This document shows, piece after piece, positions 1-64,000 of a stretch of 64,000 bases of DNA (positions within the stretch are counted from its first letter, which is position 1; every line of letters begins with the position of its first letter). The notes beneath the pieces are model-generated. The model was given only the letters and a program-made list of their open reading frames with translations. It was not told the DNA's origin and searched no databases. Origin of the DNA: an uncultured virus (IMG/VR IMGVR_UViG_3300030294_000014) (Duplodnaviria > Heunggongvirae > Uroviricota > Caudoviricetes); IMG/VR virus record IMGVR_UViG_3300030294_000014, one strand, 5' to 3'. Both the position numbers and the translations under genes were made by a program.

Positions 1-2254
1 TAGTAGCAATGGTTACATTATTTGTTGTAAATATATAAATAGACTTAGTTAACGCTGGAATAGTAACCTTTTTATCCGTCCACCCTGTTGCATTTATCTG
101 TCCTACTACATTTGTAGAGGAATCATAGAAAAGTAATGTTTTTACCTTTAATACATCATCATTTGGTATATAAATATGAGATTCAGTATCTTCCGATATA
201 GCATTAGATAAAGCAACTATTGCTCTATTTGTATTTATTGGAATGGTATATGAACTACCTATGATAGTTGAATCATAGTTCACTTGTTTGTCTAGTGAAT
301 TAAAATTTGACTTAATAGTACTTAATTGAGTAGGAAGACTAACTGTCTTAACAGAAATAGAAACGTTCGTCTCTACAGTCATATTATTTGTTGTAAATAT
401 ATAAATAGACTTAGTTAACGCTGGAATAGTAACCTTTTTATCCGTCCACCCTGTTGCATCTATCTGTCCTACTACATTTGTAGAGGAATCATAGAAAAGT
501 AATGTTTTTACCTTTAATACATCATCATTTGGTATATAAATTTGTGCAACGATATCTCTTATATATATATTAGGGAGTGTAACAATTCCCCTATTTGTAT
601 TTATTGGAATAATAGAAGTTCCATCAAAAAAGGTTGAATCCGTATTATCTATTGAGTTTTTATACTCCTCGTAGGGAGTAATAGCATTTCCAAGTCTTAT
701 ATCTAAACCCGTATATGTATTATTAGAGTTAAGAAAGTTTACGGCAATATGTGAACAGTTAATAACATTGCAGTCAATTTCATACACGCCATCTGAAAAT
801 AATCCTATTTTCCCATTTGTGATTGTCCCATTAGATATAAATGTTTCTCCATTAAAATAATTAACATTATTGGGTATTCCCCCTGTCACGTAAATTTTAT
901 TAGAAATTATAGGGAGAAATGTTGTTTTAAACAAATTATTTAATAAGAGAACCCCGTCATTAAATAAGAGACCGTTAATTAATTTATATTTACCAAAATA
1001 AGAATCCTCGTAAGATCTGTAAGAATTAAATACTACTGTACTTATCAATACTGTATTTGTTTTTTGTACCGGTCTAAAATATTTTATATTAGAATCCAGG
1101 GATATAATTTGTGACTTTGAATATAGCAATACGTCGTTTACTACTTCTACATAATTCAAATCAGTGTCATAAAAATATATTATCATATTTTCCTCTGAAA
1201 GTATAAAAATTAAATCATCTATTGATATAAATTCCTTAGTTCTTAATCTACTTGTTGAATCTTCATTTATCCCAGAACTATTTATACCTCCAATTTCCCA
1301 ATTATCAGAATTAATTCCATTTATAGAATCTACATTACCTTTTATTTCTCGTACAGAATTGGAAGAAGCATTATCTAATTTATCGGTAATCCATTCCGTC
1401 CCGTTCCATTTAATGGAATAAATAGAATCTTCTGTTTCAGTAAAAGATATACTGAAATTTGTAAGTACATTACTACCTACAACAGCATTATATAAATAAT
1501 ACTTTCTATCGTTGATACCATAAGTTAAGGGAACTGTAGAAGTTGTTGCGATGCCTAAATAGAGATAGCCTGATGATGATAATGAATTAATTGTATCGTC
1601 TAATAATTTGCTACTTGGAGAAGTATTTACGTTTTGACTTCTAACTTGTTCTACTTGAAAATTAAAAGAGCTTTGAAATTTCCAACCTCCTGATATTCTG
1701 CTGTAAATCGCATTTTCAGAAGGAGTTGTTGAATTTACTACAGTTATTATCTCTCCTTCTTTTATAGATTTTCCATCTGTACCAATAGGATTTACAGAAT
1801 CTGCATTCATAGAAGCTACAGAATCATAAGTTTTTTTTATATTATAATTATAATAAAAAGTACCGTTAGCGACATTTACTATTATATTAGTTTCAAATGT
1901 ATAAGCAGACCAATGTTCTGTATCCCAAACAAATATTACAAACATACCTTCTAAATCTCCTGTTGTAATAGATATTGGATTCCCCGTACTATCTATAAAA
2001 TTTGTAAACACTTTAGTCATATTTTGGGATATTCCCGCTATATAACAAACTTTACCAGAATTAGGTTGTACTGGCATAGTTGTAGTATCTGCTATGCCTA
2101 TTAAAGTACTTGTTCCGATTAATTCTACACTACGTATATAATCAAGCATATTTAACTCATACGCTTGTTGAACATCTGGTTCAATTTCAGTTCCCGCAGC
2201 TCTTCCTGTCAAGGCACTGATTATCATCTCTTTGGTATCATTGTATCCTGCCAT
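1..2254 (-). CDS. Tail fibre / receptor-binding protein, partial (runs off window start)
   Basis: Not in ORF track because no stop lies within the window. ATG at 2254 (MAGYNDTKEMIISALTGRAAG...), no in-frame stop found in the stretches I translated. Follows baseplate genes, beta-rich, 122-aa internal repeats. Confidence 0.75.
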   Translation of the reverse strand, partial: MAGYNDTKEMIISALTGRAAGTEIEPDVQQAYELNMLDYIRSVELIGTSTLIGIADTTTMPVQPNSGKVCYIAGISQNMTKVFTNFIDSTGNPISITTGDLEGMFVIFVWDTEHWSAYTFETNIIVNVANGTFYYNYNIKKTYDSVASMNADSVNPIGTDGKSIKEGEIITVVNSTTPSENAIYSRISGGWKFQSSFNFQVEQVRSQNVNTSPSSKLLDDTINSLSSSGYLYLGIATTSTVPLTYGINDRKYYLYNAVVGSNVLTNFSISFTETEDSIYSIKWNGTEWITDKLDNASSNSVREIKGNVDSINGINSDNWEIGGINSSGINEDSTSRLRTKEFISIDDLIFILSEENMIIYFYDTDLNYVEVVNDVLLYSKSQIISLDSNIKYFRPVQKTNTVLISTVVFNSYRSYEDSYFGKYKLINGLLFNDGVLLLNNLFKTTFLPIISNKIYVTGGIPNNVNYFNGETFISNGTITNGKIGLFSDGVYEIDCNVINCSHIAVNFLNSNNTYTGLDIRLGNAITPYEEYKNSIDNTDSTFFDGTSIIPINTNRGIVTLPNIYIRDIVAQIYIPNDDVLKVKTLLFYDSSTNVVGQIDATGWTDKKVTIPALTKSIYIFTTNNMTVETNVSISVKTVSLPTQLSTIKSNFNSLDKQVNYDSTIIGSSYTIPINTNRAIVALSNAISEDTESHIYIPNDDVLKVKTLLFYDSSTNVVGQINATGWTDKKVTIPALTKSIYIFTTNNVTIAT
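17..541. repeat. Direct repeat, 366-bp period, core copies 17-175 and 383-541
   Basis: 159-bp copies with a single mismatch. The in-frame flanks are similar but diverged. Confidence 0.95.
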
Positions 2255-2266
2255 TTTATTTTAAAT

Positions 2267-3163
2267 TTATGAGTAATCTTCTTGTTTATATTCTGTATTA
2301 TAATTGCTTACGTCTTCTACTAAATTATAACTGATCACCATCTCTACCTCTTCAGAATCATTTCTAACATATTTTTCTAAATATTCGTTTATTAATTCTT
2401 CATTAGTAGGATATTTATTCTTTTTTATTATTCTTTGTATCCATATACCAATCGCTTCTCCAGGTTGTATAACATCTTTTATCAATACCGAATTATCAGT
2501 TTTATTCTCAAATTTTCCTAAAAAATTAGCTGAAAAAGATTCGCTTGTCAAAAAAGAACAATTCAATGGAATTGTTAAAACAGTTTCATCTCTTCTTTCT
2601 ATTCTGAATCTTTTTTCATTTACTCTCTTGGCAAAATAAGTTTCATTATTACAAAATGCTTCTTCAATCGCGTCCCAAGTTCCTTCCATACCAGATTCTG
2701 AAACATCAACTACTACATTAAAAGGAGAAAATACAATCTCTTCTCCCGAAATTGCTGGATTATTTATTTCAAATTCTACCGCCGCTCTATAAAATGAAGC
2801 ATCGTGAAATTCTGCATTCATAGGCTCTTGATAACGACTAGATATATGTTCCATCATATAGCTACTCTTATCTATTCCAACTGCCGCAACCTTAAAAATA
2901 GCTTCATGATTATCATCTGTAACTAATTTTAATTCAACATCTTTTACGGCATAATCAAATTTATTTATTAATGCTACCGCTATTGTTTCTTTTTGCTTTT
3001 TTTCAAGAGTGTAAGAAGACAATAAATCAAATAATGAATTTAATGCGTCGTTCGGAACAGGCGTTGAAGATACATATCCGCCTAAGCTTTGCACAGGATC
3101 ACTTTGAGGATTACTAGTAGTTCTTGCTAAAGAAGCTCCTGCTCCTGTTAAGTATATCATCAT
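2267..3163 (-). CDS. Putative baseplate/tail structural protein
   Basis: 298 aa ORF; position between baseplate and fibre genes. Confidence 0.5.
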   Translation of the reverse strand: MMIYLTGAGASLARTTSNPQSDPVQSLGGYVSSTPVPNDALNSLFDLLSSYTLEKKQKETIAVALINKFDYAVKDVELKLVTDDNHEAIFKVAAVGIDKSSYMMEHISSRYQEPMNAEFHDASFYRAAVEFEINNPAISGEEIVFSPFNVVVDVSESGMEGTWDAIEEAFCNNETYFAKRVNEKRFRIERRDETVLTIPLNCSFLTSESFSANFLGKFENKTDNSVLIKDVIQPGEAIGIWIQRIIKKNKYPTNEELINEYLEKYVRNDSEEVEMVISYNLVEDVSNYNTEYKQEDYS

Positions 3164-3175
3164 AATTTAAAGTTT

Positions 3176-4624
3176 TTAAGAATAATTTCTTTGTTTTTCT
3201 TGCGGTTCAATATCTGCTAAATTTATAGAAAACGAACTATTGGAAAGAGTTTCCATGTTCCCTTTTATATTAGTAAACTGAGCAATCGCTAAATTAGAAA
3301 AAGGATATTGTTTACCACTATCATCTAACATTCTATATTTAACAGTTACCGAAACAGAATCTAAAAAAGAAGTAGAAACCGAAGGCATATACGCATATAT
3401 TTTAAGCCTAGAATTTATATTCCAAATAGATTTTTTGAAATAAAAGGGGATAGAAGGTTTATCTACATTAGATGAAACAGAAACCTCATATTCAATTTCA
3501 GTAGCGTTAGGAATAACAACAAAATCGTTATCATTATCTTCTATTATGGAAGTGTCTAAATTTGAAATATAAAGAGCCTTATTTATATTGCTATCAATTG
3601 TAGCATATTTCATATTTTTTCTATTTAACAAAAACCAACCGTTAAAAACTCCATCTGGTATATCTCCGCTCCCTAAGAAATTACTGAAACCTTCTACGAT
3701 ATTAAAAATATTAGTTGAAGATGAAACTACTAAAGAATTTTTGGTAATGCTATATCCATGTTCTACAATCAATTCAAACTGCGCGGATATAGTATTTACT
3801 GAATTGATTCCTCCGACAGTGTTTACAGTCAATAAACTCGCTATAGGATTGATATTTGAATCTATCGTTAAATCGGATTGAGAATAAGTATTATTAAACA
3901 TATAACTTATTCTTTTATCAGAAACTGACATAACTCCTCCGTTGTCAAATTCGATAGAAGCTAAAATAAATTGGTCTTCTGTTATTGTTGGTTTATCTTC
4001 TGAATCTACAAGAGATAAAGAATAGGAATCATATTCATATATTTGTTTATTTTCAGATAATGTCTGAAAACCAGGAGTAAATGTTCCTATTACACTATAT
4101 TTCAAGGAAGCTTCAGCGGTAAAATCGCCTGATAAAATAGCAGAGTTATCAGATAATACAGTAACTACTTCATATTCACTAGTATTTACTGTAGATTCTA
4201 ATTTAATTTTAACGGGAAAATTCGGTTGTCCTCTAAGAATTTTTGAAAATTCCGTTCCTATGCCCGTTAATGATCCATCTGTATTTATTGAAACTGTTCC
4301 TTCTTCATAATTATTAACATCTCTTGATAATATTAACCATCGTTTCACTCCTGTATTTTCTATAGTCATTTCAAGATTGTTGTCCATTACTATGGCATCT
4401 AAATTACTATCAAAAGCTAAACCCGAATTTATTGTTATTACGTTAGAAGTCCCTACTTTAGCAGTAGTTTTGAAATTATTATTAGAAGTATTTTTTACTA
4501 TTCCATTTGATTTTATTATAGATTGCAATAATCTTTTATATCCATCATCTGTCAAAAACTTAACGAGCCTATTAAGTTCTTTCACTTCCAAAAATAGATT
4601 TTCACTCAATTTTAATCTTGACAT
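3176..4624 (-). CDS. Putative baseplate wedge / fibre attachment protein
   Basis: 482 aa, beta-rich; synteny. Confidence 0.5.
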   Translation of the reverse strand: MSRLKLSENLFLEVKELNRLVKFLTDDGYKRLLQSIIKSNGIVKNTSNNNFKTTAKVGTSNVITINSGLAFDSNLDAIVMDNNLEMTIENTGVKRWLILSRDVNNYEEGTVSINTDGSLTGIGTEFSKILRGQPNFPVKIKLESTVNTSEYEVVTVLSDNSAILSGDFTAEASLKYSVIGTFTPGFQTLSENKQIYEYDSYSLSLVDSEDKPTITEDQFILASIEFDNGGVMSVSDKRISYMFNNTYSQSDLTIDSNINPIASLLTVNTVGGINSVNTISAQFELIVEHGYSITKNSLVVSSSTNIFNIVEGFSNFLGSGDIPDGVFNGWFLLNRKNMKYATIDSNINKALYISNLDTSIIEDNDNDFVVIPNATEIEYEVSVSSNVDKPSIPFYFKKSIWNINSRLKIYAYMPSVSTSFLDSVSVTVKYRMLDDSGKQYPFSNLAIAQFTNIKGNMETLSNSSFSINLADIEPQEKQRNYS

Positions 4625-4636
4625 ATATATTTTTAT

Positions 4637-6322
4637 TTAAAAATTACTCATAAAAACAAAAATATCCGTTGAATCAAAAGGATATAAATACTTTTCTATA
4701 ATATCTGTAATATCATCCTTCGATTGACTATTGTTGTTATTACGGACATATGTATAAAATAATCTTGAACTTTGTATAAAACCCAGACTGTGAGAATTCA
4801 TAGAGCCATCTTTTAATGGTAAAATATTTGTTCCTCTTACCAAAGGTCTTATCTTGTAATCCCATATATTTAATTCGGAATTTATTCCATCGCTTATTAA
4901 TTGAATTTTTGGTAAAATATATTTAACAAATGAATTATTAAAATATAAATTATTTCCCCAACCTAAATTAGTTTTGTTTTCATCTAAATTAGAAGACGAA
5001 TAAGAATGTATTATGCCTCTTACATAGTACCAACAATCATTTCTTAAATTAGAAAAATCTTTTTCAAAAAATGTTTCCGATATAGAATCTCCATTTGGAG
5101 TAACAAACGAATCTATTATTTTATTTTTCAAAATATCAAAACCTTCTACTCCAAATAAAAGTCGTACGTTATCAGATTGTCCAGATACTATTTTAAATGA
5201 AAAAGTTATTTCGTAATCCATTCTACTATCTGCTACATAAATATTATTTCTAACATCTTGATTTGAATTGATTCTTCCGAGAGAAACAGTTCCATCGTCA
5301 GTCTTTAAATTCAAAACTTTTTTGTTATCATAATTTATTAATAAATATGAAGAAGTAGAGCCTTGAGAATTCAAAATAAAATTTGATAAATTTTGAAAAT
5401 CTTGAGTTTTTTCTTTTGTTTTATTTAAATTTTCGGCTTGACAAGTTCCCCTATACAAAGGAGATGATTGCCCCAAGCAAAAACCTGTTTTATTTAAAGG
5501 AACGCTTTCGTATAATAATTCATCACTTTTTTTATTTCTAAGAAGACGTATAAATTCTCCATTTATGGGAACTTCTTTGCCGTTTAAAAGAGTTTCTCCT
5601 TCTCTCTTAAAAATCATTTCAGTTCCTCTTTTTCTTATTTCATTATAAATATTAGCGGCTAAATATTTTAATTCAGACAATGTTATATTAGATTCATCAA
5701 AATATATATTATATTGTCTAACTTGTTCTCTCATTAAATCAATATCGTCTTTAAAAGTTTCAAACCTTTTAAAAAAACAAATAAATAAACTAAAAAACCG
5801 AGCTAAAGAAAAAAATAAATCTATATAATCTTTATCATCGTCTTCATTTGAATTATCTCCCCTCGTTATATATTTTGGTATTATACCTCTATAATACAAT
5901 TTTTTAAAAATGTTCGTTTCTAATATTTTAAAATAATCTCCTCCAATTATGTTAGAAAATATACTTGAAGAAATAGTAGGGGCAGAAAAAGTTATTTCTT
6001 GTCTATTACCATAAAAATAAATATTTTGAAACTCTATAAAGCTTGTAGTATCAGTACCCGTTCTTGTATACCTGACTTCTATAAAAAGAGAATTTTCTGA
6101 AACATATTGTTTTTTTAATAAATTTTCATTATTTAATTCTAACCAATCCGACCAAAATAATTCATTTGAACTTATTCTAAATTCTCTTAATAATTTTCTA
6201 GTATCAGTTTCTCCTATAATTACGTCAGAATAACTGTCAAGAGTAATCTTCCCAGAAATTTGAGGATTGACCATTACGGTTAATACATCTCCAATATTAT
6301 TTAACAAATTATCTTTAGCCAT
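4637..6322 (-). CDS. Putative baseplate wedge protein
   Basis: 561 aa; downstream of baseplate J. Confidence 0.5.
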   Translation of the reverse strand: MAKDNLLNNIGDVLTVMVNPQISGKITLDSYSDVIIGETDTRKLLREFRISSNELFWSDWLELNNENLLKKQYVSENSLFIEVRYTRTGTDTTSFIEFQNIYFYGNRQEITFSAPTISSSIFSNIIGGDYFKILETNIFKKLYYRGIIPKYITRGDNSNEDDDKDYIDLFFSLARFFSLFICFFKRFETFKDDIDLMREQVRQYNIYFDESNITLSELKYLAANIYNEIRKRGTEMIFKREGETLLNGKEVPINGEFIRLLRNKKSDELLYESVPLNKTGFCLGQSSPLYRGTCQAENLNKTKEKTQDFQNLSNFILNSQGSTSSYLLINYDNKKVLNLKTDDGTVSLGRINSNQDVRNNIYVADSRMDYEITFSFKIVSGQSDNVRLLFGVEGFDILKNKIIDSFVTPNGDSISETFFEKDFSNLRNDCWYYVRGIIHSYSSSNLDENKTNLGWGNNLYFNNSFVKYILPKIQLISDGINSELNIWDYKIRPLVRGTNILPLKDGSMNSHSLGFIQSSRLFYTYVRNNNNSQSKDDITDIIEKYLYPFDSTDIFVFMSNF

Positions 6323-6626
6323 TATATGTTAAGTTTTCATTTGTTTTTTCGTATTTGTTAACATCATCGTCTACAGAATCAATATTTAATATAAGATTCC
6401 CATTTTCATCTATATCTCCGACGTTATTGCCAGAATAAGAAAGCATTAATTCTCCTTCTTTTCCATCTACATTATCTATCTCCATAGATTTGTCTATTAC
6501 TTGAGATTTGAATAAAGACGGCGTTGTAGTTCCGTCTTCGTTTCCATCTGAAAAACAAGAAATTAAAAAAACTCCGCTAGGTTTTTCCACTTCCGTAATT
6601 GTTTTAACACTAACTTCTGTTTTCAT
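6315..6626 (-). CDS. Hypothetical protein (baseplate region)
   Basis: 103 aa ORF coupled to neighbours. Confidence 0.6.
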   Translation of the reverse strand: MKTEVSVKTITEVEKPSGVFLISCFSDGNEDGTTTPSLFKSQVIDKSMEIDNVDGKEGELMLSYSGNNVGDIDENGNLILNIDSVDDDVNKYEKTNENLTYNG

Positions 6627-6627
6627 A

Positions 6628-7824
6628 TCAAATAGTAGTTAGGACAGAACTTGAATATGAATAATCAAGTTCATTGGGATAATAAAACTCAGAAAGTATT
6701 CCGCCATTATCTTCTATTATATTCCCATCTAAATCACGTAATATAAACCCTCTAACCCGTGGTAATTGATATTTAGGTACATTTATATCAGAATGAGGAG
6801 AAAAGTGCGTATCAGGCACGTATCTAACTCCTTCGACCTGTTTAGCCGCAAAGAATAAATTTTCCCATTCAACTTTATCTCCATATTGCCAAAATCTATA
6901 ATCAAACAATTTTGACATTTGTATTTGTATTTCTCTTCTAACTTTATCTTGATCATAAGACGGATCAATATCTACTCTAAATTCAATATCTACAGTTAAC
7001 CAATTTACATTATTAAGTTTTAAAGAAAAATCTGTTGAAGTTTTTAACAATTCTGATAAAGATAAATATTCTTCAGAATTACTTAATATTTCATTAAATT
7101 CATCGTCGCTGAAATCTTGACCATTTACAGATACTATAATCAAATTAAGTTTTCCATCCGAATCAATACCGCCCTTGTAAACATTCAAAACGTTATTATT
7201 TATTTTCATAAAAACTTGTTCAAGATACGATATTGTAGTTCTTGATAACTGATTTATATTATCTTTTATTCTTTGTCTAAACAAATCATCATCTTCGTTA
7301 TCTCTTCCTCCATCGGCTTTATATTCATTAGTACAAGCAATATGTCCCGTAGGTATTGGAGTTACTTTATTTATAGATAACGGATCAATATTAGTAGAAA
7401 GCCCCGTTTGACTACATCTAACTTTCGCATAAACATATCCATTTATTCCTATAACTACATCTTCTTCTAAAGAAAATGAAACTCCTGATGTACTTAAAAA
7501 AGTATTTGTATCTTTTAAATAAGTAGTTCCTTCATCACCTACCAAACGTAAATAAGTTGAACTTGCAGTTTCTCCGAACCTAGCCGCTACTCCTCTTATT
7601 ACCGCTAAATCATCTAAATATGTACCATATGCAGTATCTGGAAATATATGTCCTTCTACAATAGATTGATTCACTAAACATTTTTGTCCCACTTTAGCGG
7701 CTCCAAATGCTATACCATTTAAAACTGAATCATCTCCGACGTCATTTACTTTATCAGTTTTATTGAGGAAAATTTCTAAGAACATTTGTTTTAGTTCTTG
7801 AATAGATGTTATCTTTGTTATCAT
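6628..7824 (-). CDS. Baseplate J-like wedge protein
   Basis: Motifs TAYGTYLDDLA and GGRDNEDDDLFRQRI typical of baseplate J/gp47. Confidence 0.9.
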   Translation of the reverse strand: MITKITSIQELKQMFLEIFLNKTDKVNDVGDDSVLNGIAFGAAKVGQKCLVNQSIVEGHIFPDTAYGTYLDDLAVIRGVAARFGETASSTYLRLVGDEGTTYLKDTNTFLSTSGVSFSLEEDVVIGINGYVYAKVRCSQTGLSTNIDPLSINKVTPIPTGHIACTNEYKADGGRDNEDDDLFRQRIKDNINQLSRTTISYLEQVFMKINNNVLNVYKGGIDSDGKLNLIIVSVNGQDFSDDEFNEILSNSEEYLSLSELLKTSTDFSLKLNNVNWLTVDIEFRVDIDPSYDQDKVRREIQIQMSKLFDYRFWQYGDKVEWENLFFAAKQVEGVRYVPDTHFSPHSDINVPKYQLPRVRGFILRDLDGNIIEDNGGILSEFYYPNELDYSYSSSVLTTI

Positions 7825-8741
7825 ATTGCTATTTTTTTCTCGGTTTTATAATCATACTTTGTTTTTATCTGAACTGTTATATTCATACTTCCATTCGAAT
7901 ATGAAAAATCTATCACATTTGCATATTCGAATAAATCGTTTTGAATAAAATTATTTTGTATATCAGTAACCAATTCAGGGTAAGCAAATTGTTTATAAGA
8001 AACTCCTCCCATTAATTTATAATTTTTACCAAATAACATATTTTCAGGGACATCTCCTCTATTCAATTCCATTAAAATATCGCATTTTTGTTCTACATTA
8101 TCTTGATATTCTACAATTAAAAGATCATTATTAGAAAATGTTATTTTCCTAGATATATCCTTTCCATATATTCTTTTACCGATAGGCATGTCAAGAATAG
8201 TTGTTACTACTATATCTATTTTATTATTTATGAAAACATCTAAAGGAGTTAATTTATCTATTTCCCAATCCGATTCATTTAGATCATTGCTTTGCATTAA
8301 TTCTATCCAATCGGTACTATCTTTATTTGTTTCTTTAACTGAATTAGCTAATTCTTCCATAGTTCTGAATCCTCCTACAGAAGAAGAAACTTGTATATAA
8401 GGTTGATATCCCTTTTTACTTAATGATGTTTTTAAAAATTTAGGAAGCTTATTTATTTTTTCAATAGTATTATTCAAATCATCAATGTAATCCATCAACT
8501 CCCAATAACCGCAATTAGAAAATTTATTTGAAAAGTTTTTGAATTGAGCTAAAACATTTTTACAATCTGATGTTAAAGTGGATAATGATTTAAGATGAGT
8601 ATTATCAATAGTTTCAGTTGATCCAGAAAAATAATTATATATAGCGGGATAAGAATTAAGCATAAAATCTTTATATCTAGTCAAAAAATCGACTAGAGGA
8701 TATTTAGTTACTTTTACAAATTCTATAATTATTGTTTCCAT
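7821..8741 (-). CDS. Baseplate wedge / sheath initiator (C-terminal gp25-like)
   Basis: Directly upstream of J; C-terminal YGKDI...RGDVPENMLFG segment resembles gp25-like domain. Confidence 0.6.
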   Translation of the reverse strand: METIIIEFVKVTKYPLVDFLTRYKDFMLNSYPAIYNYFSGSTETIDNTHLKSLSTLTSDCKNVLAQFKNFSNKFSNCGYWELMDYIDDLNNTIEKINKLPKFLKTSLSKKGYQPYIQVSSSVGGFRTMEELANSVKETNKDSTDWIELMQSNDLNESDWEIDKLTPLDVFINNKIDIVVTTILDMPIGKRIYGKDISRKITFSNNDLLIVEYQDNVEQKCDILMELNRGDVPENMLFGKNYKLMGGVSYKQFAYPELVTDIQNNFIQNDLFEYANVIDFSYSNGSMNITVQIKTKYDYKTEKKIAI

Positions 8742-8750
8742 CTTTGATAT

Positions 8751-9536
8751 TTATAAAGTACCTGAAATTATAGGAAGTCCGCCCGTCGCTCTTGAAACAT
8801 CATTTAACAAACTATTAATGCTTTTAGCTATAGCTCCAGAAGCAACTTTACTTAAAAAACTTTTATCAGAATCTTGAACTTTAACAGCAGAAGAAGGAGC
8901 TACGGCTTTCATCTCTAAACTATAATACCAGATCATATTGTTTTCTATACTTTGAGAAAATGCGCTTTGTAAAACTTCTACTACATAATGAGTATTTAGA
9001 GCATAATTGTTAAACAACAACAAACAGGGATTACCTTTATCATCTAATTCAAAAGATTTATCTACCATAGATTTTAACATCTTAGTTAATCCATAACCTG
9101 TTTTTATTAAAACATCTGAACCTGATAAACTAAATCCCAGATTACCTCCGAAAAAGGGAATCTTAGAAACATTTTCAGCTTCTTTCATACCCGTTAATAA
9201 ACGTATTTTCCTTCCAAAAGTTCCTTGCAATGAAATATCTCTTGGAGAAAATGTACTATTAAATAATGTTAAAATACCTTTATTGGTTTTTGTTATAGAA
9301 GCTATTTGAGTTTTAGTTTCCATAATATTATTAGGCATAACCGCAAAAGTCATAAAGCCCTTTGTATTTCCAGAACTATCTAATAGTTCAAGAGAACACA
9401 TGTAATATTCGAAATTATCTGGGGCTAATGAATGTAAGGCGGCTCTGCCGATTGTATCGACTGCTGACCTAACATTTTCTGCCACAGAATTAACTGTGCT
9501 ACCAGCTATATTACCAGCTTGATTTAAAAATGACAT
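8751..9536 (-). CDS. Putative baseplate / tube initiator protein
   Basis: FAVMPNNI...ISLQGTFG...WYYSLEM pattern resembles tube-fold baseplate proteins; synteny. Confidence 0.55.
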   Translation of the reverse strand: MSFLNQAGNIAGSTVNSVAENVRSAVDTIGRAALHSLAPDNFEYYMCSLELLDSSGNTKGFMTFAVMPNNIMETKTQIASITKTNKGILTLFNSTFSPRDISLQGTFGRKIRLLTGMKEAENVSKIPFFGGNLGFSLSGSDVLIKTGYGLTKMLKSMVDKSFELDDKGNPCLLLFNNYALNTHYVVEVLQSAFSQSIENNMIWYYSLEMKAVAPSSAVKVQDSDKSFLSKVASGAIAKSINSLLNDVSRATGGLPIISGTL

Positions 9537-9571
9537 ATTTTTATTATTTTACAACTTTATAACTGAATATT

Positions 9572-10123
9572 TTACACGGGTATGGCATTTACTATTTGTT
9601 TAGTTGTTGTTAAAGTTTTTACTAAAGACATTACCGAATCAGGAACTTGAAATAATATTTTTATTGCGGCAGATAATAAATTTACTAAAAAATTACCAAT
9701 ATTTTTAAGCATGGCTAATAATGTATTTTTCTTTTGTTTATTTTCTATTAAAGAATATACAGGGTTTGCCGTTGAAGTCGCTGCACCTACTGTTATAACG
9801 GATGGTATTGCATTAGAAGCTATAGTAGCGGCAGCTGATTCTGAGACGAATGAAAGTCCATCTTTAGCTGAAATGAAATTACTTTTTATTATGTTTATAT
9901 TTTGTTCTATTTCTTCGCCTGATTTATCTTTATAATATTTAACAAGTTGCTCTTTCTTATTATTTCTTTCTTCATCCGTTAAAGAATCTTCTAATTGATC
10001 TTTATAATTATTTTCCACCATATTATCCACTATGGGATCAAATTCTAATCCTGGGATGGAAACACTACCATCGCTATTTATTAAATCGTCCAAAGACGAT
10101 TTCATTTCTTTAATTGTTGCCAT
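9572..10123 (-). CDS. Hypothetical protein (tail module)
   Basis: 183 aa helical ORF. Confidence 0.6.
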   Translation of the reverse strand: MATIKEMKSSLDDLINSDGSVSIPGLEFDPIVDNMVENNYKDQLEDSLTDEERNNKKEQLVKYYKDKSGEEIEQNINIIKSNFISAKDGLSFVSESAAATIASNAIPSVITVGAATSTANPVYSLIENKQKKNTLLAMLKNIGNFLVNLLSAAIKILFQVPDSVMSLVKTLTTTKQIVNAIPV

Positions 10124-10125
10124 AA

Positions 10126-10959
10126 TTATTCTATTTTTGATATTTTAGATAATATATCGTCAACCCTGTCAGATATTGATAAAAAAGAAGCTGAATTAAT
10201 GGGAGTTCCGCTTGTTCCTAATGGTGTTGCAACTGTAATTTTTTCTATGGCGGATAAAATATCTTTCAAAAGATTCGCTAATGTATTACCCAAAACCATA
10301 TCTTCTTTCCCCGAACTATGAATTATTTTATTAGATACAATATTAATTTTATCTTCATTCATTTTAAGAAAAGAAAGCGTTTCCCCATTTTTTGAAATTG
10401 AAACATTAACTTCTCCGCTAGATTCGACGTTTACAGTATTGTCAGATTTTATATTTAATTCATTATCGCAACTTAAATTGAATACAGAATCTTTATTTTT
10501 AGAACTAAGTTTTATATTTAAATTAGCGGGGTTTATATCATCTCCTATTATATTTATTTGATACGTAGCAGAATTTCCATCAAGAAATATTTCTACATTT
10601 TTTTCATTTGTTCCATATCTTTCTCTGTTTTGTTGTTCATCCATTTGATAATAGTCTTCTTGTTTTCTTAACAATGCTATTACAACTGGCAATTGAGAAA
10701 TAGAATCTCGTATCCAAACAACTGCGCTTCCTCTTTCGTCATAATTTATAGGAAATATTATCTTCTTCATGACATTAATGTCAGTTTTTACATTAGGAAA
10801 TAAACCATATCCCAATCCTCCATTTATTGTTAATGTATTAGTTCTATAGCAGTCACGAATATAATCTTTTCTATCTTGATCATCTGGTATTATTACAAAA
10901 CCAACCCCTGCGCTACCTACACCAGTATCTACATTTTGTATACCAATATTATTTCCCAT
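10126..10959 (-). CDS. Baseplate central spike (gpV/gp5-like)
   Basis: Beta-repeat middle; C-terminal VLGNTL...TPLGTSGTPIN spike-tip-like motif; follows hub. Confidence 0.65.
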   Translation of the reverse strand: MGNNIGIQNVDTGVGSAGVGFVIIPDDQDRKDYIRDCYRTNTLTINGGLGYGLFPNVKTDINVMKKIIFPINYDERGSAVVWIRDSISQLPVVIALLRKQEDYYQMDEQQNRERYGTNEKNVEIFLDGNSATYQINIIGDDINPANLNIKLSSKNKDSVFNLSCDNELNIKSDNTVNVESSGEVNVSISKNGETLSFLKMNEDKINIVSNKIIHSSGKEDMVLGNTLANLLKDILSAIEKITVATPLGTSGTPINSASFLSISDRVDDILSKISKIE

Positions 10960-12640
10960 GAGTTATTTTTTTAGCAGTTACAGTTACTCCTTTTATTTCT
11001 ACCGCTCCATTTACAATATTACCTGTAAAAGATTTGTTTATACTTTCCCAATATACTTGTTGCTTAGACATAAAAAAAGCAAAGCTATCAGAGTTTACCT
11101 TCCATTTTTGTATTATTTCATTGAAGTCCGTAAAATTCATTAACTCCTTTCGTTTATCAAAATCTCCAAAATCAATAATATTAAAATAACTAATATTTTT
11201 GCCATTGATTACCTTGCCATCTATATAATCAGGATATATGCCATGAGAAACTAATAAAGTTGTAGTTCTATTTACACTATTCATTTCGATAGAAAATTCA
11301 TTAGTTACACTATCTACATGAAATACTTCTCCAGACGGAATTGATATCAAAGTACCTCTTTTAATTCTTCTATCGCCGTTTATTTTTATTATTCCTTTTC
11401 TAGTAAAAGGATTATAAGCATTGCTTTCAATTAAATATTTGAAATCTGACGCAACATTTGATATTATTCTTTTAGAATTATTATTGTTTTCATTTTTATC
11501 ATTATTATATGCTCCAGAAAACATAAAATTATAATAAACACTTTCTATGCACAAAGGTTTGCTTCCGTATAAAGAAGCAAATTCAGGAAAGAAAACGGCT
11601 GGAACATATAAATTTGTATTTCTTTCTAACAATATATCATTTTGAGGCATATATTGGTACCAAGAGTAAACGTCATCATCATTCCATTTAAGTTCTGTAT
11701 ATAAAATATCTTCAGAATCAATATCTATCCTTGTCAATTCAAGCATTCTTTTAAAACCTTCTTTATCAAATGGAGGTCTTCGAACTATAAAATAATATTG
11801 ATTTTTGTAAGTGTCTCCCATAAATTCAACAAATGGCTCTTGACAAACTTTCCTAAAAAAATTCAATAAGGAACCTGTTTGAGTAGAGATAGAAGAATCA
11901 GTAACTTGTTTGTTTTCTACTGAAGAATCTATTAATATTTTTACTATTTGCCAAATACCTGGAGCTAATTCTGTAGTAGTCTTAGAATTATCAGTTTTAT
12001 CTACAAAAAAAGTCTCCGTGGCGTCATCCGTTACTAAATTATCATTTAAACTTACGTCTTTAGTAGATTTATGAGATTTTGATATTACAGTTGTTGTAGG
12101 CATTTCAGAATTAGCGGGAATAGAACCCGCTAGAGAAAATCTTTCATAACCTAATTTAGCTTGTAATACTTTATTACCTTTATATATTAATTTATGCTTT
12201 GCTAAAAAATACTTTTTGGGATCATGATTATTTGTAAAAGAGCCTTGCATATTTATTTGTATATGACAATGTGCCCCTGTAGAACTTCCTCTGTTAACAT
12301 CTCCTGCTGAACCACCCGTTTCTCCTATATAATCTCCCGCATAAATATATCCTCCTGATCTCCATTTACTAGAAATAGAATGCATGTGCATGAAACAAAT
12401 ATCTACGAATCTATTATCATCAGATGATTTGACTCTCATTAAAAAATAAAGTCCCGCTCTCTTTTGCCATTTTATTTTAGCGTTATAACCATCGCATGGG
12501 GCATATAATTTTGTCCCTGAAGGAACTTTAACATCTATTCCTCCATGCCAACCTCTACTTCTCCAACCGTAATTGGATGAAATAAATAAGGTACTTAACC
12601 CTCCAATGAAACCTTCTTTAAATGTTTTAAAAACAGACAT
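10949..12640 (-). CDS. M23 peptidase fused to baseplate hub C-terminal part (virion-associated lysin)
   Basis: HGGID, HMH and STGAHCHIQI M23 zinc motifs; hub-like C-terminus (GDRRIKRGT). Confidence 0.8.
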   Translation of the reverse strand: MSVFKTFKEGFIGGLSTLFISSNYGWRSRGWHGGIDVKVPSGTKLYAPCDGYNAKIKWQKRAGLYFLMRVKSSDDNRFVDICFMHMHSISSKWRSGGYIYAGDYIGETGGSAGDVNRGSSTGAHCHIQINMQGSFTNNHDPKKYFLAKHKLIYKGNKVLQAKLGYERFSLAGSIPANSEMPTTTVISKSHKSTKDVSLNDNLVTDDATETFFVDKTDNSKTTTELAPGIWQIVKILIDSSVENKQVTDSSISTQTGSLLNFFRKVCQEPFVEFMGDTYKNQYYFIVRRPPFDKEGFKRMLELTRIDIDSEDILYTELKWNDDDVYSWYQYMPQNDILLERNTNLYVPAVFFPEFASLYGSKPLCIESVYYNFMFSGAYNNDKNENNNNSKRIISNVASDFKYLIESNAYNPFTRKGIIKINGDRRIKRGTLISIPSGEVFHVDSVTNEFSIEMNSVNRTTTLLVSHGIYPDYIDGKVINGKNISYFNIIDFGDFDKRKELMNFTDFNEIIQKWKVNSDSFAFFMSKQQVYWESINKSFTGNIVNGAVEIKGVTVTAKKITHGK

Positions 12641-12643
12641 TTT

Positions 12644-13924
12644 TTATTTACTTTTCAAATCGTTAAAACTTGTTCTATCTTTACCCCAAGAATCAAATAC
12701 GTAATCTGGGATAACTTCTATATTAGCGAGTTTGGAAATGACTCCTTTTAAAATGTAATCTATATTTTGATTAACTTTATTTTTAAATATATCTATTTCT
12801 CCCGTTATATATCTCAATCTTTTCAGAGGATTGTTGTAAGAATTATTCAAATAATCGACGTCTCTTATATCTCCGTGCTTCCCAGACATATTTGAAAATA
12901 CATTTTGAGATTCGGAAGATATTGAAGGATTAAAAAAGAACGAACCGTCATCAATTAATAATTTCATTAAATCTCTTCCCTGTATTTCTACATGAGAAGT
13001 ACAAGTTTGAGCGTCCGTTACTACTTTAACTTCATCAACTAAACCTATCATGTCATAAACTCCACTTGCTATATTAGTATTTATGTCAAAATTGTCATCG
13101 TCCGAATTTTGTAATTTTTCGCTTCTATTAGTTTCCATCTGTAATTTCTCAAAAGAAATAAAAATTAAATCGTTTGATGATATTAACCAATTGAAATAAT
13201 TATTATTTCCAGAAGCTCCAAAGTCATTTTTTGAATAAAATTGATTATTATCAAAATTTTTCATAAAACTATTTTTAGTAGCTCTACCAAATTGTCCTGT
13301 AACATCATTATCGCTATTTTTCAATATCAAGTTAGAAGCTGATTCGGCACTAACCATAGGAAGTTTTATTGTAAAATTTCCTCCATTTTTATCAACATTT
13401 GTCGTCAAAGAAACTATAAATCTGCTTAAATTAGAAAATTCAGAATATTCCTTTGGAGATATTTTATTTTTCTTTCCCCCTCCTGTGAAATATAAACTTT
13501 TGAACCACCCGAAAACAAAACAATCCGTATCTCTCTTAGTGAAATAATCAGAAACATAACCTTCGTTTTGAAGCAATTGTTGTATGGCGTCAAAAGCAAA
13601 AGAATAAAAGTCAGCGGTGTTAGTTTGTAGGTTAGTTTGATTAATAGCTACTTCAGCACTTACTTTATTGGGATTGACTTTTAAGTTACAAGGAACGGGC
13701 AAATACATATCTACTCTTAAATCTGAAAAAACTTTTGGCCAAGAACCGAATTGAGTTTTAAAATTTTGTTTATCACTTAGATTCATTTGAGTGAATATGA
13801 ATTTCTCATTATCACTAAATAATTCTTTGGGAGTTATACCATAAATATATTCTTTTGACATAAATTCTTCAATGGTATTTTTTTCTCTACTATAAAGCAA
13901 TATATAGTTATTGTTATCTTCCAT
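12644..13924 (-). CDS. Baseplate hub protein, N-terminal part
   Basis: MIGLVDEV...IQGRDLMKLLIDD hub-type motif; follows tape measure. Confidence 0.65.
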   Translation of the reverse strand: MEDNNNYILLYSREKNTIEEFMSKEYIYGITPKELFSDNEKFIFTQMNLSDKQNFKTQFGSWPKVFSDLRVDMYLPVPCNLKVNPNKVSAEVAINQTNLQTNTADFYSFAFDAIQQLLQNEGYVSDYFTKRDTDCFVFGWFKSLYFTGGGKKNKISPKEYSEFSNLSRFIVSLTTNVDKNGGNFTIKLPMVSAESASNLILKNSDNDVTGQFGRATKNSFMKNFDNNQFYSKNDFGASGNNNYFNWLISSNDLIFISFEKLQMETNRSEKLQNSDDDNFDINTNIASGVYDMIGLVDEVKVVTDAQTCTSHVEIQGRDLMKLLIDDGSFFFNPSISSESQNVFSNMSGKHGDIRDVDYLNNSYNNPLKRLRYITGEIDIFKNKVNQNIDYILKGVISKLANIEVIPDYVFDSWGKDRTSFNDLKSK

Positions 13925-15957
13925 TATTTTTTACCTCCACTTTTTACAGTATTTGTTGAAGGAGTTGAAGAAGAAAATGGATTTATTTTATCTACTATAA
14001 CATGAAATACTCCCTCTCCATTAGCTACTTTATTTACAATATCTAACATTTCTCCCAAAACTGAATCTTGTAATTTATTAGCTCCGCTTCCCATCGCATG
14101 AAAGGTTTTGTTTATAGCTCCCTTCTCATATGCTGTATATTCTGATGTAGAAAGTTCTGCCCCTTCTCTTGATAATTCATCTGGATTACCTCTTCTTAAT
14201 ATTCCTCTTCCAAGTGATCTATTTTGTCTAACATAAGCGTCCCTTCTGTCAGGAGTTATGTTTGGCCAAATCGCCTTAAAAGCGTAATATCCCATAGTCG
14301 TATCAGTACCGCCATACATATTTTTTATTCGAGCAATAACAGATGACATTATTTTACCTTCATTTTTGGGGTCTTGAATAGCTCTATCTATCAAATCTGA
14401 TCTTCCTTTTAATTTCGGGAACATATCTGATATTGTTCCGAAAATTAAAGCTCTCATCCTATCGTTCATAGGATTTTGTATACTGTTTTGTATTTGTTGT
14501 ATATCTCCGCCCGTTCTTGTATCTTGCGTTATTCCTCTAATTGAAGAAAAAGCTGACAACTCTCTATTAGCAACATCATAATTAGGCTTATCTGTTCTAG
14601 TAAAAAAAGAGTTCATCAATTGCTGTTGTATATCATATTTCTCTTGAACTCTTGTAAAATCAGATTGAGATATTCCCGACCCTCTTACTGATGAAAGCGT
14701 AGATACCAAATCGGCTAATGCGTTGGAAGTATTTCTTCCGTAACGGTCATATTTATCTCCTTTCGTCATTGAACCTTCATCAAGTCCTAAGTCTCTTTCC
14801 ATACCGACTTGACGAAGAGTTTCGTTGAACCAATCATTGGAAGTTCCTCTGGCTTTGGAACGCTTAAAGGCTTCTTGAGCAAAATCTCCTTCATAAAAAC
14901 CGTAATCAGCTACAGTTTTACCTCCATATTTAGAATCATTAACAGTGTCCCAAGCTTTGTATCTGGCATCTGCTCCTCTAGCTCCTCCTACGGTTGAACG
15001 CAATGATCCTAGCTGAGAAAAGTCTTCTGAAGCTCCGAATATATTATGAGCTAAATTTAACGCTTCCTGAGCGATTTGAAAACCTAATATCGCTTTTTGA
15101 TTACCAGATGCTACTGCTAATGAAGTAACACTTCCTAAAATATTACCTTGTCCTAACGCTCCGATAGCTCCAACAACTCCTTGTCCTATCTGTAACCCCT
15201 TTAACCTTCGATTAGTTTCATTGGGATCAACTTGATTAGTTACCCTTCTTAATTTCTTATCAATTTCATCAATTTGTTTCTGAGATTCTGAAGCCTCTTC
15301 TTCTGTTGAAGCCCCCTCTCTTTTTTTAATAAGTTCAGCTCTTTCGTTTCTAAGATTACCTAAAAAAGATTCATTTGCTTGATTAGACTTTCTATTAAAA
15401 TATTGAGTTAACTCTTTTACCGCATTTGTTAACTCTTCTTCAGATTGACTCTTTGTTTTTTTCTCTTCATCATTTATTTGATTCTCTTCTTTATCATATT
15501 TTTGTCCAATTTTTTTGTATTCCCCTTCTCGGTTTTTTTCAAGTTGATCTTCAAGAGTTTTTCTGTAAAGAGGGTCATTAGCTCTAACCCCAAGATTTGC
15601 TACCCCTTCTTTCCTTTTTTCTTCTGTATTTTTATCTATCTCATCATATTCAGCAGACATACGTTTTTGCATATCTAACCTTCTGGAATTGTATCGTTCA
15701 GTTACTCTATCATCAATCTTTGTAGCTTCTTGATTCCTTATCGCTTCTATGGCTTCTTTTGTAGATGTAGCTCTTTGAGAGTTCAATTCATCTCTTATTT
15801 CATCAATCAATCTGTCAGAGGGAAGAACAGGACTTGGTCTTGAAGACGGTTCACTGCTTCCTTCAGTAGAACCCCCCGTGGGACTTCTCGAAACATCTTC
15901 AAGTTCATTTCTTAATTGAGAAGCATTTCCGCGAATGTTTACCGTTACATCTGCCAT
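13924..15957 (-). CDS. Tape measure protein
   Basis: 677 aa coiled-coil/helical; position after tube and chaperones. Confidence 0.7.
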   Translation of the reverse strand: MADVTVNIRGNASQLRNELEDVSRSPTGGSTEGSSEPSSRPSPVLPSDRLIDEIRDELNSQRATSTKEAIEAIRNQEATKIDDRVTERYNSRRLDMQKRMSAEYDEIDKNTEEKRKEGVANLGVRANDPLYRKTLEDQLEKNREGEYKKIGQKYDKEENQINDEEKKTKSQSEEELTNAVKELTQYFNRKSNQANESFLGNLRNERAELIKKREGASTEEEASESQKQIDEIDKKLRRVTNQVDPNETNRRLKGLQIGQGVVGAIGALGQGNILGSVTSLAVASGNQKAILGFQIAQEALNLAHNIFGASEDFSQLGSLRSTVGGARGADARYKAWDTVNDSKYGGKTVADYGFYEGDFAQEAFKRSKARGTSNDWFNETLRQVGMERDLGLDEGSMTKGDKYDRYGRNTSNALADLVSTLSSVRGSGISQSDFTRVQEKYDIQQQLMNSFFTRTDKPNYDVANRELSAFSSIRGITQDTRTGGDIQQIQNSIQNPMNDRMRALIFGTISDMFPKLKGRSDLIDRAIQDPKNEGKIMSSVIARIKNMYGGTDTTMGYYAFKAIWPNITPDRRDAYVRQNRSLGRGILRRGNPDELSREGAELSTSEYTAYEKGAINKTFHAMGSGANKLQDSVLGEMLDIVNKVANGEGVFHVIVDKINPFSSSTPSTNTVKSGGKK

Positions 15958-15961
15958 ATTG

Positions 15962-16306
15962 TTATTTATTGAATTGGGTTAAATCAAGATTATTGTAATC
16001 ACTATCAATTTCTTCTTTCGTTAATTTTACTATCTTGTCTTTATTCTCGTCAATTAATCCAAGATTTTCATTTTCAATTTCGTCCTCTTCTTTTTCATCT
16101 TCTGAAAAAGATTCTGATATTAAAAAATCTTCTTGATATTCTATTAACATATCAAGAAAATTCATTTCTCGGTGCTTAGACGAACCGAATGGGACATTAT
16201 ATTTTTTTCTCCACCAAAAATCTATAGTAAATCGGTGCCAATCAAAAATGAAGTTATTTACTTCCTTCTTGAGTGTCGTTTTCTTGATCAATATTGTCTC
16301 CGCCAT
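15962..16306 (-). CDS. Tail assembly chaperone (second ORF)
   Basis: Between chaperone and tape measure; overlaps upstream ORF by 53 nt. Confidence 0.55.
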   Translation of the reverse strand: MAETILIKKTTLKKEVNNFIFDWHRFTIDFWWRKKYNVPFGSSKHREMNFLDMLIEYQEDFLISESFSEDEKEEDEIENENLGLIDENKDKIVKLTKEEIDSDYNNLDLTQFNK

Positions 16307-16658
16307 TTTTGCTAGCTGAATAAAGTTGTTCCGTTATTTCGTCATACCAAGGTTTTATTTCTTTTAAATATGATTCAACAATATCTTTTATTTCATCAAT
16401 TTGTAAATTTGTATAATTTTTTATATCAAAAAATTTATTAACCGAAGGAACGCAAATTTGAAAAAATGCTATTGCGTCAACAAGGTCTAAGGCTCTATAC
16501 ATAGTTTTTACACCAGACGCCGACATAGTTCCGTATCTATTACTAGTAAGGGCTTGTTTCAAAGATTCTTGATCAATTATCTGACCTACAGATGGAAATT
16601 TAGCTATAAAGCTCTTTTCTCCAATTTTGAAACTAATTTCTCTTTTAATTTCGTTCAT
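16254..16658 (-). CDS. Tail assembly chaperone
   Basis: Directly after tube gene. Likely start is MNEIKRE at 16658, since the longer start runs through a terminator hairpin. Confidence 0.6.
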   Translation of the reverse strand: MNEIKREISFKIGEKSFIAKFPSVGQIIDQESLKQALTSNRYGTMSASGVKTMYRALDLVDAIAFFQICVPSVNKFFDIKNYTNLQIDEIKDIVESYLKEIKPWYDEITEQLYSASKNGGDNIDQENDTQEGSK

Positions 16659-16694
16659 TTTACAATTTTTTTTAAATGTTTTTTTACAATAAAA

Positions 16695-16722
16695 AAGGTA
16701 CCATATTTTCATATAGTACCTT
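16695..16722 (-). terminator. Intrinsic terminator-like hairpin after tail tube gene
   Basis: AAGGTAC...GTACCTT stem followed by T tract on minus strand. Confidence 0.6.
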
Positions 16723-16740
16723 CCTTATAACTGTAACTTT

Positions 16741-17238
16741 TTATATAATACTATTGTATAAAATTGGTTCCAAATACTCAAATTCAGTATCTCTACCAGA
16801 TATTTGTCCCTCTTGTATATCAAAGCCTTCTCTTGTCATAAATGCTCCATTTGTCTTGGCAAAAGTTTCGTATTTAGTTTTGACTAAACCCGTTTCAGAA
16901 TCTATATTACCATCCTTAACCTTTCGAAGTATTGATATTTCAAGTCCATCTTCTTGTAAAAGAATTGCATTCTGCCACTCTTCTACTGTAGCCGCATTTC
17001 TGAAAGCTCCCTTTTTTAGCTTATTGGCCAAAAGATTAAAATTTATAGTATAAGACGAACAGGTTAATGACCCTGTCCATTCTAATGCTGGTAACTCCTC
17101 TGGGTTTAAACGACCAACTCCCGTTACTCTTCCGCGTCTAACGTTTTCAGTAATACGTAAGTTTTTCATTTTACCGACAGTTACCGAATCTATTTGTATG
17201 ATTGCTAAAGGAGCACTCATTACTTTTTGTCCTGTCAT
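16741..17238 (-). CDS. Tail tube protein
   Basis: 165 aa directly after sheath; tube-like GVGRLNPEE and FEYLEP motifs. Confidence 0.85.
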   Translation of the reverse strand: MTGQKVMSAPLAIIQIDSVTVGKMKNLRITENVRRGRVTGVGRLNPEELPALEWTGSLTCSSYTINFNLLANKLKKGAFRNAATVEEWQNAILLQEDGLEISILRKVKDGNIDSETGLVKTKYETFAKTNGAFMTREGFDIQEGQISGRDTEFEYLEPILYNSII

Positions 17239-17259
17239 AATTTTTTAATTTTTTAATTG

Positions 17260-18882
17260 TTAAGCCGAAACTGAAAAATCTAATATATTACCAAGGAAGA
17301 ACGTTTTATTTACAGGAACGTTTGGTACAAAATCGTAGGTTATAAAATAGTCACTATTTTTAGCAACTACTTTAACATTTTTCCAACTTATAAGAAGATT
17401 ATCATTTCCCGTAGCCGCTACCAAAGAAGCAAGTTTTGTTTCAGTGAAATTTTTAACTGATTCAGGAGATGCTTGAGCCGCAGTTTGTCCCGTAAATCTA
17501 GTTTGACCATCCAATATCAACTCCTTATTTAATTGAGCTTTTATTAATTCAACTGATAGTTCAAAAGATTGTCCATCGTCGGCAATAGTCTTCTTATTAT
17601 TTAATAGAGTTGTTATTCCTTGATTGACGCAATAATAACCAGATACATTTCTCACATGCATAATACCAGCTTGCAAAGCTTGTTCTCTTTCCTTTTGTTT
17701 AAGATCATAAGCAAAACTTTGATACCCAACTCTTTTAAATGTTAGAGGAGTTTGAGCAGCCGAACCTGCATTCAATCCTATTATCGCAGCGGCTAAATAT
17801 ATTGGATCTAATTGCTTTGTGCCATTTTGATCATTTCTAGTAACTTCTGGAGCGCCATGAACAGTTACCACTTGACTTGAATTGAAAAACTTAGCAATTG
17901 ACTCACTAGTATTAGCATCACCAAACAGGTCATCATCATCCTTTCCTCCTGGAACAAACATAAATTCACTAAATTTAGCCGTTTGTTTTAAAAAGGTAAA
18001 TAATTTAGCATTTGTTGCAGCATCCACTCCCTTACCCGCGTCGGCATTAAGGTTATTGCACAAGAAGAAAGAAATATCTAATTCAGTAATAGCTTCCAAA
18101 ACATCAGCATATTCTGTATCACTTAGAAATGCGGTTGTTCCTCCCGTTGCTAAAGTTTGATCTAGGGCAGTTAACAAAGTACTTCCTACTCCCGTTTCGC
18201 TTACAACAAAATTAGATAACATATATTTATTAGTACTTGCCCACGAATAAAGACTGTCTAATGTAGTACAATCAGGAGATTCGGCTAATAAATTAGGAAG
18301 CGCGTCAGACAAAGAATAAGCTCCGAAGGATTCACCAGCACTATCTGTTCCAGCAAAAGAACCTCTATACACTTGTAATTTGAAAGTATTAGTGACGCTG
18401 CCGGCAATTATTTTAGCGGAATAACCAGCCTTAAGAATACCAGAAACGGCTACTCCATTACCAACTACTCCTTCATTTTTACATTTTAAAACTAAAGCGT
18501 TTCCTACAGAAAGAGTTAATGTTATTTTTGCGCTTGTAGTAGTCGCAGCCCTAACATAATACAATTTAGGAGCACCCGCCGAACCAGAAATGGGAGTAAA
18601 TATTTTTTGAGCTATATCTCCAACCAATCCTCCTCCTATAAAGGTCAAAAAATCTTCATAACTTTGAAACTCATAAACCGATTTAAGCCCCTTATTAAGT
18701 TCTCCATGAACTCCTGAACCTCCAGAAAATTCATACGAACCGTTCGTGCTTAAACCAGTATCAATAATCATAACGTTACCGAATTGGGCATCGTTTGATA
18801 CTGACGTAGGATTATAAACGGTCGCAGCATATGATCCTGGTTCAATGTAGTTCTTTCCTTGAAAATTCACAACTGTTGCCAT
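17260..18882 (-). CDS. Contractile tail sheath protein
   Basis: N-terminal YIEPGSY; C-terminal VNQGITT...PNVPVNKTF sheath motifs. Confidence 0.9.
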   Translation of the reverse strand: MATVVNFQGKNYIEPGSYAATVYNPTSVSNDAQFGNVMIIDTGLSTNGSYEFSGGSGVHGELNKGLKSVYEFQSYEDFLTFIGGGLVGDIAQKIFTPISGSAGAPKLYYVRAATTTSAKITLTLSVGNALVLKCKNEGVVGNGVAVSGILKAGYSAKIIAGSVTNTFKLQVYRGSFAGTDSAGESFGAYSLSDALPNLLAESPDCTTLDSLYSWASTNKYMLSNFVVSETGVGSTLLTALDQTLATGGTTAFLSDTEYADVLEAITELDISFFLCNNLNADAGKGVDAATNAKLFTFLKQTAKFSEFMFVPGGKDDDDLFGDANTSESIAKFFNSSQVVTVHGAPEVTRNDQNGTKQLDPIYLAAAIIGLNAGSAAQTPLTFKRVGYQSFAYDLKQKEREQALQAGIMHVRNVSGYYCVNQGITTLLNNKKTIADDGQSFELSVELIKAQLNKELILDGQTRFTGQTAAQASPESVKNFTETKLASLVAATGNDNLLISWKNVKVVAKNSDYFITYDFVPNVPVNKTFFLGNILDFSVSA

Positions 18883-18924
18883 AATCTTTATTTTTATTGA
18901 ATATAATTTATTATCATTTTATAT

Positions 18925-19632
18925 CTATACTTGATTCTGAGAAGTATCATCATTATAATCTATCGCCTTAATAATAAAATAGAATTTTTTAGCGACTTCA
19001 TTTTTTACTAGTTGGGGAACATTATGTTCATAGGTAAAAGAAAGATTAATAACTTTATGAAAAAGAGGAACGGGAATTAAATTGTCTTGCATTATAATAT
19101 CATTTCCTGACAGAGATGGAAGACGTATTCCCATTATCTCTAAATGCTCTGTGAGCATTAGAATCATACTCTTTATTATATTGTATACTATATTTACTTC
19201 AGACGAATTATTACTTGTAATCATTATTTGATATGTGCAATCATAAGTCTGAGTGAAATAATTTTCAGTTCCAATTTTTATCCCATTAGAATCTAAAATA
19301 TCTTTTTCAATATATCCTTCGTCTTGTCCTATACTCGACTTCCCCTGCTCAGAAGGCAATAATATATGCATTGAAATACTTTGAGCAACCTTTTGATTAT
19401 AACCAAAATTTATTGACAAATTATCTGGTTTAGAAACCATTTTTTTAGCTTGCTTAAAATATTCGTATAAATTCATTTTTATCGAATTACCTTCTTCATC
19501 TACACCTAATATTTTATATAAAATAGTAGCTTTATCATTTGATATATTTTCAACTAAATCATTTCTCAATAATTTAACTATTGAATCTAAGGTATTGTAA
19601 ATAACAATTTCTGGTAATAATATTCCACTCAT
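18925..19632 (-). CDS. Tail completion / terminator protein (putative)
   Basis: Synteny immediately upstream of sheath. Confidence 0.6.
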   Translation of the reverse strand: MSGILLPEIVIYNTLDSIVKLLRNDLVENISNDKATILYKILGVDEEGNSIKMNLYEYFKQAKKMVSKPDNLSINFGYNQKVAQSISMHILLPSEQGKSSIGQDEGYIEKDILDSNGIKIGTENYFTQTYDCTYQIMITSNNSSEVNIVYNIIKSMILMLTEHLEIMGIRLPSLSGNDIIMQDNLIPVPLFHKVINLSFTYEHNVPQLVKNEVAKKFYFIIKAIDYNDDTSQNQV

Positions 19633-20432
19633 AATACTGTATCTAAATAATTTGTAACTTCATTACTAACTATCGTATCTACATCTGTTTCGTTTATTGC
19701 TTCTTCAACTAAATGATACGCTTTTATTCCTCTATGTATCCAACTCAATGGACTTGAATTAGCTCCCGCTCTTCTGAAAGAGCCATATGTATTTTGAGAA
19801 GTCTTATTATATTGAGCTTTATTTTTCATAACTCCTTCATAAACAGAATTTTTATGTTGATAAGAATCATATAAAAGAGAACCCGTTTCATTTAAAATAG
19901 TCTCTCTTGATTTTGGTACTTCATATGGAGAAGGTATTTCAGAAGAAGGCAATCCTTTACCCGCGTCTCTTTTTAACATAATGTCATAAACTTCTTGGGG
20001 CATTATTCCTGAAAAACCAGCTTGGCCTAAAGCATTAGGAGTTCCAACACGAAATGGTATTGTAAGATACCAATCTCCTCCTTTTTTTACCATCTCTCCT
20101 TTTTTGTTATAAACAGGAATAGTAAATTTTACCTTTGAAGATTTTCTGAACCCCTCCTTTATATCGAACGGGGAAGCTCCTTGTTCAATCATATTAGGTA
20201 ATACTCCCGTCAATACAATTTGTTTATTAAATCTTCCTTTATCTACTGTAATGAGATTCGATATATATTCTTTAGCCGTTGAATTAAGTTTTTGTTTTGC
20301 AAGAGCTTCCCAATTAGAATAAATAGAAGCCGTAACCGCATTAACGCAAGTTTCTGTTAATAAATCAATTGAATCGGCAGCTAAACCGAATTGATCTTGT
20401 AGTCCAGATAAATCTATTGTTATGGGTTTCAT
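19629..20432 (-). CDS. Neck / tail completion protein (putative)
   Basis: GGDWYLTIPFR and SPLSWIH motifs resemble SPO1/Twort-like neck protein; synteny. Confidence 0.6.
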   Translation of the reverse strand: MKPITIDLSGLQDQFGLAADSIDLLTETCVNAVTASIYSNWEALAKQKLNSTAKEYISNLITVDKGRFNKQIVLTGVLPNMIEQGASPFDIKEGFRKSSKVKFTIPVYNKKGEMVKKGGDWYLTIPFRVGTPNALGQAGFSGIMPQEVYDIMLKRDAGKGLPSSEIPSPYEVPKSRETILNETGSLLYDSYQHKNSVYEGVMKNKAQYNKTSQNTYGSFRRAGANSSPLSWIHRGIKAYHLVEEAINETDVDTIVSNEVTNYLDTVL

Positions 20433-21256
20433 TTTGTTATTGAATTTTCAAATCTATCTTCACCAAACTTTTGAGCATCAAATATATAATGCGCCTTCCT
20501 TGCTAATACGTTTATAGGCATGTCCTTTAACTCTTCATCTGTAAATGTACAAGTTCTTTCTCTTACCTTCATAAGCTCTCTATTTGCGTCTATGACATGG
20601 TAAACGGGATAATGAGCGTATCTTATAGAAATGCTGATGGGTATTTCAGATTTATCTTTTATATTAGGATCATTGATGTTTATTAAGTCTTGAATACCCA
20701 AGTCAAATTCTATCCTATTGCCATTTATTTTAAAATCTTTTTCTTCAACGGGTACCAATTTAGAATCGTCAGATGAAAATAAATAAATATTTGTTATAAA
20801 TAATGGTTCATATACAGGATATGCTAAAATTTGTCCTTGAAAATATATAGGATTCAATATTTCAGAATAATAAGATTCGAGTTGAGTCAATATTATTCTA
20901 TCCATAAAACCTGGTTTAACATCTCCTCTCGTAGTTATCGAAGCAGTTCCTTGATTAACTTCACTAAAATCTTGATAACGCTTTTTGTTATCCATATGTT
21001 GAGCAATAACCCTTGTTTCAGTTCTATCTACGAAAAACCAACCTCTACCAGAACAATTTTTACAAGTAGAAAGAGCTTGACCTGTAGTTTTATCAACGCA
21101 TGGACATCTTAAAGCTCTATCTACTAAAGCGTCATATCCTTGTGCAGTGATCAACTGATTAAAATCTCCAACTCTCCATCCTATTTTAGGGTCGATTACT
21201 TCTAAAGGAGTTTGAATCACTATGGGCTTATCAGATATAATACTTCTTTTATCCAT
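20429..21256 (-). CDS. Head closure / neck protein with Cys cluster
   Basis: CPC...CKNCSGRGW motif; synteny. Confidence 0.6.
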   Translation of the reverse strand: MDKRSIISDKPIVIQTPLEVIDPKIGWRVGDFNQLITAQGYDALVDRALRCPCVDKTTGQALSTCKNCSGRGWFFVDRTETRVIAQHMDNKKRYQDFSEVNQGTASITTRGDVKPGFMDRIILTQLESYYSEILNPIYFQGQILAYPVYEPLFITNIYLFSSDDSKLVPVEEKDFKINGNRIEFDLGIQDLININDPNIKDKSEIPISISIRYAHYPVYHVIDANRELMKVRERTCTFTDEELKDMPINVLARKAHYIFDAQKFGEDRFENSITK

Positions 21257-21258
21257 CT

Positions 21259-22056
21259 TTATACTACTTCAAAAGATATTCCTCTGTACTTAGATTTCAG
21301 GGCTGGTAAAACACGATTAGTATCTTGTAAATAATGTTTCACTCTTCCTGCAAATAAACCTCCGTTCGCGCTTCTTGCCAATGGAGTATTTTGGCTAACT
21401 CCATCTAAACTCATTTGTATAGATGTAACTCCTATTCCATACAATATATCTCCTATTATCGCCAATACATTTAAGGCGGCGAATTTTGCGATAAAATCAA
21501 ATAAATCTGCGGGTACTTTGTCCCAACCTGTAACGTATCTAGGGCGCCAATAATTAGGTATGAACGTTTGTCCAAACCAACCTAAATGAGGAGACATGCC
21601 GTTGTATATCATAGAATTTTGAGTCATAGTAGCTCCGCTTCTACTTCCTGAATTAGGTATTAAATATATGTTCCTAAATATTGCTACCTCTGTTTGTTTT
21701 TTTATTGATAACCACTCTTTAGGATAAGTTATCTGACATATGTCATTTATCCATCCTTCAAGATTGTCTATATAAGATATAGGATACATTGTTCTGATAT
21801 AACCCCAAGACATAAATTCTTGTCTGTTAAAATCTCTGTTCTCCTCAATTACTTGTCTAGTTATTTTTATACTGAAAAGACTTTCTATTTGAGTTTGAGC
21901 AGATTTTATATGTTGACATATAGCTTGAGACGATAATTTTCTTCCGTCGCTAGAACATATAGGAATACCAAATAAGTAATTCTCTAATAATTCTGTAGGA
22001 GACATTAACATCTCCGCATTCTTATTATATTGAATTTTTAATTTTAAGCTTGGCAT
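21259..22056 (-). CDS. Head-tail adaptor / neck protein
   Basis: YVTGWDKVPADL and SLDGVSQ adaptor-like motifs; synteny. Confidence 0.65.
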   Translation of the reverse strand: MPSLKLKIQYNKNAEMLMSPTELLENYLFGIPICSSDGRKLSSQAICQHIKSAQTQIESLFSIKITRQVIEENRDFNRQEFMSWGYIRTMYPISYIDNLEGWINDICQITYPKEWLSIKKQTEVAIFRNIYLIPNSGSRSGATMTQNSMIYNGMSPHLGWFGQTFIPNYWRPRYVTGWDKVPADLFDFIAKFAALNVLAIIGDILYGIGVTSIQMSLDGVSQNTPLARSANGGLFAGRVKHYLQDTNRVLPALKSKYRGISFEVV

Positions 22057-22077
22057 ATCAGAACAATGTATTAAATA

Positions 22078-22497
22078 TTATTTCTCTTCTTCGCTGTCAT
22101 CTTCTTCGTCTTCTTCACTCTCCGAATTTACTTCATCAAATTTTTTAGACAAATAAGCGGACATAACTTTTTTATTTGTCAACCCCGTCCATTCTTCTTC
22201 GGGGTAACCAGCTTCTTTAGCCATGTCCTTCATTTCGGTTATTGACATACCTTTTAATCCCGCATCGAACTCTTCCTTTTCTGATATTTCTCCGTCGCCA
22301 TTTTCATCTTCTTCAGATTCTTCTTCGCTCTCTACTTTCTTTTTAAGATACTCCCAATCATTAGTACCTGTAACTAAATGAGCGGCGCATTTAGGAGAAA
22401 CATCAGTTAATCCGTTAGAATCAATATCTATAATTCCATCCACGGGAACACAAAGCTTCATAGAAGCCACTTTTGGATTTTTTGCTTTAATTTTCAT
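22078..22497 (-). CDS. Acidic hypothetical protein after capsid gene
   Basis: 139 aa with E/D tracts and a small helical domain. Confidence 0.65.
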   Translation of the reverse strand: MKIKAKNPKVASMKLCVPVDGIIDIDSNGLTDVSPKCAAHLVTGTNDWEYLKKKVESEEESEEDENGDGEISEKEEFDAGLKGMSITEMKDMAKEAGYPEEEWTGLTNKKVMSAYLSKKFDEVNSESEEDEEDDSEEEK

Positions 22498-22518
22498 TTT
22501 TATTACAATTTAAAGAAA

Positions 22519-22550
22519 AAAGGGATAGGGAAATTTTGCCCTACCCCTTT
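22519..22550 (-). terminator. Intrinsic terminator after major capsid gene
   Basis: AAAGGGGTAGGG...CCCTATCCCTTTTT on minus strand. Confidence 0.8.
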
Positions 22551-22574
22551 AATCAAGTTTAACAATTTTTTTTA

Positions 22575-24071
22575 TTATTTTACAAACTTACCAATATTGA
22601 TAAATCTTACCATTTTCTTGGGAGCGTACAAGAATGGAGTTCCGTACAACAATACCATGAAACGATAAGCTGGGCCAAGAAGAGCTAATTCCATTTTCAT
22701 TAGAGGAGCTAATTGAGCAAACTCAACTACTTCATTATCGAATTGGAACATAGCAGATTGATCTGTATTAGGTAAGAATCTGTTCATATCTCTTACAACA
22801 GTTTGACCTGCTCCGTCATAACCTCTTGACAAATCATCAAGAGACACTTCAAATAACGGGAAAAATTCTCCATTAGCAGCAACTCCTGATAAGGTACGAT
22901 AAATTCTGTAACCCGTAGCTTTGTTTACACCTCCGCCGTCGGCAAATTTTAAATCTACAGCCCCATTAGCAACTCCAGCTACTGCAGCTGTGTTGTAAAT
23001 AGCCATATCAGATTCGCCATAACGGTTCAATGCCACAACTCCATAATATACATTTCCAGCGTCAGAAGAAGCCCATTTACTACCTGTAACAGATGTTGGG
23101 ACAGCAGTTGGAGTAGTTGAATCCCAAACTGGTTTCGCAGGAGCTTTTTGAGAATTTGCAGCGGTGCTTGAATTTTTACTTGGCAATTTCTTGAAGAATA
23201 CATCATGATTTAAACCAACTCGACCGAATTGAGAATCAAATGCTTGGACGTGTTGACCCATAATACCATCTGACAAAGAAGGCGTATTAGGCATAATGAA
23301 TTTGTTACCGTAAAAATTCTTTACGAAACTAGACAAAACAGCTGGTGGACCATAAATCTGAGTCCCCAATCCGTAGTTTTCTACGATAGAATTTGCAGCA
23401 GTTTCTATTGCGTCTTCAGTTAAAGCCGAACCTCTAAGGTCAACGACTTGTTCAGAGTTCATATATTCAGCATAGTTGGCCCAAGCGTCAGATTGCATCT
23501 GTTGAGCCAAGAAACCATTAAATTGTTCAGGAACTATTTTTTCATTACCGAAATACAAACCTTGATTCAAAGTTCGTAAAAGCCAAAGTGTACCGTCTTT
23601 AATGGTGCGTTCCATTACAGAACCTACCATTGTATTGACAAGTGTCATTTGATGAGTGATACTCTTGGTAACGCCAAGGTATTTCACCAACTGAGCTCTA
23701 CGTACAAATGTACTGTCTTCTTCCTCAGGCAATTCTCCTTCTCTATTCCAACCGCCGCGATTAGCACCGTATGAAGTTTGTTGGTTATACTCTTCTACTG
23801 TATTATAAGCAGCTTTTTTTGGAACGTCTTTCCATAAACGAATATCATTCTCACGGAATGTAATATGTTTCAAAGTTTTCTCTAAAGATTCTACCTTTAA
23901 AGCTGCGCCTGATGCAGTAGACAAGTCCGCTGTGTCACGGCCAGTAATCTGTTCAGCGGCTAACGCTTTATTTAAAGCGTCAAGATCAGCTGAAGTTCCC
24001 ATTCCATTATGGGCGCCATCTTGTTGAGTAGCATAACCATAATCGGCAAGGTTTATTGATAATCTTTCCAT
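22575..24071 (-). CDS. Major capsid protein (SPO1/Twort-like)
   Basis: GAALKVESLEKTLK, AYNTVEEY and LYGTPFLYAPKK motifs of Herelleviridae-type MCP. Confidence 0.92.
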   Translation of the reverse strand: MERLSINLADYGYATQQDGAHNGMGTSADLDALNKALAAEQITGRDTADLSTASGAALKVESLEKTLKHITFRENDIRLWKDVPKKAAYNTVEEYNQQTSYGANRGGWNREGELPEEEDSTFVRRAQLVKYLGVTKSITHQMTLVNTMVGSVMERTIKDGTLWLLRTLNQGLYFGNEKIVPEQFNGFLAQQMQSDAWANYAEYMNSEQVVDLRGSALTEDAIETAANSIVENYGLGTQIYGPPAVLSSFVKNFYGNKFIMPNTPSLSDGIMGQHVQAFDSQFGRVGLNHDVFFKKLPSKNSSTAANSQKAPAKPVWDSTTPTAVPTSVTGSKWASSDAGNVYYGVVALNRYGESDMAIYNTAAVAGVANGAVDLKFADGGGVNKATGYRIYRTLSGVAANGEFFPLFEVSLDDLSRGYDGAGQTVVRDMNRFLPNTDQSAMFQFDNEVVEFAQLAPLMKMELALLGPAYRFMVLLYGTPFLYAPKKMVRFINIGKFVK

Positions 24072-24091
24072 TTTCTTTTATTTATTTATTG

Positions 24092-25594
24092 TTATTTAAC
24101 AATTTCAAAACCGTAATCATTTTTGATACGGGCTATAATATTTGCCGGCAAAGATTTGGTAGCTTCAAAATGAGTTACAGCCTTACTGAATTCATCATCA
24201 TACCCTTTAGCAAAAGTAGCTTGGTCAAGTAATTCGGCTACAGCCGCACCTTGTCTACTCATACTTATTTGCTTTTCATTAGTTTTTTCTTTTCCTCCGA
24301 AGTCATTGTCATTTCCCTTTGAGAACTGACGTTCAACGGGTCTTGAAGACGATAGAGATTTGGGAGCTGGGACTTCTGCCCCGAATGCTTCAACCCTCTC
24401 TGACATGGAAGAAATAGTTTCATCTTGTGCTTTTACAACATCTAGCAATTCACTCTCGCGTTCTGCCGCAGCTTCAAGTTTTTGAGTAGCGTCTTTCATC
24501 ATAACCCCAAGTGCCTTAATATACTTAGAATTGATTTGATGAGATGTAGCTATAGCCTTTTCGATTCTGTCGAAACGGTTGCCGCCATCTGCGCCTTTTT
24601 GAACTTTCTTACCCCCTTTATTTTCAGCTTCTTCATCTTCTTCGTCTTCATTGGCTTCCTCTTCAGCAGTTTCCTCTTCGTCAGCCTCCTTTTTCTTAGT
24701 AGATGTTTTAGCTTTCTTGGTAGGTTTCTCGGACTGCATGCCATCGCCGCCGCAACCCTTTGTGACGTCATCTCCTTCAACTGCATCTAGCCCTAGAGCT
24801 TCGTATGCCTTTTGAATATCGTCACTTGTTACGTTTTTTCTTCCTTCCATGTTCGCAATTTTTATTAACATTAAATGAATTTTTTCTGCTTTATCAATAC
24901 TAATAGCTGGAATGTCCTTGAAAAGTTTTTCTACTATTTCAGCTTTTGAAAAATTTTGTTTTTTTACTTTTGAATCTACTGATTCTTTTTTCAAAGCGGA
25001 AGCGTTCTCCGTATTCAATCCCTTGTCTTCTTCTTTTGTATTTTCTTCTTCCTCATCGTCAATATCATCCGTCTCTCCTTTTATTATATTGGCAAAGGTT
25101 TTAGGGTTTTTAGGTTGATGAGTTATAGCTACTCCTGTAATAATAGCTTTTGATATTTGTTTATAATCAGGAGATTTTTTGTCATTAGACTTTCTTTTTA
25201 TAACTCTACCTTCTATTGAGTAACCCAAACGTCTAGTCTTTGAATCTTTTTCAAGAGTTTGAGCTAATTCCCAAACGTCGCAAGCTATTTTGCTTGAAGG
25301 ATAAAGATCAGTTTCTATGTACAAACCCTCTGGGCGTATTTCTGCCGTAGTAGGCTCTCCAATAATAGTTGAAGGTTGTCCCTTAGCTTGATGGTGCCAA
25401 TTAACTAAACCATTTTCTTTTAATGGTTTTATATCAAAACCCTTAGGGTCAAGATACTCTCCATCGCTATCTTTATCGGAAGTTGAAGCTATTCCGCCCA
25501 ATCTCATGATTTTTTCTCCCGTAGTGGGATCAAGACAATCTTGCGATTTTTCTATGGGACACCAGAACTCAAATTTATCTTCTATTTTTGTCAT
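24092..25594 (-). CDS. Prohead protease with C-terminal scaffold-like region
   Basis: GIASTSDKDSDGE, NWHH, LGYSIEG and GVAITHQPKNP motifs. Likely start is MTKIED at 25594. Confidence 0.88.
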   Translation of the reverse strand: MTKIEDKFEFWCPIEKSQDCLDPTTGEKIMRLGGIASTSDKDSDGEYLDPKGFDIKPLKENGLVNWHHQAKGQPSTIIGEPTTAEIRPEGLYIETDLYPSSKIACDVWELAQTLEKDSKTRRLGYSIEGRVIKRKSNDKKSPDYKQISKAIITGVAITHQPKNPKTFANIIKGETDDIDDEEEENTKEEDKGLNTENASALKKESVDSKVKKQNFSKAEIVEKLFKDIPAISIDKAEKIHLMLIKIANMEGRKNVTSDDIQKAYEALGLDAVEGDDVTKGCGGDGMQSEKPTKKAKTSTKKKEADEEETAEEEANEDEEDEEAENKGGKKVQKGADGGNRFDRIEKAIATSHQINSKYIKALGVMMKDATQKLEAAAERESELLDVVKAQDETISSMSERVEAFGAEVPAPKSLSSSRPVERQFSKGNDNDFGGKEKTNEKQISMSRQGAAVAELLDQATFAKGYDDEFSKAVTHFEATKSLPANIIARIKNDYGFEIVK

Positions 25595-25668
25595 CTTTTG
25601 TATAAAATAAAATAAGATCAAAAGTATTGAACTTTCGACCTTATTATAACTGCCAATATAGGAAAATA

Positions 25669-25974
25669 TTATTTATCTGACATAGTTCTTTTTATCCAAC
25701 CGAAAAAATATTTCTTATTGCTAGATTTTTTATCGCAAATAGATATATAATATTTTGTTTTTTCTATCTTCCTTGCGTTAGAATAATTTTTGTAAGATAT
25801 TGTTGAATTCAAATATTTTATACTATCTCTTAAAATAGATACCCTTTCATTTAATTTGTTTATTTCTATATCTTTTGAAATATTCTTAGAATCTATAGAA
25901 TTATTTATTTTATTTGAGTTGCCACAATAATCAAATAATGAAAACAAAATAAAAATTATTAATAAATTTTTCAT
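25669..25974 (-). CDS. Membrane/lipoprotein, possible spanin component
   Basis: Hydrophobic N-terminus plus Cys, coiled coil; overlaps endolysin stop. Confidence 0.45.
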   Translation of the reverse strand: MKNLLIIFILFSLFDYCGNSNKINNSIDSKNISKDIEINKLNERVSILRDSIKYLNSTISYKNYSNARKIEKTKYYISICDKKSSNKKYFFGWIKRTMSDK

Positions 25975-26384
25975 ACTACTGAATTTAATTTTATTAACAA
26001 ATCTTGATTCATAACTCCCGTTTCTTTCATTTTAAATTGTCTCTCCGAAAGTTTAACAGAAGTGCCGCAACCCATATTAACGGCTGTGTCATACATATCG
26101 TTTGCAACAAATTGATTTTTTATCTTATCACCCCAAACAATATCCCAATAATTAGTTTTATAAAATTTTTGCTCTAAAGTTACTAATGAACTTCTTTTAT
26201 CTGAAAGATTCTTCGGAAAACCTACTTTTTTCTTTTGAGAATCTATTATGCTCCAACCTTCCCAATTAGGATGAGATTTTCTAGCTATTCCGAAGTACGT
26301 TTCTCCGCCATTATCATTAGGGTCATTGACATACCCTCCTTCAAATTTACCTGTACGATTATAAGCCGTTATAAAATCTGCCAT
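25971..26384 (-). CDS. Endolysin, glycoside hydrolase family 108
   Basis: EGGYVNDPNDNGGETYFGI and YDTAVNMG signature. Confidence 0.92.
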   Translation of the reverse strand: MADFITAYNRTGKFEGGYVNDPNDNGGETYFGIARKSHPNWEGWSIIDSQKKKVGFPKNLSDKRSSLVTLEQKFYKTNYWDIVWGDKIKNQFVANDMYDTAVNMGCGTSVKLSERQFKMKETGVMNQDLLIKLNSVV

Positions 26385-26388
26385 ATTG

Positions 26389-27576
26389 TTATTTATTTGC
26401 TTTCTTTTTAGCGGTCTTTATTATTTCCAAAACAGTATTTATCGCATAACCTATTACTCCATCTGTAAATTTACCCGTGGCGGTCAAATCACTTCCTATG
26501 TCACTCCTATTAACAACAGAATCGTCTGCGTGAGCCCTTGCAGTTCTTAAAATCCAAGTTCTTCCTGGTGACGCTTCTTTAGAAGGCTCTGGAACAAAAG
26601 AAGAAGCTTTCTTAGTATCAGAAGATTTTTCTTTAACGGTTTCCTTTTTATCTTCTTTGGAAGTCTTTTCTACGGGCTTCTTAGTTTCTTCTTTTTTGGA
26701 AGAAATTTTCATAAAATTATCATAATTAGTAGCCTCTCTCATTTTTTTATCAGTAAAATCCATTTCATTTAAAACAAAACTTCCGCTCTTATTAAAAGCA
26801 TTTTTAATTCCTAATTTTGTTACCTGATGTTTTTCAAAATTTGCTGATAAATTGAAACCTTTATTTTCGGCAAACTTACCGTCATGATATAAAAAATTAA
26901 ATCTTATATTGTCATTATTTTTATCATAACCGCTTATTCTTACGACGCCATCTGTTTTAGATAAAATATCATTTAACGATTTGATTGAATAAACTTCTTT
27001 ATTTTTTATTTTTTTATTTTCAGAAGTTTTTTCTACAACATTTTCAGTCTCTTCTTTTTTAGAAGATTTTCCATCTTGTTTAGAATTACCAGAAGGATTT
27101 TCATAAGAATCTGTTTTCTTTTTATTTCTCCAATCCCCCTTACCTCCTGCGGCAGACGAAACCCAAACCCACTTACCATTCTTATGTATTTCGCCTTCGG
27201 TATGAGCCTTTTCAAAGGTCTTCACATCATCTAATAAAATATCTTCTGCTTTCTCTAAAGGCATATCTTTTTCATTGAAAAATTCATCGTCTTGAGCTTT
27301 CCAGGTCTCAGGTAATAAATCTTCTTTATCAAGTTCTTTAGCGCGTTTCTTTATCCAAGTTTTAGCCTTAGCTTCGTCTTTAGCTCTTCCAACTGAACGA
27401 ATGGCGTCTTTTAAATCTTGAGTATTTCTTATAGGGAATGAACCATCGGGCATAGCTTCTTTTTCTTTAGATAAAGTTTTTCTCTTCTTCTCAGAAAAAT
27501 CATGTTCATTACCTCCTTTTTCTATTACGTCTTCAAGCAATAATGCTTCGGCTTTTTCTATTGTCATTTCATCCAT
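26389..27576 (-). CDS. Putative internal head protein (DUF6582-like N-terminal domain)
   Basis: AMPDGSFPIRNTQDLKDAI motif; repeated (I/L/F)EK(A/G) sites; preceded by late-type motif. Confidence 0.6.
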   Translation of the reverse strand: MDEMTIEKAEALLLEDVIEKGGNEHDFSEKKRKTLSKEKEAMPDGSFPIRNTQDLKDAIRSVGRAKDEAKAKTWIKKRAKELDKEDLLPETWKAQDDEFFNEKDMPLEKAEDILLDDVKTFEKAHTEGEIHKNGKWVWVSSAAGGKGDWRNKKKTDSYENPSGNSKQDGKSSKKEETENVVEKTSENKKIKNKEVYSIKSLNDILSKTDGVVRISGYDKNNDNIRFNFLYHDGKFAENKGFNLSANFEKHQVTKLGIKNAFNKSGSFVLNEMDFTDKKMREATNYDNFMKISSKKEETKKPVEKTSKEDKKETVKEKSSDTKKASSFVPEPSKEASPGRTWILRTARAHADDSVVNRSDIGSDLTATGKFTDGVIGYAINTVLEIIKTAKKKANK

Positions 27577-27621
27577 GATATGTTATTTTTAGAAAATTAA
27601 TTATGATAAAAATAATAACTG

Positions 27622-29055
27622 TTAATCAGTCTCCCATCTTATAGGAAGAGTTATTCCATAAAAATCTTCCATTATTTCATTAGTTATTTTTTTAACATTT
27701 TCAGAATCTTTTCCCTTATCTAATTCTTTATTTACAAGTTTCTTTCCTCCTTTAACAAGTCTTATAACTTCCTTAATGTTCTTTTTAGCATTGAATAATT
27801 CATGAACTAAATCAAAATTCCACTTAGTATCTTTCAAATACTTTGAAGAAGACATTTCAGAAGCTTTCTTAAGAATCTCAGCGAATTGTTTAGGAGTGGC
27901 ATCCCAAGGAATAATTATTGCTCTTATATTTTCAAATAGAGGGTCATATAAATCTTTAGTTTCTCCCTTAATAAGTCCTTTATAATCTCTTAAAACGGGA
28001 TAACAACCACTTAGCATAGCTTCTATTATAAATCCATTAATATGCGTTCTACAATAATTTGCATAATGTTGAGCCCAAGACGGGTCTACCGCGAATTTAC
28101 TATTAAACAAATTCTTCCTTACATCTTCTCCACTTATCTGTCCTAGATATTTCATACCGAACTTTTCAGCTACATCCCAAATCTTTTCTCCAATATATTT
28201 TTTACTTATATCAGGGTCTCGTTTTCTACTAACTTTATAAGTTTCTTTACATTTAGTAGGTGCTACCATATAAGCTTGTTCTATTCCCGACCCCGCTATC
28301 TTTACAGAATATTCTTCATCAAGATAAGGGATAGCTCTTATAAGGTCATCAACATGTTTCATAGATTTAAAAATATGAGCGGCAAAAAAATCGTTTTTTC
28401 TCTTACTCATAATTTTTAAGGGCATATTATCTCCTTCTTTTAAAAAACGAGGATTTAGCAATAAAGTTCTTGGTATTCCTATATTCTCACAACAACGATA
28501 AGCGGCTATATGAGCGCACTCTAAAAATAATATCTTATCTTTCAAGGCGGTTATATTACTAGCTCTTATGTCAAAATAAGCATCGTGAACAATAAAGATT
28601 TGTTTTATATCAGACGTAGGAAGGTCAAAGAATTTCCACCAAAAACTAAAATCCCCCTTACCCCACGCACTTGATTTAGTAGGCATAAAATTCCACATTA
28701 TAAGATCAAAATCTTTTACAAGGTTATGCCATCTTTCTAAAGCATTCTTTTCAAAAACTCCTATACGATTACTCGGCGGAAGAAAAAAACCATAATAATT
28801 ATTCTTCCAATAACAAGTCGCTTCATCGTATTCATAGCCGCCGTTCTGGGAGTTCGTCTTCAATTTATCTTGAAAACGCCCACTCTCAAATTCTTTTATT
28901 TTATTGTCGTAAGTCTTTTGATTCGTAGCAGAATTTGATAATTGTGCTATATCTACCGTATGTCCAAGAGATTTCAAAGCTTTAACTTTAGCCGTTACAT
29001 GCTCTATAATCCCGCCATACTTTGCTATCTCAAAATCTGCTATAAGTATTTTCAT
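27622..29055 (-). CDS. GT-B (GT4-like) glycosyltransferase
   Basis: MKILIAD...GGIIEH...LGHTVDI N-terminus; KHVDDLIRAI; IIEAMLSGCYPV. Confidence 0.8.
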   Translation of the reverse strand: MKILIADFEIAKYGGIIEHVTAKVKALKSLGHTVDIAQLSNSATNQKTYDNKIKEFESGRFQDKLKTNSQNGGYEYDEATCYWKNNYYGFFLPPSNRIGVFEKNALERWHNLVKDFDLIMWNFMPTKSSAWGKGDFSFWWKFFDLPTSDIKQIFIVHDAYFDIRASNITALKDKILFLECAHIAAYRCCENIGIPRTLLLNPRFLKEGDNMPLKIMSKRKNDFFAAHIFKSMKHVDDLIRAIPYLDEEYSVKIAGSGIEQAYMVAPTKCKETYKVSRKRDPDISKKYIGEKIWDVAEKFGMKYLGQISGEDVRKNLFNSKFAVDPSWAQHYANYCRTHINGFIIEAMLSGCYPVLRDYKGLIKGETKDLYDPLFENIRAIIIPWDATPKQFAEILKKASEMSSSKYLKDTKWNFDLVHELFNAKKNIKEVIRLVKGGKKLVNKELDKGKDSENVKKITNEIMEDFYGITLPIRWETD

Positions 29056-29061
29056 ATCTTT

Positions 29062-29760
29062 TTAAAATGGTAAATCATCTGCCGAATTATTTATTACTAT
29101 TGGTTTATAAATTTCTTCGGGAAGTTGTTTTTTTATGTAACCCTGTTCGTAAAATTGAAGTCCACTCTGAGAACGATAAAATTTTGAAGCTAATTTCCAT
29201 TTCACTTCGTCAAATTCTTTAACATCATAAGAAGCTTCCAAACTTAAAAATTTCAATCTTTCCGATAAATGAAATTTAGCCTTTCTTTTATATGAATGAG
29301 GAAACTCTCTATAACAATATTCGGCATACCCATAACAATACAATAAATTAAAAACCCAATGATGAAAAGGATGTCCGATACCTAATGGAGAAAATACTAC
29401 ATAATCAGAATTTTTTCTTAAAAAATTTTCAATGAATTTTATAAGCTTTTTTTGCATTTCAGATAATTTTTTTTCTCCGTAATATTCTCTCAAAAAATCT
29501 TCCGATTGTTGATTTGACATCTCCTTATACAATTTATAATACCCATAGTAACTATCATCAATAAAATCTGAATCAAGGCTATGAAATGGTATATTAAGAA
29601 AATCAAATAATTTTTTGTCTTCGGCTATTCTCTTCGGGTCACTCTCTACAGTAAGAACCTGAACTTCATATTCTGGCATAAATAAAATATGAGAACAACT
29701 AAATAATCCGTCGTCAGAATGAGGTTGTATCAATAATACTTTTGTTTTTATTTCTCCCAT
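29062..29760 (-). CDS. PIG-L/LmbE family de-N-acetylase
   Basis: LLIQPHSDD, GHPFH and FYRSQ motifs. Confidence 0.82.
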   Translation of the reverse strand: MGEIKTKVLLIQPHSDDGLFSCSHILFMPEYEVQVLTVESDPKRIAEDKKLFDFLNIPFHSLDSDFIDDSYYGYYKLYKEMSNQQSEDFLREYYGEKKLSEMQKKLIKFIENFLRKNSDYVVFSPLGIGHPFHHWVFNLLYCYGYAEYCYREFPHSYKRKAKFHLSERLKFLSLEASYDVKEFDEVKWKLASKFYRSQSGLQFYEQGYIKKQLPEEIYKPIVINNSADDLPF

Positions 29761-30713
29761 TTTCTTTTGATTATTATAGAAGATAATGGACCAAATTTAC
29801 TAACTTCTTTTGCCATATTTTTAGCTTCTGACGAAATTTCAGGTAAATCTTTTTGTCCTGAACTATCTGGTAAAAAACCTACTCTCATACTCATATTTGT
29901 ACAACCACTACAAGGTTTGAAATCTCTACTATAATTATACAACATAATTCTAGCTGCTTGAAAACGTTCATGGTTCCACAATTCAACTATACCCATATCA
30001 TTAATATTAGCTATCGGATATTCACCACGAAAATCATCACAACACAATGAAACATTACCATCATATCTAAAAGCTAATTCACGAAACGGCATAGTACATC
30101 TTTTTTTATTATAAGATAAGTTTAGAGGTGCTGCGGCACCGCAATGATTAGCAAGCTTTCTGGTTATCTTATGATCATCTTTGATAGGAGGTAAAAGAAG
30201 TATTCTTTCTTTCTTATTATTAGTGTATAATGGTATTCCCTTATTATGAAATACGATATTCCAATCTCCTTTTATTTCGTTGATAAAATTCCAATCTCCT
30301 TCGTCGGAATAACAATCTACAATAAGGTTATTTATTCCAGAATCAAATAAATTCTTAAGATACTTTTCTTTGTTTTCAGAATTATTTATTCCATATCCGT
30401 TAGTATACATATGGAATACGGCATCTGGAAGATTCTTTCTAAAGATTTTTATTATTTCAAAAATCTTGGGGTTCAAAGTCGGCTCTCCGTGCTGAGCAAA
30501 AACTATTTTACTATTCCAACCCGCTTTTGATATTTCGCTTGCTATTCTCTCGGCTATTTTTAAATTCATATGATTCCAAGGTTTAGTTCCCTTTTCTCTC
30601 ATACCTCTTAAACCACAAAATGAACAACCTAAATTACAACCTTCTGTCGGCTCTATCAAAACTGTGAAAGGAGACTGTTGTAAATCTTTAACTAAGACAT
30701 TTTTATTTTTCAT
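29748..30713 (-). CDS. Radical SAM protein with SPASM/twitch domain
   Basis: CNLGCSFC; HGEPTL; CTMPF...DGNVSLCC...PCSGC. Confidence 0.92.
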   Translation of the reverse strand: MKNKNVLVKDLQQSPFTVLIEPTEGCNLGCSFCGLRGMREKGTKPWNHMNLKIAERIASEISKAGWNSKIVFAQHGEPTLNPKIFEIIKIFRKNLPDAVFHMYTNGYGINNSENKEKYLKNLFDSGINNLIVDCYSDEGDWNFINEIKGDWNIVFHNKGIPLYTNNKKERILLLPPIKDDHKITRKLANHCGAAAPLNLSYNKKRCTMPFRELAFRYDGNVSLCCDDFRGEYPIANINDMGIVELWNHERFQAARIMLYNYSRDFKPCSGCTNMSMRVGFLPDSSGQKDLPEISSEAKNMAKEVSKFGPLSSIIIKRKWEK

Positions 30714-30721
30714 AAAACAAA

Positions 30722-31654
30722 TTATTTTGAAACTTTTATGTTTAACTTTATATCTTTTAACTTTGAATTTTTAGAAATTACTTTAATCGGTTTTGTAAAC
30801 GCCCGAAGTTTTGAATCCCAAGCAAAACCCGCCTTTTTATTATTTATAGTACAACGACAATAAGGATGAGTTGGAGAAATAGTCGGAAGCCATTGAGAAG
30901 TTTTTCTTCCTATATTATTACCATTTTTAATTATTTCAGATAATTTAAAAACAATCGGCTCACTGTCGGAATCTTCAGGATTAATCAAATAAAGTTTTTT
31001 ACAATGTTTACAAGCTCCTGTATATACATCAAAATAAACTTCTGCTTCTCCTCCGTAATTTTTTAATATGCTTTGAGCTCTTCCTGTATTATATGATTCA
31101 TGAGTCAAATAATAAGCTATTCGAAGCCAATCTACTTCCCAATCTTTAGAAATATTAGAAAGCTCCGAAGCTAAACTTCTTGCTCCTGACCTTAATTCAA
31201 CTGCCTTTATTGCCTTTCCTCTTATTATTTTTTGAACTAATAAGGATTGGCTTTGATTATTTTTTAAAACGGAATTACTCAAAGAAGTTCTCATCCTACT
31301 TCCTAAACTAGTTATATCGTTATAAACTCTATTTTTAACATTCTGAAGAGCAAATTCTTCCTCTTCTGTAAGAGGTATGAAATTCCCCGAAGAAAGGAAC
31401 TTTTGAAATTGAAGGTATGACATTTTTTTAGCTCTTTCATCTCCTATAGATTCAGCTAATATTCCAAAAAGAAAAGCATGTTCGATTACTCCCTTTTTAT
31501 CTTTAAACTTATCAATATTTATCCCATGAGATTTCAATATTAATTTATCCGACGCGGAAAGAAAATCAAGCCCTATTTGGCTTGATATAAATACCAATTC
31601 ATATTTTCTTAAAATTGATAATAATTCTTGTATTTGAGATTGGTTAAAAATCAT
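30722..31654 (-). CDS. Head morphogenesis / MuF-like minor head protein
   Basis: RIAYYLTH, ACKHC and PTHPYCRC motifs. Confidence 0.75.
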   Translation of the reverse strand: MIFNQSQIQELLSILRKYELVFISSQIGLDFLSASDKLILKSHGINIDKFKDKKGVIEHAFLFGILAESIGDERAKKMSYLQFQKFLSSGNFIPLTEEEEFALQNVKNRVYNDITSLGSRMRTSLSNSVLKNNQSQSLLVQKIIRGKAIKAVELRSGARSLASELSNISKDWEVDWLRIAYYLTHESYNTGRAQSILKNYGGEAEVYFDVYTGACKHCKKLYLINPEDSDSEPIVFKLSEIIKNGNNIGRKTSQWLPTISPTHPYCRCTINNKKAGFAWDSKLRAFTKPIKVISKNSKLKDIKLNIKVSK

Positions 31655-31839
31655 GTTTTCTTCTCCTTCTCGTTTTCTTTAATAGCCGAAGCTGTTTCTT
31701 TAGCTAAATATTTAACTATTTCTCCCATAGCCGAAGCTGTATTTTTATTCCAATCTTTTATTAAAGTGTCTTCATATTGTGTCACAGCGGGAAACGGCGA
31801 AGGTATAAAATGAATTTCTTTATTTTGTTTTTTCGACAT
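31651..31839 (-). CDS. Small hypothetical protein
   Basis: 62 aa, coupled to neighbours. Confidence 0.55.
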   Translation of the reverse strand: MSKKQNKEIHFIPSPFPAVTQYEDTLIKDWNKNTASAMGEIVKYLAKETASAIKENEKEKKT

Positions 31840-31843
31840 GTCT

Positions 31844-32428
31844 TTAAAATTTTATCCCCGCGTCTATAGTATATCCATATTTATCTTCGATTCTAATTCC
31901 AGAAACTCCTAACATAAATTTTTGTTTTAAGTCAACTCCAAACTGCATTTTATTAGTTTTAAAGTCAACCGACGTTCCCACTATACCATAAAATTGCAAC
32001 GTAGGTACTCTGTAAATCACTTCTTTCTCATGAACAGTACGAATATTAGTTTGAATAAAAGAACTCGTAGAAACAAGCTTATTTTGACTGACTACAGCAT
32101 CGACTTTGAAAGTTCCCAATGTGTCATTAGAAAAATCCAAATTATATCTTCTTTTTAAATAATAATCTTTCCACGTAGCAAATAATTTAGTTGTATCGGT
32201 TTTACTTGGAACAGATATTGAATCTGGTATAGAAACCTCTACCTTATACGGAGAAGGAACTTTTATTGTATCCCTTACAATATCTCCTTTTACCCAAGAT
32301 GTAGTTGTAATTGTTTTAGTTTTTTGTTCCGAAGGTTTTGCACTAGATTTACCTATCAAATAACCTATAAAAATTGCTATCGCAAATAAAATAAGTCCGC
32401 TTACCGATATAGTTATGCTTTTATTCAT
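31844..32428 (-). CDS. Membrane-anchored protein, spanin candidate
   Basis: N-terminal TM; beta-rich C-terminus ending GIKF; follows holin-like gene. Confidence 0.45.
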   Translation of the reverse strand: MNKSITISVSGLILFAIAIFIGYLIGKSSAKPSEQKTKTITTTSWVKGDIVRDTIKVPSPYKVEVSIPDSISVPSKTDTTKLFATWKDYYLKRRYNLDFSNDTLGTFKVDAVVSQNKLVSTSSFIQTNIRTVHEKEVIYRVPTLQFYGIVGTSVDFKTNKMQFGVDLKQKFMLGVSGIRIEDKYGYTIDAGIKF

Positions 32429-32916
32429 ACTATTTTTGAATTTATTTTTTTATCATATTTTTCTATCATCTCTTCAAGTTGAGATATTTTTTGTTTGTAA
32501 TCTCTTTCTCTATTTTTGCTTTCTTCTTCAAGACTATGATATTGTTCAAGCAATTGACTATATTTTTCTTTTTCAAGTTCTCTTTGCTTTTCGTAATCAC
32601 TTCTCATTTCAGTTAACTCTGACTTAAAAGAGACAATGATTTCATTACTCAATTTTCGTTCATTTTGATATTCCGTATATATTGTATCATACCTTGATTT
32701 CCACCAAGTATCTTTCATATCAATCTCTTGATTCAAAACGTCATATCTTTTTTTCCAAAATTCGTCTCCCTTTATGTCAGCTTCTGCTGAAGCATTTCTA
32801 ACTTCTTGCTCATATTTTCTTCTATTCAATACTCTTGTCGAAATAGCATACCCCAAACTCCCTGTTCCGAATAGAATAGATATTATAGTAAAAGCATTTT
32901 CAGATAACCACCCCAT
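32425..32916 (-). CDS. Holin-like protein (one TM plus coiled coil)
   Basis: N-terminal hydrophobic segment IISILFGTGSLGYAI then long coiled coil. Confidence 0.5.
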   Translation of the reverse strand: MGWLSENAFTIISILFGTGSLGYAISTRVLNRRKYEQEVRNASAEADIKGDEFWKKRYDVLNQEIDMKDTWWKSRYDTIYTEYQNERKLSNEIIVSFKSELTEMRSDYEKQRELEKEKYSQLLEQYHSLEEESKNRERDYKQKISQLEEMIEKYDKKINSKIV

Positions 32917-32923
32917 TTTTAAA

Positions 32924-33481
32924 TTACTTTATTTTGTTTATTTTACTCTTAGCTATTTTGACTCTCTTGCGATAATTATCAGTATTATAATCTGATCTTA
33001 AACAACGTATTATTTCATCGGCAAATAATTTTATTATTTTTTCAAAAGCTATCGAATAATTTTCATAGTCCGAAGGATTATCATAAGTACAAAGATAAAA
33101 TATAGCTTTTATCGAAGAGCTAACTTTATTAAAAAATTTAAACCAATCTTTATCGTCAGAACTAACAAATTTAAAATCTCTCCAATGTATATTAGGAGTT
33201 AATACATCTAAGTCATTAGAAAGATTATAAGCAAAGTCTCTTCCTATATAAGAACAATTTTTATTCAATGTTAATCCGCAACCTTTTTTGCCATCTCTAT
33301 AAAAATCAAAAGTTAAAGCCATGCCGAATGTTTTATGTTTTCTTAAACAATTAAAAAAATCATAAGAATAATCAACTACCACTTCAACTTCTCTTTTTTT
33401 TAATTCTTTGGCAAGAGCGTCCTTAAAAATTTTAGAAGGCTTATCAAAACGTCTTGATGTTAAATAAACTATTTTGCACAT
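32924..33481 (-). CDS. Amidase_3-fold protein, apparently catalytically degenerate
   Basis: Secondary-structure pattern and YDNPSD motif of N-acetylmuramoyl-L-Ala amidases, without the His/Glu zinc ligands. Confidence 0.45.
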   Translation of the reverse strand: MCKIVYLTSRRFDKPSKIFKDALAKELKKREVEVVVDYSYDFFNCLRKHKTFGMALTFDFYRDGKKGCGLTLNKNCSYIGRDFAYNLSNDLDVLTPNIHWRDFKFVSSDDKDWFKFFNKVSSSIKAIFYLCTYDNPSDYENYSIAFEKIIKLFADEIIRCLRSDYNTDNYRKRVKIAKSKINKIK

Positions 33482-33507
33482 AATTTCTTATGATTTATTT
33501 ATAAATC

Positions 33508-35028
33508 TTATATTGAATAAGTTATTATCTTACTATGAAAATTGTCATAATTTTTTTTATAAATAAAAAGTTTAAATTCTAAATTTGATTTCCAATCAAA
33601 ACTTGATGTTTGTAATACATCGTTTAAAAGATAATAAAAATCTAACTGAGAACCATCAGGTACAGGTTGTATAATAACCCTTGTCATTACGCTACCGATT
33701 GATAAACTTTTTAAATAATCTATTGACACATAATAATCACTCCAATTTATTTGAACGTTATCTCCATTTTTAATTACTGGCATTAATAAATTTATTGATA
33801 ATGGTACGGCAGTAGATGGACCACTGCTTAAAGTTATTACAGGAGTTGCCGTACTATTAGGATTTTTATACTTATAAGATAAGTTATCAAGTTCTCCAAC
33901 TCCTGTCCTATGTGTTAATACTCCCAATAATTCTAAACCATTATCTCTATTATCTATATCAGATAAATTTGAATTTATTGACGCTACAGTAGAATCTACT
34001 TCAGTTTTTGTATAATATCCAGAAATATAAGATGATATATTCTTAAACCAATACTGAACTTTACCCAACGCCGTTTCAACCGTGTCATTGCTATTTATAT
34101 ATTGTTGAGTTGTGGCTTCAGTAAATTCCGTAGATACTCGTATACCCGTTGCTAATTTGAATTGATTTATCCATCTTTGAAATTTAGATATAATAGTATA
34201 TAAAGTATCTCCCTTTGCGGCGTCTATTGCAACACCCCCCGTTGTTAAATCATTTGGGATGGCTTTATTATATATAGCCGTTGGAGTTGTTGCGGTGGAT
34301 AAATCTTGAGAAGCATTTTCTATTATAGCTTGATTAGCTTCTCCTACATTATTTATGGCAGTATTCAACGTTTGTTGATCTGAGTCGTATGAATCTTTAG
34401 AAACTACTCCCCCCGACTTATCAAAAATATTTCTTATTGCTGTATTAAAATTGAAAAAGAACCCTCCGTTCCAAGTTATTGAATTTCCCGTTACTGAAGA
34501 AAGAAATGAAGATAACTTATATTTAGCAAGTGACCAAACTCCACTTCTGACTATCTTCCCCAATACATAATCGTCGGCAACATAGTCAGGAACTTGTTCA
34601 TTAAATTGAAATACTAATTTTTTATTTACAGAATCAAAAACTCCTGATATATCGTCAACCAATAGATTAGAAGACGTAACGTGATATTGTATATTTGATC
34701 CCAAGTCGTCAATTAAAATATTACCCAAAGAATCATTGTATTGAACTTTAGTAGAGGTAATGGATAGAGCTAAGGAATTTGACTTATCGGAAATTTTAAA
34801 CCAAGCTCCAACTGATAAACCAACTCCCGTAGCTAAATTTACAAGTTCTGAATAAGTTATAGTAGATATTGTATTTTTATCTAAGACCACCCATTGACTT
34901 AAATTTATATCATAAACCTTATGTAATTTTTGATTAGGAGTATTATCATACCAAATCAAAATTGTATTATCTGGTGGCGTTGTTCCTATAAAAACGCCTG
35001 AAACTTGACCTAAATTTTTTGTTGCCAT
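33508..35028 (-). CDS. Fibre-like virion protein
   Basis: GTTPPDNTILIWYD N-terminus, repeated (G/N)DT...KxQxW units, YTKTEVD motif typical of fibres. Confidence 0.6.
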   Translation of the reverse strand: MATKNLGQVSGVFIGTTPPDNTILIWYDNTPNQKLHKVYDINLSQWVVLDKNTISTITYSELVNLATGVGLSVGAWFKISDKSNSLALSITSTKVQYNDSLGNILIDDLGSNIQYHVTSSNLLVDDISGVFDSVNKKLVFQFNEQVPDYVADDYVLGKIVRSGVWSLAKYKLSSFLSSVTGNSITWNGGFFFNFNTAIRNIFDKSGGVVSKDSYDSDQQTLNTAINNVGEANQAIIENASQDLSTATTPTAIYNKAIPNDLTTGGVAIDAAKGDTLYTIISKFQRWINQFKLATGIRVSTEFTEATTQQYINSNDTVETALGKVQYWFKNISSYISGYYTKTEVDSTVASINSNLSDIDNRDNGLELLGVLTHRTGVGELDNLSYKYKNPNSTATPVITLSSGPSTAVPLSINLLMPVIKNGDNVQINWSDYYVSIDYLKSLSIGSVMTRVIIQPVPDGSQLDFYYLLNDVLQTSSFDWKSNLEFKLFIYKKNYDNFHSKIITYSI

Positions 35029-35030
35029 AA

Positions 35031-36701
35031 TTATTTTGTTTCTTCTTTTTCTAAGAAATTGTCAAATGCTTTTACCAATGAATTATCTTCTCCCTTACTA
35101 GTTTCCTCATCTTCGTCTTCTTCCTCATAAGAATTAGAAGAATTATTTGGATTATCATTATTAGGATTCACAGAAGGATTCTGTTGCGCTAGAGCTGCGG
35201 CGTTTTTATTACTTACATAAATAGCATTGTTAGGAGCGTCACCTTCTTCTAAAGGTTTCATCTCATATTTTTCTCTAGCTTCATTAACTGTCATGAAACT
35301 GCTAACTTTATCAATATCCATTTTCAATTCTTCATCAATAGTCAAACCATTTAATCCTACAAAAATAAATTCATAATCAGGATTAATTTGTTCAACAATA
35401 TATTTATTTATTTTTCTTTGCATGAATTTCAAAAGAGGATACAAACCTTTATCTTTAGAATGCTTTAGTCTTTGTTCTTGGCTTCCTTCAAATAATCCTC
35501 CTCCACTACCCGAAGAGTGACTGATGTCCCAACCTATTTCAGTTGGATCAATAGAATAAATTGCACAAGCTAATTTTATCAAATACTCCATCCAAGAAGA
35601 GTATTCCATGTCTCTATTATTTTTTTGTAAATCAATCCAATCTACATCTGCTTCTACAACAGGAGTTTTCCAAGATTGCATTACTCCTGATATCATAGAT
35701 TGCCATTGTTGTTTAAACTGTTGTAAAGCCGCTTCGTTATTAGTTCCTTTTATTCTAAGCAAACCCTTAGGAGCCGACCCCTGACTAAAGAATCTTCTAT
35801 TGTATTCATCTCCCCATAGCATTGAAGTAACTACATTTATCAATTCCTCAAGTTCTGAACATCCGTAACCGTTAGCGAATATTGAAGTAGATGGATTCCT
35901 AATGGCGAAACAAAGTTCCCAAGGATAAAATTCATTTACTTTCATATTTTGATATACTTGAACATAAGCTGGATAATATCCATGAATCTTTGCGCCAAAA
36001 TCTTTTCTATCTTGCCAAACATTTGCCCCCTTTCTTTGAAAAAATACATTATCATAATCTTTATCAAAAAAAGAATCTGACATCCTATAAGTGGCAGCGT
36101 CCGTAGCCATGAATGATTCTAATTGTCCTCTTCTATTTCGTATACATTCAAAAGTCATTTGATCATATACTAAAGAATCTTCAACGGTCTTTCTTATAAA
36201 TGTATCAAAATCGTCATGATCCCAAGAGTTTACATTTCCTCCCTTTAATATAAAATCAGTTATTGCAAACGCTATTTTTTTATCTCTATTATCCATCTTC
36301 TGCTCAATACCGCCCTTAGGTTTTTTTCTAACAACAAAACCTGTAGAATATTTATTCTCTTGAGTCTCGGCAAAGTCCGCTACTTGATTTTTTCTAGTTT
36401 TTATTATAGAATTTATAATGGGAGTTTTAGCCATTCTTCTTATCGTTTCATAAGACAAGGAAAAAGGTTTATCCTTATATCCTAGATTTGCATTGAATTC
36501 TAAGGGGTCAACGAAAAATGACTTTGGAGTTTGTTCATTTTTATTTTGTATAGAATTATAAACTTGATTAGCCTTTACCATATCGTCTGGTGAATCTGAA
36601 CGTAAAGCCTTTTCAAGAGTTCTGAACTTCTTGGCTTCTAATTTCTTTTCTGCAAGCGTTATTGCGTCTAACTGTTTTGAATAACTCATACTATAAATCA
36701 A
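35031..36701 (-). CDS. Portal protein
   Basis: NGYGCSELE, RRFFSQGSAPKG, DMEYSSWM and TVNEAR motifs. Confidence 0.92.
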   Translation of the reverse strand: MIYSMSYSKQLDAITLAEKKLEAKKFRTLEKALRSDSPDDMVKANQVYNSIQNKNEQTPKSFFVDPLEFNANLGYKDKPFSLSYETIRRMAKTPIINSIIKTRKNQVADFAETQENKYSTGFVVRKKPKGGIEQKMDNRDKKIAFAITDFILKGGNVNSWDHDDFDTFIRKTVEDSLVYDQMTFECIRNRRGQLESFMATDAATYRMSDSFFDKDYDNVFFQRKGANVWQDRKDFGAKIHGYYPAYVQVYQNMKVNEFYPWELCFAIRNPSTSIFANGYGCSELEELINVVTSMLWGDEYNRRFFSQGSAPKGLLRIKGTNNEAALQQFKQQWQSMISGVMQSWKTPVVEADVDWIDLQKNNRDMEYSSWMEYLIKLACAIYSIDPTEIGWDISHSSGSGGGLFEGSQEQRLKHSKDKGLYPLLKFMQRKINKYIVEQINPDYEFIFVGLNGLTIDEELKMDIDKVSSFMTVNEAREKYEMKPLEEGDAPNNAIYVSNKNAAALAQQNPSVNPNNDNPNNSSNSYEEEDEDEETSKGEDNSLVKAFDNFLEKEETK

Positions 36702-36747
36702 TTTTTACTTTCATATTATATAACTGTAAAATGTTAAACGAAAATAA

Positions 36748-36773
36748 AAAGGAGGACACAAAATGTCCTCCTT
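36748..36773 (-). terminator. Intrinsic terminator
   Basis: AAGGAGGACA...TGTCCTCCTT inverted repeat. Confidence 0.8.
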
Positions 36774-36797
36774 ATAAAAATTATCTTATGTTTGAAA

Positions 36798-37322
36798 TTA
36801 AGCTTGAGGCAATGTTATTCCCAACGCGACTGCTTTATCTACTGAACAAACGAAAGGAGTTGGCGCAGAACCAGAAGTCCAAGAACCTCTAGGAAGCGAG
36901 AAACTATAAGAATATCCTTCTATTATTTGCAAAGTCTTAGCAACGACGGTAGTTACATGTATTACGTCTTCAATAGTTTCGGCGTTTGTTTTAGTCCCCG
37001 TCAAAACAAAATCGGCTTGAGTTCCATTAACAATAGTAGGAGTTAATGTTAATACATGAGTTGGAACTCCAAGAACTTGAATTTGTTCTCCTCCATAAAT
37101 ATAACCATCTATTTCAGATTGAAAACTTTCAAACCAAGTTTCAACTTCGTCAGTTGTTACTACGCTTCCCAAGTCCCAAGGAATAATACTTTCAAACCAA
37201 GTATCTTTGACTCCTTCCATCCACATAATAGTAAATCTTTTAGTAAGATCATCTATCGTGTCTGTTCTCATAACAGCTTTTATAGAAGGGGTCGTTTTAG
37301 TGACAAAAGTGTAATCTCTCAT
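36798..37322 (-). CDS. Putative virion (decoration-like) protein
   Basis: T/V-rich beta C-terminus; own late motif and terminator. Confidence 0.45.
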   Translation of the reverse strand: MRDYTFVTKTTPSIKAVMRTDTIDDLTKRFTIMWMEGVKDTWFESIIPWDLGSVVTTDEVETWFESFQSEIDGYIYGGEQIQVLGVPTHVLTLTPTIVNGTQADFVLTGTKTNAETIEDVIHVTTVVAKTLQIIEGYSYSFSLPRGSWTSGSAPTPFVCSVDKAVALGITLPQA

Positions 37323-37362
37323 AATTCTTTTATTTTTTTAAATATTTATTTTGACATTTACA

Positions 37363-37695
37363 CTATCTATAACTGGTCAATTTGCTCTCTATCTTCTGAG
37401 TAACCAAGCTGTCAAAAATAATATATTTTATACCCAATATATTATATACTACAACGGCTTCATCTAAATATTCATAAAGAATAGTATTGTCATTAAAGGT
37501 CGTTATTTCTGCTCCGTCTCCTGATTCTATATCCTTGCATAATCTATCAAAAGCGTCAATCAATAGAGCATCGTCCATTATCGTTTTAGAAAGATACTTC
37601 ATATTCTTAACAGAAGTATCTAGTTCAGAAGCCATTAATTGTAAATCAATATCTAACGGCTCTGATAAACTTGTTATTTTCTTACATAGTGGCAT
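37363..37695 (-). CDS. Hypothetical protein
   Basis: 110 aa ORF. Confidence 0.6.
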   Translation of the reverse strand: MPLCKKITSLSEPLDIDLQLMASELDTSVKNMKYLSKTIMDDALLIDAFDRLCKDIESGDGAEITTFNDNTILYEYLDEAVVVYNILGIKYIIFDSLVTQKIESKLTSYR

Positions 37696-37700
37696 ATTAT

Positions 37701-38777
37701 TTATTTTTTAACAATTGTTTTAGGAACAAATTTTGAACGTTGTTTGCCCTCTCCTATTATCATTTTCCAATATTTTTGGAACTCGCATAACCACATTTCA
37801 ATTTGGTGTAAAGTTATATTACAATCTTTACTTAAAATATATCTTTTATTTATTTTATCCCAATTAAGATACGGCATTGCTTCTCCTCTCTTCTCTCCTA
37901 TCTCCTTAAGATAAATATTAGCTTCATCTCTTAACCAATAAATAGCTTTTTTTTGTTCTCTTACACCATTTAAATTTGGATAAATCAAACGTATTCCAAT
38001 AGAAGCTCCTGGACCAACGTTTGTAAAATCATTTTGGTCGAAACTCATAAATTTTCTATCGGTATACTTTGGCATATAAGTAAAATCTTGATAAAATTCG
38101 TGAGCTATAAAATCGGCTGCTGCAGGAAAAGTTTTAAGATATTCGATTATTCGTTCAGGAGTTTTAGCACTAACAACTGTTGCTATTAGCTTGCTTATAT
38201 TTTTATGTAAATAAGGTATTACCATTCTTGTGTAACAATAATCTCTAGGTTTCCCTGGAGTTGCTTGAGAATTTATAAGATACGCCGCCGTGTATGGATT
38301 TTGACCACTTAGACGAACGCCCGCTATAAACTTAGAAAACTCTTCCTCATTATATTCTTCCCAATCTGGTATTCCGTTGCGCCATTTAGTAGCCGATATC
38401 AATTCTATCTTAGAAGACGAAAATAAATCTTTTTGCACAACTTTATTTTTAGCTTCAAATGTAAATGTTTCAGGGTTATTAAAAAAACGAAAAACCATCA
38501 TCTTCCAGATCAAATTTTTCATTGTTAAGGAATCGTCTAATATGATATTTTTTATTTGCCATTGACTATTTCTATCAAGTTCTCTATAGACATTTGTAAA
38601 CTTAGATTCTTGAAATATCTTATTTTTTGTCCAAGGTCTTTCTTTTTTTTCTATAAACCGTCTCTTCCAAATTATTTGTCTTTCATACATTGTTTCAAAA
38701 AACAATATTAGATTTGGTTTATATACTTCCAAATTTTCATTAGGTAATTTGTTATACCACGCTGAATTTTCAAACAT
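37701..38777 (-). CDS. 5-hmdU DNA kinase-like protein (aGPT-Pplase1 family)
   Basis: ERQIIWKRR...PWT...KFTNVYRELDR, FRFFN, YTAAY, VGPGASIG and IEMWLCEFQKY motifs. Confidence 0.82.
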   Translation of the reverse strand: MFENSAWYNKLPNENLEVYKPNLILFFETMYERQIIWKRRFIEKKERPWTKNKIFQESKFTNVYRELDRNSQWQIKNIILDDSLTMKNLIWKMMVFRFFNNPETFTFEAKNKVVQKDLFSSSKIELISATKWRNGIPDWEEYNEEEFSKFIAGVRLSGQNPYTAAYLINSQATPGKPRDYCYTRMVIPYLHKNISKLIATVVSAKTPERIIEYLKTFPAAADFIAHEFYQDFTYMPKYTDRKFMSFDQNDFTNVGPGASIGIRLIYPNLNGVREQKKAIYWLRDEANIYLKEIGEKRGEAMPYLNWDKINKRYILSKDCNITLHQIEMWLCEFQKYWKMIIGEGKQRSKFVPKTIVKK

Positions 38778-38779
38778 AA

Positions 38780-39106
38780 TTATAAAGTTTTTGTATTAAG
38801 CCTTATCATAAACTCTCTCTTAGCTTCCAAACTTTTATTTTTGATCTTTAACAAAGACGATCTATTTATTTTTTTCAAAGGTCTAAGAGAAGAAGATATC
38901 AATTTTAATTCTCTTACATCAAAATTACACATATTATTCGGCGTCTTATCTTTCCCTACAAAATAAACTGAAGCTAGGGGTAAATAAGAATTTCCGTGAA
39001 AACTTTGTATCTCAAATAATCTTTTACCCCAAATACTATCTATAGAATCTCTTACAATATCTCCTATTTTAAAATATTCACAAACAATATTTATTTTATT
39101 ATTCAT
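38780..39106 (-). CDS. Hypothetical protein (SH3-like N-terminus)
   Basis: FKIGDIVRD motif. Confidence 0.55.
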   Translation of the reverse strand: MNNKINIVCEYFKIGDIVRDSIDSIWGKRLFEIQSFHGNSYLPLASVYFVGKDKTPNNMCNFDVRELKLISSSLRPLKKINRSSLLKIKNKSLEAKREFMIRLNTKTL

Positions 39107-39141
39107 TGTATAAATTTTCTTTAAATAACTTTGTTAAAAAA

Positions 39142-39176
39142 TAGGGGAAACAAGTTTCTCAACTTAATTTCCCCTA
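39142..39176 (-). terminator. Intrinsic terminator
   Basis: TAGGGGAAA...TTTCCCCTA inverted repeat. Confidence 0.7.
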
Positions 39177-39194
39177 TCTAGTATTCACATTTAA

Positions 39195-39839
39195 TTAAAA
39201 ACAAAACGCTATAACTTGTCTGGGCGTTAATTCGTAATTTGAGCCGTCCTTAAGTTCCTTTAAAATCTCGCAAGCTTTAATGTCAACTAAAGTACCGCAT
39301 ATTTCTCTTACTTTATCGTTATAATCTCTTCTTGCATTTGCCTGTTCTTGATCAGCGGGTAAATTCACCTCTTTATCCTTAGCATCATTAGCTGAAAATG
39401 TTTCCGCTCCGACGCCACTGTTTTGAGGAATATATGTTTCATCCCAATCATATATCTTATATCCGCAATCAATTTTAATTCCGTTAGTCCACCAAGTGTC
39501 GGGGTCTTTTGAAGGAGCAGTTCCACAATCTTCCAATTTTGTATCCGCTTCAGATTTTTGTACAGCTAAATTCGCCGTATATTCGGGCATTAATACTTCA
39601 TCTACTTGTTTCTTTATTTCTTTGCCCGTCTTAGATACTTTTATTGAACCTCCGTCTAGGGCGTTCATCATATCAGATTTTTCGACCTCATCCTCTTTTG
39701 TCTCTTCCTTATCTGAATCCTGAGCCTTCGTTATCTTATCTTCGTCTGAATTCAATTCTTCATTGTTAGTGAAGTTACCATAAATTCTACCAAACTGAGC
39801 GGCTCTCGCTCCTTGAATAGCTTTTTGAATATCGTCCAT
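39195..39839 (-). CDS. Putative internal head protein
   Basis: IQKA, ITKA, VEKS and VQKS sites match the motif repeated in protease/scaffold. Confidence 0.5.
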   Translation of the reverse strand: MDDIQKAIQGARAAQFGRIYGNFTNNEELNSDEDKITKAQDSDKEETKEDEVEKSDMMNALDGGSIKVSKTGKEIKKQVDEVLMPEYTANLAVQKSEADTKLEDCGTAPSKDPDTWWTNGIKIDCGYKIYDWDETYIPQNSGVGAETFSANDAKDKEVNLPADQEQANARRDYNDKVREICGTLVDIKACEILKELKDGSNYELTPRQVIAFCF

Positions 39840-39845
39840 GGCTAA

Positions 39846-40022
39846 TTAATTTTTTATATATTTACCATATAAAATATGAGCTATCCAACCCAAAACAACT
39901 CCGATAGCGAAGCTTACAACATTAGCTATAGAAACCCAAACAGATGTATAGTGAAAATAAAAAAGTAATCCTACTACTATTGCGACTACTATTATCACTA
40001 AAATAACATTTTTCTTTTTCAT
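39846..40022 (-). CDS. Small two-TM membrane protein (holin-like), not in ORF track
   Basis: 58 aa MKKKNVILVIIVVAIVVGLLFYFHYTSVWVSIANVVSFAIGVVLGWIAHILYGKYIKN. Confidence 0.7.
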   Translation of the reverse strand: MKKKNVILVIIVVAIVVGLLFYFHYTSVWVSIANVVSFAIGVVLGWIAHILYGKYIKN

Positions 40023-40034
40023 ATTTTTTTTGTA

Positions 40035-41012
40035 TTATTTAATTACTAAACCATAGAAGTTTTCTAAACTATACTCTTTATTATAACTGTATTTATCTTT
40101 TTGATTATTTACATCGTCCAACATATTATCAAGTAAACTTTTACCATTTTCAGTCTTATAATCTATCTCATTATAAACAGAAAGATTCAACCAAGTCATT
40201 TTTAAATTGAATATAACTTGTTCTAATATTTCCTTTTTATCTATTTTAACAAATTTACTGAACCGCGAAGCTATCCATTCAGACATCTCCGATAAATCAA
40301 TATTTTCAGGCTCCTCATAAGGTGATATTTCTTCAATAAACTTTTCAAACGCCTTTGGACCAAACCCTCGTTTTAATTTTTCTATATTATCAGAAGTATC
40401 TCCCATAATAACCTTATATAATAAAACCTCAAAAGGTTTTACGGGTATTACTTCAATTTCATCAGTATCTAAATATTTGTTCCAATAATTTTCATTTTCT
40501 GGGATACAATAAAGTTTCAAATTTTTTGAATTATTATTGAACAAAGAAACATTTTCGTTCATTATTTGTCTAATGTCCGAATCTCCCGTTATGATAACCA
40601 AATTTTCGTATTTTACACTACCGAAATAAAGTGACCAAACATATAATAAATCATCTCCTTCGGCTCCCATAACTCTACTTACAATAATTCCCTTCTTTCT
40701 TAACAAAGATTCAAACTCATTTAAAGCGATAAGGAAATATTTATAAAACGTCTCTTTCACTTTAGTCAAAGAGTATTTATAATTATCATATATACTATAT
40801 CGCCAAGAAGATGAATCTATTACAAACGCTACTTTATCTACATCCTCAAATTTTCTTAATGTAAAACATAAATCAATTACGCATTTACGAATCAAAACTT
40901 GAAGTTTTTCCTTATCTTGAAGAATATCGGACATATCTTGATCTTTATAATAAGTAGAAAATATAGAAAAATTGCGATGGAATAAATAGTTCCCGTCAAA
41001 TAATATATTCAT
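40035..41012 (-). CDS. 5'-3' exonuclease / flap endonuclease (PolI 5' nuclease or T4 RNase H-like)
   Basis: ILFDGNYL, EGDDL, TGDSDIRQ and MGDTSDNI...GFGPK motifs; likely start 41012. Confidence 0.9.
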   Translation of the reverse strand: MNILFDGNYLFHRNFSIFSTYYKDQDMSDILQDKEKLQVLIRKCVIDLCFTLRKFEDVDKVAFVIDSSSWRYSIYDNYKYSLTKVKETFYKYFLIALNEFESLLRKKGIIVSRVMGAEGDDLLYVWSLYFGSVKYENLVIITGDSDIRQIMNENVSLFNNNSKNLKLYCIPENENYWNKYLDTDEIEVIPVKPFEVLLYKVIMGDTSDNIEKLKRGFGPKAFEKFIEEISPYEEPENIDLSEMSEWIASRFSKFVKIDKKEILEQVIFNLKMTWLNLSVYNEIDYKTENGKSLLDNMLDDVNNQKDKYSYNKEYSLENFYGLVIK

Positions 41013-41093
41013 TTTTTTATTTTTAAAATTGTTATTAAAATAACTATGGAAGCTAAAATAAATAACCTCCATAATAGAATTATATAAACAAAC

Positions 41094-41855
41094 TTATTTC
41101 AAAAGTTTAACCTTACCCGCTTTTTCTTTATACGACGAACTTACTTGTTTATGCAATTCAGTATTCTTCCCATCATTGAAACCGTTAGAATATGAATTAT
41201 TAATTTTAGTTGTAAAACTACGCCCGTTAACGGGATGATACTTATGAGAAATATATTCTTCTATCTCATATTTATTTCTTACAACTAAAGAAGTAATCTT
41301 TGAACTCAAAACTTCATCTTCTTTTTTGTCTTTATCACTTTCTTCTTGAAGCTTATAATCTAAGCCGTCAGCACATCCTACTAAGTAGCTTCTTTGGTAT
41401 TTATCTTTTCCAATAGGTCTATTAATATATTCCTCCGTCTTTTGATATTCCTTAAATCTAATTTTAGAAAGATAAACAAATTTATCTGAAAGAAAGTCGC
41501 GAAGCCACTTGACGGTTTCCAAATTTTCCTTTTTACCAAAGATTAACAAATTTTTAGTAGATTTATTTAAAGTAAAACATTTACAAAAATTCCATTTACA
41601 AATAACTGTTAAAAGCCTAAATTCCCAAATTCCTCCTATACTTTTATAAGTATAGCCGCTTGTCGGCTCTTCTAGCACATTATCTACTTTTTCGGTTTTT
41701 CTTTCTACCTCTTCCATAGATATATTATATTGAACTAAAAGTCTTTGAATAGCGGCAGCGGCGGCGTTAGCTTCTTCCTCTGATTTAATTTCCTTAGCTC
41801 CTTCATAAAGAGCTTTCAATTTCTTCAATTTTCCTAATACATTATCTAATTCCAT
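41094..41855 (-). CDS. DUF2786-domain protein
   Basis: KLKKLKAL...EEEANAAAAAIQRLLVQYNI pattern. Confidence 0.75.
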   Translation of the reverse strand: MELDNVLGKLKKLKALYEGAKEIKSEEEANAAAAAIQRLLVQYNISMEEVERKTEKVDNVLEEPTSGYTYKSIGGIWEFRLLTVICKWNFCKCFTLNKSTKNLLIFGKKENLETVKWLRDFLSDKFVYLSKIRFKEYQKTEEYINRPIGKDKYQRSYLVGCADGLDYKLQEESDKDKKEDEVLSSKITSLVVRNKYEIEEYISHKYHPVNGRSFTTKINNSYSNGFNDGKNTELHKQVSSSYKEKAGKVKLLK

Positions 41856-41875
41856 AATAAAATATTATTATATGT

Positions 41876-42064
41876 TTATATTTTACGTAAATTTGCAACA
41901 AAAACTTTCCTAGAAGATTCTCTATTTCTTTTGCACCAATCAAAATGAACTAAATAAAAATTGCTATCTAAAATTTCTGTTACAATCCCTGAAACTTCAT
42001 CTTTTTTATCACAATTTTTAAAACCTTGATAAATTACTCTTTCTCCGACTAAAAATTTTTCCAT
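41876..42064 (-). CDS. Small SH3-like hypothetical protein
   Basis: FLVGERV...GIVTEI...YLVHFD. Confidence 0.55.
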   Translation of the reverse strand: MEKFLVGERVIYQGFKNCDKKDEVSGIVTEILDSNFYLVHFDWCKRNRESSRKVFVANLRKI

Positions 42065-42178
42065 AATATTATTCCTTTACATTTTGTTCGTATATTGATC
42101 TTTTTTGTTTCGTAATTAATAGAATATTTCTTCATTATATTTTGCCCGTCATGCCGATAGCGAAGCGTAAATTATTAT

Positions 42179-42490
42179 TTAATAATTTCTTTTAATTGGT
42201 TTCTTTGCTTGTAATTCAAAAATAATTCTTCTTGAAGATAATTCATCGCTTCCTTCCTTGATTTCATATCCTCCGTACCAAATATTTGGTACTCTGAAAT
42301 CTGATCCTTCAGGAGTACTGCATGAAATACAATCAATTCTTATCGAACAATTTTGATCTGAAATAATATCCCCTAATTCAAACTTATGAGAAGATTCAAC
42401 ATATTCTTGAAGAATTGTTTCTTTTGCTATTCTTAAAGCTTGCATTTTAGCTACAAGAATTTGTTCAGCAGATAATTTTTTAGTTTCCAT
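42179..42490 (-). CDS. Hypothetical protein
   Basis: 103 aa ORF. Confidence 0.6.
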   Translation of the reverse strand: METKKLSAEQILVAKMQALRIAKETILQEYVESSHKFELGDIISDQNCSIRIDCISCSTPEGSDFRVPNIWYGGYEIKEGSDELSSRRIIFELQAKKPIKRNY

Positions 42491-42518
42491 GATGTTTTGT
42501 TTAATAATTTATAATCTT

Positions 42519-42803
42519 CTAATCTTTCCAAGTGTAATCAATTACATATTCATATCCCATAGAAAGTTTCTTTACTTCCTTGTCCTCTCCCTTACAAACT
42601 AATGACTTATCTTTCCATGTTTTCTTTTTATCCTCAGGAGAAAAAGTCATAGAATAAACTATATCGGTTTTAGTTCTTTGTACAACCTTTAAATCCATCA
42701 TATTTCTTTGATCACTATCCATTGTTTCAATAAATCTACTAATTTCATCAAGTACTATTGAATTCATACTGATGACGCTTACTATTAATTCTTGTTTAAT
42801 CAT
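42519..42803 (-). CDS. Hypothetical protein
   Basis: 94 aa ORF. Confidence 0.6.
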   Translation of the reverse strand: MIKQELIVSVISMNSIVLDEISRFIETMDSDQRNMMDLKVVQRTKTDIVYSMTFSPEDKKKTWKDKSLVCKGEDKEVKKLSMGYEYVIDYTWKD

Positions 42804-42838
42804 GATGTTTATATTTAAATGTTTATATTATTAGTTGA

Positions 42839-43030
42839 TTAACCTCGTACTCCACCGTTGTATATTCTCTTTAATTTTCCATTACCATACTTTCTATAGT
42901 TAGGCGTATCTTCTTCGAATAAACGGTATGCCTCTGCGATATTAGATGCGCAATAATTAATCTTCGCACGCCTACCCATTGAATCTATTATTTCGTAATA
43001 GTTATCTTGTTTTGATTTTAAAGTTTTCAT
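42839..43030 (-). CDS. Small early hypothetical protein
   Basis: 63 aa ORF directly downstream of host-type promoter. Confidence 0.6.
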   Translation of the reverse strand: MKTLKSKQDNYYEIIDSMGRRAKINYCASNIAEAYRLFEEDTPNYRKYGNGKLKRIYNGGVRG

Positions 43031-43064
43031 AATCTTTATTCTTTAATTGTTTATATATCTTTTC

Positions 43065-43152
43065 AACAATACAAATATACGGACTTCTTGTTAAAGAAAA
43101 AAACTTTTTGTTAATTATTTTTGATTTTACCCAAAGATTTAACTTCTATTTA
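43065..43152 (-). promoter_or_regulatory. Early promoter repeat, copy 1 (Bacteroidota -7 TAnnTTTG)
   Basis: TATATTTG on minus strand at 43072-43079; near-identical to 60842-60929. Confidence 0.75.
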
Positions 43153-43157
43153 ATAAA

Positions 43158-43182
43158 ATAAGGAGCTCAATGAGCTCCTTAT
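43158..43182 (-). terminator. Intrinsic terminator
   Basis: ATAAGGAGCTC aat GAGCTCCTTAT perfect hairpin. Confidence 0.8.
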
Positions 43183-43207
43183 AATGAAACAAAAATTAAA
43201 AAATGAA

Positions 43208-43489
43208 TCAAATATTTAAAATCAAATTATTTTGTTCAGAAAGTTCAACTAATTTTTTTTCTGTAGGAATCCAACCGCAAACAAATACTATTTTGAACCC
43301 TAGAGCTAAAGAAGCTTTATGCCAAGCGGTCGTTAAAATCTTAAAACGTTTATCTTTCATATACATATCAAAATCAGATACAGATATTTCATAATAACCA
43401 TCTTTAGAAAAAGTAGAATATGAAATTACACCTTCTTTAAGACTTTCTATTTTCTTCAAAATATTTAATACAAACGCGTCTTTATTCAT
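43208..43489 (-). CDS. Hypothetical protein
   Basis: 93 aa, overlaps RNR stop. Confidence 0.6.
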   Translation of the reverse strand: MNKDAFVLNILKKIESLKEGVISYSTFSKDGYYEISVSDFDMYMKDKRFKILTTAWHKASLALGFKIVFVCGWIPTEKKLVELSEQNNLILNI

Positions 43490-45411
43490 CTTATCTCACA
43501 AGCTCCTCCAGAACATCCTACAGCTACCATATCTCCAGAAAATATATCTCCTCTATCACTCATTATAGAATGAAAGTCAACTCCATTTTTATCAATATAC
43601 TCTTTGATAGAATTGAATTCATTTTTGGTTTCCTTAGAAGAAAGTCTCTGGAATGGAGCGTTATCATAGATTTGATCACCGTGTTTAGGCAATAAAGAAA
43701 CTCCCGTAAATAAATAGTCATTAGTAAATAAAACAGAAGCTACTTCATCCCATTCTTCATCTGAAACTTCAACTGTTGCCGAAACATTATTTGGTATAGT
43801 TTTATTTTCTAAACTTCCTTTGTTTATCCAATAATGTTTTACCATACTTATAAATTTCAAATGTTCAATAGCTGTTACATCATCTTTAACTACCAAATCT
43901 TTATTCATTGATTCGATAGGGAAACTAATAACCGCTTCATCCCCTCTTAATACTTTTACCAAAGGAGTATCTTTCAATGCTTTGAACTCTGGACTATAAG
44001 TTTTAATCCTAACTCTTCTAATATATTTATGAGCGTGAGCAGGATGTATCCCACTACAATATAATCCCAAAATGCTTGAAGCGTTCCCCGACGGCTTTAT
44101 AGTAGTACAAGTTCGGCTTTTATTTATACCAAACTCTAAAGCATATTTAATATTGGTTTTCGCTACTATCTTAGCCCCCTCTCTTAATATCTCACCTCTT
44201 AAGATAGGATTGGCATAAATGCCTGTAATGCTCACTCCAATAGCTCTATCTCGTTCAGCTATCTCCTGAGAAGATGAAGAAAGATATTTAAAATCAGTAT
44301 AAAGTGATTGCATAGTTGCTACAAAAGAAGCTATTTCGCAAACTTCAAAAAAGTCTTCTTTGGTTTTAACTCTCTCGGCATTAATTTCTACCAAATTGCA
44401 AAATGCGAAACCCGTTTTTCCATTTATATTAGGTTTCATTACAATCTCGGCACAGGGATTAACCGTATACTCAAAATTCTTTACATTTACAAATCCAGGC
44501 TCCCCAAATTGTCTTATTACAGATAACTTTTCCTTAAGCTCTTGATATTTCAACGGTTTATCTAAGGATGTAAGTATACTATTATTGGCCATAGCTCTTT
44601 GAGAATTTTCTTCCCACCAATTACCTGTTTTGGCTCTCATCATCAGTTCATCTTCTTTATCAAATAGAGCTATCATAGCTGAACGACGAACTCCCCCGCT
44701 AACTACACTATCGGCGATATAGCAAATTATATCATGTATTTCTATGCTCTTAAGCTTTCTTCCTTGAGCTAATAACATTACTTCTTTTATTTTATTATGA
44801 GCCTTTATTAATGGCTCTGGTCCAGGAGCAACAAATTTATTATCAATAAGTTCTCCCTCTTTTCTTATCTTGCCAAAATACATATCTGGTAATTCTCCTT
44901 CAAATAGAGAATTCATTAACTCCTTTATAGAATCTCCCCAACCTTCTATCGAATCTTCAACTACAAATAAGTTCCTTCTTTCTCCGCTATTTTTCTTCAC
45001 TTCGGGAAGTTTGTTTATATAATCCTTATGTAAAGAATATCCAACTCCGCAACCACACAATAACAAATACATTATTTCTCCAAAAACTTCAACTCTATCA
45101 ATGTATGTGCTACAACAATTATACATCTTAGTCTCATGTTTCAAAATTCCGCTATTTTTATTTGGAGAAGCAAATTGCCTACCTCGTTGAGAAGAAAGTA
45201 TTTTCTTATCATACTCAAGTTCCTTCGCCTTAAGTATCATCCCCCCTACATCAGAAGTAAACAAGTTTAACTCAGAAAGTTTAATTTCGTGCATATTATA
45301 TATCCTATCTATCGTTTCTCTCCAATCTTCCAAATTACCATCTGACTTTCTCTGAGAATACTTAGAAAGAAATACATAATCCGCTAATAAATCAATACCA
45401 CTCTTTTCCAT
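43486..45411 (-). CDS. nrdJ: Class II (B12-dependent, monomeric RTPR-type) ribonucleotide reductase
   Basis: YNCC, SGGVRRSA, NPCAEI, FCNL, TTIKPSG and C-terminal CSGGACEI motifs. Confidence 0.9.
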   Translation of the reverse strand: MEKSGIDLLADYVFLSKYSQRKSDGNLEDWRETIDRIYNMHEIKLSELNLFTSDVGGMILKAKELEYDKKILSSQRGRQFASPNKNSGILKHETKMYNCCSTYIDRVEVFGEIMYLLLCGCGVGYSLHKDYINKLPEVKKNSGERRNLFVVEDSIEGWGDSIKELMNSLFEGELPDMYFGKIRKEGELIDNKFVAPGPEPLIKAHNKIKEVMLLAQGRKLKSIEIHDIICYIADSVVSGGVRRSAMIALFDKEDELMMRAKTGNWWEENSQRAMANNSILTSLDKPLKYQELKEKLSVIRQFGEPGFVNVKNFEYTVNPCAEIVMKPNINGKTGFAFCNLVEINAERVKTKEDFFEVCEIASFVATMQSLYTDFKYLSSSSQEIAERDRAIGVSITGIYANPILRGEILREGAKIVAKTNIKYALEFGINKSRTCTTIKPSGNASSILGLYCSGIHPAHAHKYIRRVRIKTYSPEFKALKDTPLVKVLRGDEAVISFPIESMNKDLVVKDDVTAIEHLKFISMVKHYWINKGSLENKTIPNNVSATVEVSDEEWDEVASVLFTNDYLFTGVSLLPKHGDQIYDNAPFQRLSSKETKNEFNSIKEYIDKNGVDFHSIMSDRGDIFSGDMVAVGCSGGACEIR

Positions 45412-45418
45412 ATATTTT

Positions 45419-45976
45419 TTATTTTTTTTGTTCTTTTAATAAATCAAGATGAACATTCTCATCAGCTACTATTTTTGAAATTAATTGAAGGGCTATTTTA
45501 ACAGTATTCGTTTCCTCTACCTTTTTTAACTTAACTTCTATTTTCCCATAAAATTCTATGGCCTTTTCTTCTGCCTTAATTGCTATTTGTACCGCTTCTT
45601 TAGAATCTTTCCCAATAGTTACGCTTGAATTATTAAATTTTTGGTCAATTCTTCCTCCTATTTTTTTTATAAAATCGCAAAGTTTGGAATAATGCTTCAT
45701 TTCCGTTAAAGCTATTCCCAACATTAATTCTCCAATATCTTCAAAAGTAGATTCTTGAGAAGTGTACATATGTATAGAAGTTAATTCAGAAAAATCATTT
45801 TGTCCATTATTAGCCGAATAAAACCATTCCGCTAAAACTCCGTCGTCAGATTTTGCTTTATTAAAACTAGGATATTCAATCTTAGAATCATTATACTTCA
45901 TAACATTTACTAAAGCGTCGGTTAAATTATCAACGGCATTAGTTTTTTCGTTTTTCTTTAAAATAAATTCTTCCAT
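45419..45976 (-). CDS. Ferritin-like di-metal protein (rubrerythrin/bacterioferritin/Mn-catalase-like)
   Basis: ELTSIHMY, EMKH, EEKAIEFY and DENVH paired ExxH ligands. Confidence 0.8.
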   Translation of the reverse strand: MEEFILKKNEKTNAVDNLTDALVNVMKYNDSKIEYPSFNKAKSDDGVLAEWFYSANNGQNDFSELTSIHMYTSQESTFEDIGELMLGIALTEMKHYSKLCDFIKKIGGRIDQKFNNSSVTIGKDSKEAVQIAIKAEEKAIEFYGKIEVKLKKVEETNTVKIALQLISKIVADENVHLDLLKEQKK

Positions 45977-46025
45977 ATTTTTTTACTTTTTATAGATGAA
46001 TTATTCTTACTATTTAATAAAATTA

Positions 46026-46055
46026 ATTGGGGCGGTCAATTAAGTCCGTCCCAAT
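46026..46055 (-). terminator. Intrinsic terminator-like hairpin
   Basis: ATTGGGGCGG...CCGTCCCAAT. Confidence 0.65.
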
Positions 46056-46081
46056 AACATAACATTATAAACATTTTAATA

Positions 46082-46522
46082 TCATATCCCTGTATGACCA
46101 AAACCTCCTGCGCCACGTTCAGTTTTTTCGGTAAAAAAAGATTCAAATTCAAATGTCGCTTGAACTACATTTTCTACAAAAACAAACTGAGCAATTCTTT
46201 CTCCTCTTATAAAAGAAACTGATTCATCACCCTCGTTTATTAATAAAATATTGCATTCCCCCTGATAATCAGAATCAATTGTTCCAGGAGAATTAATGCA
46301 AGTCACCCCATATTTAAGAGCTAAACCGCTTCTTGGTCTAACTTGAACTTCAACGTCTTCGGGAAGTTGCATATAAATTCCTGTATGTATAAGTTTTCTT
46401 TCTCTGGGCTTAAGAATAAAATCTTCATTAGATTTAACATCTGCGCCAGAACTTCTGGGAGTTGAATAAAATGGAACCTGTCCGCCATCCTTCAAAATAA
46501 TCTTAATAACTCTTTGTTTCAT
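46082..46522 (-). CDS. dut: Trimeric dUTPase
   Basis: SGADV, RPRSGLA, GTIDSDYQG, RIAQ and RGAGGFGHTG (motifs 1-5). Confidence 0.97.
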   Translation of the reverse strand: MKQRVIKIILKDGGQVPFYSTPRSSGADVKSNEDFILKPRERKLIHTGIYMQLPEDVEVQVRPRSGLALKYGVTCINSPGTIDSDYQGECNILLINEGDESVSFIRGERIAQFVFVENVVQATFEFESFFTEKTERGAGGFGHTGI

Positions 46523-46593
46523 TTTTTATTATTTTTTTTGTTTTTAATTCTTCCTAAAATATAACCTTGATATAGTTTTTATCTCTTCTATTA

Positions 46594-48288
46594 TTAACCA
46601 ATAAACGTATATTTGAAACCAGTTGTTATTAAATTTGCCGCTAATTTAGCCAACCAAAATGAAGAACTTATATCGTCATGATCTGAAACACTTTGTAACC
46701 CATGTTCTGTAAATGCTACTGAACCTAAATCACTAAAAATCAAATCTTTGGCATTTTGAGAATATGCATCTCCAACAGGTATATGTATTTTGCCCCTTTC
46801 CATATCTATGGCCAACCCTGGCCAACCTGTTTTAAGATCATATTTATCTATTCCCGTAGTATGCCCGACTACCGGCAACCCCTGCTTATCTGATTCTTGA
46901 ACAAATATTTGTTGAAAAGTATTTTGTTCCATCACAATAGTATTAGGTCTGAATCTAGCATTTAGCCCCTTTAAAATTTGCATTTGTTCATGAAATGTTT
47001 TGCCCTTATCTCGGTACATATTTAATAACCATCTCTCTCCCGTATCTCCATCAACTCCCCAAGTTGTAAATACAGTATAATCTGCTCCAACATTCGCTGA
47101 AATAGCGAAGTCACATCCCATTACTACCTTATCGAATTTTATTGGAAAATCGTCTCTATTCCTAACTAACGTATAATTTTCCATTCTTAATAAAGAACGC
47201 TCAAGAATATTTAATGGAAATATAGAAGATTCATTTGTAATAGGTCTACATAAATTTTCTCTTGAAAATATTATATTTCCTTGACTTTGTTTTTTATCCA
47301 TAAGGTCAGAAAAACTCCAACGTTGTGGCCATAAAATTCTTCCATCTGGAAATATTGCTGGGTATTCTATTACAAACCAACCTTTTTCGTCTTTTGTTGC
47401 CTTACTTTTTAAATCGCCGTATAAATCAGCCGCATGGAATGGAGTTCCTACTACAATTATTTGACCTCCCGGAACAAGCATATTCATAATAACAGAATGA
47501 AAATAATCAGTGCTCTTCTGACGTTGTAAAGAGCTATATATTACGTTATCTTTCAATCCGTCATCAACTACTATCCAATACGGGTGAGCACCACGTACGG
47601 ATGACCCAAAACCCTTACAGGTTAATCTCGCTCCGTTCTTACAAGATATATTAGTACTTGCCCACGCTCCATCATTTCTTGAGTTCGGATAGAGCCTATC
47701 TTTCAATATGTCATTCCCTTCGATAGTCCCCTTAAGAATTTCCATTAAATCTACAGACTGTTGCAAAGAATAACTAAATAAATATCCACGATTAGAATTT
47801 GACTTTGAAGGTCTTGCTGAAAATCTTCCGCTTTTAGGCTTAGAATATTTGTATAATTGCCAAGCGGGATAAGCATTGGAAAAATAAAAAGACTTTCCGT
47901 GATCTCTAGCTGCATTTATACATAACTTTCTATGCCTATGAACAAGGTCTCCCCACTCTAAATGATGCCAAGATAACTGAAAATCAGGCATAACCGACGT
48001 TATAAAATAAGTCAAATTTCTTGACCTTAAAACCTCTTCTATAGAAAGTGAAAGTCTTTCTTCATATTTAGGAGAAAAATCAATATTGGGGTCTCCTGTG
48101 AACATTACTTGATAGGCGTCTTTCATTAAATTATCAATCACCCAATCAATATCTCCCTGAGAACCTTGCATTAATTCTAAAACGCCCTTATCATCCATTC
48201 CGTCGATTATTTCATCAACGACGTCAAGGCATTCTAACCTATGCATAGGAGATTGAAGAAGAGTGACATTTGAACCTATATCTAACAT
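46594..48288 (-). CDS. terL: Terminase large subunit
   Basis: AARDHGKS Walker A, IVVDD Walker B, VGTP, GCDFAIS...DYT and HDD nuclease motifs. Confidence 0.93.
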   Translation of the reverse strand: MLDIGSNVTLLQSPMHRLECLDVVDEIIDGMDDKGVLELMQGSQGDIDWVIDNLMKDAYQVMFTGDPNIDFSPKYEERLSLSIEEVLRSRNLTYFITSVMPDFQLSWHHLEWGDLVHRHRKLCINAARDHGKSFYFSNAYPAWQLYKYSKPKSGRFSARPSKSNSNRGYLFSYSLQQSVDLMEILKGTIEGNDILKDRLYPNSRNDGAWASTNISCKNGARLTCKGFGSSVRGAHPYWIVVDDGLKDNVIYSSLQRQKSTDYFHSVIMNMLVPGGQIIVVGTPFHAADLYGDLKSKATKDEKGWFVIEYPAIFPDGRILWPQRWSFSDLMDKKQSQGNIIFSRENLCRPITNESSIFPLNILERSLLRMENYTLVRNRDDFPIKFDKVVMGCDFAISANVGADYTVFTTWGVDGDTGERWLLNMYRDKGKTFHEQMQILKGLNARFRPNTIVMEQNTFQQIFVQESDKQGLPVVGHTTGIDKYDLKTGWPGLAIDMERGKIHIPVGDAYSQNAKDLIFSDLGSVAFTEHGLQSVSDHDDISSSFWLAKLAANLITTGFKYTFIG

Positions 48289-48317
48289 AATTACGATTAT
48301 TCTTTTTATACAACAAA

Positions 48318-48352
48318 AGCTAACGAGAGAAATATTATAAATCTCGTTAGCT
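48318..48352 (-). terminator. Terminator-like hairpin upstream of terL
   Basis: AGCTAACGAGA...TCTCGTTAGCT. Confidence 0.65.
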
Positions 48353-48375
48353 CTATTATTTATACTTGAAAATAC

Positions 48376-49122
48376 TTACTTACCGTACTTAATTCTCTTA
48401 TGTATAAGAATCTCTAAATTTATACGAGCTTCGGATTGTTCTTTATAGGTTAAAGTGTTGTCCGAAGCTATCGACGAATTATATCTAAGAATGTCATTAT
48501 TCAATACATCGCAAATGGACATAATTTCCTTTTCGATAGATTTATGGCAACTCTTCTTATCGAAATTTAATTTGAACTCATAATTCCCCTTAGTAAATTC
48601 TACCAATCCAAATGCTCTCAATAATTCTAGTATCTTACTAGCATTACTGTGAGTAAGATTTGTTTTCTTTACCACTTCTACTCTCGTGAAAATTCGGTCT
48701 TCGGATGATTCGATAGCTCCGTTAACCGTTAGAATATTCCAAAGTTTCTGACACTGTTGTTCAGCGTGAATACGATTTGAAGTATCATCTAAAAATTCGC
48801 CTATACTTTTTGCTTTAGGCTCTTTAGTCTTAAGATAATCAAATATGATTCTATCTTCAAGAACTACCACTTCAACTCCATTTCGTTTCGAAGAATCTAA
48901 AACATCTTTTGAAACTCTAGGATTCAAACACGACAATAAAATAACAGACTGTTCGGGAGAAAGTTGTTGTTTAACTTCAGGTTGTACTTCCTTTTTACTT
49001 AAAAATGAAGATTTTTCAACCTCTTTAATCTTTTCTTTTTCCATCTTAGCAGCTTCAATTTCAGCTTTTGTTCTCCTTTTTCTTTTCTTAGGAGTTTCTT
49101 GGTTATTCAATTCATTTGGCAT
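48376..49122 (-). CDS. Putative DNA-binding protein (winged HTH)
   Basis: KKRKRRTKAEIEAAK N-terminus; RVEVVKKTNLTHSNASKILELLRAFGLVEF HTH-like segment. Confidence 0.55.
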   Translation of the reverse strand: MPNELNNQETPKKRKRRTKAEIEAAKMEKEKIKEVEKSSFLSKKEVQPEVKQQLSPEQSVILLSCLNPRVSKDVLDSSKRNGVEVVVLEDRIIFDYLKTKEPKAKSIGEFLDDTSNRIHAEQQCQKLWNILTVNGAIESSEDRIFTRVEVVKKTNLTHSNASKILELLRAFGLVEFTKGNYEFKLNFDKKSCHKSIEKEIMSICDVLNNDILRYNSSIASDNTLTYKEQSEARINLEILIHKRIKYGK

Positions 49123-49155
49123 AATAATTTTTATTTGTTATTCATTATAACTTTG

Positions 49156-49818
49156 TTATTTAGCTCCACATTTAAATTCAAAAAAGTCTTTTCCCCTAAG
49201 TCTAGTTTTATTTTCCAAAGAAACTGTATCTCCTTTCTTAGAACGAAGTTTCCTCATAAACCATCTTAATAAATCGGCAGTTGCTTCAACATCATTCATA
49301 GCTCCATGAGCATCCGTTATTTTTATTTTAGCAGCTTCGCAAGAAGCCCCCAAATTCAATTTTTCTTGTCCTGTAATACCAAAAGCTAATTTTGCTAATA
49401 CAAATGTATCTATAAAATTAGGATACAACCAATAATCTACAGACAATTTTTTTTCATAGTCTAAAGCATAATTTAGCATTCTTATATCAAACGGAACATT
49501 ATGTCCTACAGAAATTAAACGTCCCATTTCTTTTTTCTTCGCTTTAGCTCTATAAACTTCCCAAAACTCTGTCGCCGTGGCTACAAAATCTTTTATCTTC
49601 ATACCAGAATTTATATCGGACATACTTACCATAGTTCTGTCCAAGGCTCCTTGTTCTATCACTAAATCGGCGTAAGGTTTAACAAAAGTTTCCCATCTGT
49701 CTATCTCCTTTAAAGTCTTTCCATCTAGGATAACGGCAGCATATTGAGTTATTGGATTTTTCGTTTCGTCTAATCCTCCTGTCTCGCAATCAAAAACTAT
49801 ATAATTTGAACGTATCAT
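49156..49818 (-). CDS. DEDDh 3'-5' exonuclease (DnaQ-like)
   Basis: FDCETGG, GHNVPFD and AHGAMND motifs. Confidence 0.92.
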   Translation of the reverse strand: MIRSNYIVFDCETGGLDETKNPITQYAAVILDGKTLKEIDRWETFVKPYADLVIEQGALDRTMVSMSDINSGMKIKDFVATATEFWEVYRAKAKKKEMGRLISVGHNVPFDIRMLNYALDYEKKLSVDYWLYPNFIDTFVLAKLAFGITGQEKLNLGASCEAAKIKITDAHGAMNDVEATADLLRWFMRKLRSKKGDTVSLENKTRLRGKDFFEFKCGAK

Positions 49819-49839
49819 AATATTATTTTATTTATAAGT

Positions 49840-49876
49840 AAACCCATGTACTCTATAACTTTGAATACACGGGTTT
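49840..49876 (-). terminator. Hairpin with promoter-like motif in its loop
   Basis: AAACCC-TGTA...TACA-GGGTTT. Confidence 0.5.
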
Positions 49877-49955
49877 CTATTATTTTGCCCATCTGATAAA
49901 TCTAATTAAATTTTAAGTTTAATTGATCCACAGATTTTTTCTTGGTCAAATGGGC

Positions 49956-50342
49956 TTATATAAAACGACGGGCTAAATTTTTACGAATAAAAAGGCGTTC
50001 ACCTGTACTGTATAATATTTTATTCTTCGTAAGATTTGCCGGAAATGGGGAATATTGTATTTTATTATAAATGTAAAAGTTTTGATAAACGGGATATCCA
50101 AGTTCATTTATAACTACAATACTATTTTGTTGGGTTATATTTGAAACAAGACGTGCATCTGTCCTTTGGCAGAAATTAAAAGTTACGGGCGGCAATGATA
50201 CCACAGCGGAATTAATTACGAATATATTTTTACAAACTTCTGTTTTGAAAATCTTTCCGACATCTTTATCGGAAGGAAATGCTTTTGCAGATACGGTAAA
50301 CAGAAGCATAACCGCAGCAAACAATAACAATAATCTTTTCAT
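49956..50342 (-). CDS. Exported hypothetical protein
   Basis: Signal peptide MKRLLLLFAAVMLLFTVSAKA. Confidence 0.6.
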   Translation of the reverse strand: MKRLLLLFAAVMLLFTVSAKAFPSDKDVGKIFKTEVCKNIFVINSAVVSLPPVTFNFCQRTDARLVSNITQQNSIVVINELGYPVYQNFYIYNKIQYSPFPANLTKNKILYSTGERLFIRKNLARRFI

Positions 50343-50457
50343 TTTTCTTTTAAATGTTTTTATTTTACAATAATTTCTTATGCGAAGATGGAGTAAATCT
50401 TTCTCATTATTGTTAATTCTCCTTTTTATTAAAATTGTATTAGGCTCTTATATTTGA

Positions 50458-50940
50458 TTAAAGATTAATAAAGCCTAAAGCCTTAGCGGTATTAATAATC
50501 ATATTTTTATATTCATCTGGTATACCGAACCTGTAAAAATTTACTTGAATATGTTCTTCAAAAACAGAATTTTCTTGTCTTTCTGAAGCCGCTTTCCAAT
50601 CACATATCATTTCTATTATGTCAAATAGATTCATATCTTTTATACCATTTTTAAAATGTTCTATATGGTGTCTATTGACCATATGGTGATGTTTAACCGC
50701 TTCTTGAAATCTAGGGTCATTTACTTTTTTATAGTACTCTTCACTACCGTATTTGAATTTTCTGAAGTCATTCCCTAATGATTCAAAACCAAACGCTTCT
50801 GGCTCCGATAACTTTGACTCATCGTGTTTGGAACCTCTATTAAGAATAATAACCGCCGATTCTTTCATTAGTTCATTTACCCTACGAATATGTTCTAATG
50901 TCGTTTCTCTTACGCTCTTATTCATAATATCAATTATCAT
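50458..50940 (-). CDS. HD-like protein (DUF5662-like)
   Basis: HDESK, HHHMVNRHHIEHF and EMICDWKAA motifs. Confidence 0.75.
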   Translation of the reverse strand: MIIDIMNKSVRETTLEHIRRVNELMKESAVIILNRGSKHDESKLSEPEAFGFESLGNDFRKFKYGSEEYYKKVNDPRFQEAVKHHHMVNRHHIEHFKNGIKDMNLFDIIEMICDWKAASERQENSVFEEHIQVNFYRFGIPDEYKNMIINTAKALGFINL

Positions 50941-51517
50941 TTTCAGGCGTTTTATTCGCCTTCAATTTAACTTCATCAATAGTTTTCTCCTTATCACCCT
51001 TCTCTTTAGTTTTTCCGTAATCCTTCTGATTCATAGCCTTTTTTAAAATATAACCATTATCAATTCCTTCGTCTTCATTGGCTTCCTCTTCAAAAATCAT
51101 CTTCTTAGTAATGCAATCATCTTTATTGGCACAATGATCACATTTACTTTTATCAAAGATAGTCCCTTTTTGAATAATAGAATGTAAAGGAGGTTTCAAA
51201 GTAGTGGTATACTTTGTTATAACTTCGGCTAAATTCAAACCTTCTTTTACCCCCTTATCAAAAGATTCTTCTGACACACTATCTGCATAAGAAAATAAGT
51301 TTTTTATTATCTCATGCACTTCTTCTTTAGAATATGTGTTCTTTTTTGAATCAGACGAATAGAACAAAGAATCTAAAACTCTTCTAACTATCTCTGAAGA
51401 ATATGAAGCGCCATGTTTTTTATAGTTATTCATACAACTCCTCAAAGATGCGATTATAACTTCTCTTTCTTTTTTCTTTAGAAAAATCTTTAAAACAATT
51501 TTTTTTACAATTCTCAT
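50930..51517 (-). CDS. Hypothetical protein with Cys cluster
   Basis: CDHCANKDDC. Confidence 0.6.
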   Translation of the reverse strand: MRIVKKIVLKIFLKKKEREVIIASLRSCMNNYKKHGASYSSEIVRRVLDSLFYSSDSKKNTYSKEEVHEIIKNLFSYADSVSEESFDKGVKEGLNLAEVITKYTTTLKPPLHSIIQKGTIFDKSKCDHCANKDDCITKKMIFEEEANEDEGIDNGYILKKAMNQKDYGKTKEKGDKEKTIDEVKLKANKTPENDN

Positions 51518-51522
51518 TTCTT

Positions 51523-51894
51523 TTATTTTTTAATTAATAAATCTACATTTTCCCAACCTAATATATAAGGTAAAGTCCATTTACCTTTGTCATCTTTTCT
51601 TATGACTTTTACAAATTTTTCTTTAAACCTTTTTACAGTATACGGCTTAGCATACTTCAATGAACCATCATATTTGTTATCAGGTATTTGTTCTGAGTAA
51701 GGAGAAACTCTTACAATTTCTCCTTTCATTAAGGGTTTTAAAAGATGTTTATTCCACGAAGTCTTTTCAGATTCTCCATTTACAACAATAAACTTTGGTA
51801 ATTTATCTTCTTTGATTATTGATTTCATATTATTACTTATTTTTGTATTGTTATAAACTTTGCTAAATAAAAAATAACGAAGAAAAGCAAACAA
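51523..51894 (-). CDS. Hypothetical protein
   Basis: ORF; the true start may be the internal MKSIIK. Confidence 0.55.
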   Translation of the reverse strand: MFAFLRYFLFSKVYNNTKISNNMKSIIKEDKLPKFIVVNGESEKTSWNKHLLKPLMKGEIVRVSPYSEQIPDNKYDGSLKYAKPYTVKRFKEKFVKVIRKDDKGKWTLPYILGWENVDLLIKK

Positions 51895-51937
51895 TATTCA
51901 CCAATCTTCGTTACTAAAATCTATCTTCTCTTATTTC

Positions 51938-52243
51938 TTACTTTTTACCAGACTTTTTAACGGTCTTCGTCTCAATGACTTTCTTGATTGTCGAAGTTGG
52001 GGTAAATTTCAACGTATGGCTTTCTTTAACATCCATAGGTTTCTTAGTAAGTGGGTTAATACCTTGACGAGCGGGGTTTACCTTTTGACGAAATTTACCC
52101 AGAGTTGGTAAATTTACATCGTCGCCGTCGGTTACACAAGCTTCTACAATAACTTCGCTAAGGGCATCAACTACTTTATTAACATCTGTCTGAGTAATAC
52201 CAGACTTTTTAGCCACTGCGGCTACCAATTCAAACTTTTTCAT
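51938..52243 (-). CDS. hup: HU/IHF family DNA-binding protein
   Basis: MKKFELVAAVA...LGKF...ARQGINPLT...LKFTP. Confidence 0.93.
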   Translation of the reverse strand: MKKFELVAAVAKKSGITQTDVNKVVDALSEVIVEACVTDGDDVNLPTLGKFRQKVNPARQGINPLTKKPMDVKESHTLKFTPTSTIKKVIETKTVKKSGKK

Positions 52244-52296
52244 TTTGTTTTTACAATTAAATTAAACATTTATAGCATTATATATAACTGAAATAC

Positions 52297-52722
52297 TTAA
52301 ACTTCAATTATTTTAAAACCTTCTTCCTCCAAACGTTTCAACATGGAACTCCATCTCTTATCTCTAATTTCTTCTTTTATAAACCAAACGCCTACATCTA
52401 CTTTAGGAAAACGAATACTTTGTTCCATCCCTTTGTTTATAACAATTCCATACTCCCAATGTGCCGTAGGTTTTTCTACAAATTTAACATCCTTTTCAAG
52501 ACTTTCTATACCATACAAAGACATAAAAATACCAACATCTTCAAAATTAATTACTGAACTAATGTACCTGATCTCTTCAGATTTTTTAGCGTCTTCCGCT
52601 AATGATTCATCTTCTTCGTCATTAAAGTCTTCAGAATTATTGTAAGTTTTTTTCATCTTCTTTCTTTCGGGATATACAGTCTTTCCCGTTTCTTCAGAGA
52701 TTTGACATAAATTTACTTTCAT
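52297..52722 (-). CDS. Hypothetical protein
   Basis: 141 aa ORF. Confidence 0.6.
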   Translation of the reverse strand: MKVNLCQISEETGKTVYPERKKMKKTYNNSEDFNDEEDESLAEDAKKSEEIRYISSVINFEDVGIFMSLYGIESLEKDVKFVEKPTAHWEYGIVINKGMEQSIRFPKVDVGVWFIKEEIRDKRWSSMLKRLEEEGFKIIEV

Positions 52723-53078
52723 AAGTCTTCTTTTATATCATTATAATTCATATAAACAATAAAAGGAGAAGCGTTGCATTCAGCGATAAACGGCTTCATA
52801 TCGGCTCTTCCTTTCAATACTAATCCAATAGCAAACTCGTTCGTAGAATATTCATGGTAAAGAGTTCTTTCTACAACAATTGATTTATATCCTTTAAAAA
52901 ATGAAGGAATCTTCCAACCTTCTTCGTCTTCTTCGTCGTTAGGTTCAAGTAAAACTATATCTTCAATTTTACATTTAAGCCGAGAAGCTACTTCGTCATA
53001 ATATCTTTTGAGACTAGGATATTCATCTAGTTTTTCTTGTATGTAAGTTTTTCCTTCTTCACTTATTATAAATTTCAT
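52719..53078 (-). CDS. Hypothetical protein
   Basis: 119 aa ORF, coupled. Confidence 0.6.
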   Translation of the reverse strand: MKFIISEEGKTYIQEKLDEYPSLKRYYDEVASRLKCKIEDIVLLEPNDEEDEEGWKIPSFFKGYKSIVVERTLYHEYSTNEFAIGLVLKGRADMKPFIAECNASPFIVYMNYNDIKEDL

Positions 53079-53653
53079 AACAACCCTTCTTTCTTTAAAT
53101 CGTTTAAAACATTTGTCTGTGCTACTCTAAACTCTGTAATAACTTTCCAAGCTTCGGTTGATATCATACGTATACCAGACTTATAAAAATCCCAGAAGAA
53201 TGTATCAATTGTTGAATTCATACCAAAAATTACATAATTGATATTTTCTCTTCGAAGTGGAATATGAACATCAATATCATAATCTGATATTCGAATTGTA
53301 ACTCCTCCGATTACGTTTCTATTCTCCGAAGGATCAAATCTAACAAATTTTAAAGAATGAGTTAAATATTCATTGTTAACTTTTTCTAAAAACGCAAAAT
53401 CTTTATTAACAAAGTCGGCAGGATAAATTTCATTTCTTCCTATCGCATTAGCGTCAGGAAGAATTTCAACTATCGCTTTTAACATATCCTGAGAAATAAG
53501 AATCTTTTTATTTTCGTTGTATAATCTTATCCACTTTTTCTCAAGTTCTCTATAATTTTTGTCTCTGAGATTAATTTGATATTCTATTTCCTCTCTCTTC
53601 GTTTGCAATTCTTGTCGAAGTATTCGACGTGCAATTTTTTTTACTATTTTCAT
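53075..53653 (-). CDS. Hypothetical protein
   Basis: 192 aa ORF. Confidence 0.6.
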   Translation of the reverse strand: MKIVKKIARRILRQELQTKREEIEYQINLRDKNYRELEKKWIRLYNENKKILISQDMLKAIVEILPDANAIGRNEIYPADFVNKDFAFLEKVNNEYLTHSLKFVRFDPSENRNVIGGVTIRISDYDIDVHIPLRRENINYVIFGMNSTIDTFFWDFYKSGIRMISTEAWKVITEFRVAQTNVLNDLKKEGLL

Positions 53654-53805
53654 TTTATTGATTTTTTTTATGTTTCCCTTTTATCGTAAAGATACAAAGA
53701 AAGTGCCCAAAGAAAAATCTTTACTCAATTTACTTTATATCTTCAAACTTAAAAACTTTGGTACATACGCACATGCATAATATCTCCCCTATAGTCCCCT
53801 CTTCT

Positions 53806-53988
53806 TCAGCCCAAAGAATTGTCTTCCAAAGAAGAAAGTTCCTCTTGATATTTTGTTAAACAATCTCGTAATATCGGAAGGGGTTGTTTAGTATAATTAT
53901 CAATCTTGCCTTCTAAAATATCTTTGATCATTTTTATATTGCTTTTTAATATCAAAAGTCTTTTGACTCTGTAACTTATCTTATCCAT
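53806..53988 (-). CDS. Small hypothetical protein
   Basis: 60 aa ORF. Confidence 0.5.
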   Translation of the reverse strand: MDKISYRVKRLLILKSNIKMIKDILEGKIDNYTKQPLPILRDCLTKYQEELSSLEDNSLG

Positions 53989-54130
53989 AATTTGATTGTT
54001 ATTAGCGTTAAAAAACTTAAGTAGGGGAATTTATCACCTGAAGTATATAAAGTTATTTACAATTTGTATTATAGCTTGTCTGAGCATTATTATATTATTT
54101 CAGATGACCGTTTAATCTTCTTTTTCTTAT

Positions 54131-54319
54131 TTAATTTCCCCAAACTAAGAAATTCAACAATCTAACTATAACGTCCCATATTTGTATAATTTGTATAGAA
54201 ATATAAACAAATAAAAAAGAGATTATACCGTATGTAATTGTTTTCCAAATTCTACGATATTTAAGTTTCAGAACTTTATTTCCAAAACGACCGTTGATTG
54301 CATATAATATTTTGTCCAT
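54131..54319 (-). CDS. Small membrane protein
   Basis: 62 aa with a TM segment. Confidence 0.55.
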   Translation of the reverse strand: MDKILYAINGRFGNKVLKLKYRRIWKTITYGIISFLFVYISIQIIQIWDVIVRLLNFLVWGN

Positions 54320-54391
54320 AACTAATAATATTTATTTGTTTAAAAACTTTGTTATGCTCCAAAATTAGTTATTTATTTATTATAAACAAAG

Positions 54392-54427
54392 AAAAGGAGA
54401 AGAAATATTTAAAAATCTTCTCCTTTT
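54392..54427 (-). terminator. Intrinsic terminator
   Basis: AAAAGGAGAAGA...TCTTCTCCTTTT. Confidence 0.75.
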
Positions 54428-54450
54428 TAACTTTAAATAAATATTTTGTA

Positions 54451-55473
54451 TCAAATTACAATATGTCTTGTACTTCCTATTGTAAAATAAAGATGGGAAC
54501 CTTCATACTCTAACAGTCCGTCAGTGGGTACGGGTTTCAACGCCGCAGCTCTTATTTGCATAGAACTCAATGGCATTGGAGTTGCTCCCGCTCCTCCGTT
54601 TAGTGTTAAAGCTCCTCCAACTCCTGCTCCTCCATAACTTATGGCTGAATAAACAAAACCTCCTGCTCCTTGTATTGGAGTAACTGAAGTAGTTAAGGCA
54701 CAAGCAAATAATATGCTTATCCCAGATGAATTAGTGATCAAACAGGGTATTCCCGTAGCTGTTAATGCTACAAGTTGTCCTATATAATAACCCGTTCCTG
54801 TAACAACTATTTGACCTGAAACCATATCACTTGTATGGGTAAATTTAACAGCTCCGTTAATTGACAATGCTAACTTTGTAATATCGTTTATATAAAATGT
54901 AACTCTATTAGCAATGACTGATCCAGCAGCAGTTGTAGTTGAATAAAAGGCTCTTGCAGTTGCGCTTGCCGTATATACATAACAAGTTCCGTCTTCTAAA
55001 TATATTTTTGAAGAACTATTTGTGTTACTATAATATATAGCATCTCCCGTAGTTGAATAAACAGAACCTCCTATAAATTGAAGGTTTTGCGCTCCCGCTC
55101 CACTAAATGTTAATGTAACTCCTGTTGAACTTGTTAATAAGATATTCGTCACAACTACAGTACCCGTAAAGTTAGATGTATGATTACCAGATATTGTTAT
55201 ACCAAATTTTATAGAAGAGGTTAAATTTACATTCGCTTTGAAGGTCAAATTTTCATTGTAAGTCCCAGGATATACAAATATAGTAGTTCCTGAAACGGCG
55301 GCGTTAATAGCCGCTTGTACCGTCAAATAAGGTTTATCTGCACTACCATTATTTGAATCATTTCCATTTTTAGCTACATACAAATAATTTTGAGGAGTTA
55401 CTACGCCATTTTGTACTTTTGTAACAGCTCCATCAATATCGGCTCCTGTATGAGAACTTGTAAAATCTGCCAT
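54451..55473 (-). CDS. Pectin-lyase-like beta-helix protein (spike/depolymerase-like)
   Basis: YVAKNGNDSNNGSADKPYLTVQAAI...IFVYPGTYNE motif; HTGADIDGAV N-terminal virion-type anchor. Confidence 0.75.
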   Translation of the reverse strand: MADFTSSHTGADIDGAVTKVQNGVVTPQNYLYVAKNGNDSNNGSADKPYLTVQAAINAAVSGTTIFVYPGTYNENLTFKANVNLTSSIKFGITISGNHTSNFTGTVVVTNILLTSSTGVTLTFSGAGAQNLQFIGGSVYSTTGDAIYYSNTNSSSKIYLEDGTCYVYTASATARAFYSTTTAAGSVIANRVTFYINDITKLALSINGAVKFTHTSDMVSGQIVVTGTGYYIGQLVALTATGIPCLITNSSGISILFACALTTSVTPIQGAGGFVYSAISYGGAGVGGALTLNGGAGATPMPLSSMQIRAAALKPVPTDGLLEYEGSHLYFTIGSTRHIVI

Positions 55474-55478
55474 ATTGT

Positions 55479-55685
55479 TTAATTTTTAATTTTTAAATTA
55501 AGCCCATCAACGGTTTTGAAAAATTCAGAAGCCGAAGTTTTGAAGTTATAATAAACAGGTTGAGTTTTTAATTTCTTTCCATCTGATGTAACAAAAGAGA
55601 GATTATCAGATGTCTTAAAATATTGTATGTATTTCTTTTTGATTCTACAAAAAGGTTTACCTAATTTTCCTAATAACCCCAACAT
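55479..55685 (-). CDS. Small protein with repeated FKTxD units
   Basis: FKTSD, FVTSDG, FKTSA and FKTVDG repeats. Confidence 0.55.
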   Translation of the reverse strand: MLGLLGKLGKPFCRIKKKYIQYFKTSDNLSFVTSDGKKLKTQPVYYNFKTSASEFFKTVDGLNLKIKN

Positions 55686-55688
55686 AAT

Positions 55689-55955
55689 CTAATACATTAT
55701 ATTAAGACTACCAGAAATAATGTAAAGTTGATCTTCTTTAGGAACAAAGAAGTATTCAGTTTCCCCGTCATTGATTATTATAACCGACGAAGGTTGACTA
55801 TTCAATCTAAATACAGTATCTCCTATAGCCTTGAACCTTACTATATTTCCACTTATTTCCTGACTAACTAATCCAGGAGCAAATGTTTGACCAAACCCTA
55901 CAGTTAACGAGGGGATAGGTCTTGAATTTGAATCAACAGGAAGTGATCTGCTCAT
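55689..55955 (-). CDS. Small beta-rich hypothetical (virion?) protein
   Basis: 88 aa; first gene after late-type motif. Confidence 0.55.
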   Translation of the reverse strand: MSRSLPVDSNSRPIPSLTVGFGQTFAPGLVSQEISGNIVRFKAIGDTVFRLNSQPSSVIIINDGETEYFFVPKEDQLYIISGSLNIMY

Positions 55956-56002
55956 TTTATTTTATTTTTAAATAATTATTTTATGTTACTATAATAACTG
56001 AA

Positions 56003-56030
56003 AAACCGACAGACTGTTGTCCATCGGTTA
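56003..56030 (-). terminator. Intrinsic terminator-like hairpin
   Basis: AACCGATGGAC...GTCTGTCGGTTTTT on minus strand. Confidence 0.65.
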
Positions 56031-56056
56031 ACAAAAATATTAACAATAAAAAGAAC

Positions 56057-56527
56057 CTATTTCTTCACCCAATATCCTTTTTCATCATCATAATATATAT
56101 GATTCTTTTCTAGTATCGAAGCTTCGTAGCTTCCCAAGTCTGTATAATTCCAATCCGTTGTAGGGTCAATGTACCCTAAATAATCGTTCAAATCTACTTT
56201 TTCAGCCTTAAGAGTTTTCTTTTTAACGCCCTTAGGAAGAGTTTTGTTCGTATCAACCTTTTCGGTAAAAACGGCAGGTTGTTTTACAACGTATTCTTTT
56301 TTGTTATTGCATCCTAATAAGGAGAATAACATTATTAAAATGATAAATGTATTTTTCATATTATTAATATTGTGTATTTTCAATCCGTTAATAACTTCAT
56401 ATCCGTATGAATTTTTTAAAATAGATTCTACTTCTTCACTACTTTTGCATTCTACGTTCATCTTCACTTGTTTGATTTGTTTCTTTCGGTTTTTACTACC
56501 AAAAAATTTAATTCTGAAATTTGCCAT
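56057..56527 (-). CDS. Hypothetical protein containing an internal lipoprotein signal (possibly two genes)
   Basis: Internal MKNTFIILIMLFSLLGC lipobox. Confidence 0.5.
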   Translation of the reverse strand: MANFRIKFFGSKNRKKQIKQVKMNVECKSSEEVESILKNSYGYEVINGLKIHNINNMKNTFIILIMLFSLLGCNNKKEYVVKQPAVFTEKVDTNKTLPKGVKKKTLKAEKVDLNDYLGYIDPTTDWNYTDLGSYEASILEKNHIYYDDEKGYWVKK

Positions 56528-56531
56528 CGTT

Positions 56532-57074
56532 TTATTCGTTTACAACTAATTTAGATAAAGTAAAAGCCCCTCTTCCGCAAATAAATAATACTCTTATACC
56601 TTCTTTGTTCCACCAAAGACTTGTTTCTACAGAAGTATTGACTTGAATGAACCCCTGTTCTATTAAATCTTTTATCTCGGCGCGAGAACGTGAAATACTT
56701 TCAGTTTTTATATTTAATTTTTTCAATACATTTTCAGCAACAACATATTGCTCTTTATCCTTTGAAACTTGATATTCGTGAGCAAAGTCAGAAGCGTCTT
56801 TACAAAATGTTGAAAAATTAAAACTTCCATTAAAAGATATGTTTTCTTTGTATTCCTCTAATGGGTCACTTATTAAAAGAAGTTTAGAAGGAAGATGACC
56901 AGGATTAACGATTTCTGTTATAACAACTTTTAATCCAATTTCTTCAAAAACATTTTTTACCAATCCCATTTCTTCAAAAACTTCCTTAGCATCGCAATCT
57001 TTTCCTCTCCAATATGGGATAGGAATAACGATTGAATGGTTACAATACTTTTTTCTTAATTCTTCTTGATTCAT
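56532..57074 (-). CDS. Hypothetical protein with C-terminal S4-like segment
   Basis: SRSRAEIKDLIEQGFIQVN resembles S4 RNA-binding motif. Confidence 0.45.
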   Translation of the reverse strand: MNQEELRKKYCNHSIVIPIPYWRGKDCDAKEVFEEMGLVKNVFEEIGLKVVITEIVNPGHLPSKLLLISDPLEEYKENISFNGSFNFSTFCKDASDFAHEYQVSKDKEQYVVAENVLKKLNIKTESISRSRAEIKDLIEQGFIQVNTSVETSLWWNKEGIRVLFICGRGAFTLSKLVVNE

Positions 57075-57523
57075 GATAATATTTTTAATTGGTTCATTTT
57101 TTGAATTACTTTGTTTTTATAACTTTGGGAAGCTCTGGGATTGTGTAGTTTTATAGCTTTATTTATATCCTTTTTAGGATTATAATGTTCTTGAATTATT
57201 TCAAACATTTCTAAACTCTTTTCAGGATTATTTCTGCAACTCATAGAATACTTATTTAAACCAATGATTCTATTAGCTTCTTTTACGTATATAGGAGTAA
57301 TTTGTAATATTCCTACGTCGTTCTTAGTTCCTATCGCTCTAGGATTGCCTTCACTTTCTACTTGTATCAAAGCTTCAATAAATAAATTCCAATTATCTTT
57401 TGGTATTATTTTATTTGTCGTCGGTATGTATATTGTTAATAATTTTACATTTAAATCGCTATAGCTTTTTTCTCCAAAAGAACAAGCAAAAATTATAAAC
57501 AATAGTAACGATATTCTTTTCAT
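57071..57523 (-). CDS. Lytic transglycosylase / lysozyme-like protein with signal peptide
   Basis: ALIQVESEGNPRAIG...GILQI...AIKLHN SLT-type motifs. Confidence 0.82.
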   Translation of the reverse strand: MKRISLLLFIIFACSFGEKSYSDLNVKLLTIYIPTTNKIIPKDNWNLFIEALIQVESEGNPRAIGTKNDVGILQITPIYVKEANRIIGLNKYSMSCRNNPEKSLEMFEIIQEHYNPKKDINKAIKLHNPRASQSYKNKVIQKMNQLKILS

Positions 57524-57525
57524 TC

Positions 57526-57687
57526 TTATTTATTTTTGTTAAACTTCTTGAAAATACTCTCTCTTCTTTCTTCGGGGTGTCTTCTGAAATATTCAGAAAT
57601 TACTTCTCTGTTATTCAATTTCTTCTTCAGTTCTCTAGCGATTCTGCTGAGTTCTGGTATAATATCAAATATTGTTCTTTTTCTCAT
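57526..57687 (-). CDS. Small basic protein, not in ORF track
   Basis: 53 aa MRKRTIFDIIPELSRIARELKK... filling the gap. Confidence 0.55.
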   Translation of the reverse strand: MRKRTIFDIIPELSRIARELKKKLNNREVISEYFRRHPEERRESIFKKFNKNK

Positions 57688-57761
57688 TTTATTTTATCTC
57701 CTTTAAGCATATCATTATTATTTTATATAGTTGTTTGGTATAAATAACTTTGTTAACAATA

Positions 57762-58140
57762 GGAAAGGGGCAACTTTCGCTTGCCCCAAATCTCGGTTTA
57801 TGCTGCGGCTCTTAGCGGCTGCGTAAACATTTTAATCGAATTTTTGCCATTTAGTAGGCTCTGTAAATACTCCGCTAATCATACTCGTGCGTTGTCAAAA
57901 CCATATATCCCCGTTTGAAGGTTTTTTAAAGAGAACCTACAAACTCTAAGGGTTGCCGATTATTCGACGCCACCACTCCTTTTTACGAAAGGAGAAACGG
58001 AAGGTACTTCGATATTTGCGGACTTAATTTATAAACTAACAATTAAACTTAGTCAGGCAATTCTTCTTTCCCTTGTGGAGATAGTGGGATTCGAACCCAC
58101 GTCCAACGCATTTTACTAAAAGCATCTTCATACTTACGTT
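57762..58140 (-). ncRNA. ssrA: Circularly permuted two-piece tmRNA
   Basis: Acceptor piece ...TGCGTTG GAC GTGGGTTCGAATCCCAC TATCTCC A ends at 58076. It lies upstream of the coding piece GGGGATA TATGGTTTTGA CAACGCA..., which starts at 57912. Tag ORF 57848-57798. Confidence 0.9.
57765..57790 (-). terminator. Terminator ending tmRNA coding piece
   Basis: GGGGCAA gcgaaag TTGCCCC TTT. Confidence 0.75.
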
Positions 58141-58142
58141 CT

Positions 58143-58724
58143 TTAATAACTTTGTAATTCTTTTCTTCGTTCATAGAATATTGAATCCCAATTTCGTATA
58201 ACATCTAACTCTTTGAGGTAATCAGTTAAATTCATACCAACGGGTATTTCATCTTTATAGCATTCTTCTGGAACATCTACGTCTTCTATGTTTTGTATCT
58301 TTTTATCCCAAACTGATTTGTTTAAACCTATCCACTCTCTAGCATCTGGTCTGGTATCATATATATCAAAATATCTTTTCTTCTCTATAGGACTAGGATA
58401 TATAAGAAGATAAGGTAAATCCAAGTACTTAAAAACTTGTCTAGCCTGTACGGACATAGCCGTTAATACTATCTTATCTCTTTCGATTATTTTCGTAACG
58501 GTTTCTATATAATTTTCTGGGAAATTATCATTCTTTATGCCATTAGCTTTATCAGAATAAAAGTGTTCTGAAAACCAACCGTCCTCGAATCCAATACAAT
58601 GCCCTTCTAAATAAGTCTTACCAATTCCAGGATAGTCGCATATGGCTTTTATTTTACCAGAAAGGAAGGCTTGTTTTATTTGTTGTCTATTTTTTATTAA
58701 TTTCCATAATAAGAATATTAGCAA
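58143..58724 (-). CDS. P-loop nucleotide kinase-like protein
   Basis: ICDYPGIGKTYL and NFPENYI motifs; true start uncertain. Confidence 0.6.
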   Translation of the reverse strand: MLIFLLWKLIKNRQQIKQAFLSGKIKAICDYPGIGKTYLEGHCIGFEDGWFSEHFYSDKANGIKNDNFPENYIETVTKIIERDKIVLTAMSVQARQVFKYLDLPYLLIYPSPIEKKRYFDIYDTRPDAREWIGLNKSVWDKKIQNIEDVDVPEECYKDEIPVGMNLTDYLKELDVIRNWDSIFYERRKELQSY

Positions 58725-58728
58725 GTTA

Positions 58729-58968
58729 TCATTCTCTGATTAACTTATTTGTAAGGAACTCCGTAGCTTCTATAATCTCTTCATCTGTCGTAAGAGAATC
58801 ACTTGAAGGCTCAAAACCTGCTTCATAAGCAGCAAATAATATATCGTCATTGTCACTGATATAAGGTCTTACTCTTACTTCGTCATCAGGATTAATTGGC
58901 TCCTTGACTTCGTCTTCATCTGAATTATATTCTAATGAGTTTGCCATAGCTAAATTTCCGTCGCACAT
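58729..58968 (-). CDS. Acidic hypothetical protein
   Basis: 79 aa ORF. Confidence 0.6.
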   Translation of the reverse strand: MCDGNLAMANSLEYNSDEDEVKEPINPDDEVRVRPYISDNDDILFAAYEAGFEPSSDSLTTDEEIIEATEFLTNKLIRE

Positions 58969-58972
58969 AATA

Positions 58973-59944
58973 TTACTTTATTAAATCGGTTGGTAATGTT
59001 TCATATCCGTATTTATGGAAAAGGGCGTTAATTACTTCCATACTACAACTTTCCTGTTTACCCTCTTCGTTTCTAAAGAAAAAAGTTTCGTCTATCTTTA
59101 CAATAGAATATCCCTTTAAGATAAACTTTTGAGCTAATTGTTGAGCTTTAGAAAGCTCCTTTGTCTTTCTAGGAACGGATAGAAACTCAGCTACTGTAAA
59201 ACCCTTAGAAGGTTTAGTTTTTACAGTTTTTTCTTTCTTAGCCTTAGGAACGGAAGGAGTTTTTGTTTCTTTTATATCCGTTCTTTGTCCTTGTTTTTTG
59301 TCGGCGGGATTAGTCCTCCAATCGAATCTTCCTGGTTTGTATTCCGTCCATATCCAAGTAGGATGTTTCACGTTTACATCTCCGACCTTTCGAGACGTCT
59401 TAACTTCTTTAATTATGGGAAGTTCTTCTTTCGGTTTGTTTGGGGCAACTTCTTTAGAGACTTTATTCTTTTGATCTTCCAATTTTTCTTTGGAAGTCTT
59501 TTCTTTTTGAACGTCGGTCGGTACAGGTTTTCCTGTTTTAACAGCTTTTTCTTTACGGACTGCCATGTCATTTACCTTTTTAACAAATTTAATATTAGAT
59601 TCTATTTCTCCGATTCTGGAATTCATTATCTTCCAAATATCTTCGTTCTCAAAATCTTCTCCTTTTATATCAAGCAAAATATTTCTTAGTTCGTCATAAT
59701 CTGCCCAACTTTCTAATATTCTATTTGCAAATTTCTTAGCTTCTTTTGCATCAGGTCTTTTTTTACTAGAAATAGCAGACATTTTAACCGACTTAAGTTC
59801 ATTAAGTCTAATTATTCGAGGGTCTTGATTTACAATATTAGAAATATCTTCTTTTAAGGGTTTTTCTTCGGTTTTTACGCCCATGGTAATACCAGCTGAA
59901 ATAATCGCCTTCCCCTTACCATATAAATTCTCTTTCTTTACCAT
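58973..59944 (-). CDS. Lys-rich hypothetical protein with Trp module
   Basis: 323 aa; shares a W-x-W...DWR module with 26389..27576. Confidence 0.65.
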   Translation of the reverse strand: MVKKENLYGKGKAIISAGITMGVKTEEKPLKEDISNIVNQDPRIIRLNELKSVKMSAISSKKRPDAKEAKKFANRILESWADYDELRNILLDIKGEDFENEDIWKIMNSRIGEIESNIKFVKKVNDMAVRKEKAVKTGKPVPTDVQKEKTSKEKLEDQKNKVSKEVAPNKPKEELPIIKEVKTSRKVGDVNVKHPTWIWTEYKPGRFDWRTNPADKKQGQRTDIKETKTPSVPKAKKEKTVKTKPSKGFTVAEFLSVPRKTKELSKAQQLAQKFILKGYSIVKIDETFFFRNEEGKQESCSMEVINALFHKYGYETLPTDLIK

Positions 59945-59992
59945 AATATTATATTTTTTACTTGTTGTTATAACTCTGTTAAAAACTTATTG

Positions 59993-60127
59993 TTAATTTT
60001 TCTCCTTAGCAAATTCTCTTATCCATAGAGGCATATTTTCTATTTCTTTTTTACTTGCGAAGGCAATCCAGATTACTATATAAATAATCTTTGGTACAAA
60101 TAGTATGATATTTTTTAATTGTTTCAT
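59993..60127 (-). CDS. Small membrane peptide, not in ORF track
   Basis: 44 aa MKQLKNIILFVPKIIYIVIWIAF... Confidence 0.5.
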   Translation of the reverse strand: MKQLKNIILFVPKIIYIVIWIAFASKKEIENMPLWIREFAKEKN

Positions 60128-60134
60128 GATTACA

Positions 60135-60407
60135 TTAATTTAGTGGTAAATTTATACTTACTTCTGTTGGTTCATTATCTTCCCATTTAGTTTTAGGAAA
60201 CATTGTTTTAGGAAGTTCAATCTTTGGATCTTTATATAAATCAGCATAGGTTGTTTCTACAAACCAAAAACATTGACTCGTATAATAAGTTTCTTGTTTT
60301 TTAGGTTTTTTACCAACAAACAAATTTAATTCTCCGTCTTTGTCGCGAGCGACGTAAAATTTCTTTTTTATCATAATATTATTCTTTAAAGGTTCATTTC
60401 TTTTCAA
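60135..60407 (-). CDS. Hypothetical phage protein
   Basis: YVARDKDGELNLF...P...FP..KWEDNEP pattern. Confidence 0.65.
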   Translation of the reverse strand: MKRNEPLKNNIMIKKKFYVARDKDGELNLFVGKKPKKQETYYTSQCFWFVETTYADLYKDPKIELPKTMFPKTKWEDNEPTEVSINLPLN

Positions 60408-60795
60408 TCAATCCCTTAGGGCATAAGTCGGCTTGTCTAAGTTGGTCTCTTCTAGTCCATTTGTACTTATCGCAACTTTTAGCTATTTCTAAAGCTTCTG
60501 AATCCGATACGCGAGTTTCGTTTACATTTTCGAAATGAGATTGTATATAAGAGGCAATTTCTTTTATCTCTTTAGCCGCTTCAATTTCAGATTTTGTTAT
60601 CCTACAAAAGCCGTAAGAAGAAACTACATAATTTGTTATAACTTTATTTCCTGAAAAGTTTCTATCTACGCAATTGTTAGCTATTTCGTTAGCCGTATTT
60701 ACAGAAATGTCTTTTCCTTCCATTTCGAAGTTATTCAAAATATAAGAAGTTATTTTTGCGATTTTACCGTTAGATGTTGCGTTTATTGTTTTCAT
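60394..60795 (-). CDS. Early hypothetical protein with internal duplication
   Basis: Two units KITSYILNNFE...ANEIANNC and EIASYIQSHFE...ALEIAKSC. Confidence 0.65.
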   Translation of the reverse strand: MKTINATSNGKIAKITSYILNNFEMEGKDISVNTANEIANNCVDRNFSGNKVITNYVVSSYGFCRITKSEIEAAKEIKEIASYIQSHFENVNETRVSDSEALEIAKSCDKYKWTRRDQLRQADLCPKGLIEKK

Positions 60796-60841
60796 AATGT
60801 TTTGCTCTTTCGAGACTTATTTAATTGTTTTACTCCTTGAT

Positions 60842-60929
60842 AACAATACAAATATACGGACTTCTTGTTAAATAAAAAAACTTTTTCCCAAGTATTTTTG
60901 ATTTTACCCAAAGATTTAACTTCTATTTA
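60842..60929 (-). promoter_or_regulatory. Early promoter repeat, copy 2
   Basis: Near-identical to 43065-43152; contains TATATTTG. Confidence 0.75.
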
Positions 60930-60952
60930 TACTTCTTGTTAGATTTATCAAT

Positions 60953-60983
60953 AAAAAAGCTCCGAACTTCACAGCCCAGAGCT
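60953..60983 (-). terminator. Intrinsic terminator
   Basis: AGCTCTGGGCT GTGA AGTTCGGAGCT TTTTT on minus strand. Confidence 0.8.
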
Positions 60984-61025
60984 AACCTTAAAATATAAAC
61001 GAAACATCCTAAACTTTAAAAATCA

Positions 61026-61259
61026 TTACTTTACCATAATGCCGTATCGAAAATTTATTTTTAATTCTTTTGGTTTTTCGACGGGTCGCTCTTCATAAGT
61101 AAAATATACCTCTTTGACTCCCTTCGTCTCTTTAACAAACTTTCTATGTCTTTCCAAGTCATCTACGAACTCTTTCTTATTATCGTTAAATATCTTGCCA
61201 CCAATATCTTTCCTCATCGACGTTCTGAGTATCAGAAACTCTACATTTTTCTTTGTCAT
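61026..61259 (-). CDS. Hypothetical protein
   Basis: 77 aa ORF. Confidence 0.55.
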   Translation of the reverse strand: MTKKNVEFLILRTSMRKDIGGKIFNDNKKEFVDDLERHRKFVKETKGVKEVYFTYEERPVEKPKELKINFRYGIMVK

Positions 61260-61467
61260 TTGGAACCTCCATATTTATTTTAACATTCTTCTTTCTTGCC
61301 CACGCTATCGTATTTATAGCTTTATTAATAGTAGCCCGCAAGGTTTGAACCTTGTAACTCTTTTCAGTTTCCTCTAATACCTTTATAGGGACTTGATAAT
61401 TATCGAATAATCCATTATTGTTCATAACAGAGTATCTATATATTCCATATTTAATCATTTCAGTCAT
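61186..61467 (-). CDS. Hypothetical protein
   Basis: Likely start MTEMIKY at 61467; the upstream extension runs through an RNA structure. Confidence 0.55.
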   Translation of the reverse strand: MTEMIKYGIYRYSVMNNNGLFDNYQVPIKVLEETEKSYKVQTLRATINKAINTIAWARKKNVKINMEVPNDKEKCRVSDTQNVDEERYWWQDI

Positions 61468-61598
61468 ACTTCCTATTTTTTTGATAAGGAAGAAGAAAAG
61501 AAAAGCTGAAACTAATTTCATTTATCCCTGATAATCTTACAGAGCACTTCTCAATCTTCTTCCTTGATATACTAACTTTGAGGAATTATGTTTCTTTG

Positions 61599-62543
61599 TT
61601 ATTCGTCTTCTTTTCTTTTACCAAAATAATTACGTATCTCCAAAAGAAGATTAGGTTTGTTGGAGTTAAGTCTTATAACTCCATTCCAATCCTTACGAAT
61701 ATCCCGAAGAGGATTGAATCTATTTCTTACGAGAATCTTCCAACGAGAATCATATTGACGATTCTTTTTGTCTCCATGAAAGAAATGAAGTATCGAACCT
61801 TCCATATATCCTATATTCTTTTTAAGTTCTAGTGCTCTTTCTTCCCAAGACTTAAGCATAGAAATATATTGAGGATGCAAATACTTAGGAGAGTTCTTAA
61901 GAACATTACCCATCAAGGCATCGCACATAAGTCTATCGGCACTTCCGATTATAGAATAATCTATTAATCCGCCAAGAGTTTCTATTGCGTGTCTGGTATA
62001 AGCCCAAGCGTACCCACAATGATCATGTACTTCTCTTCCTACTTTAAAATATCCCTTACCCGAAAAATTGCCTTCGTTAAGATGTTCATAGATACTTCCA
62101 TAATTCTTTTGATAGGGATTGAAATTTCTATCTAGGTCAAGAGCTTCTGAGAACATCTGTATAACATCGTAATGTTGTAAAAGATTTATTGTTTCATCTA
62201 CCCAATTGAAATTTACAAACTGTATGTCATCGTCGATACAAGCTACATACTTCCAATCTTCAGGCAATTTAGAAATTCCTATATTCAATAAATTTTCTTT
62301 TAACCAAATCTCGCTATCGTTGTGAACTTTTATAGGTACAACGATATGATTTTCTCCTAGTGATACAATAACGGGTTGCCGATCTTCAAAGACTGCTTCA
62401 ACGGTAATCATTACGGCTCCTGCGTCAATAATTCTCTTTACAAATTCCATATGATGCTTCCAACGAGTTTCATATCTTTGAGAATTAAAAATTGAGCTAA
62501 CAACATATAACGTAGCTCTAACAGAATCTTTCTTTTCAAACAT
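61599..62543 (-). CDS. GT-A fold glycosyltransferase-like protein
   Basis: WLKENLLNIG, YVACIDDDIQF (DxD), HCGYAWA...GGL...GSAD and HFFHG motifs. Confidence 0.7.
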   Translation of the reverse strand: MFEKKDSVRATLYVVSSIFNSQRYETRWKHHMEFVKRIIDAGAVMITVEAVFEDRQPVIVSLGENHIVVPIKVHNDSEIWLKENLLNIGISKLPEDWKYVACIDDDIQFVNFNWVDETINLLQHYDVIQMFSEALDLDRNFNPYQKNYGSIYEHLNEGNFSGKGYFKVGREVHDHCGYAWAYTRHAIETLGGLIDYSIIGSADRLMCDALMGNVLKNSPKYLHPQYISMLKSWEERALELKKNIGYMEGSILHFFHGDKKNRQYDSRWKILVRNRFNPLRDIRKDWNGVIRLNSNKPNLLLEIRNYFGKRKEDE

Positions 62544-62565
62544 AATTTGTATTTATTTTGTGTCG

Positions 62566-63234
62566 TTACTTTTCTTCTCTATCTAAGAATTTATATCCAA
62601 ATGGAAAATGCTTATCGTAATCCTTTCTCAATTGACTATTTGTATAGCCGATAGGAAAATAATGAGCTATCTTGTAATATCCAAGGCGATTGGTTTTTTC
62701 TAAGAAGCCTACTTTCTCTGACATATTACGAATACAATCAATCGTCGCCTTAGAATAATCTGTAAAACCCTTAGAACTTAATTCATTTATTATTCCTTGA
62801 CGAGTTATGATAACTCCGACTTCTTTAGAATTTACATAATCTCGGAAGGTTGACCAAATAGTTTTCGTTTTATCTTTAATTGTACCGCTTCCTCCTAATT
62901 CTTCTAATCTCCTAACTGCTTTTTTCAAAACGTCGATAACATTAGCGTTAATATAATCTCTGACGTTCTGTTGAGTTTGTGACTTTGTATCTCCTTTAAT
63001 GTAACCGCTTTTTAGCAATACTTCTCCGTCTACCTCTACATAAAGTCTTCTCAAAACTCCATCTTCGCAAACGCTCTGGTCAGAAGAAAAATTTTGTAGA
63101 AGACGAAATGTAACTTCTGCTTCGTTACTTGGCCAATATCTGGTATCGACGCTAATGATATCAAAATCCAAGTCCATCTTTCCTCCGCAGTCAGAAGAAA
63201 ATGGTATATCCTTTGTAACGTCTAATTTGTTCAT
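62566..63234 (-). CDS. Hypothetical protein, possible C-terminal winged helix
   Basis: ITRQGII...SKATIDCIRNMSEKVGFLEK. Confidence 0.55.
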   Translation of the reverse strand: MNKLDVTKDIPFSSDCGGKMDLDFDIISVDTRYWPSNEAEVTFRLLQNFSSDQSVCEDGVLRRLYVEVDGEVLLKSGYIKGDTKSQTQQNVRDYINANVIDVLKKAVRRLEELGGSGTIKDKTKTIWSTFRDYVNSKEVGVIITRQGIINELSSKGFTDYSKATIDCIRNMSEKVGFLEKTNRLGYYKIAHYFPIGYTNSQLRKDYDKHFPFGYKFLDREEK

Positions 63235-63770
63235 ATCTTTTCTTTCTTAAGATTCTCACGTAAGTCTCTAACGTTCAAAGATAGTTCTTTCGATATCGCC
63301 ATAGTTTTTTCAATTGAATCGGAAGAGCCTACTAAAATAGTATAAGCTTCGGGAAACTCTTCTTTTATCCTTTTGTAAGTCTTAAGCCTACGAAGAACAT
63401 TTTTAATTTGATTTCTCCGTTCATCTTGTTGATCGCATATATGATTGTATTCCTCTACATTTTCTTCAAGGATAGTCTTAAGAACAGGTTCATTGACAAG
63501 TTCTTCGGCTCTTTCAAATATTGGAGTATTTGGATAAATATACCACCAACTTCCCAATAATTGAACTCCTATACAATCTTGTACTTTTAGTTTATCGCCA
63601 TATTTAGAATGCCAAAAATCAATTACTTCTTTCGGAAGATTTTCTACGCAAGCTTTGCCTACGATATTATTGACTTTCTCTTTAATCTCTTTTCTTTTAT
63701 CGTCATAAGGTTTCAAAAGATTCAAACAAACCTTCTCAATTTTTACTTCTGAAATAACTTCTCTTCCCAT
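63231..63770 (-). CDS. Nmad5-like (nucleotide modification-associated domain 5) protein
   Basis: IKNVLRRLKTYKRIKEEFPEA matches the T-x-K-x-L-x-E-x-(F/W)PE pattern. Confidence 0.55.
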   Translation of the reverse strand: MGREVISEVKIEKVCLNLLKPYDDKRKEIKEKVNNIVGKACVENLPKEVIDFWHSKYGDKLKVQDCIGVQLLGSWWYIYPNTPIFERAEELVNEPVLKTILEENVEEYNHICDQQDERRNQIKNVLRRLKTYKRIKEEFPEAYTILVGSSDSIEKTMAISKELSLNVRDLRENLKKEKI

Positions 63771-63809
63771 GATATTTATATGTTAAATAATTTTTATTTT
63801 AAAACTTTG

Positions 63810-64000
63810 TTAAAGAATATGTCTATAAATTAAAGTATTGAATATTCCTATCGGCGTCATTATCAATAATACCCAGAACGTATTCCAAAAGCCGAATGTC
63901 ATCAACACATTTATATTGTCGGCTCCCATGACTTGTAATAAAGATAGTATTAGAAATACAGGAAATGCTACTGAAAATACAGCTCCCATTATTCCGAAGA
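63810..64000 (-). CDS. Membrane protein, partial (starts beyond window)
   Basis: Open frame FGIMGAVFSVAFPVFLILSLL...FWVLLIMTPIGIF to TAA at 63810. Confidence 0.6.
   Translation of the reverse strand, partial: FGIMGAVFSVAFPVFLILSLLQVMGADNINVLMTFGFWNTFWVLLIMTPIGIFNTLIYRHIL

Follow-up and report, generated by a model that had tools for sequence, protein, structure and literature searches.

Three adjoining genes of an uncultured phage, predicted to encode a radical SAM enzyme (rSAM), a PIG-L/LmbE-fold deacetylase (PIGL) and a GT-B glycosyltransferase (GT), raise the question of which substrate such a set of enzymes would act on. The genes belong to the virus record IMGVR_UViG_3300030294_000014, and the whole analysed stretch of 64,000 nucleotides is referred to below as the window. 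A sequence-only reading of this locus had proposed that the phage adds an N-acetylhexosamine to a hydroxymethylated base or to virion proteins, deacetylates it and tailors it further by radical chemistry. According to the present analysis, the trio most likely serves to hypermodify DNA with a glycan after replication, in a myovirus of roughly 98 kb with 5-hydroxymethyl-dU DNA.

Organization of the locus

All three genes are located on the minus strand. The rSAM gene (gene position 29748-30713, 321 aa) overlaps the PIGL gene (29062-29760, 232 aa) by 13 nt (29748-29760), and a gap of 6 nt (29056-29061) separates the latter from the GT gene (27622-29055, 477 aa). The portal gene (35031-36701; PF04860, 6.7e-21; phrog_12, 5.9e-52) flanks the trio on one side, and the genes for the prohead protease and the major capsid protein (phrog_1028, 2.7e-33, and phrog_752, 4.7e-83, respectively) flank it on the other, so the trio lies within the head gene block. 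Thus, the ORF coordinates reproduced exactly the arrangement described earlier, namely three coupled genes in the head module with this overlap and this gap.

The window also contains a gene for a 5-hmdU DNA kinase (5-HMUDK, or HMUDK; 37701-38777, minus strand; PF18723, E 1.8e-47, 162.5 bits), which lies 8.6 kb from the GT gene, and a gene for a dUTPase / dCTP-deaminase-like enzyme (46082-46522, minus strand; PF00692, 7.9e-28; PF22769, 3.1e-9). Neither Tet_JBP nor ThyS was found within the window using Pfam.

Functional assignment of the encoded proteins

The rSAM protein was matched by PF04055 (1.6e-13; 51.6 bits, cut-off 29.5) and PF13186 (5.1e-12; 46.3 bits, cut-off 21.5). A profile of 11 homologues matched BtrN (4m7t) across both domains with an E-value of 1.3e-13, the runner-up being anSME (0.0028), which makes BtrN by far the closest solved relative. 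The CX3CX2C motif (C26-x3-C30-x2-C33) is kept in all 11 homologues. In the C-terminal part only five cysteines are invariant (C206, C224, C225, C268 and C271), C191 being present in 10 of the 11 sequences. Four of them (C206, C224, C268 and C271) align in the profile with cysteines of the BtrN Twitch domain, which we take to be its cluster ligands. A Twitch domain holds one auxiliary cluster, while a full SPASM domain holds two and has about 7 cysteines; the full two-cluster SPASM motif was not evident in the C-terminal cysteine pattern. By these sequence features the protein is assigned to the radical SAM superfamily, with a BtrN-like C-terminal domain of the Twitch type, in agreement with the earlier Twitch/SPASM call. 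Orthology with BtrN, a 2-deoxy-scyllo-inosamine dehydrogenase whose aminocyclitol substrate belongs to a 2-deoxystreptamine gene cluster, is not supported, as other aminoglycoside genes are absent from the window and from the complete relative G011.

The PIGL protein is weakly recognizable by sequence but clearly by fold. PF02585 scored below its cut-off (E 0.049; 14.6 bits against 28.2), reached E<=0.01 in 5 of 39 homologues (best 1e-4), and the family profile gave no sequence match in the PDB. The AF2 model (pLDDT 93) was compared with solved structures using VIA, and the top 22 matches were all LmbE/PIG-L proteins (Z 17.2 to 11.8; next fold 8.1). The best was teicoplanin pseudoaglycone deacetylase (Z 17.2, 198 residues aligned, 3.3 A); the A40926 pseudoaglycone deacetylase (Z 17.1), BshB (13.8) and MshB (12.4) were also found. 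Foldseek (E 2e-7, probability 1.0) and the ESM Atlas, in which a bacterial PIG-L cluster matched the model at TM 0.71, gave the same family. Two motifs provide the zinc site and general base of PIG-L enzymes, one of the (A)HPDD type near the N terminus and an HxxH motif further on. The residues P13-H14-S15-D16-D17 and H130-P131-F-H133 (H130-P131-x-H133) are invariant in all 39 sequences and presumably correspond to the metal ligands of MshB and BshB. The model thus predicts a PIG-L/LmbE deacetylase fold, as had been suggested.

The GT protein showed a marginal match to PF00534 (E 0.07, 13.1 bits), which was recovered in 23 of 47 family members (best 2.6e-12). VIA analysis of its AF2 model (pLDDT 93.5) returned the GT-B enzymes TarM, AGT, HepE, PimA, BshA and MshA with Z-scores from 24.8 to 20. 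TarM was nominally first (Z 24.8), and the T4 DNA alpha-glucosyltransferase AGT (1y6f, 1ya6, 1xv5; Z 24.4 to 23.4; 337-349 residues, rmsd 3.5-3.7 A, identity 12-13%) was tied with it for the best match; BshA and MshA reached Z 20-22. In the BFVD, the next-best entry after a homologue of the GT itself was 'DNA alpha-GT [Cyanophage S-TIM5]', and the neighbours in the viral structure library comprised proteins annotated as DNA alpha-GTs and two GTs of phage SP-15. The family sequence profile matched glycogen synthase and BshA, and T4 AGT sequences were not matched by it. Among the GT4-like matches, most have lipids, polymers or small molecules as their acceptors. The modelled fold, together with PF00534 at the family level, upholds the GT-B call and points to a GT4-like enzyme.

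Distribution of the genes in related phages

The rSAM-PIGL-GT order was found in 12 loci besides the window's twin, with overlapping or abutting frames, while rSAM identity among these loci falls to 47-48%. The trio is therefore not a chance grouping, and the co-occurrence in other genomes on which the sequence-only reading had staked its proposal was found. The rSAM gene is missing from 12 of 24 distinct GT lineages, from all five whole records with PIGL and GT that were searched (four of them at least 90% complete) and from a sixth, 90%-complete record. Since the PIGL-GT pair occurs without it, rSAM is dispensable rather than obligate. In the genome G014, rSAM is located about 44 kb from PIGL-GT, and homing endonucleases are inserted between PIGL and GT in the loci L014 and L018.

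A GT of either fold adjoins rSAM in 15 of 16 rSAM loci, the window's twin excluded. In the loci L024, L033 and L035, rSAM is followed by a TAGT-type GT-A gene. The L024 protein was matched by PF20691 above the cut-off (2.7e-8; 34.4 bits against 27.5), and the L033 homologue had no Pfam match at E<0.001. The gene order in L035 is HMUDK-rSAM-TAGT-orf110-portal, and this cassette has an in-frame stop in rSAM and a frame break in TAGT. The phage G007 has both cassettes, i.e., two rSAM-GT pairs, the second (rSAM and TAGT) being inserted between TerL and the dUTPase / dCTP-deaminase-like homologue.

The searches returned 148 PIGL, 377 GT and 271 rSAM clusters at 90% identity. Within these searches, homologues of all three proteins were restricted to phages, and the contigs that carry them measure about 90-125 kb, which matches the size of these phages.

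Hydroxymethyluracil genes and glycosyltransferase contexts

HMUDK was found in all 10 records of relatives that were searched and a ThyS homologue in all six relatives checked. The best phage matches of these ThyS proteins were SPO1 gp29 and those of SP8, SP-10 and CP-51 (39-46% identity), several matches being annotated as dUMP hydroxymethylase. G011 also encodes a YfbR-like 5'-deoxynucleotidase and a dUTPase. HMUDK may be regarded as a marker for 5-hydroxymethyl-dU in the phage DNA, and its joint action with the trio is a supposition. Since the phage carries HMUDK and, judging from its relatives, an SPO1-type ThyS, 5hmU rather than 5hmC would be expected in its DNA. According to PMC13326640, ThyS homologues can also produce 5hmC or 5-hydroxycytosine. 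The dUTPase / dCTP-deaminase-like enzyme of the window could plausibly supply dUMP for 5hmdU synthesis. The usual partner of HMUDK is an amino-acid:DNA transferase (aGPT-Pplase). It had no match among the 84 window ORFs (E<=1e-3), among the four neighbours of the kinase (E<=0.01) or among the 87 ORFs of G011, and its absence from the window and G011 counts against a role of the kinase in a DNA glycosylation pathway.

The GT belongs to a small, distinct phage family (181 representative clusters at E<=1e-3 among 1.84 billion) that is linked to hydroxymethylpyrimidine DNA pathways. In the P0249 clade, 39 loci with at least 1300 nt upstream of the GT were counted: a TET/JBP homologue abuts the GT in 37 of them and is 767 nt away in one, while the remaining locus, L118, has the order HMUDK-GT-ThyS. 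The Tet_JBP identity was confirmed using Pfam in all four loci tested (E about 1e-24 to 1e-15). In the P0274 clade, all three loci have the order GT-ThyS. The window GT is homologous over its full length to the TET-, HMUDK- and ThyS-linked clades (E 1e-55, 6e-48 and 1e-37), but identity to them is only 27-30%, with 28-30% over the full length for GTs beside Tet_JBP or between HMUDK and ThyS, so its acceptor may differ. A TET/JBP or ThyS gene beside the GT, found in other clades of the family, is not found in the window.

Proposed pathway and alternative explanations

Several observations favour DNA as the target: the presence of HMUDK in the window and ThyS in relatives, the position of other GT clades in hydroxymethylpyrimidine pathways, the rSAM paralogues adjoining HMUDK and TAGT-type GTs, the tie of T4 AGT for the best structural match, and the pairing of the rSAM family with GTs of two folds. 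On balance we lean towards a pathway with two steps and an optional third: attachment of N-acetylhexosamine to 5hmU in DNA, deacetylation to give a hexosamine, and radical tailoring of this sugar. The GT-B enzyme would transfer N-acetylhexosamine to the 5hmU hydroxyl, host UDP-GlcNAc being the simplest donor; Burke et al. 2021 (PMC8256090) report a phage GT that places Glc or GlcNAc on 5hmC in vitro. The PIG-L-fold enzyme would then remove the N-acetyl group, leaving a hexosamine that is positively charged near neutral pH. This step is favoured because the best matches of PIGL deacetylate GlcNAc on a bulky scaffold (teicoplanin, A40926). Where present, the BtrN-like rSAM would alter the DNA-borne sugar at a C-H bond, perhaps by oxidizing a secondary alcohol in the manner of BtrN, perhaps by radical epimerization. 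The purpose is likely protection from host nucleases and charge neutralization for packaging, as in other thymidine hypermodifications. From these comparisons we infer that DNA is the acceptor, which sugar it receives, in what order the steps occur, that the sugar is deacetylated and what chemistry rSAM performs. Compared with the earlier proposal, the enzyme-family logic (GT4-type HexNAc transfer, PIG-L, BtrN-like rSAM) survives, but rSAM can no longer be treated as an obligate step. Of the two targets named there, the hydroxymethylated base has gained comparative-genomic support from the HMUDK, ThyS and Tet_JBP contexts.

The other target remains the principal rival, which we consider unlikely: GT and PIGL would act on virion proteins of the capsid or the head interior, or on a polymer of the host envelope, for example teichoic acid, with rSAM tailoring the glycan. 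The head-block position, away from the kinase or ThyS, also fits virion-protein modification. A gene for a 310-aa head protein directly precedes the trio or pair in every relative examined, and large internal-protein-like ORFs come after PIGL and GT in all the loci examined in relatives; in some mycobacteriophages, GTs encoded beside structural genes glycosylate the capsid. TarM, the nominal top match, transfers GlcNAc onto ribitol-phosphate teichoic acid, and the acceptors of most GT4-like matches point the same way. The profile similarity to glycogen synthase and BshA rather than T4 AGT speaks against the DNA pathway. Against the rival, T4 AGT and TarM are statistically tied, three other GT clades are in physical linkage with Tet_JBP, HMUDK or ThyS genes, and it is in the DNA-metabolism region that rSAM paralogues adjoin HMUDK and TAGT-type GTs. 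In addition, no glycan-export, lipid-carrier or sugar-nucleotide genes were detected using Pfam among 74 further window ORFs.

It is improbable that rSAM is an oxygen-independent analogue of TET/JBP, working on DNA and converting the C5-methyl group of thymine, or that of 5mC, into the hydroxymethyl acceptor for the GT. The enzyme would abstract a hydrogen, pass an electron to the auxiliary cluster and capture water. A fully ligated auxiliary cluster of the BtrN type could act as the electron sink. Here rSAM holds the slot directly upstream of the GT that Tet_JBP occupies in 37 of 39 loci. It is upstream of both GT types, TET being the usual partner of TAGT, as the Pfam family name has it, and two such pairs occur in G007. 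An oxygen-sensitive enzyme would also suggest an anaerobic host, in which TET cannot work. Nevertheless, the rSAM-bearing genomes G011, G012 and G014 keep a ThyS of the dUMP-hydroxymethylase type, so a source of the acceptor exists; half of the GT lineages and all five whole records manage without rSAM, and the closest solved enzyme oxidizes an aminocyclitol alcohol, not a methyl group.

Slightly less probable still is a trio that makes or alters a small molecule, for instance a modified nucleotide sugar or a GlcN conjugate resembling an aminoglycoside or a thiol cofactor. Pairs of GT4 and PIG-L enzymes make mycothiol and bacillithiol, their members BshA/MshA and BshB/MshB are among the structural matches, BtrN is the closest solved rSAM, and butirosin biosynthesis has the same three enzyme families (BtrM/BtrD/BtrN). 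Against this, neither the window nor G011 has cyclase, aminotransferase, ligase or export genes accompanying the trio, other clades of the GT family occupy DNA-base pathways, and the trio genes were phage-restricted. Finally, that the three are unrelated accessory genes, neighbours by chance, is highly improbable: the dispensability of rSAM, its distance in G014 and the homing endonucleases in L014 and L018 are outweighed by the conserved order and frames in 12 loci despite the divergence of rSAM, and by its place beside a GT in 15 of 16 loci.

Comparison with known systems

The proposed DNA pathway resembles the phage 5mYOX(TET)/ThyS-associated GT pathways, in which, as described in PMC8256090 and 10.1101/2023.12.21.572611, GT-A or GT-B enzymes likewise add sugars to hydroxymethyl pyrimidines in DNA post-replicatively, and distant members of the window GT family abut Tet_JBP as in 5mYOX pathways. 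According to the preprint by Pyle et al. (2023; 10.1101/2023.12.21.572611; Cell Rep 2024 as cited in PMC13229309), the GT-B pathways are often linked to ThyS; its main text contains no mention of deacetylase, LmbE, hexosamine or radical SAM. Unlike in those systems, a PIG-L-fold enzyme and a Twitch rSAM accompany the window GT, 5hmU rather than 5hmC would be expected as the base, and the trio lies in the head block, not beside base-synthesis genes. T4 AGT, which transfers glucose from UDP-glucose onto 5hmC according to the structure entry titles, shares the GT-B fold, and the window GT is about 80 residues longer, with a predicted helical C-terminal extension.

Thymidine hypermodification by 5-HMUDK/AADT systems often ends in a primary amine (Lee et al. 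2018, PMC5889632; Lee et al. 2021, PMC8989533). These systems share 5-HMUDK with the window and ThyS with its relatives, whereas aGPT-Pplase/AADT was not found in the window or G011. They include a radical SAM protein already known to tailor a DNA-borne group, M6 gp53, described as like spore photoproduct lyase, unlike the BtrN-like rSAM of the window; the main texts of both papers mention neither glycosyltransferase nor deacetylase. The teicoplanin (Orf2*/Dbv21), bacillithiol (BshA/BshB), mycothiol (MshA/MshB) and butirosin (BtrM/BtrD, with BtrN) pathways likewise use a GT4-type GT and, after it, a PIG-L/LmbE deacetylase. Those of their enzymes with solved structures are neighbours of the window GT and PIGL by fold, at identities of only 12-20%. 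Those pairs have small-molecule or glycopeptide acceptors, in contrast to the DNA proposed here, and the genes of the window trio belong to a phage and have no further pathway genes around them. Base J (glucosyl-hydroxymethyluracil) of kinetoplastids also bears a sugar on 5hmU in DNA (PMC13229309), but is made with glucose by JBP dioxygenases and a GT-A enzyme, without an amino sugar, deacetylase or radical SAM enzyme.

Significance

Amino-sugar modification of DNA by this trio would most likely be a variant of known phage DNA glycosylation that has not yet been described chemically. To our knowledge, phage DNA glycosylation has so far involved only neutral or acidic sugars on cytosine derivatives. 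If the proposal is true, no DNA base bearing an amino sugar and no radical SAM enzyme acting on a DNA-borne sugar would have been known before: through the deacetylase, thymine-derived bases would carry a cationic amino sugar, and the radical step would be new enzymology for DNA-borne glycans. If rSAM were instead a TET analogue, it would allow 5hmU or 5hmC, and base-J-like DNA, to be formed anaerobically. DNA modified by the trio should resist restriction enzymes, CRISPR nucleases and probably type IV enzymes specific for glucosyl-DNA; sequencing chemistries would be confounded, and new enzymes for site-selective DNA labelling would become available. Because its members adjoin Tet_JBP, HMUDK or ThyS in other phages, the GT family may be used as a simple genomic marker to predict DNA glycosylation where base-synthesis genes are distant. 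The gene set is common, to judge by the numbers of PIGL, GT and rSAM clusters; provided that the modification is real, it would be widespread among phages of roughly 100 kb that form one abundant group.

Genome Organization around the Trio

All genes of the 64-kb window (GC ~30%) are on the minus strand. The trio consists of genes encoding a radical SAM protein (rSAM, 29748–30713, 321 aa), a PIG-L-like protein (PIGL, 29062–29760, 232 aa) and a glycosyltransferase (GT, 27622–29055, 477 aa). The ORF coordinates confirmed the 13-nt overlap and the subsequent 6-nt gap described in the sequence-only reading, and the trio was indeed located in the head module, with the portal gene (35031–36701, minus strand) on one side and the prohead protease gene (24092–25621, minus strand) on the other. 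The major capsid protein is encoded at 22575–24071 (minus strand). The large terminase (46594–48288, minus strand), tail sheath and baseplate J genes indicate a contractile-tailed phage.

Directly before the trio, there is a 310-aa ORF (30722–31654) that had no match in any family library searched; we take it to be a MuF/SPP1-gp7-like head protein solely from its C-terminal CxxC...HPYCRC motif. After the trio come a 395-aa ORF (26389–27576) and a GH108 endolysin gene. Proteins of 660–830 aa are encoded downstream of GT in relatives (L007, 8174–12516; L004, 7492–12074), and the N-terminal motif 'HPNGKWVWT..GKFDWR' is common to them and the shorter window version. A family search with these proteins gave no match; possible roles are those of an internal head protein or an ejection protein. 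Promoter-like sites (52 observed vs. 55.5 expected) and terminator-like sites (6 observed vs. 4.1 expected) were not above the shuffled sequences, so an operon boundary cannot be drawn. In another part of the window, a permuted tmRNA was found at 57798–58135 (minus strand; Rfam RF04321 tmRNA_permuted, 48.3 bits at a gathering score of 47); ARAGORN placed it at 57707–58165, with the tag peptide GKNSIKMFTQPLRAAA.

Analysis of the Trio Proteins

The assignment of the first protein to radical SAM enzymes with a SPASM/Twitch domain was upheld, as both PF04055 and PF13186 exceeded their cut-offs. A profile of 11 rSAM homologues matched BtrN (E 1.3e-13) across the core and the Twitch domain, and the second-best solved protein, anSME, reached only E 0.0028. 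The invariant cysteines are C26/C30/C33, C206, C224, C225, C268 and C271, four of which align with cysteines of the BtrN auxiliary-cluster domain. Judging by this pattern and alignment, rSAM looks like a Twitch enzyme with one auxiliary cluster plus an extra invariant Cys225. The only INPHARED entries with a protein match to rSAM were 'BtrN' genes of Campylobacter Firehammervirus (26% identity) and a single record that is unverified. The locus of the Firehammervirus CP20 has no GT, and the neighbors in the unverified record are bacterial (ABC transporter, Spo0A, V-ATPase); neither was accepted as a guide to function. The CP20 locus (L001, positions 74–81 kb of MK408758.1) contains five clustered radical SAM genes, including one SPASM-type 'BtrN', together with genes for a glycine amidinotransferase (by annotation), an aminotransferase-like protein and a PAP2 phosphatase.

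The sequence of PIGL resembles its family weakly (PF02585, E 0.049); 5 of 39 homologues reached E ≤ 0.01, and neither a profile search against PDB sequences nor a protein search of INPHARED gave a match. The PIG-L assignment was supported by the fold: the AF2 model (pLDDT 93) had only LmbE/PIG-L enzymes as top structural matches. The best were the teicoplanin and A40926 pseudoaglycone deacetylases (Z 17.2 and 17.1), followed by BshB (13.8), diacetylchitobiose deacetylase (13.6) and MshB (12.4), and the first other fold appeared at Z 8.1. Residues P13-H14-S15-D16-D17 and H130-P131-x-H133, which we take to be the metal and base motifs of the PIG-L family, were invariant in all 39 sequences.

Modeling of GT (pLDDT 93.5) agreed with the proposed GT-B fold. 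The model matched TarM at Z 24.8 and T4 DNA alpha-glucosyltransferase (AGT) at Z 24.4 to 23.4, differences of up to 1 Z unit being counted as ties; AGT gave the longest alignments (337–349 residues). HepE, PimA, BshA and MshA came next (Z 23 to 20). In a viral structure library, the top match beyond the homologue of GT itself was annotated as 'DNA alpha-GT [Cyanophage S-TIM5]', and the top 11 included two phage SP-15 GTs and another 'DNA alpha-glucosyltransferase'. PF00534 was matched by 23 of 47 family members. An exhaustive search of 1.84 billion proteins revealed relatives in 181 representative clusters (E ≤ 1e-3); by sequence, the family is small and distinct rather than generic GT4. INPHARED contained no protein match for GT and no nucleotide match for the region 27000–31700. 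The basic pI of GT (8.96) and rSAM (9.02) was rejected as a sign of DNA binding, being too weak in a Lys-rich proteome.

Genomic Context of Related Glycosyltransferases

The genomic context was sampled for five other GT-family members (P0249, P0274, P0243, P0244 and P0252). P0249 is 30% identical to the window GT across 469 residues (E 1e-55), and its clade comprised 54 loci, 53 of them with a full GT call. Upstream sequence of 1300 nt or more was available for 39 loci. In 37 of these, a TET/JBP homologue abuts or overlaps the GT start, and in one it lies 767 nt upstream; Tet_JBP was confirmed by Pfam in all four loci tested. The remaining locus (L118) contains genes in the order RNR, ORF, 5-hmdU DNA kinase (HMUDK; PF18723, 1.8e-36), GT and thymidylate-synthase homologue (ThyS; PF00303, 4e-20). 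In the P0274 clade, all three loci consist of GT followed by a ThyS homologue after a 12-nt gap, without upstream sequence. The nearest outgroups of the window GT clade (P0243, P0244 and P0252) had no loci in IMG/VR, and P0243 had none in JGI metagenomes.

T4-like phages of the P0249 clade (L094, L076 and 43 other loci) contain an array of Tet_JBP, GT-B, a 271-aa protein, dNMP kinase and clamp. A homologue of the 271-aa protein is encoded downstream of GT, mostly directly adjacent, in 45 of 53 loci. Its weak match to Anp1, a GT-A-type mannosyltransferase (E 1e-4), suggests a possible second sugar transfer in these arrays.

Conservation of the Trio

A PIGL-based scan of IMG/VR returned the twin locus, identical to the window, and 16 relatives, all with the 310-aa ORF, PIGL and GT and without rSAM at the locus. 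Searches of whole records of such relatives, in which positive controls matched, revealed no rSAM in five of five (four at least 90% complete) or in a sixth (90% complete). The rSAM-based scan gave 15 loci: the twin, 11 with the trio, two in which rSAM is followed by a gene for a protein like the TET-associated glycosyltransferases (TAGT), and one complete genome (G014) in which rSAM lies beside protease and capsid genes, with PIGL-GT ~44 kb off. The 11 loci keep the window order, with rSAM identity from 81% down to 47–48%, and one of them has rSAM in two tandem copies. According to this gene-neighborhood survey, the three genes, which had been read as an operon, co-occur in 12 loci besides the twin (L004 included).

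In a midpoint-rooted tree of 24 distinct GT sequences, rSAM was adjacent in 11, distant in one and missing in 12. Lineages with rSAM were on both sides of the root, and those without it formed two or three shallow groups. From this distribution, the trio looks old, with rSAM lost in some clades; the constant core is PIGL and GT.

Several loci differ in other genes. The 4.4-kb contig L036 encodes two tandem radical SAM paralogues (1–1439; 72% and 48% identical to the window rSAM) before PIGL-GT. A 253-aa ORF lies between PIGL and GT in L014 (6593–7354) and L018; with a NUMOD3 motif (PF07460, 1.3e-4) and, by eye, a GIY-YIG-like N-terminus, it is probably a homing endonuclease of the GIY-YIG/NUMOD3 type. 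In G014 (123.9 kb), the 310-aa head protein has a homologue of 491 aa, which lies directly upstream of PIGL-GT and includes a C-terminal inorganic pyrophosphatase domain (InPase, PF18823, E 5e-50; L064 8–712, G014:C1:61367–62296). The same genome has a 165-aa ORF with a reverse-transcriptase match (PF00078, 1.3e-7; L037 791–1288) a few kb upstream of rSAM.

Besides its trio, the relative G007 has another rSAM copy (56% identical), located between its large terminase and dUTPase genes. A 278-aa protein matching the TAGT family (PF20691, 34.4 bits, cut-off 27.5) follows this copy. In L035, the order is HMUDK, rSAM, TAGT-like, orf110 and portal, with the cassette inserted directly after the kinase; in its rSAM, an in-frame stop replaces a conserved Trp, and its TAGT has a frame break. 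L033 also contains such a pair, with a TAGT-like protein short of the Pfam threshold of E < 0.001. Thus, rSAM travels with glycosyltransferases of two folds, twice within the DNA-metabolism region. The TAGT family was not found in five of five whole records of relatives; the part of the genome encoding the 310-aa head protein is missing from the fragments G015 and G001.

Probable 5-Hydroxymethyluracil in Phage DNA

A Pfam search of the remaining window ORFs revealed an HMUDK gene at 37701–38777 (minus strand; PF18723, E 1.8e-47). This kinase is described as a hallmark of thymidine-hypermodifying phages (PMC5889632, PMC8989533). All 10 of the records of relatives that were searched contain it, and its matches among phages were ViI-like and SP10-like. 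The complete 97.9-kb relative G011, which has the trio, encodes a 399-aa ThyS homologue just upstream of Pol III alpha, as well as a YfbR-like 5'-deoxynucleotidase and a dUTPase. A ThyS homologue was present in five of five further relatives, including the nearest record to the window. Its best named-phage matches were SPO1 gp29, SP8, SP-10 and CP-51 (39–46% identity), several of them annotated as dUMP hydroxymethylase. Given these genes, the phage group of the window very probably puts 5hmdU in its own DNA.

The usual partner of HMUDK, an amino-acid:DNA transferase (aGPT-Pplase/AADT), was not found among the window ORFs, in G011 or among the kinase neighbors, and a 214-aa neighbor of the kinase had no ESM Atlas match. 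The genes found thus do not explain how phosphorylation of 5hmU would relate to its glycosylation. Further points weaken the DNA reading: in the clade of the window, the cassette lies in the head block; TarM is nominally the top structural match of GT; the GT profile search of PDB sequences retrieved glycogen synthase and BshA, with AGT not among its matches; and ThyS homologues are able to make other bases (PMC13326640). Together, these points leave some room for virion proteins or the wall as the targets of GT and PIGL, an alternative that we consider unlikely, although not negligible. The amino-sugar DNA modification put forward in the sequence-only reading is partly supported: the HMUDK of the window and the genomic contexts of the GT and rSAM families favor DNA as the target, and the virion-protein part of that proposal retains the lesser weight just given.

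Proposed Pathway

It is established that GT-A and GT-B enzymes linked to 5mYOX or ThyS glycosylate phage DNA (PMC8256090; preprint 10.1101/2023.12.21.572611), and phage T-dioxygenases associated with GTs have been described (PMC13229309). The main text of the preprint contains no mention of deacetylase, LmbE, hexosamine or radical SAM; its supplementary lists of co-occurring domains might name them. Full-text literature searches found no paper joining 5-HMUDK, hypermodification and glycosyltransferase, none on phage 5-hydroxymethyl hypermodification with glycosyltransferase and radical SAM, none on phage hypermodification with deacetylase and 5-hydroxymethyluracil, and none linking BtrN, phage and DNA modification.

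By a modest margin over an even chance, we judge that the trio encodes a DNA glycan pathway. In the first step, GT would add HexNAc to 5hmU in DNA. A HexNAc donor is suggested by the obligatory pairing of GT with a PIG-L-fold enzyme, by the GlcNAc transferases TarM, BshA and MshA among its structural neighbors and by a phage GT that uses UDP-GlcNAc on 5hmC in vitro (PMC8256090). The PIG-L enzyme would then turn HexNAc into hexosamine; the closest matches of its model deacetylate GlcNAc already on a large scaffold, which would suit a DNA-borne sugar.

Finally, rSAM could optionally tailor the sugar. The simplest analogy would be a BtrN-type two-electron oxidation of a sugar alcohol; radical epimerization may be an alternative, with Cys225 as the hydrogen donor, a role that we assume by analogy to NeoN. 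Since the same rSAM family pairs with TAGT cassettes without the deacetylase, rSAM probably does not depend specifically on a free amine in its substrate.
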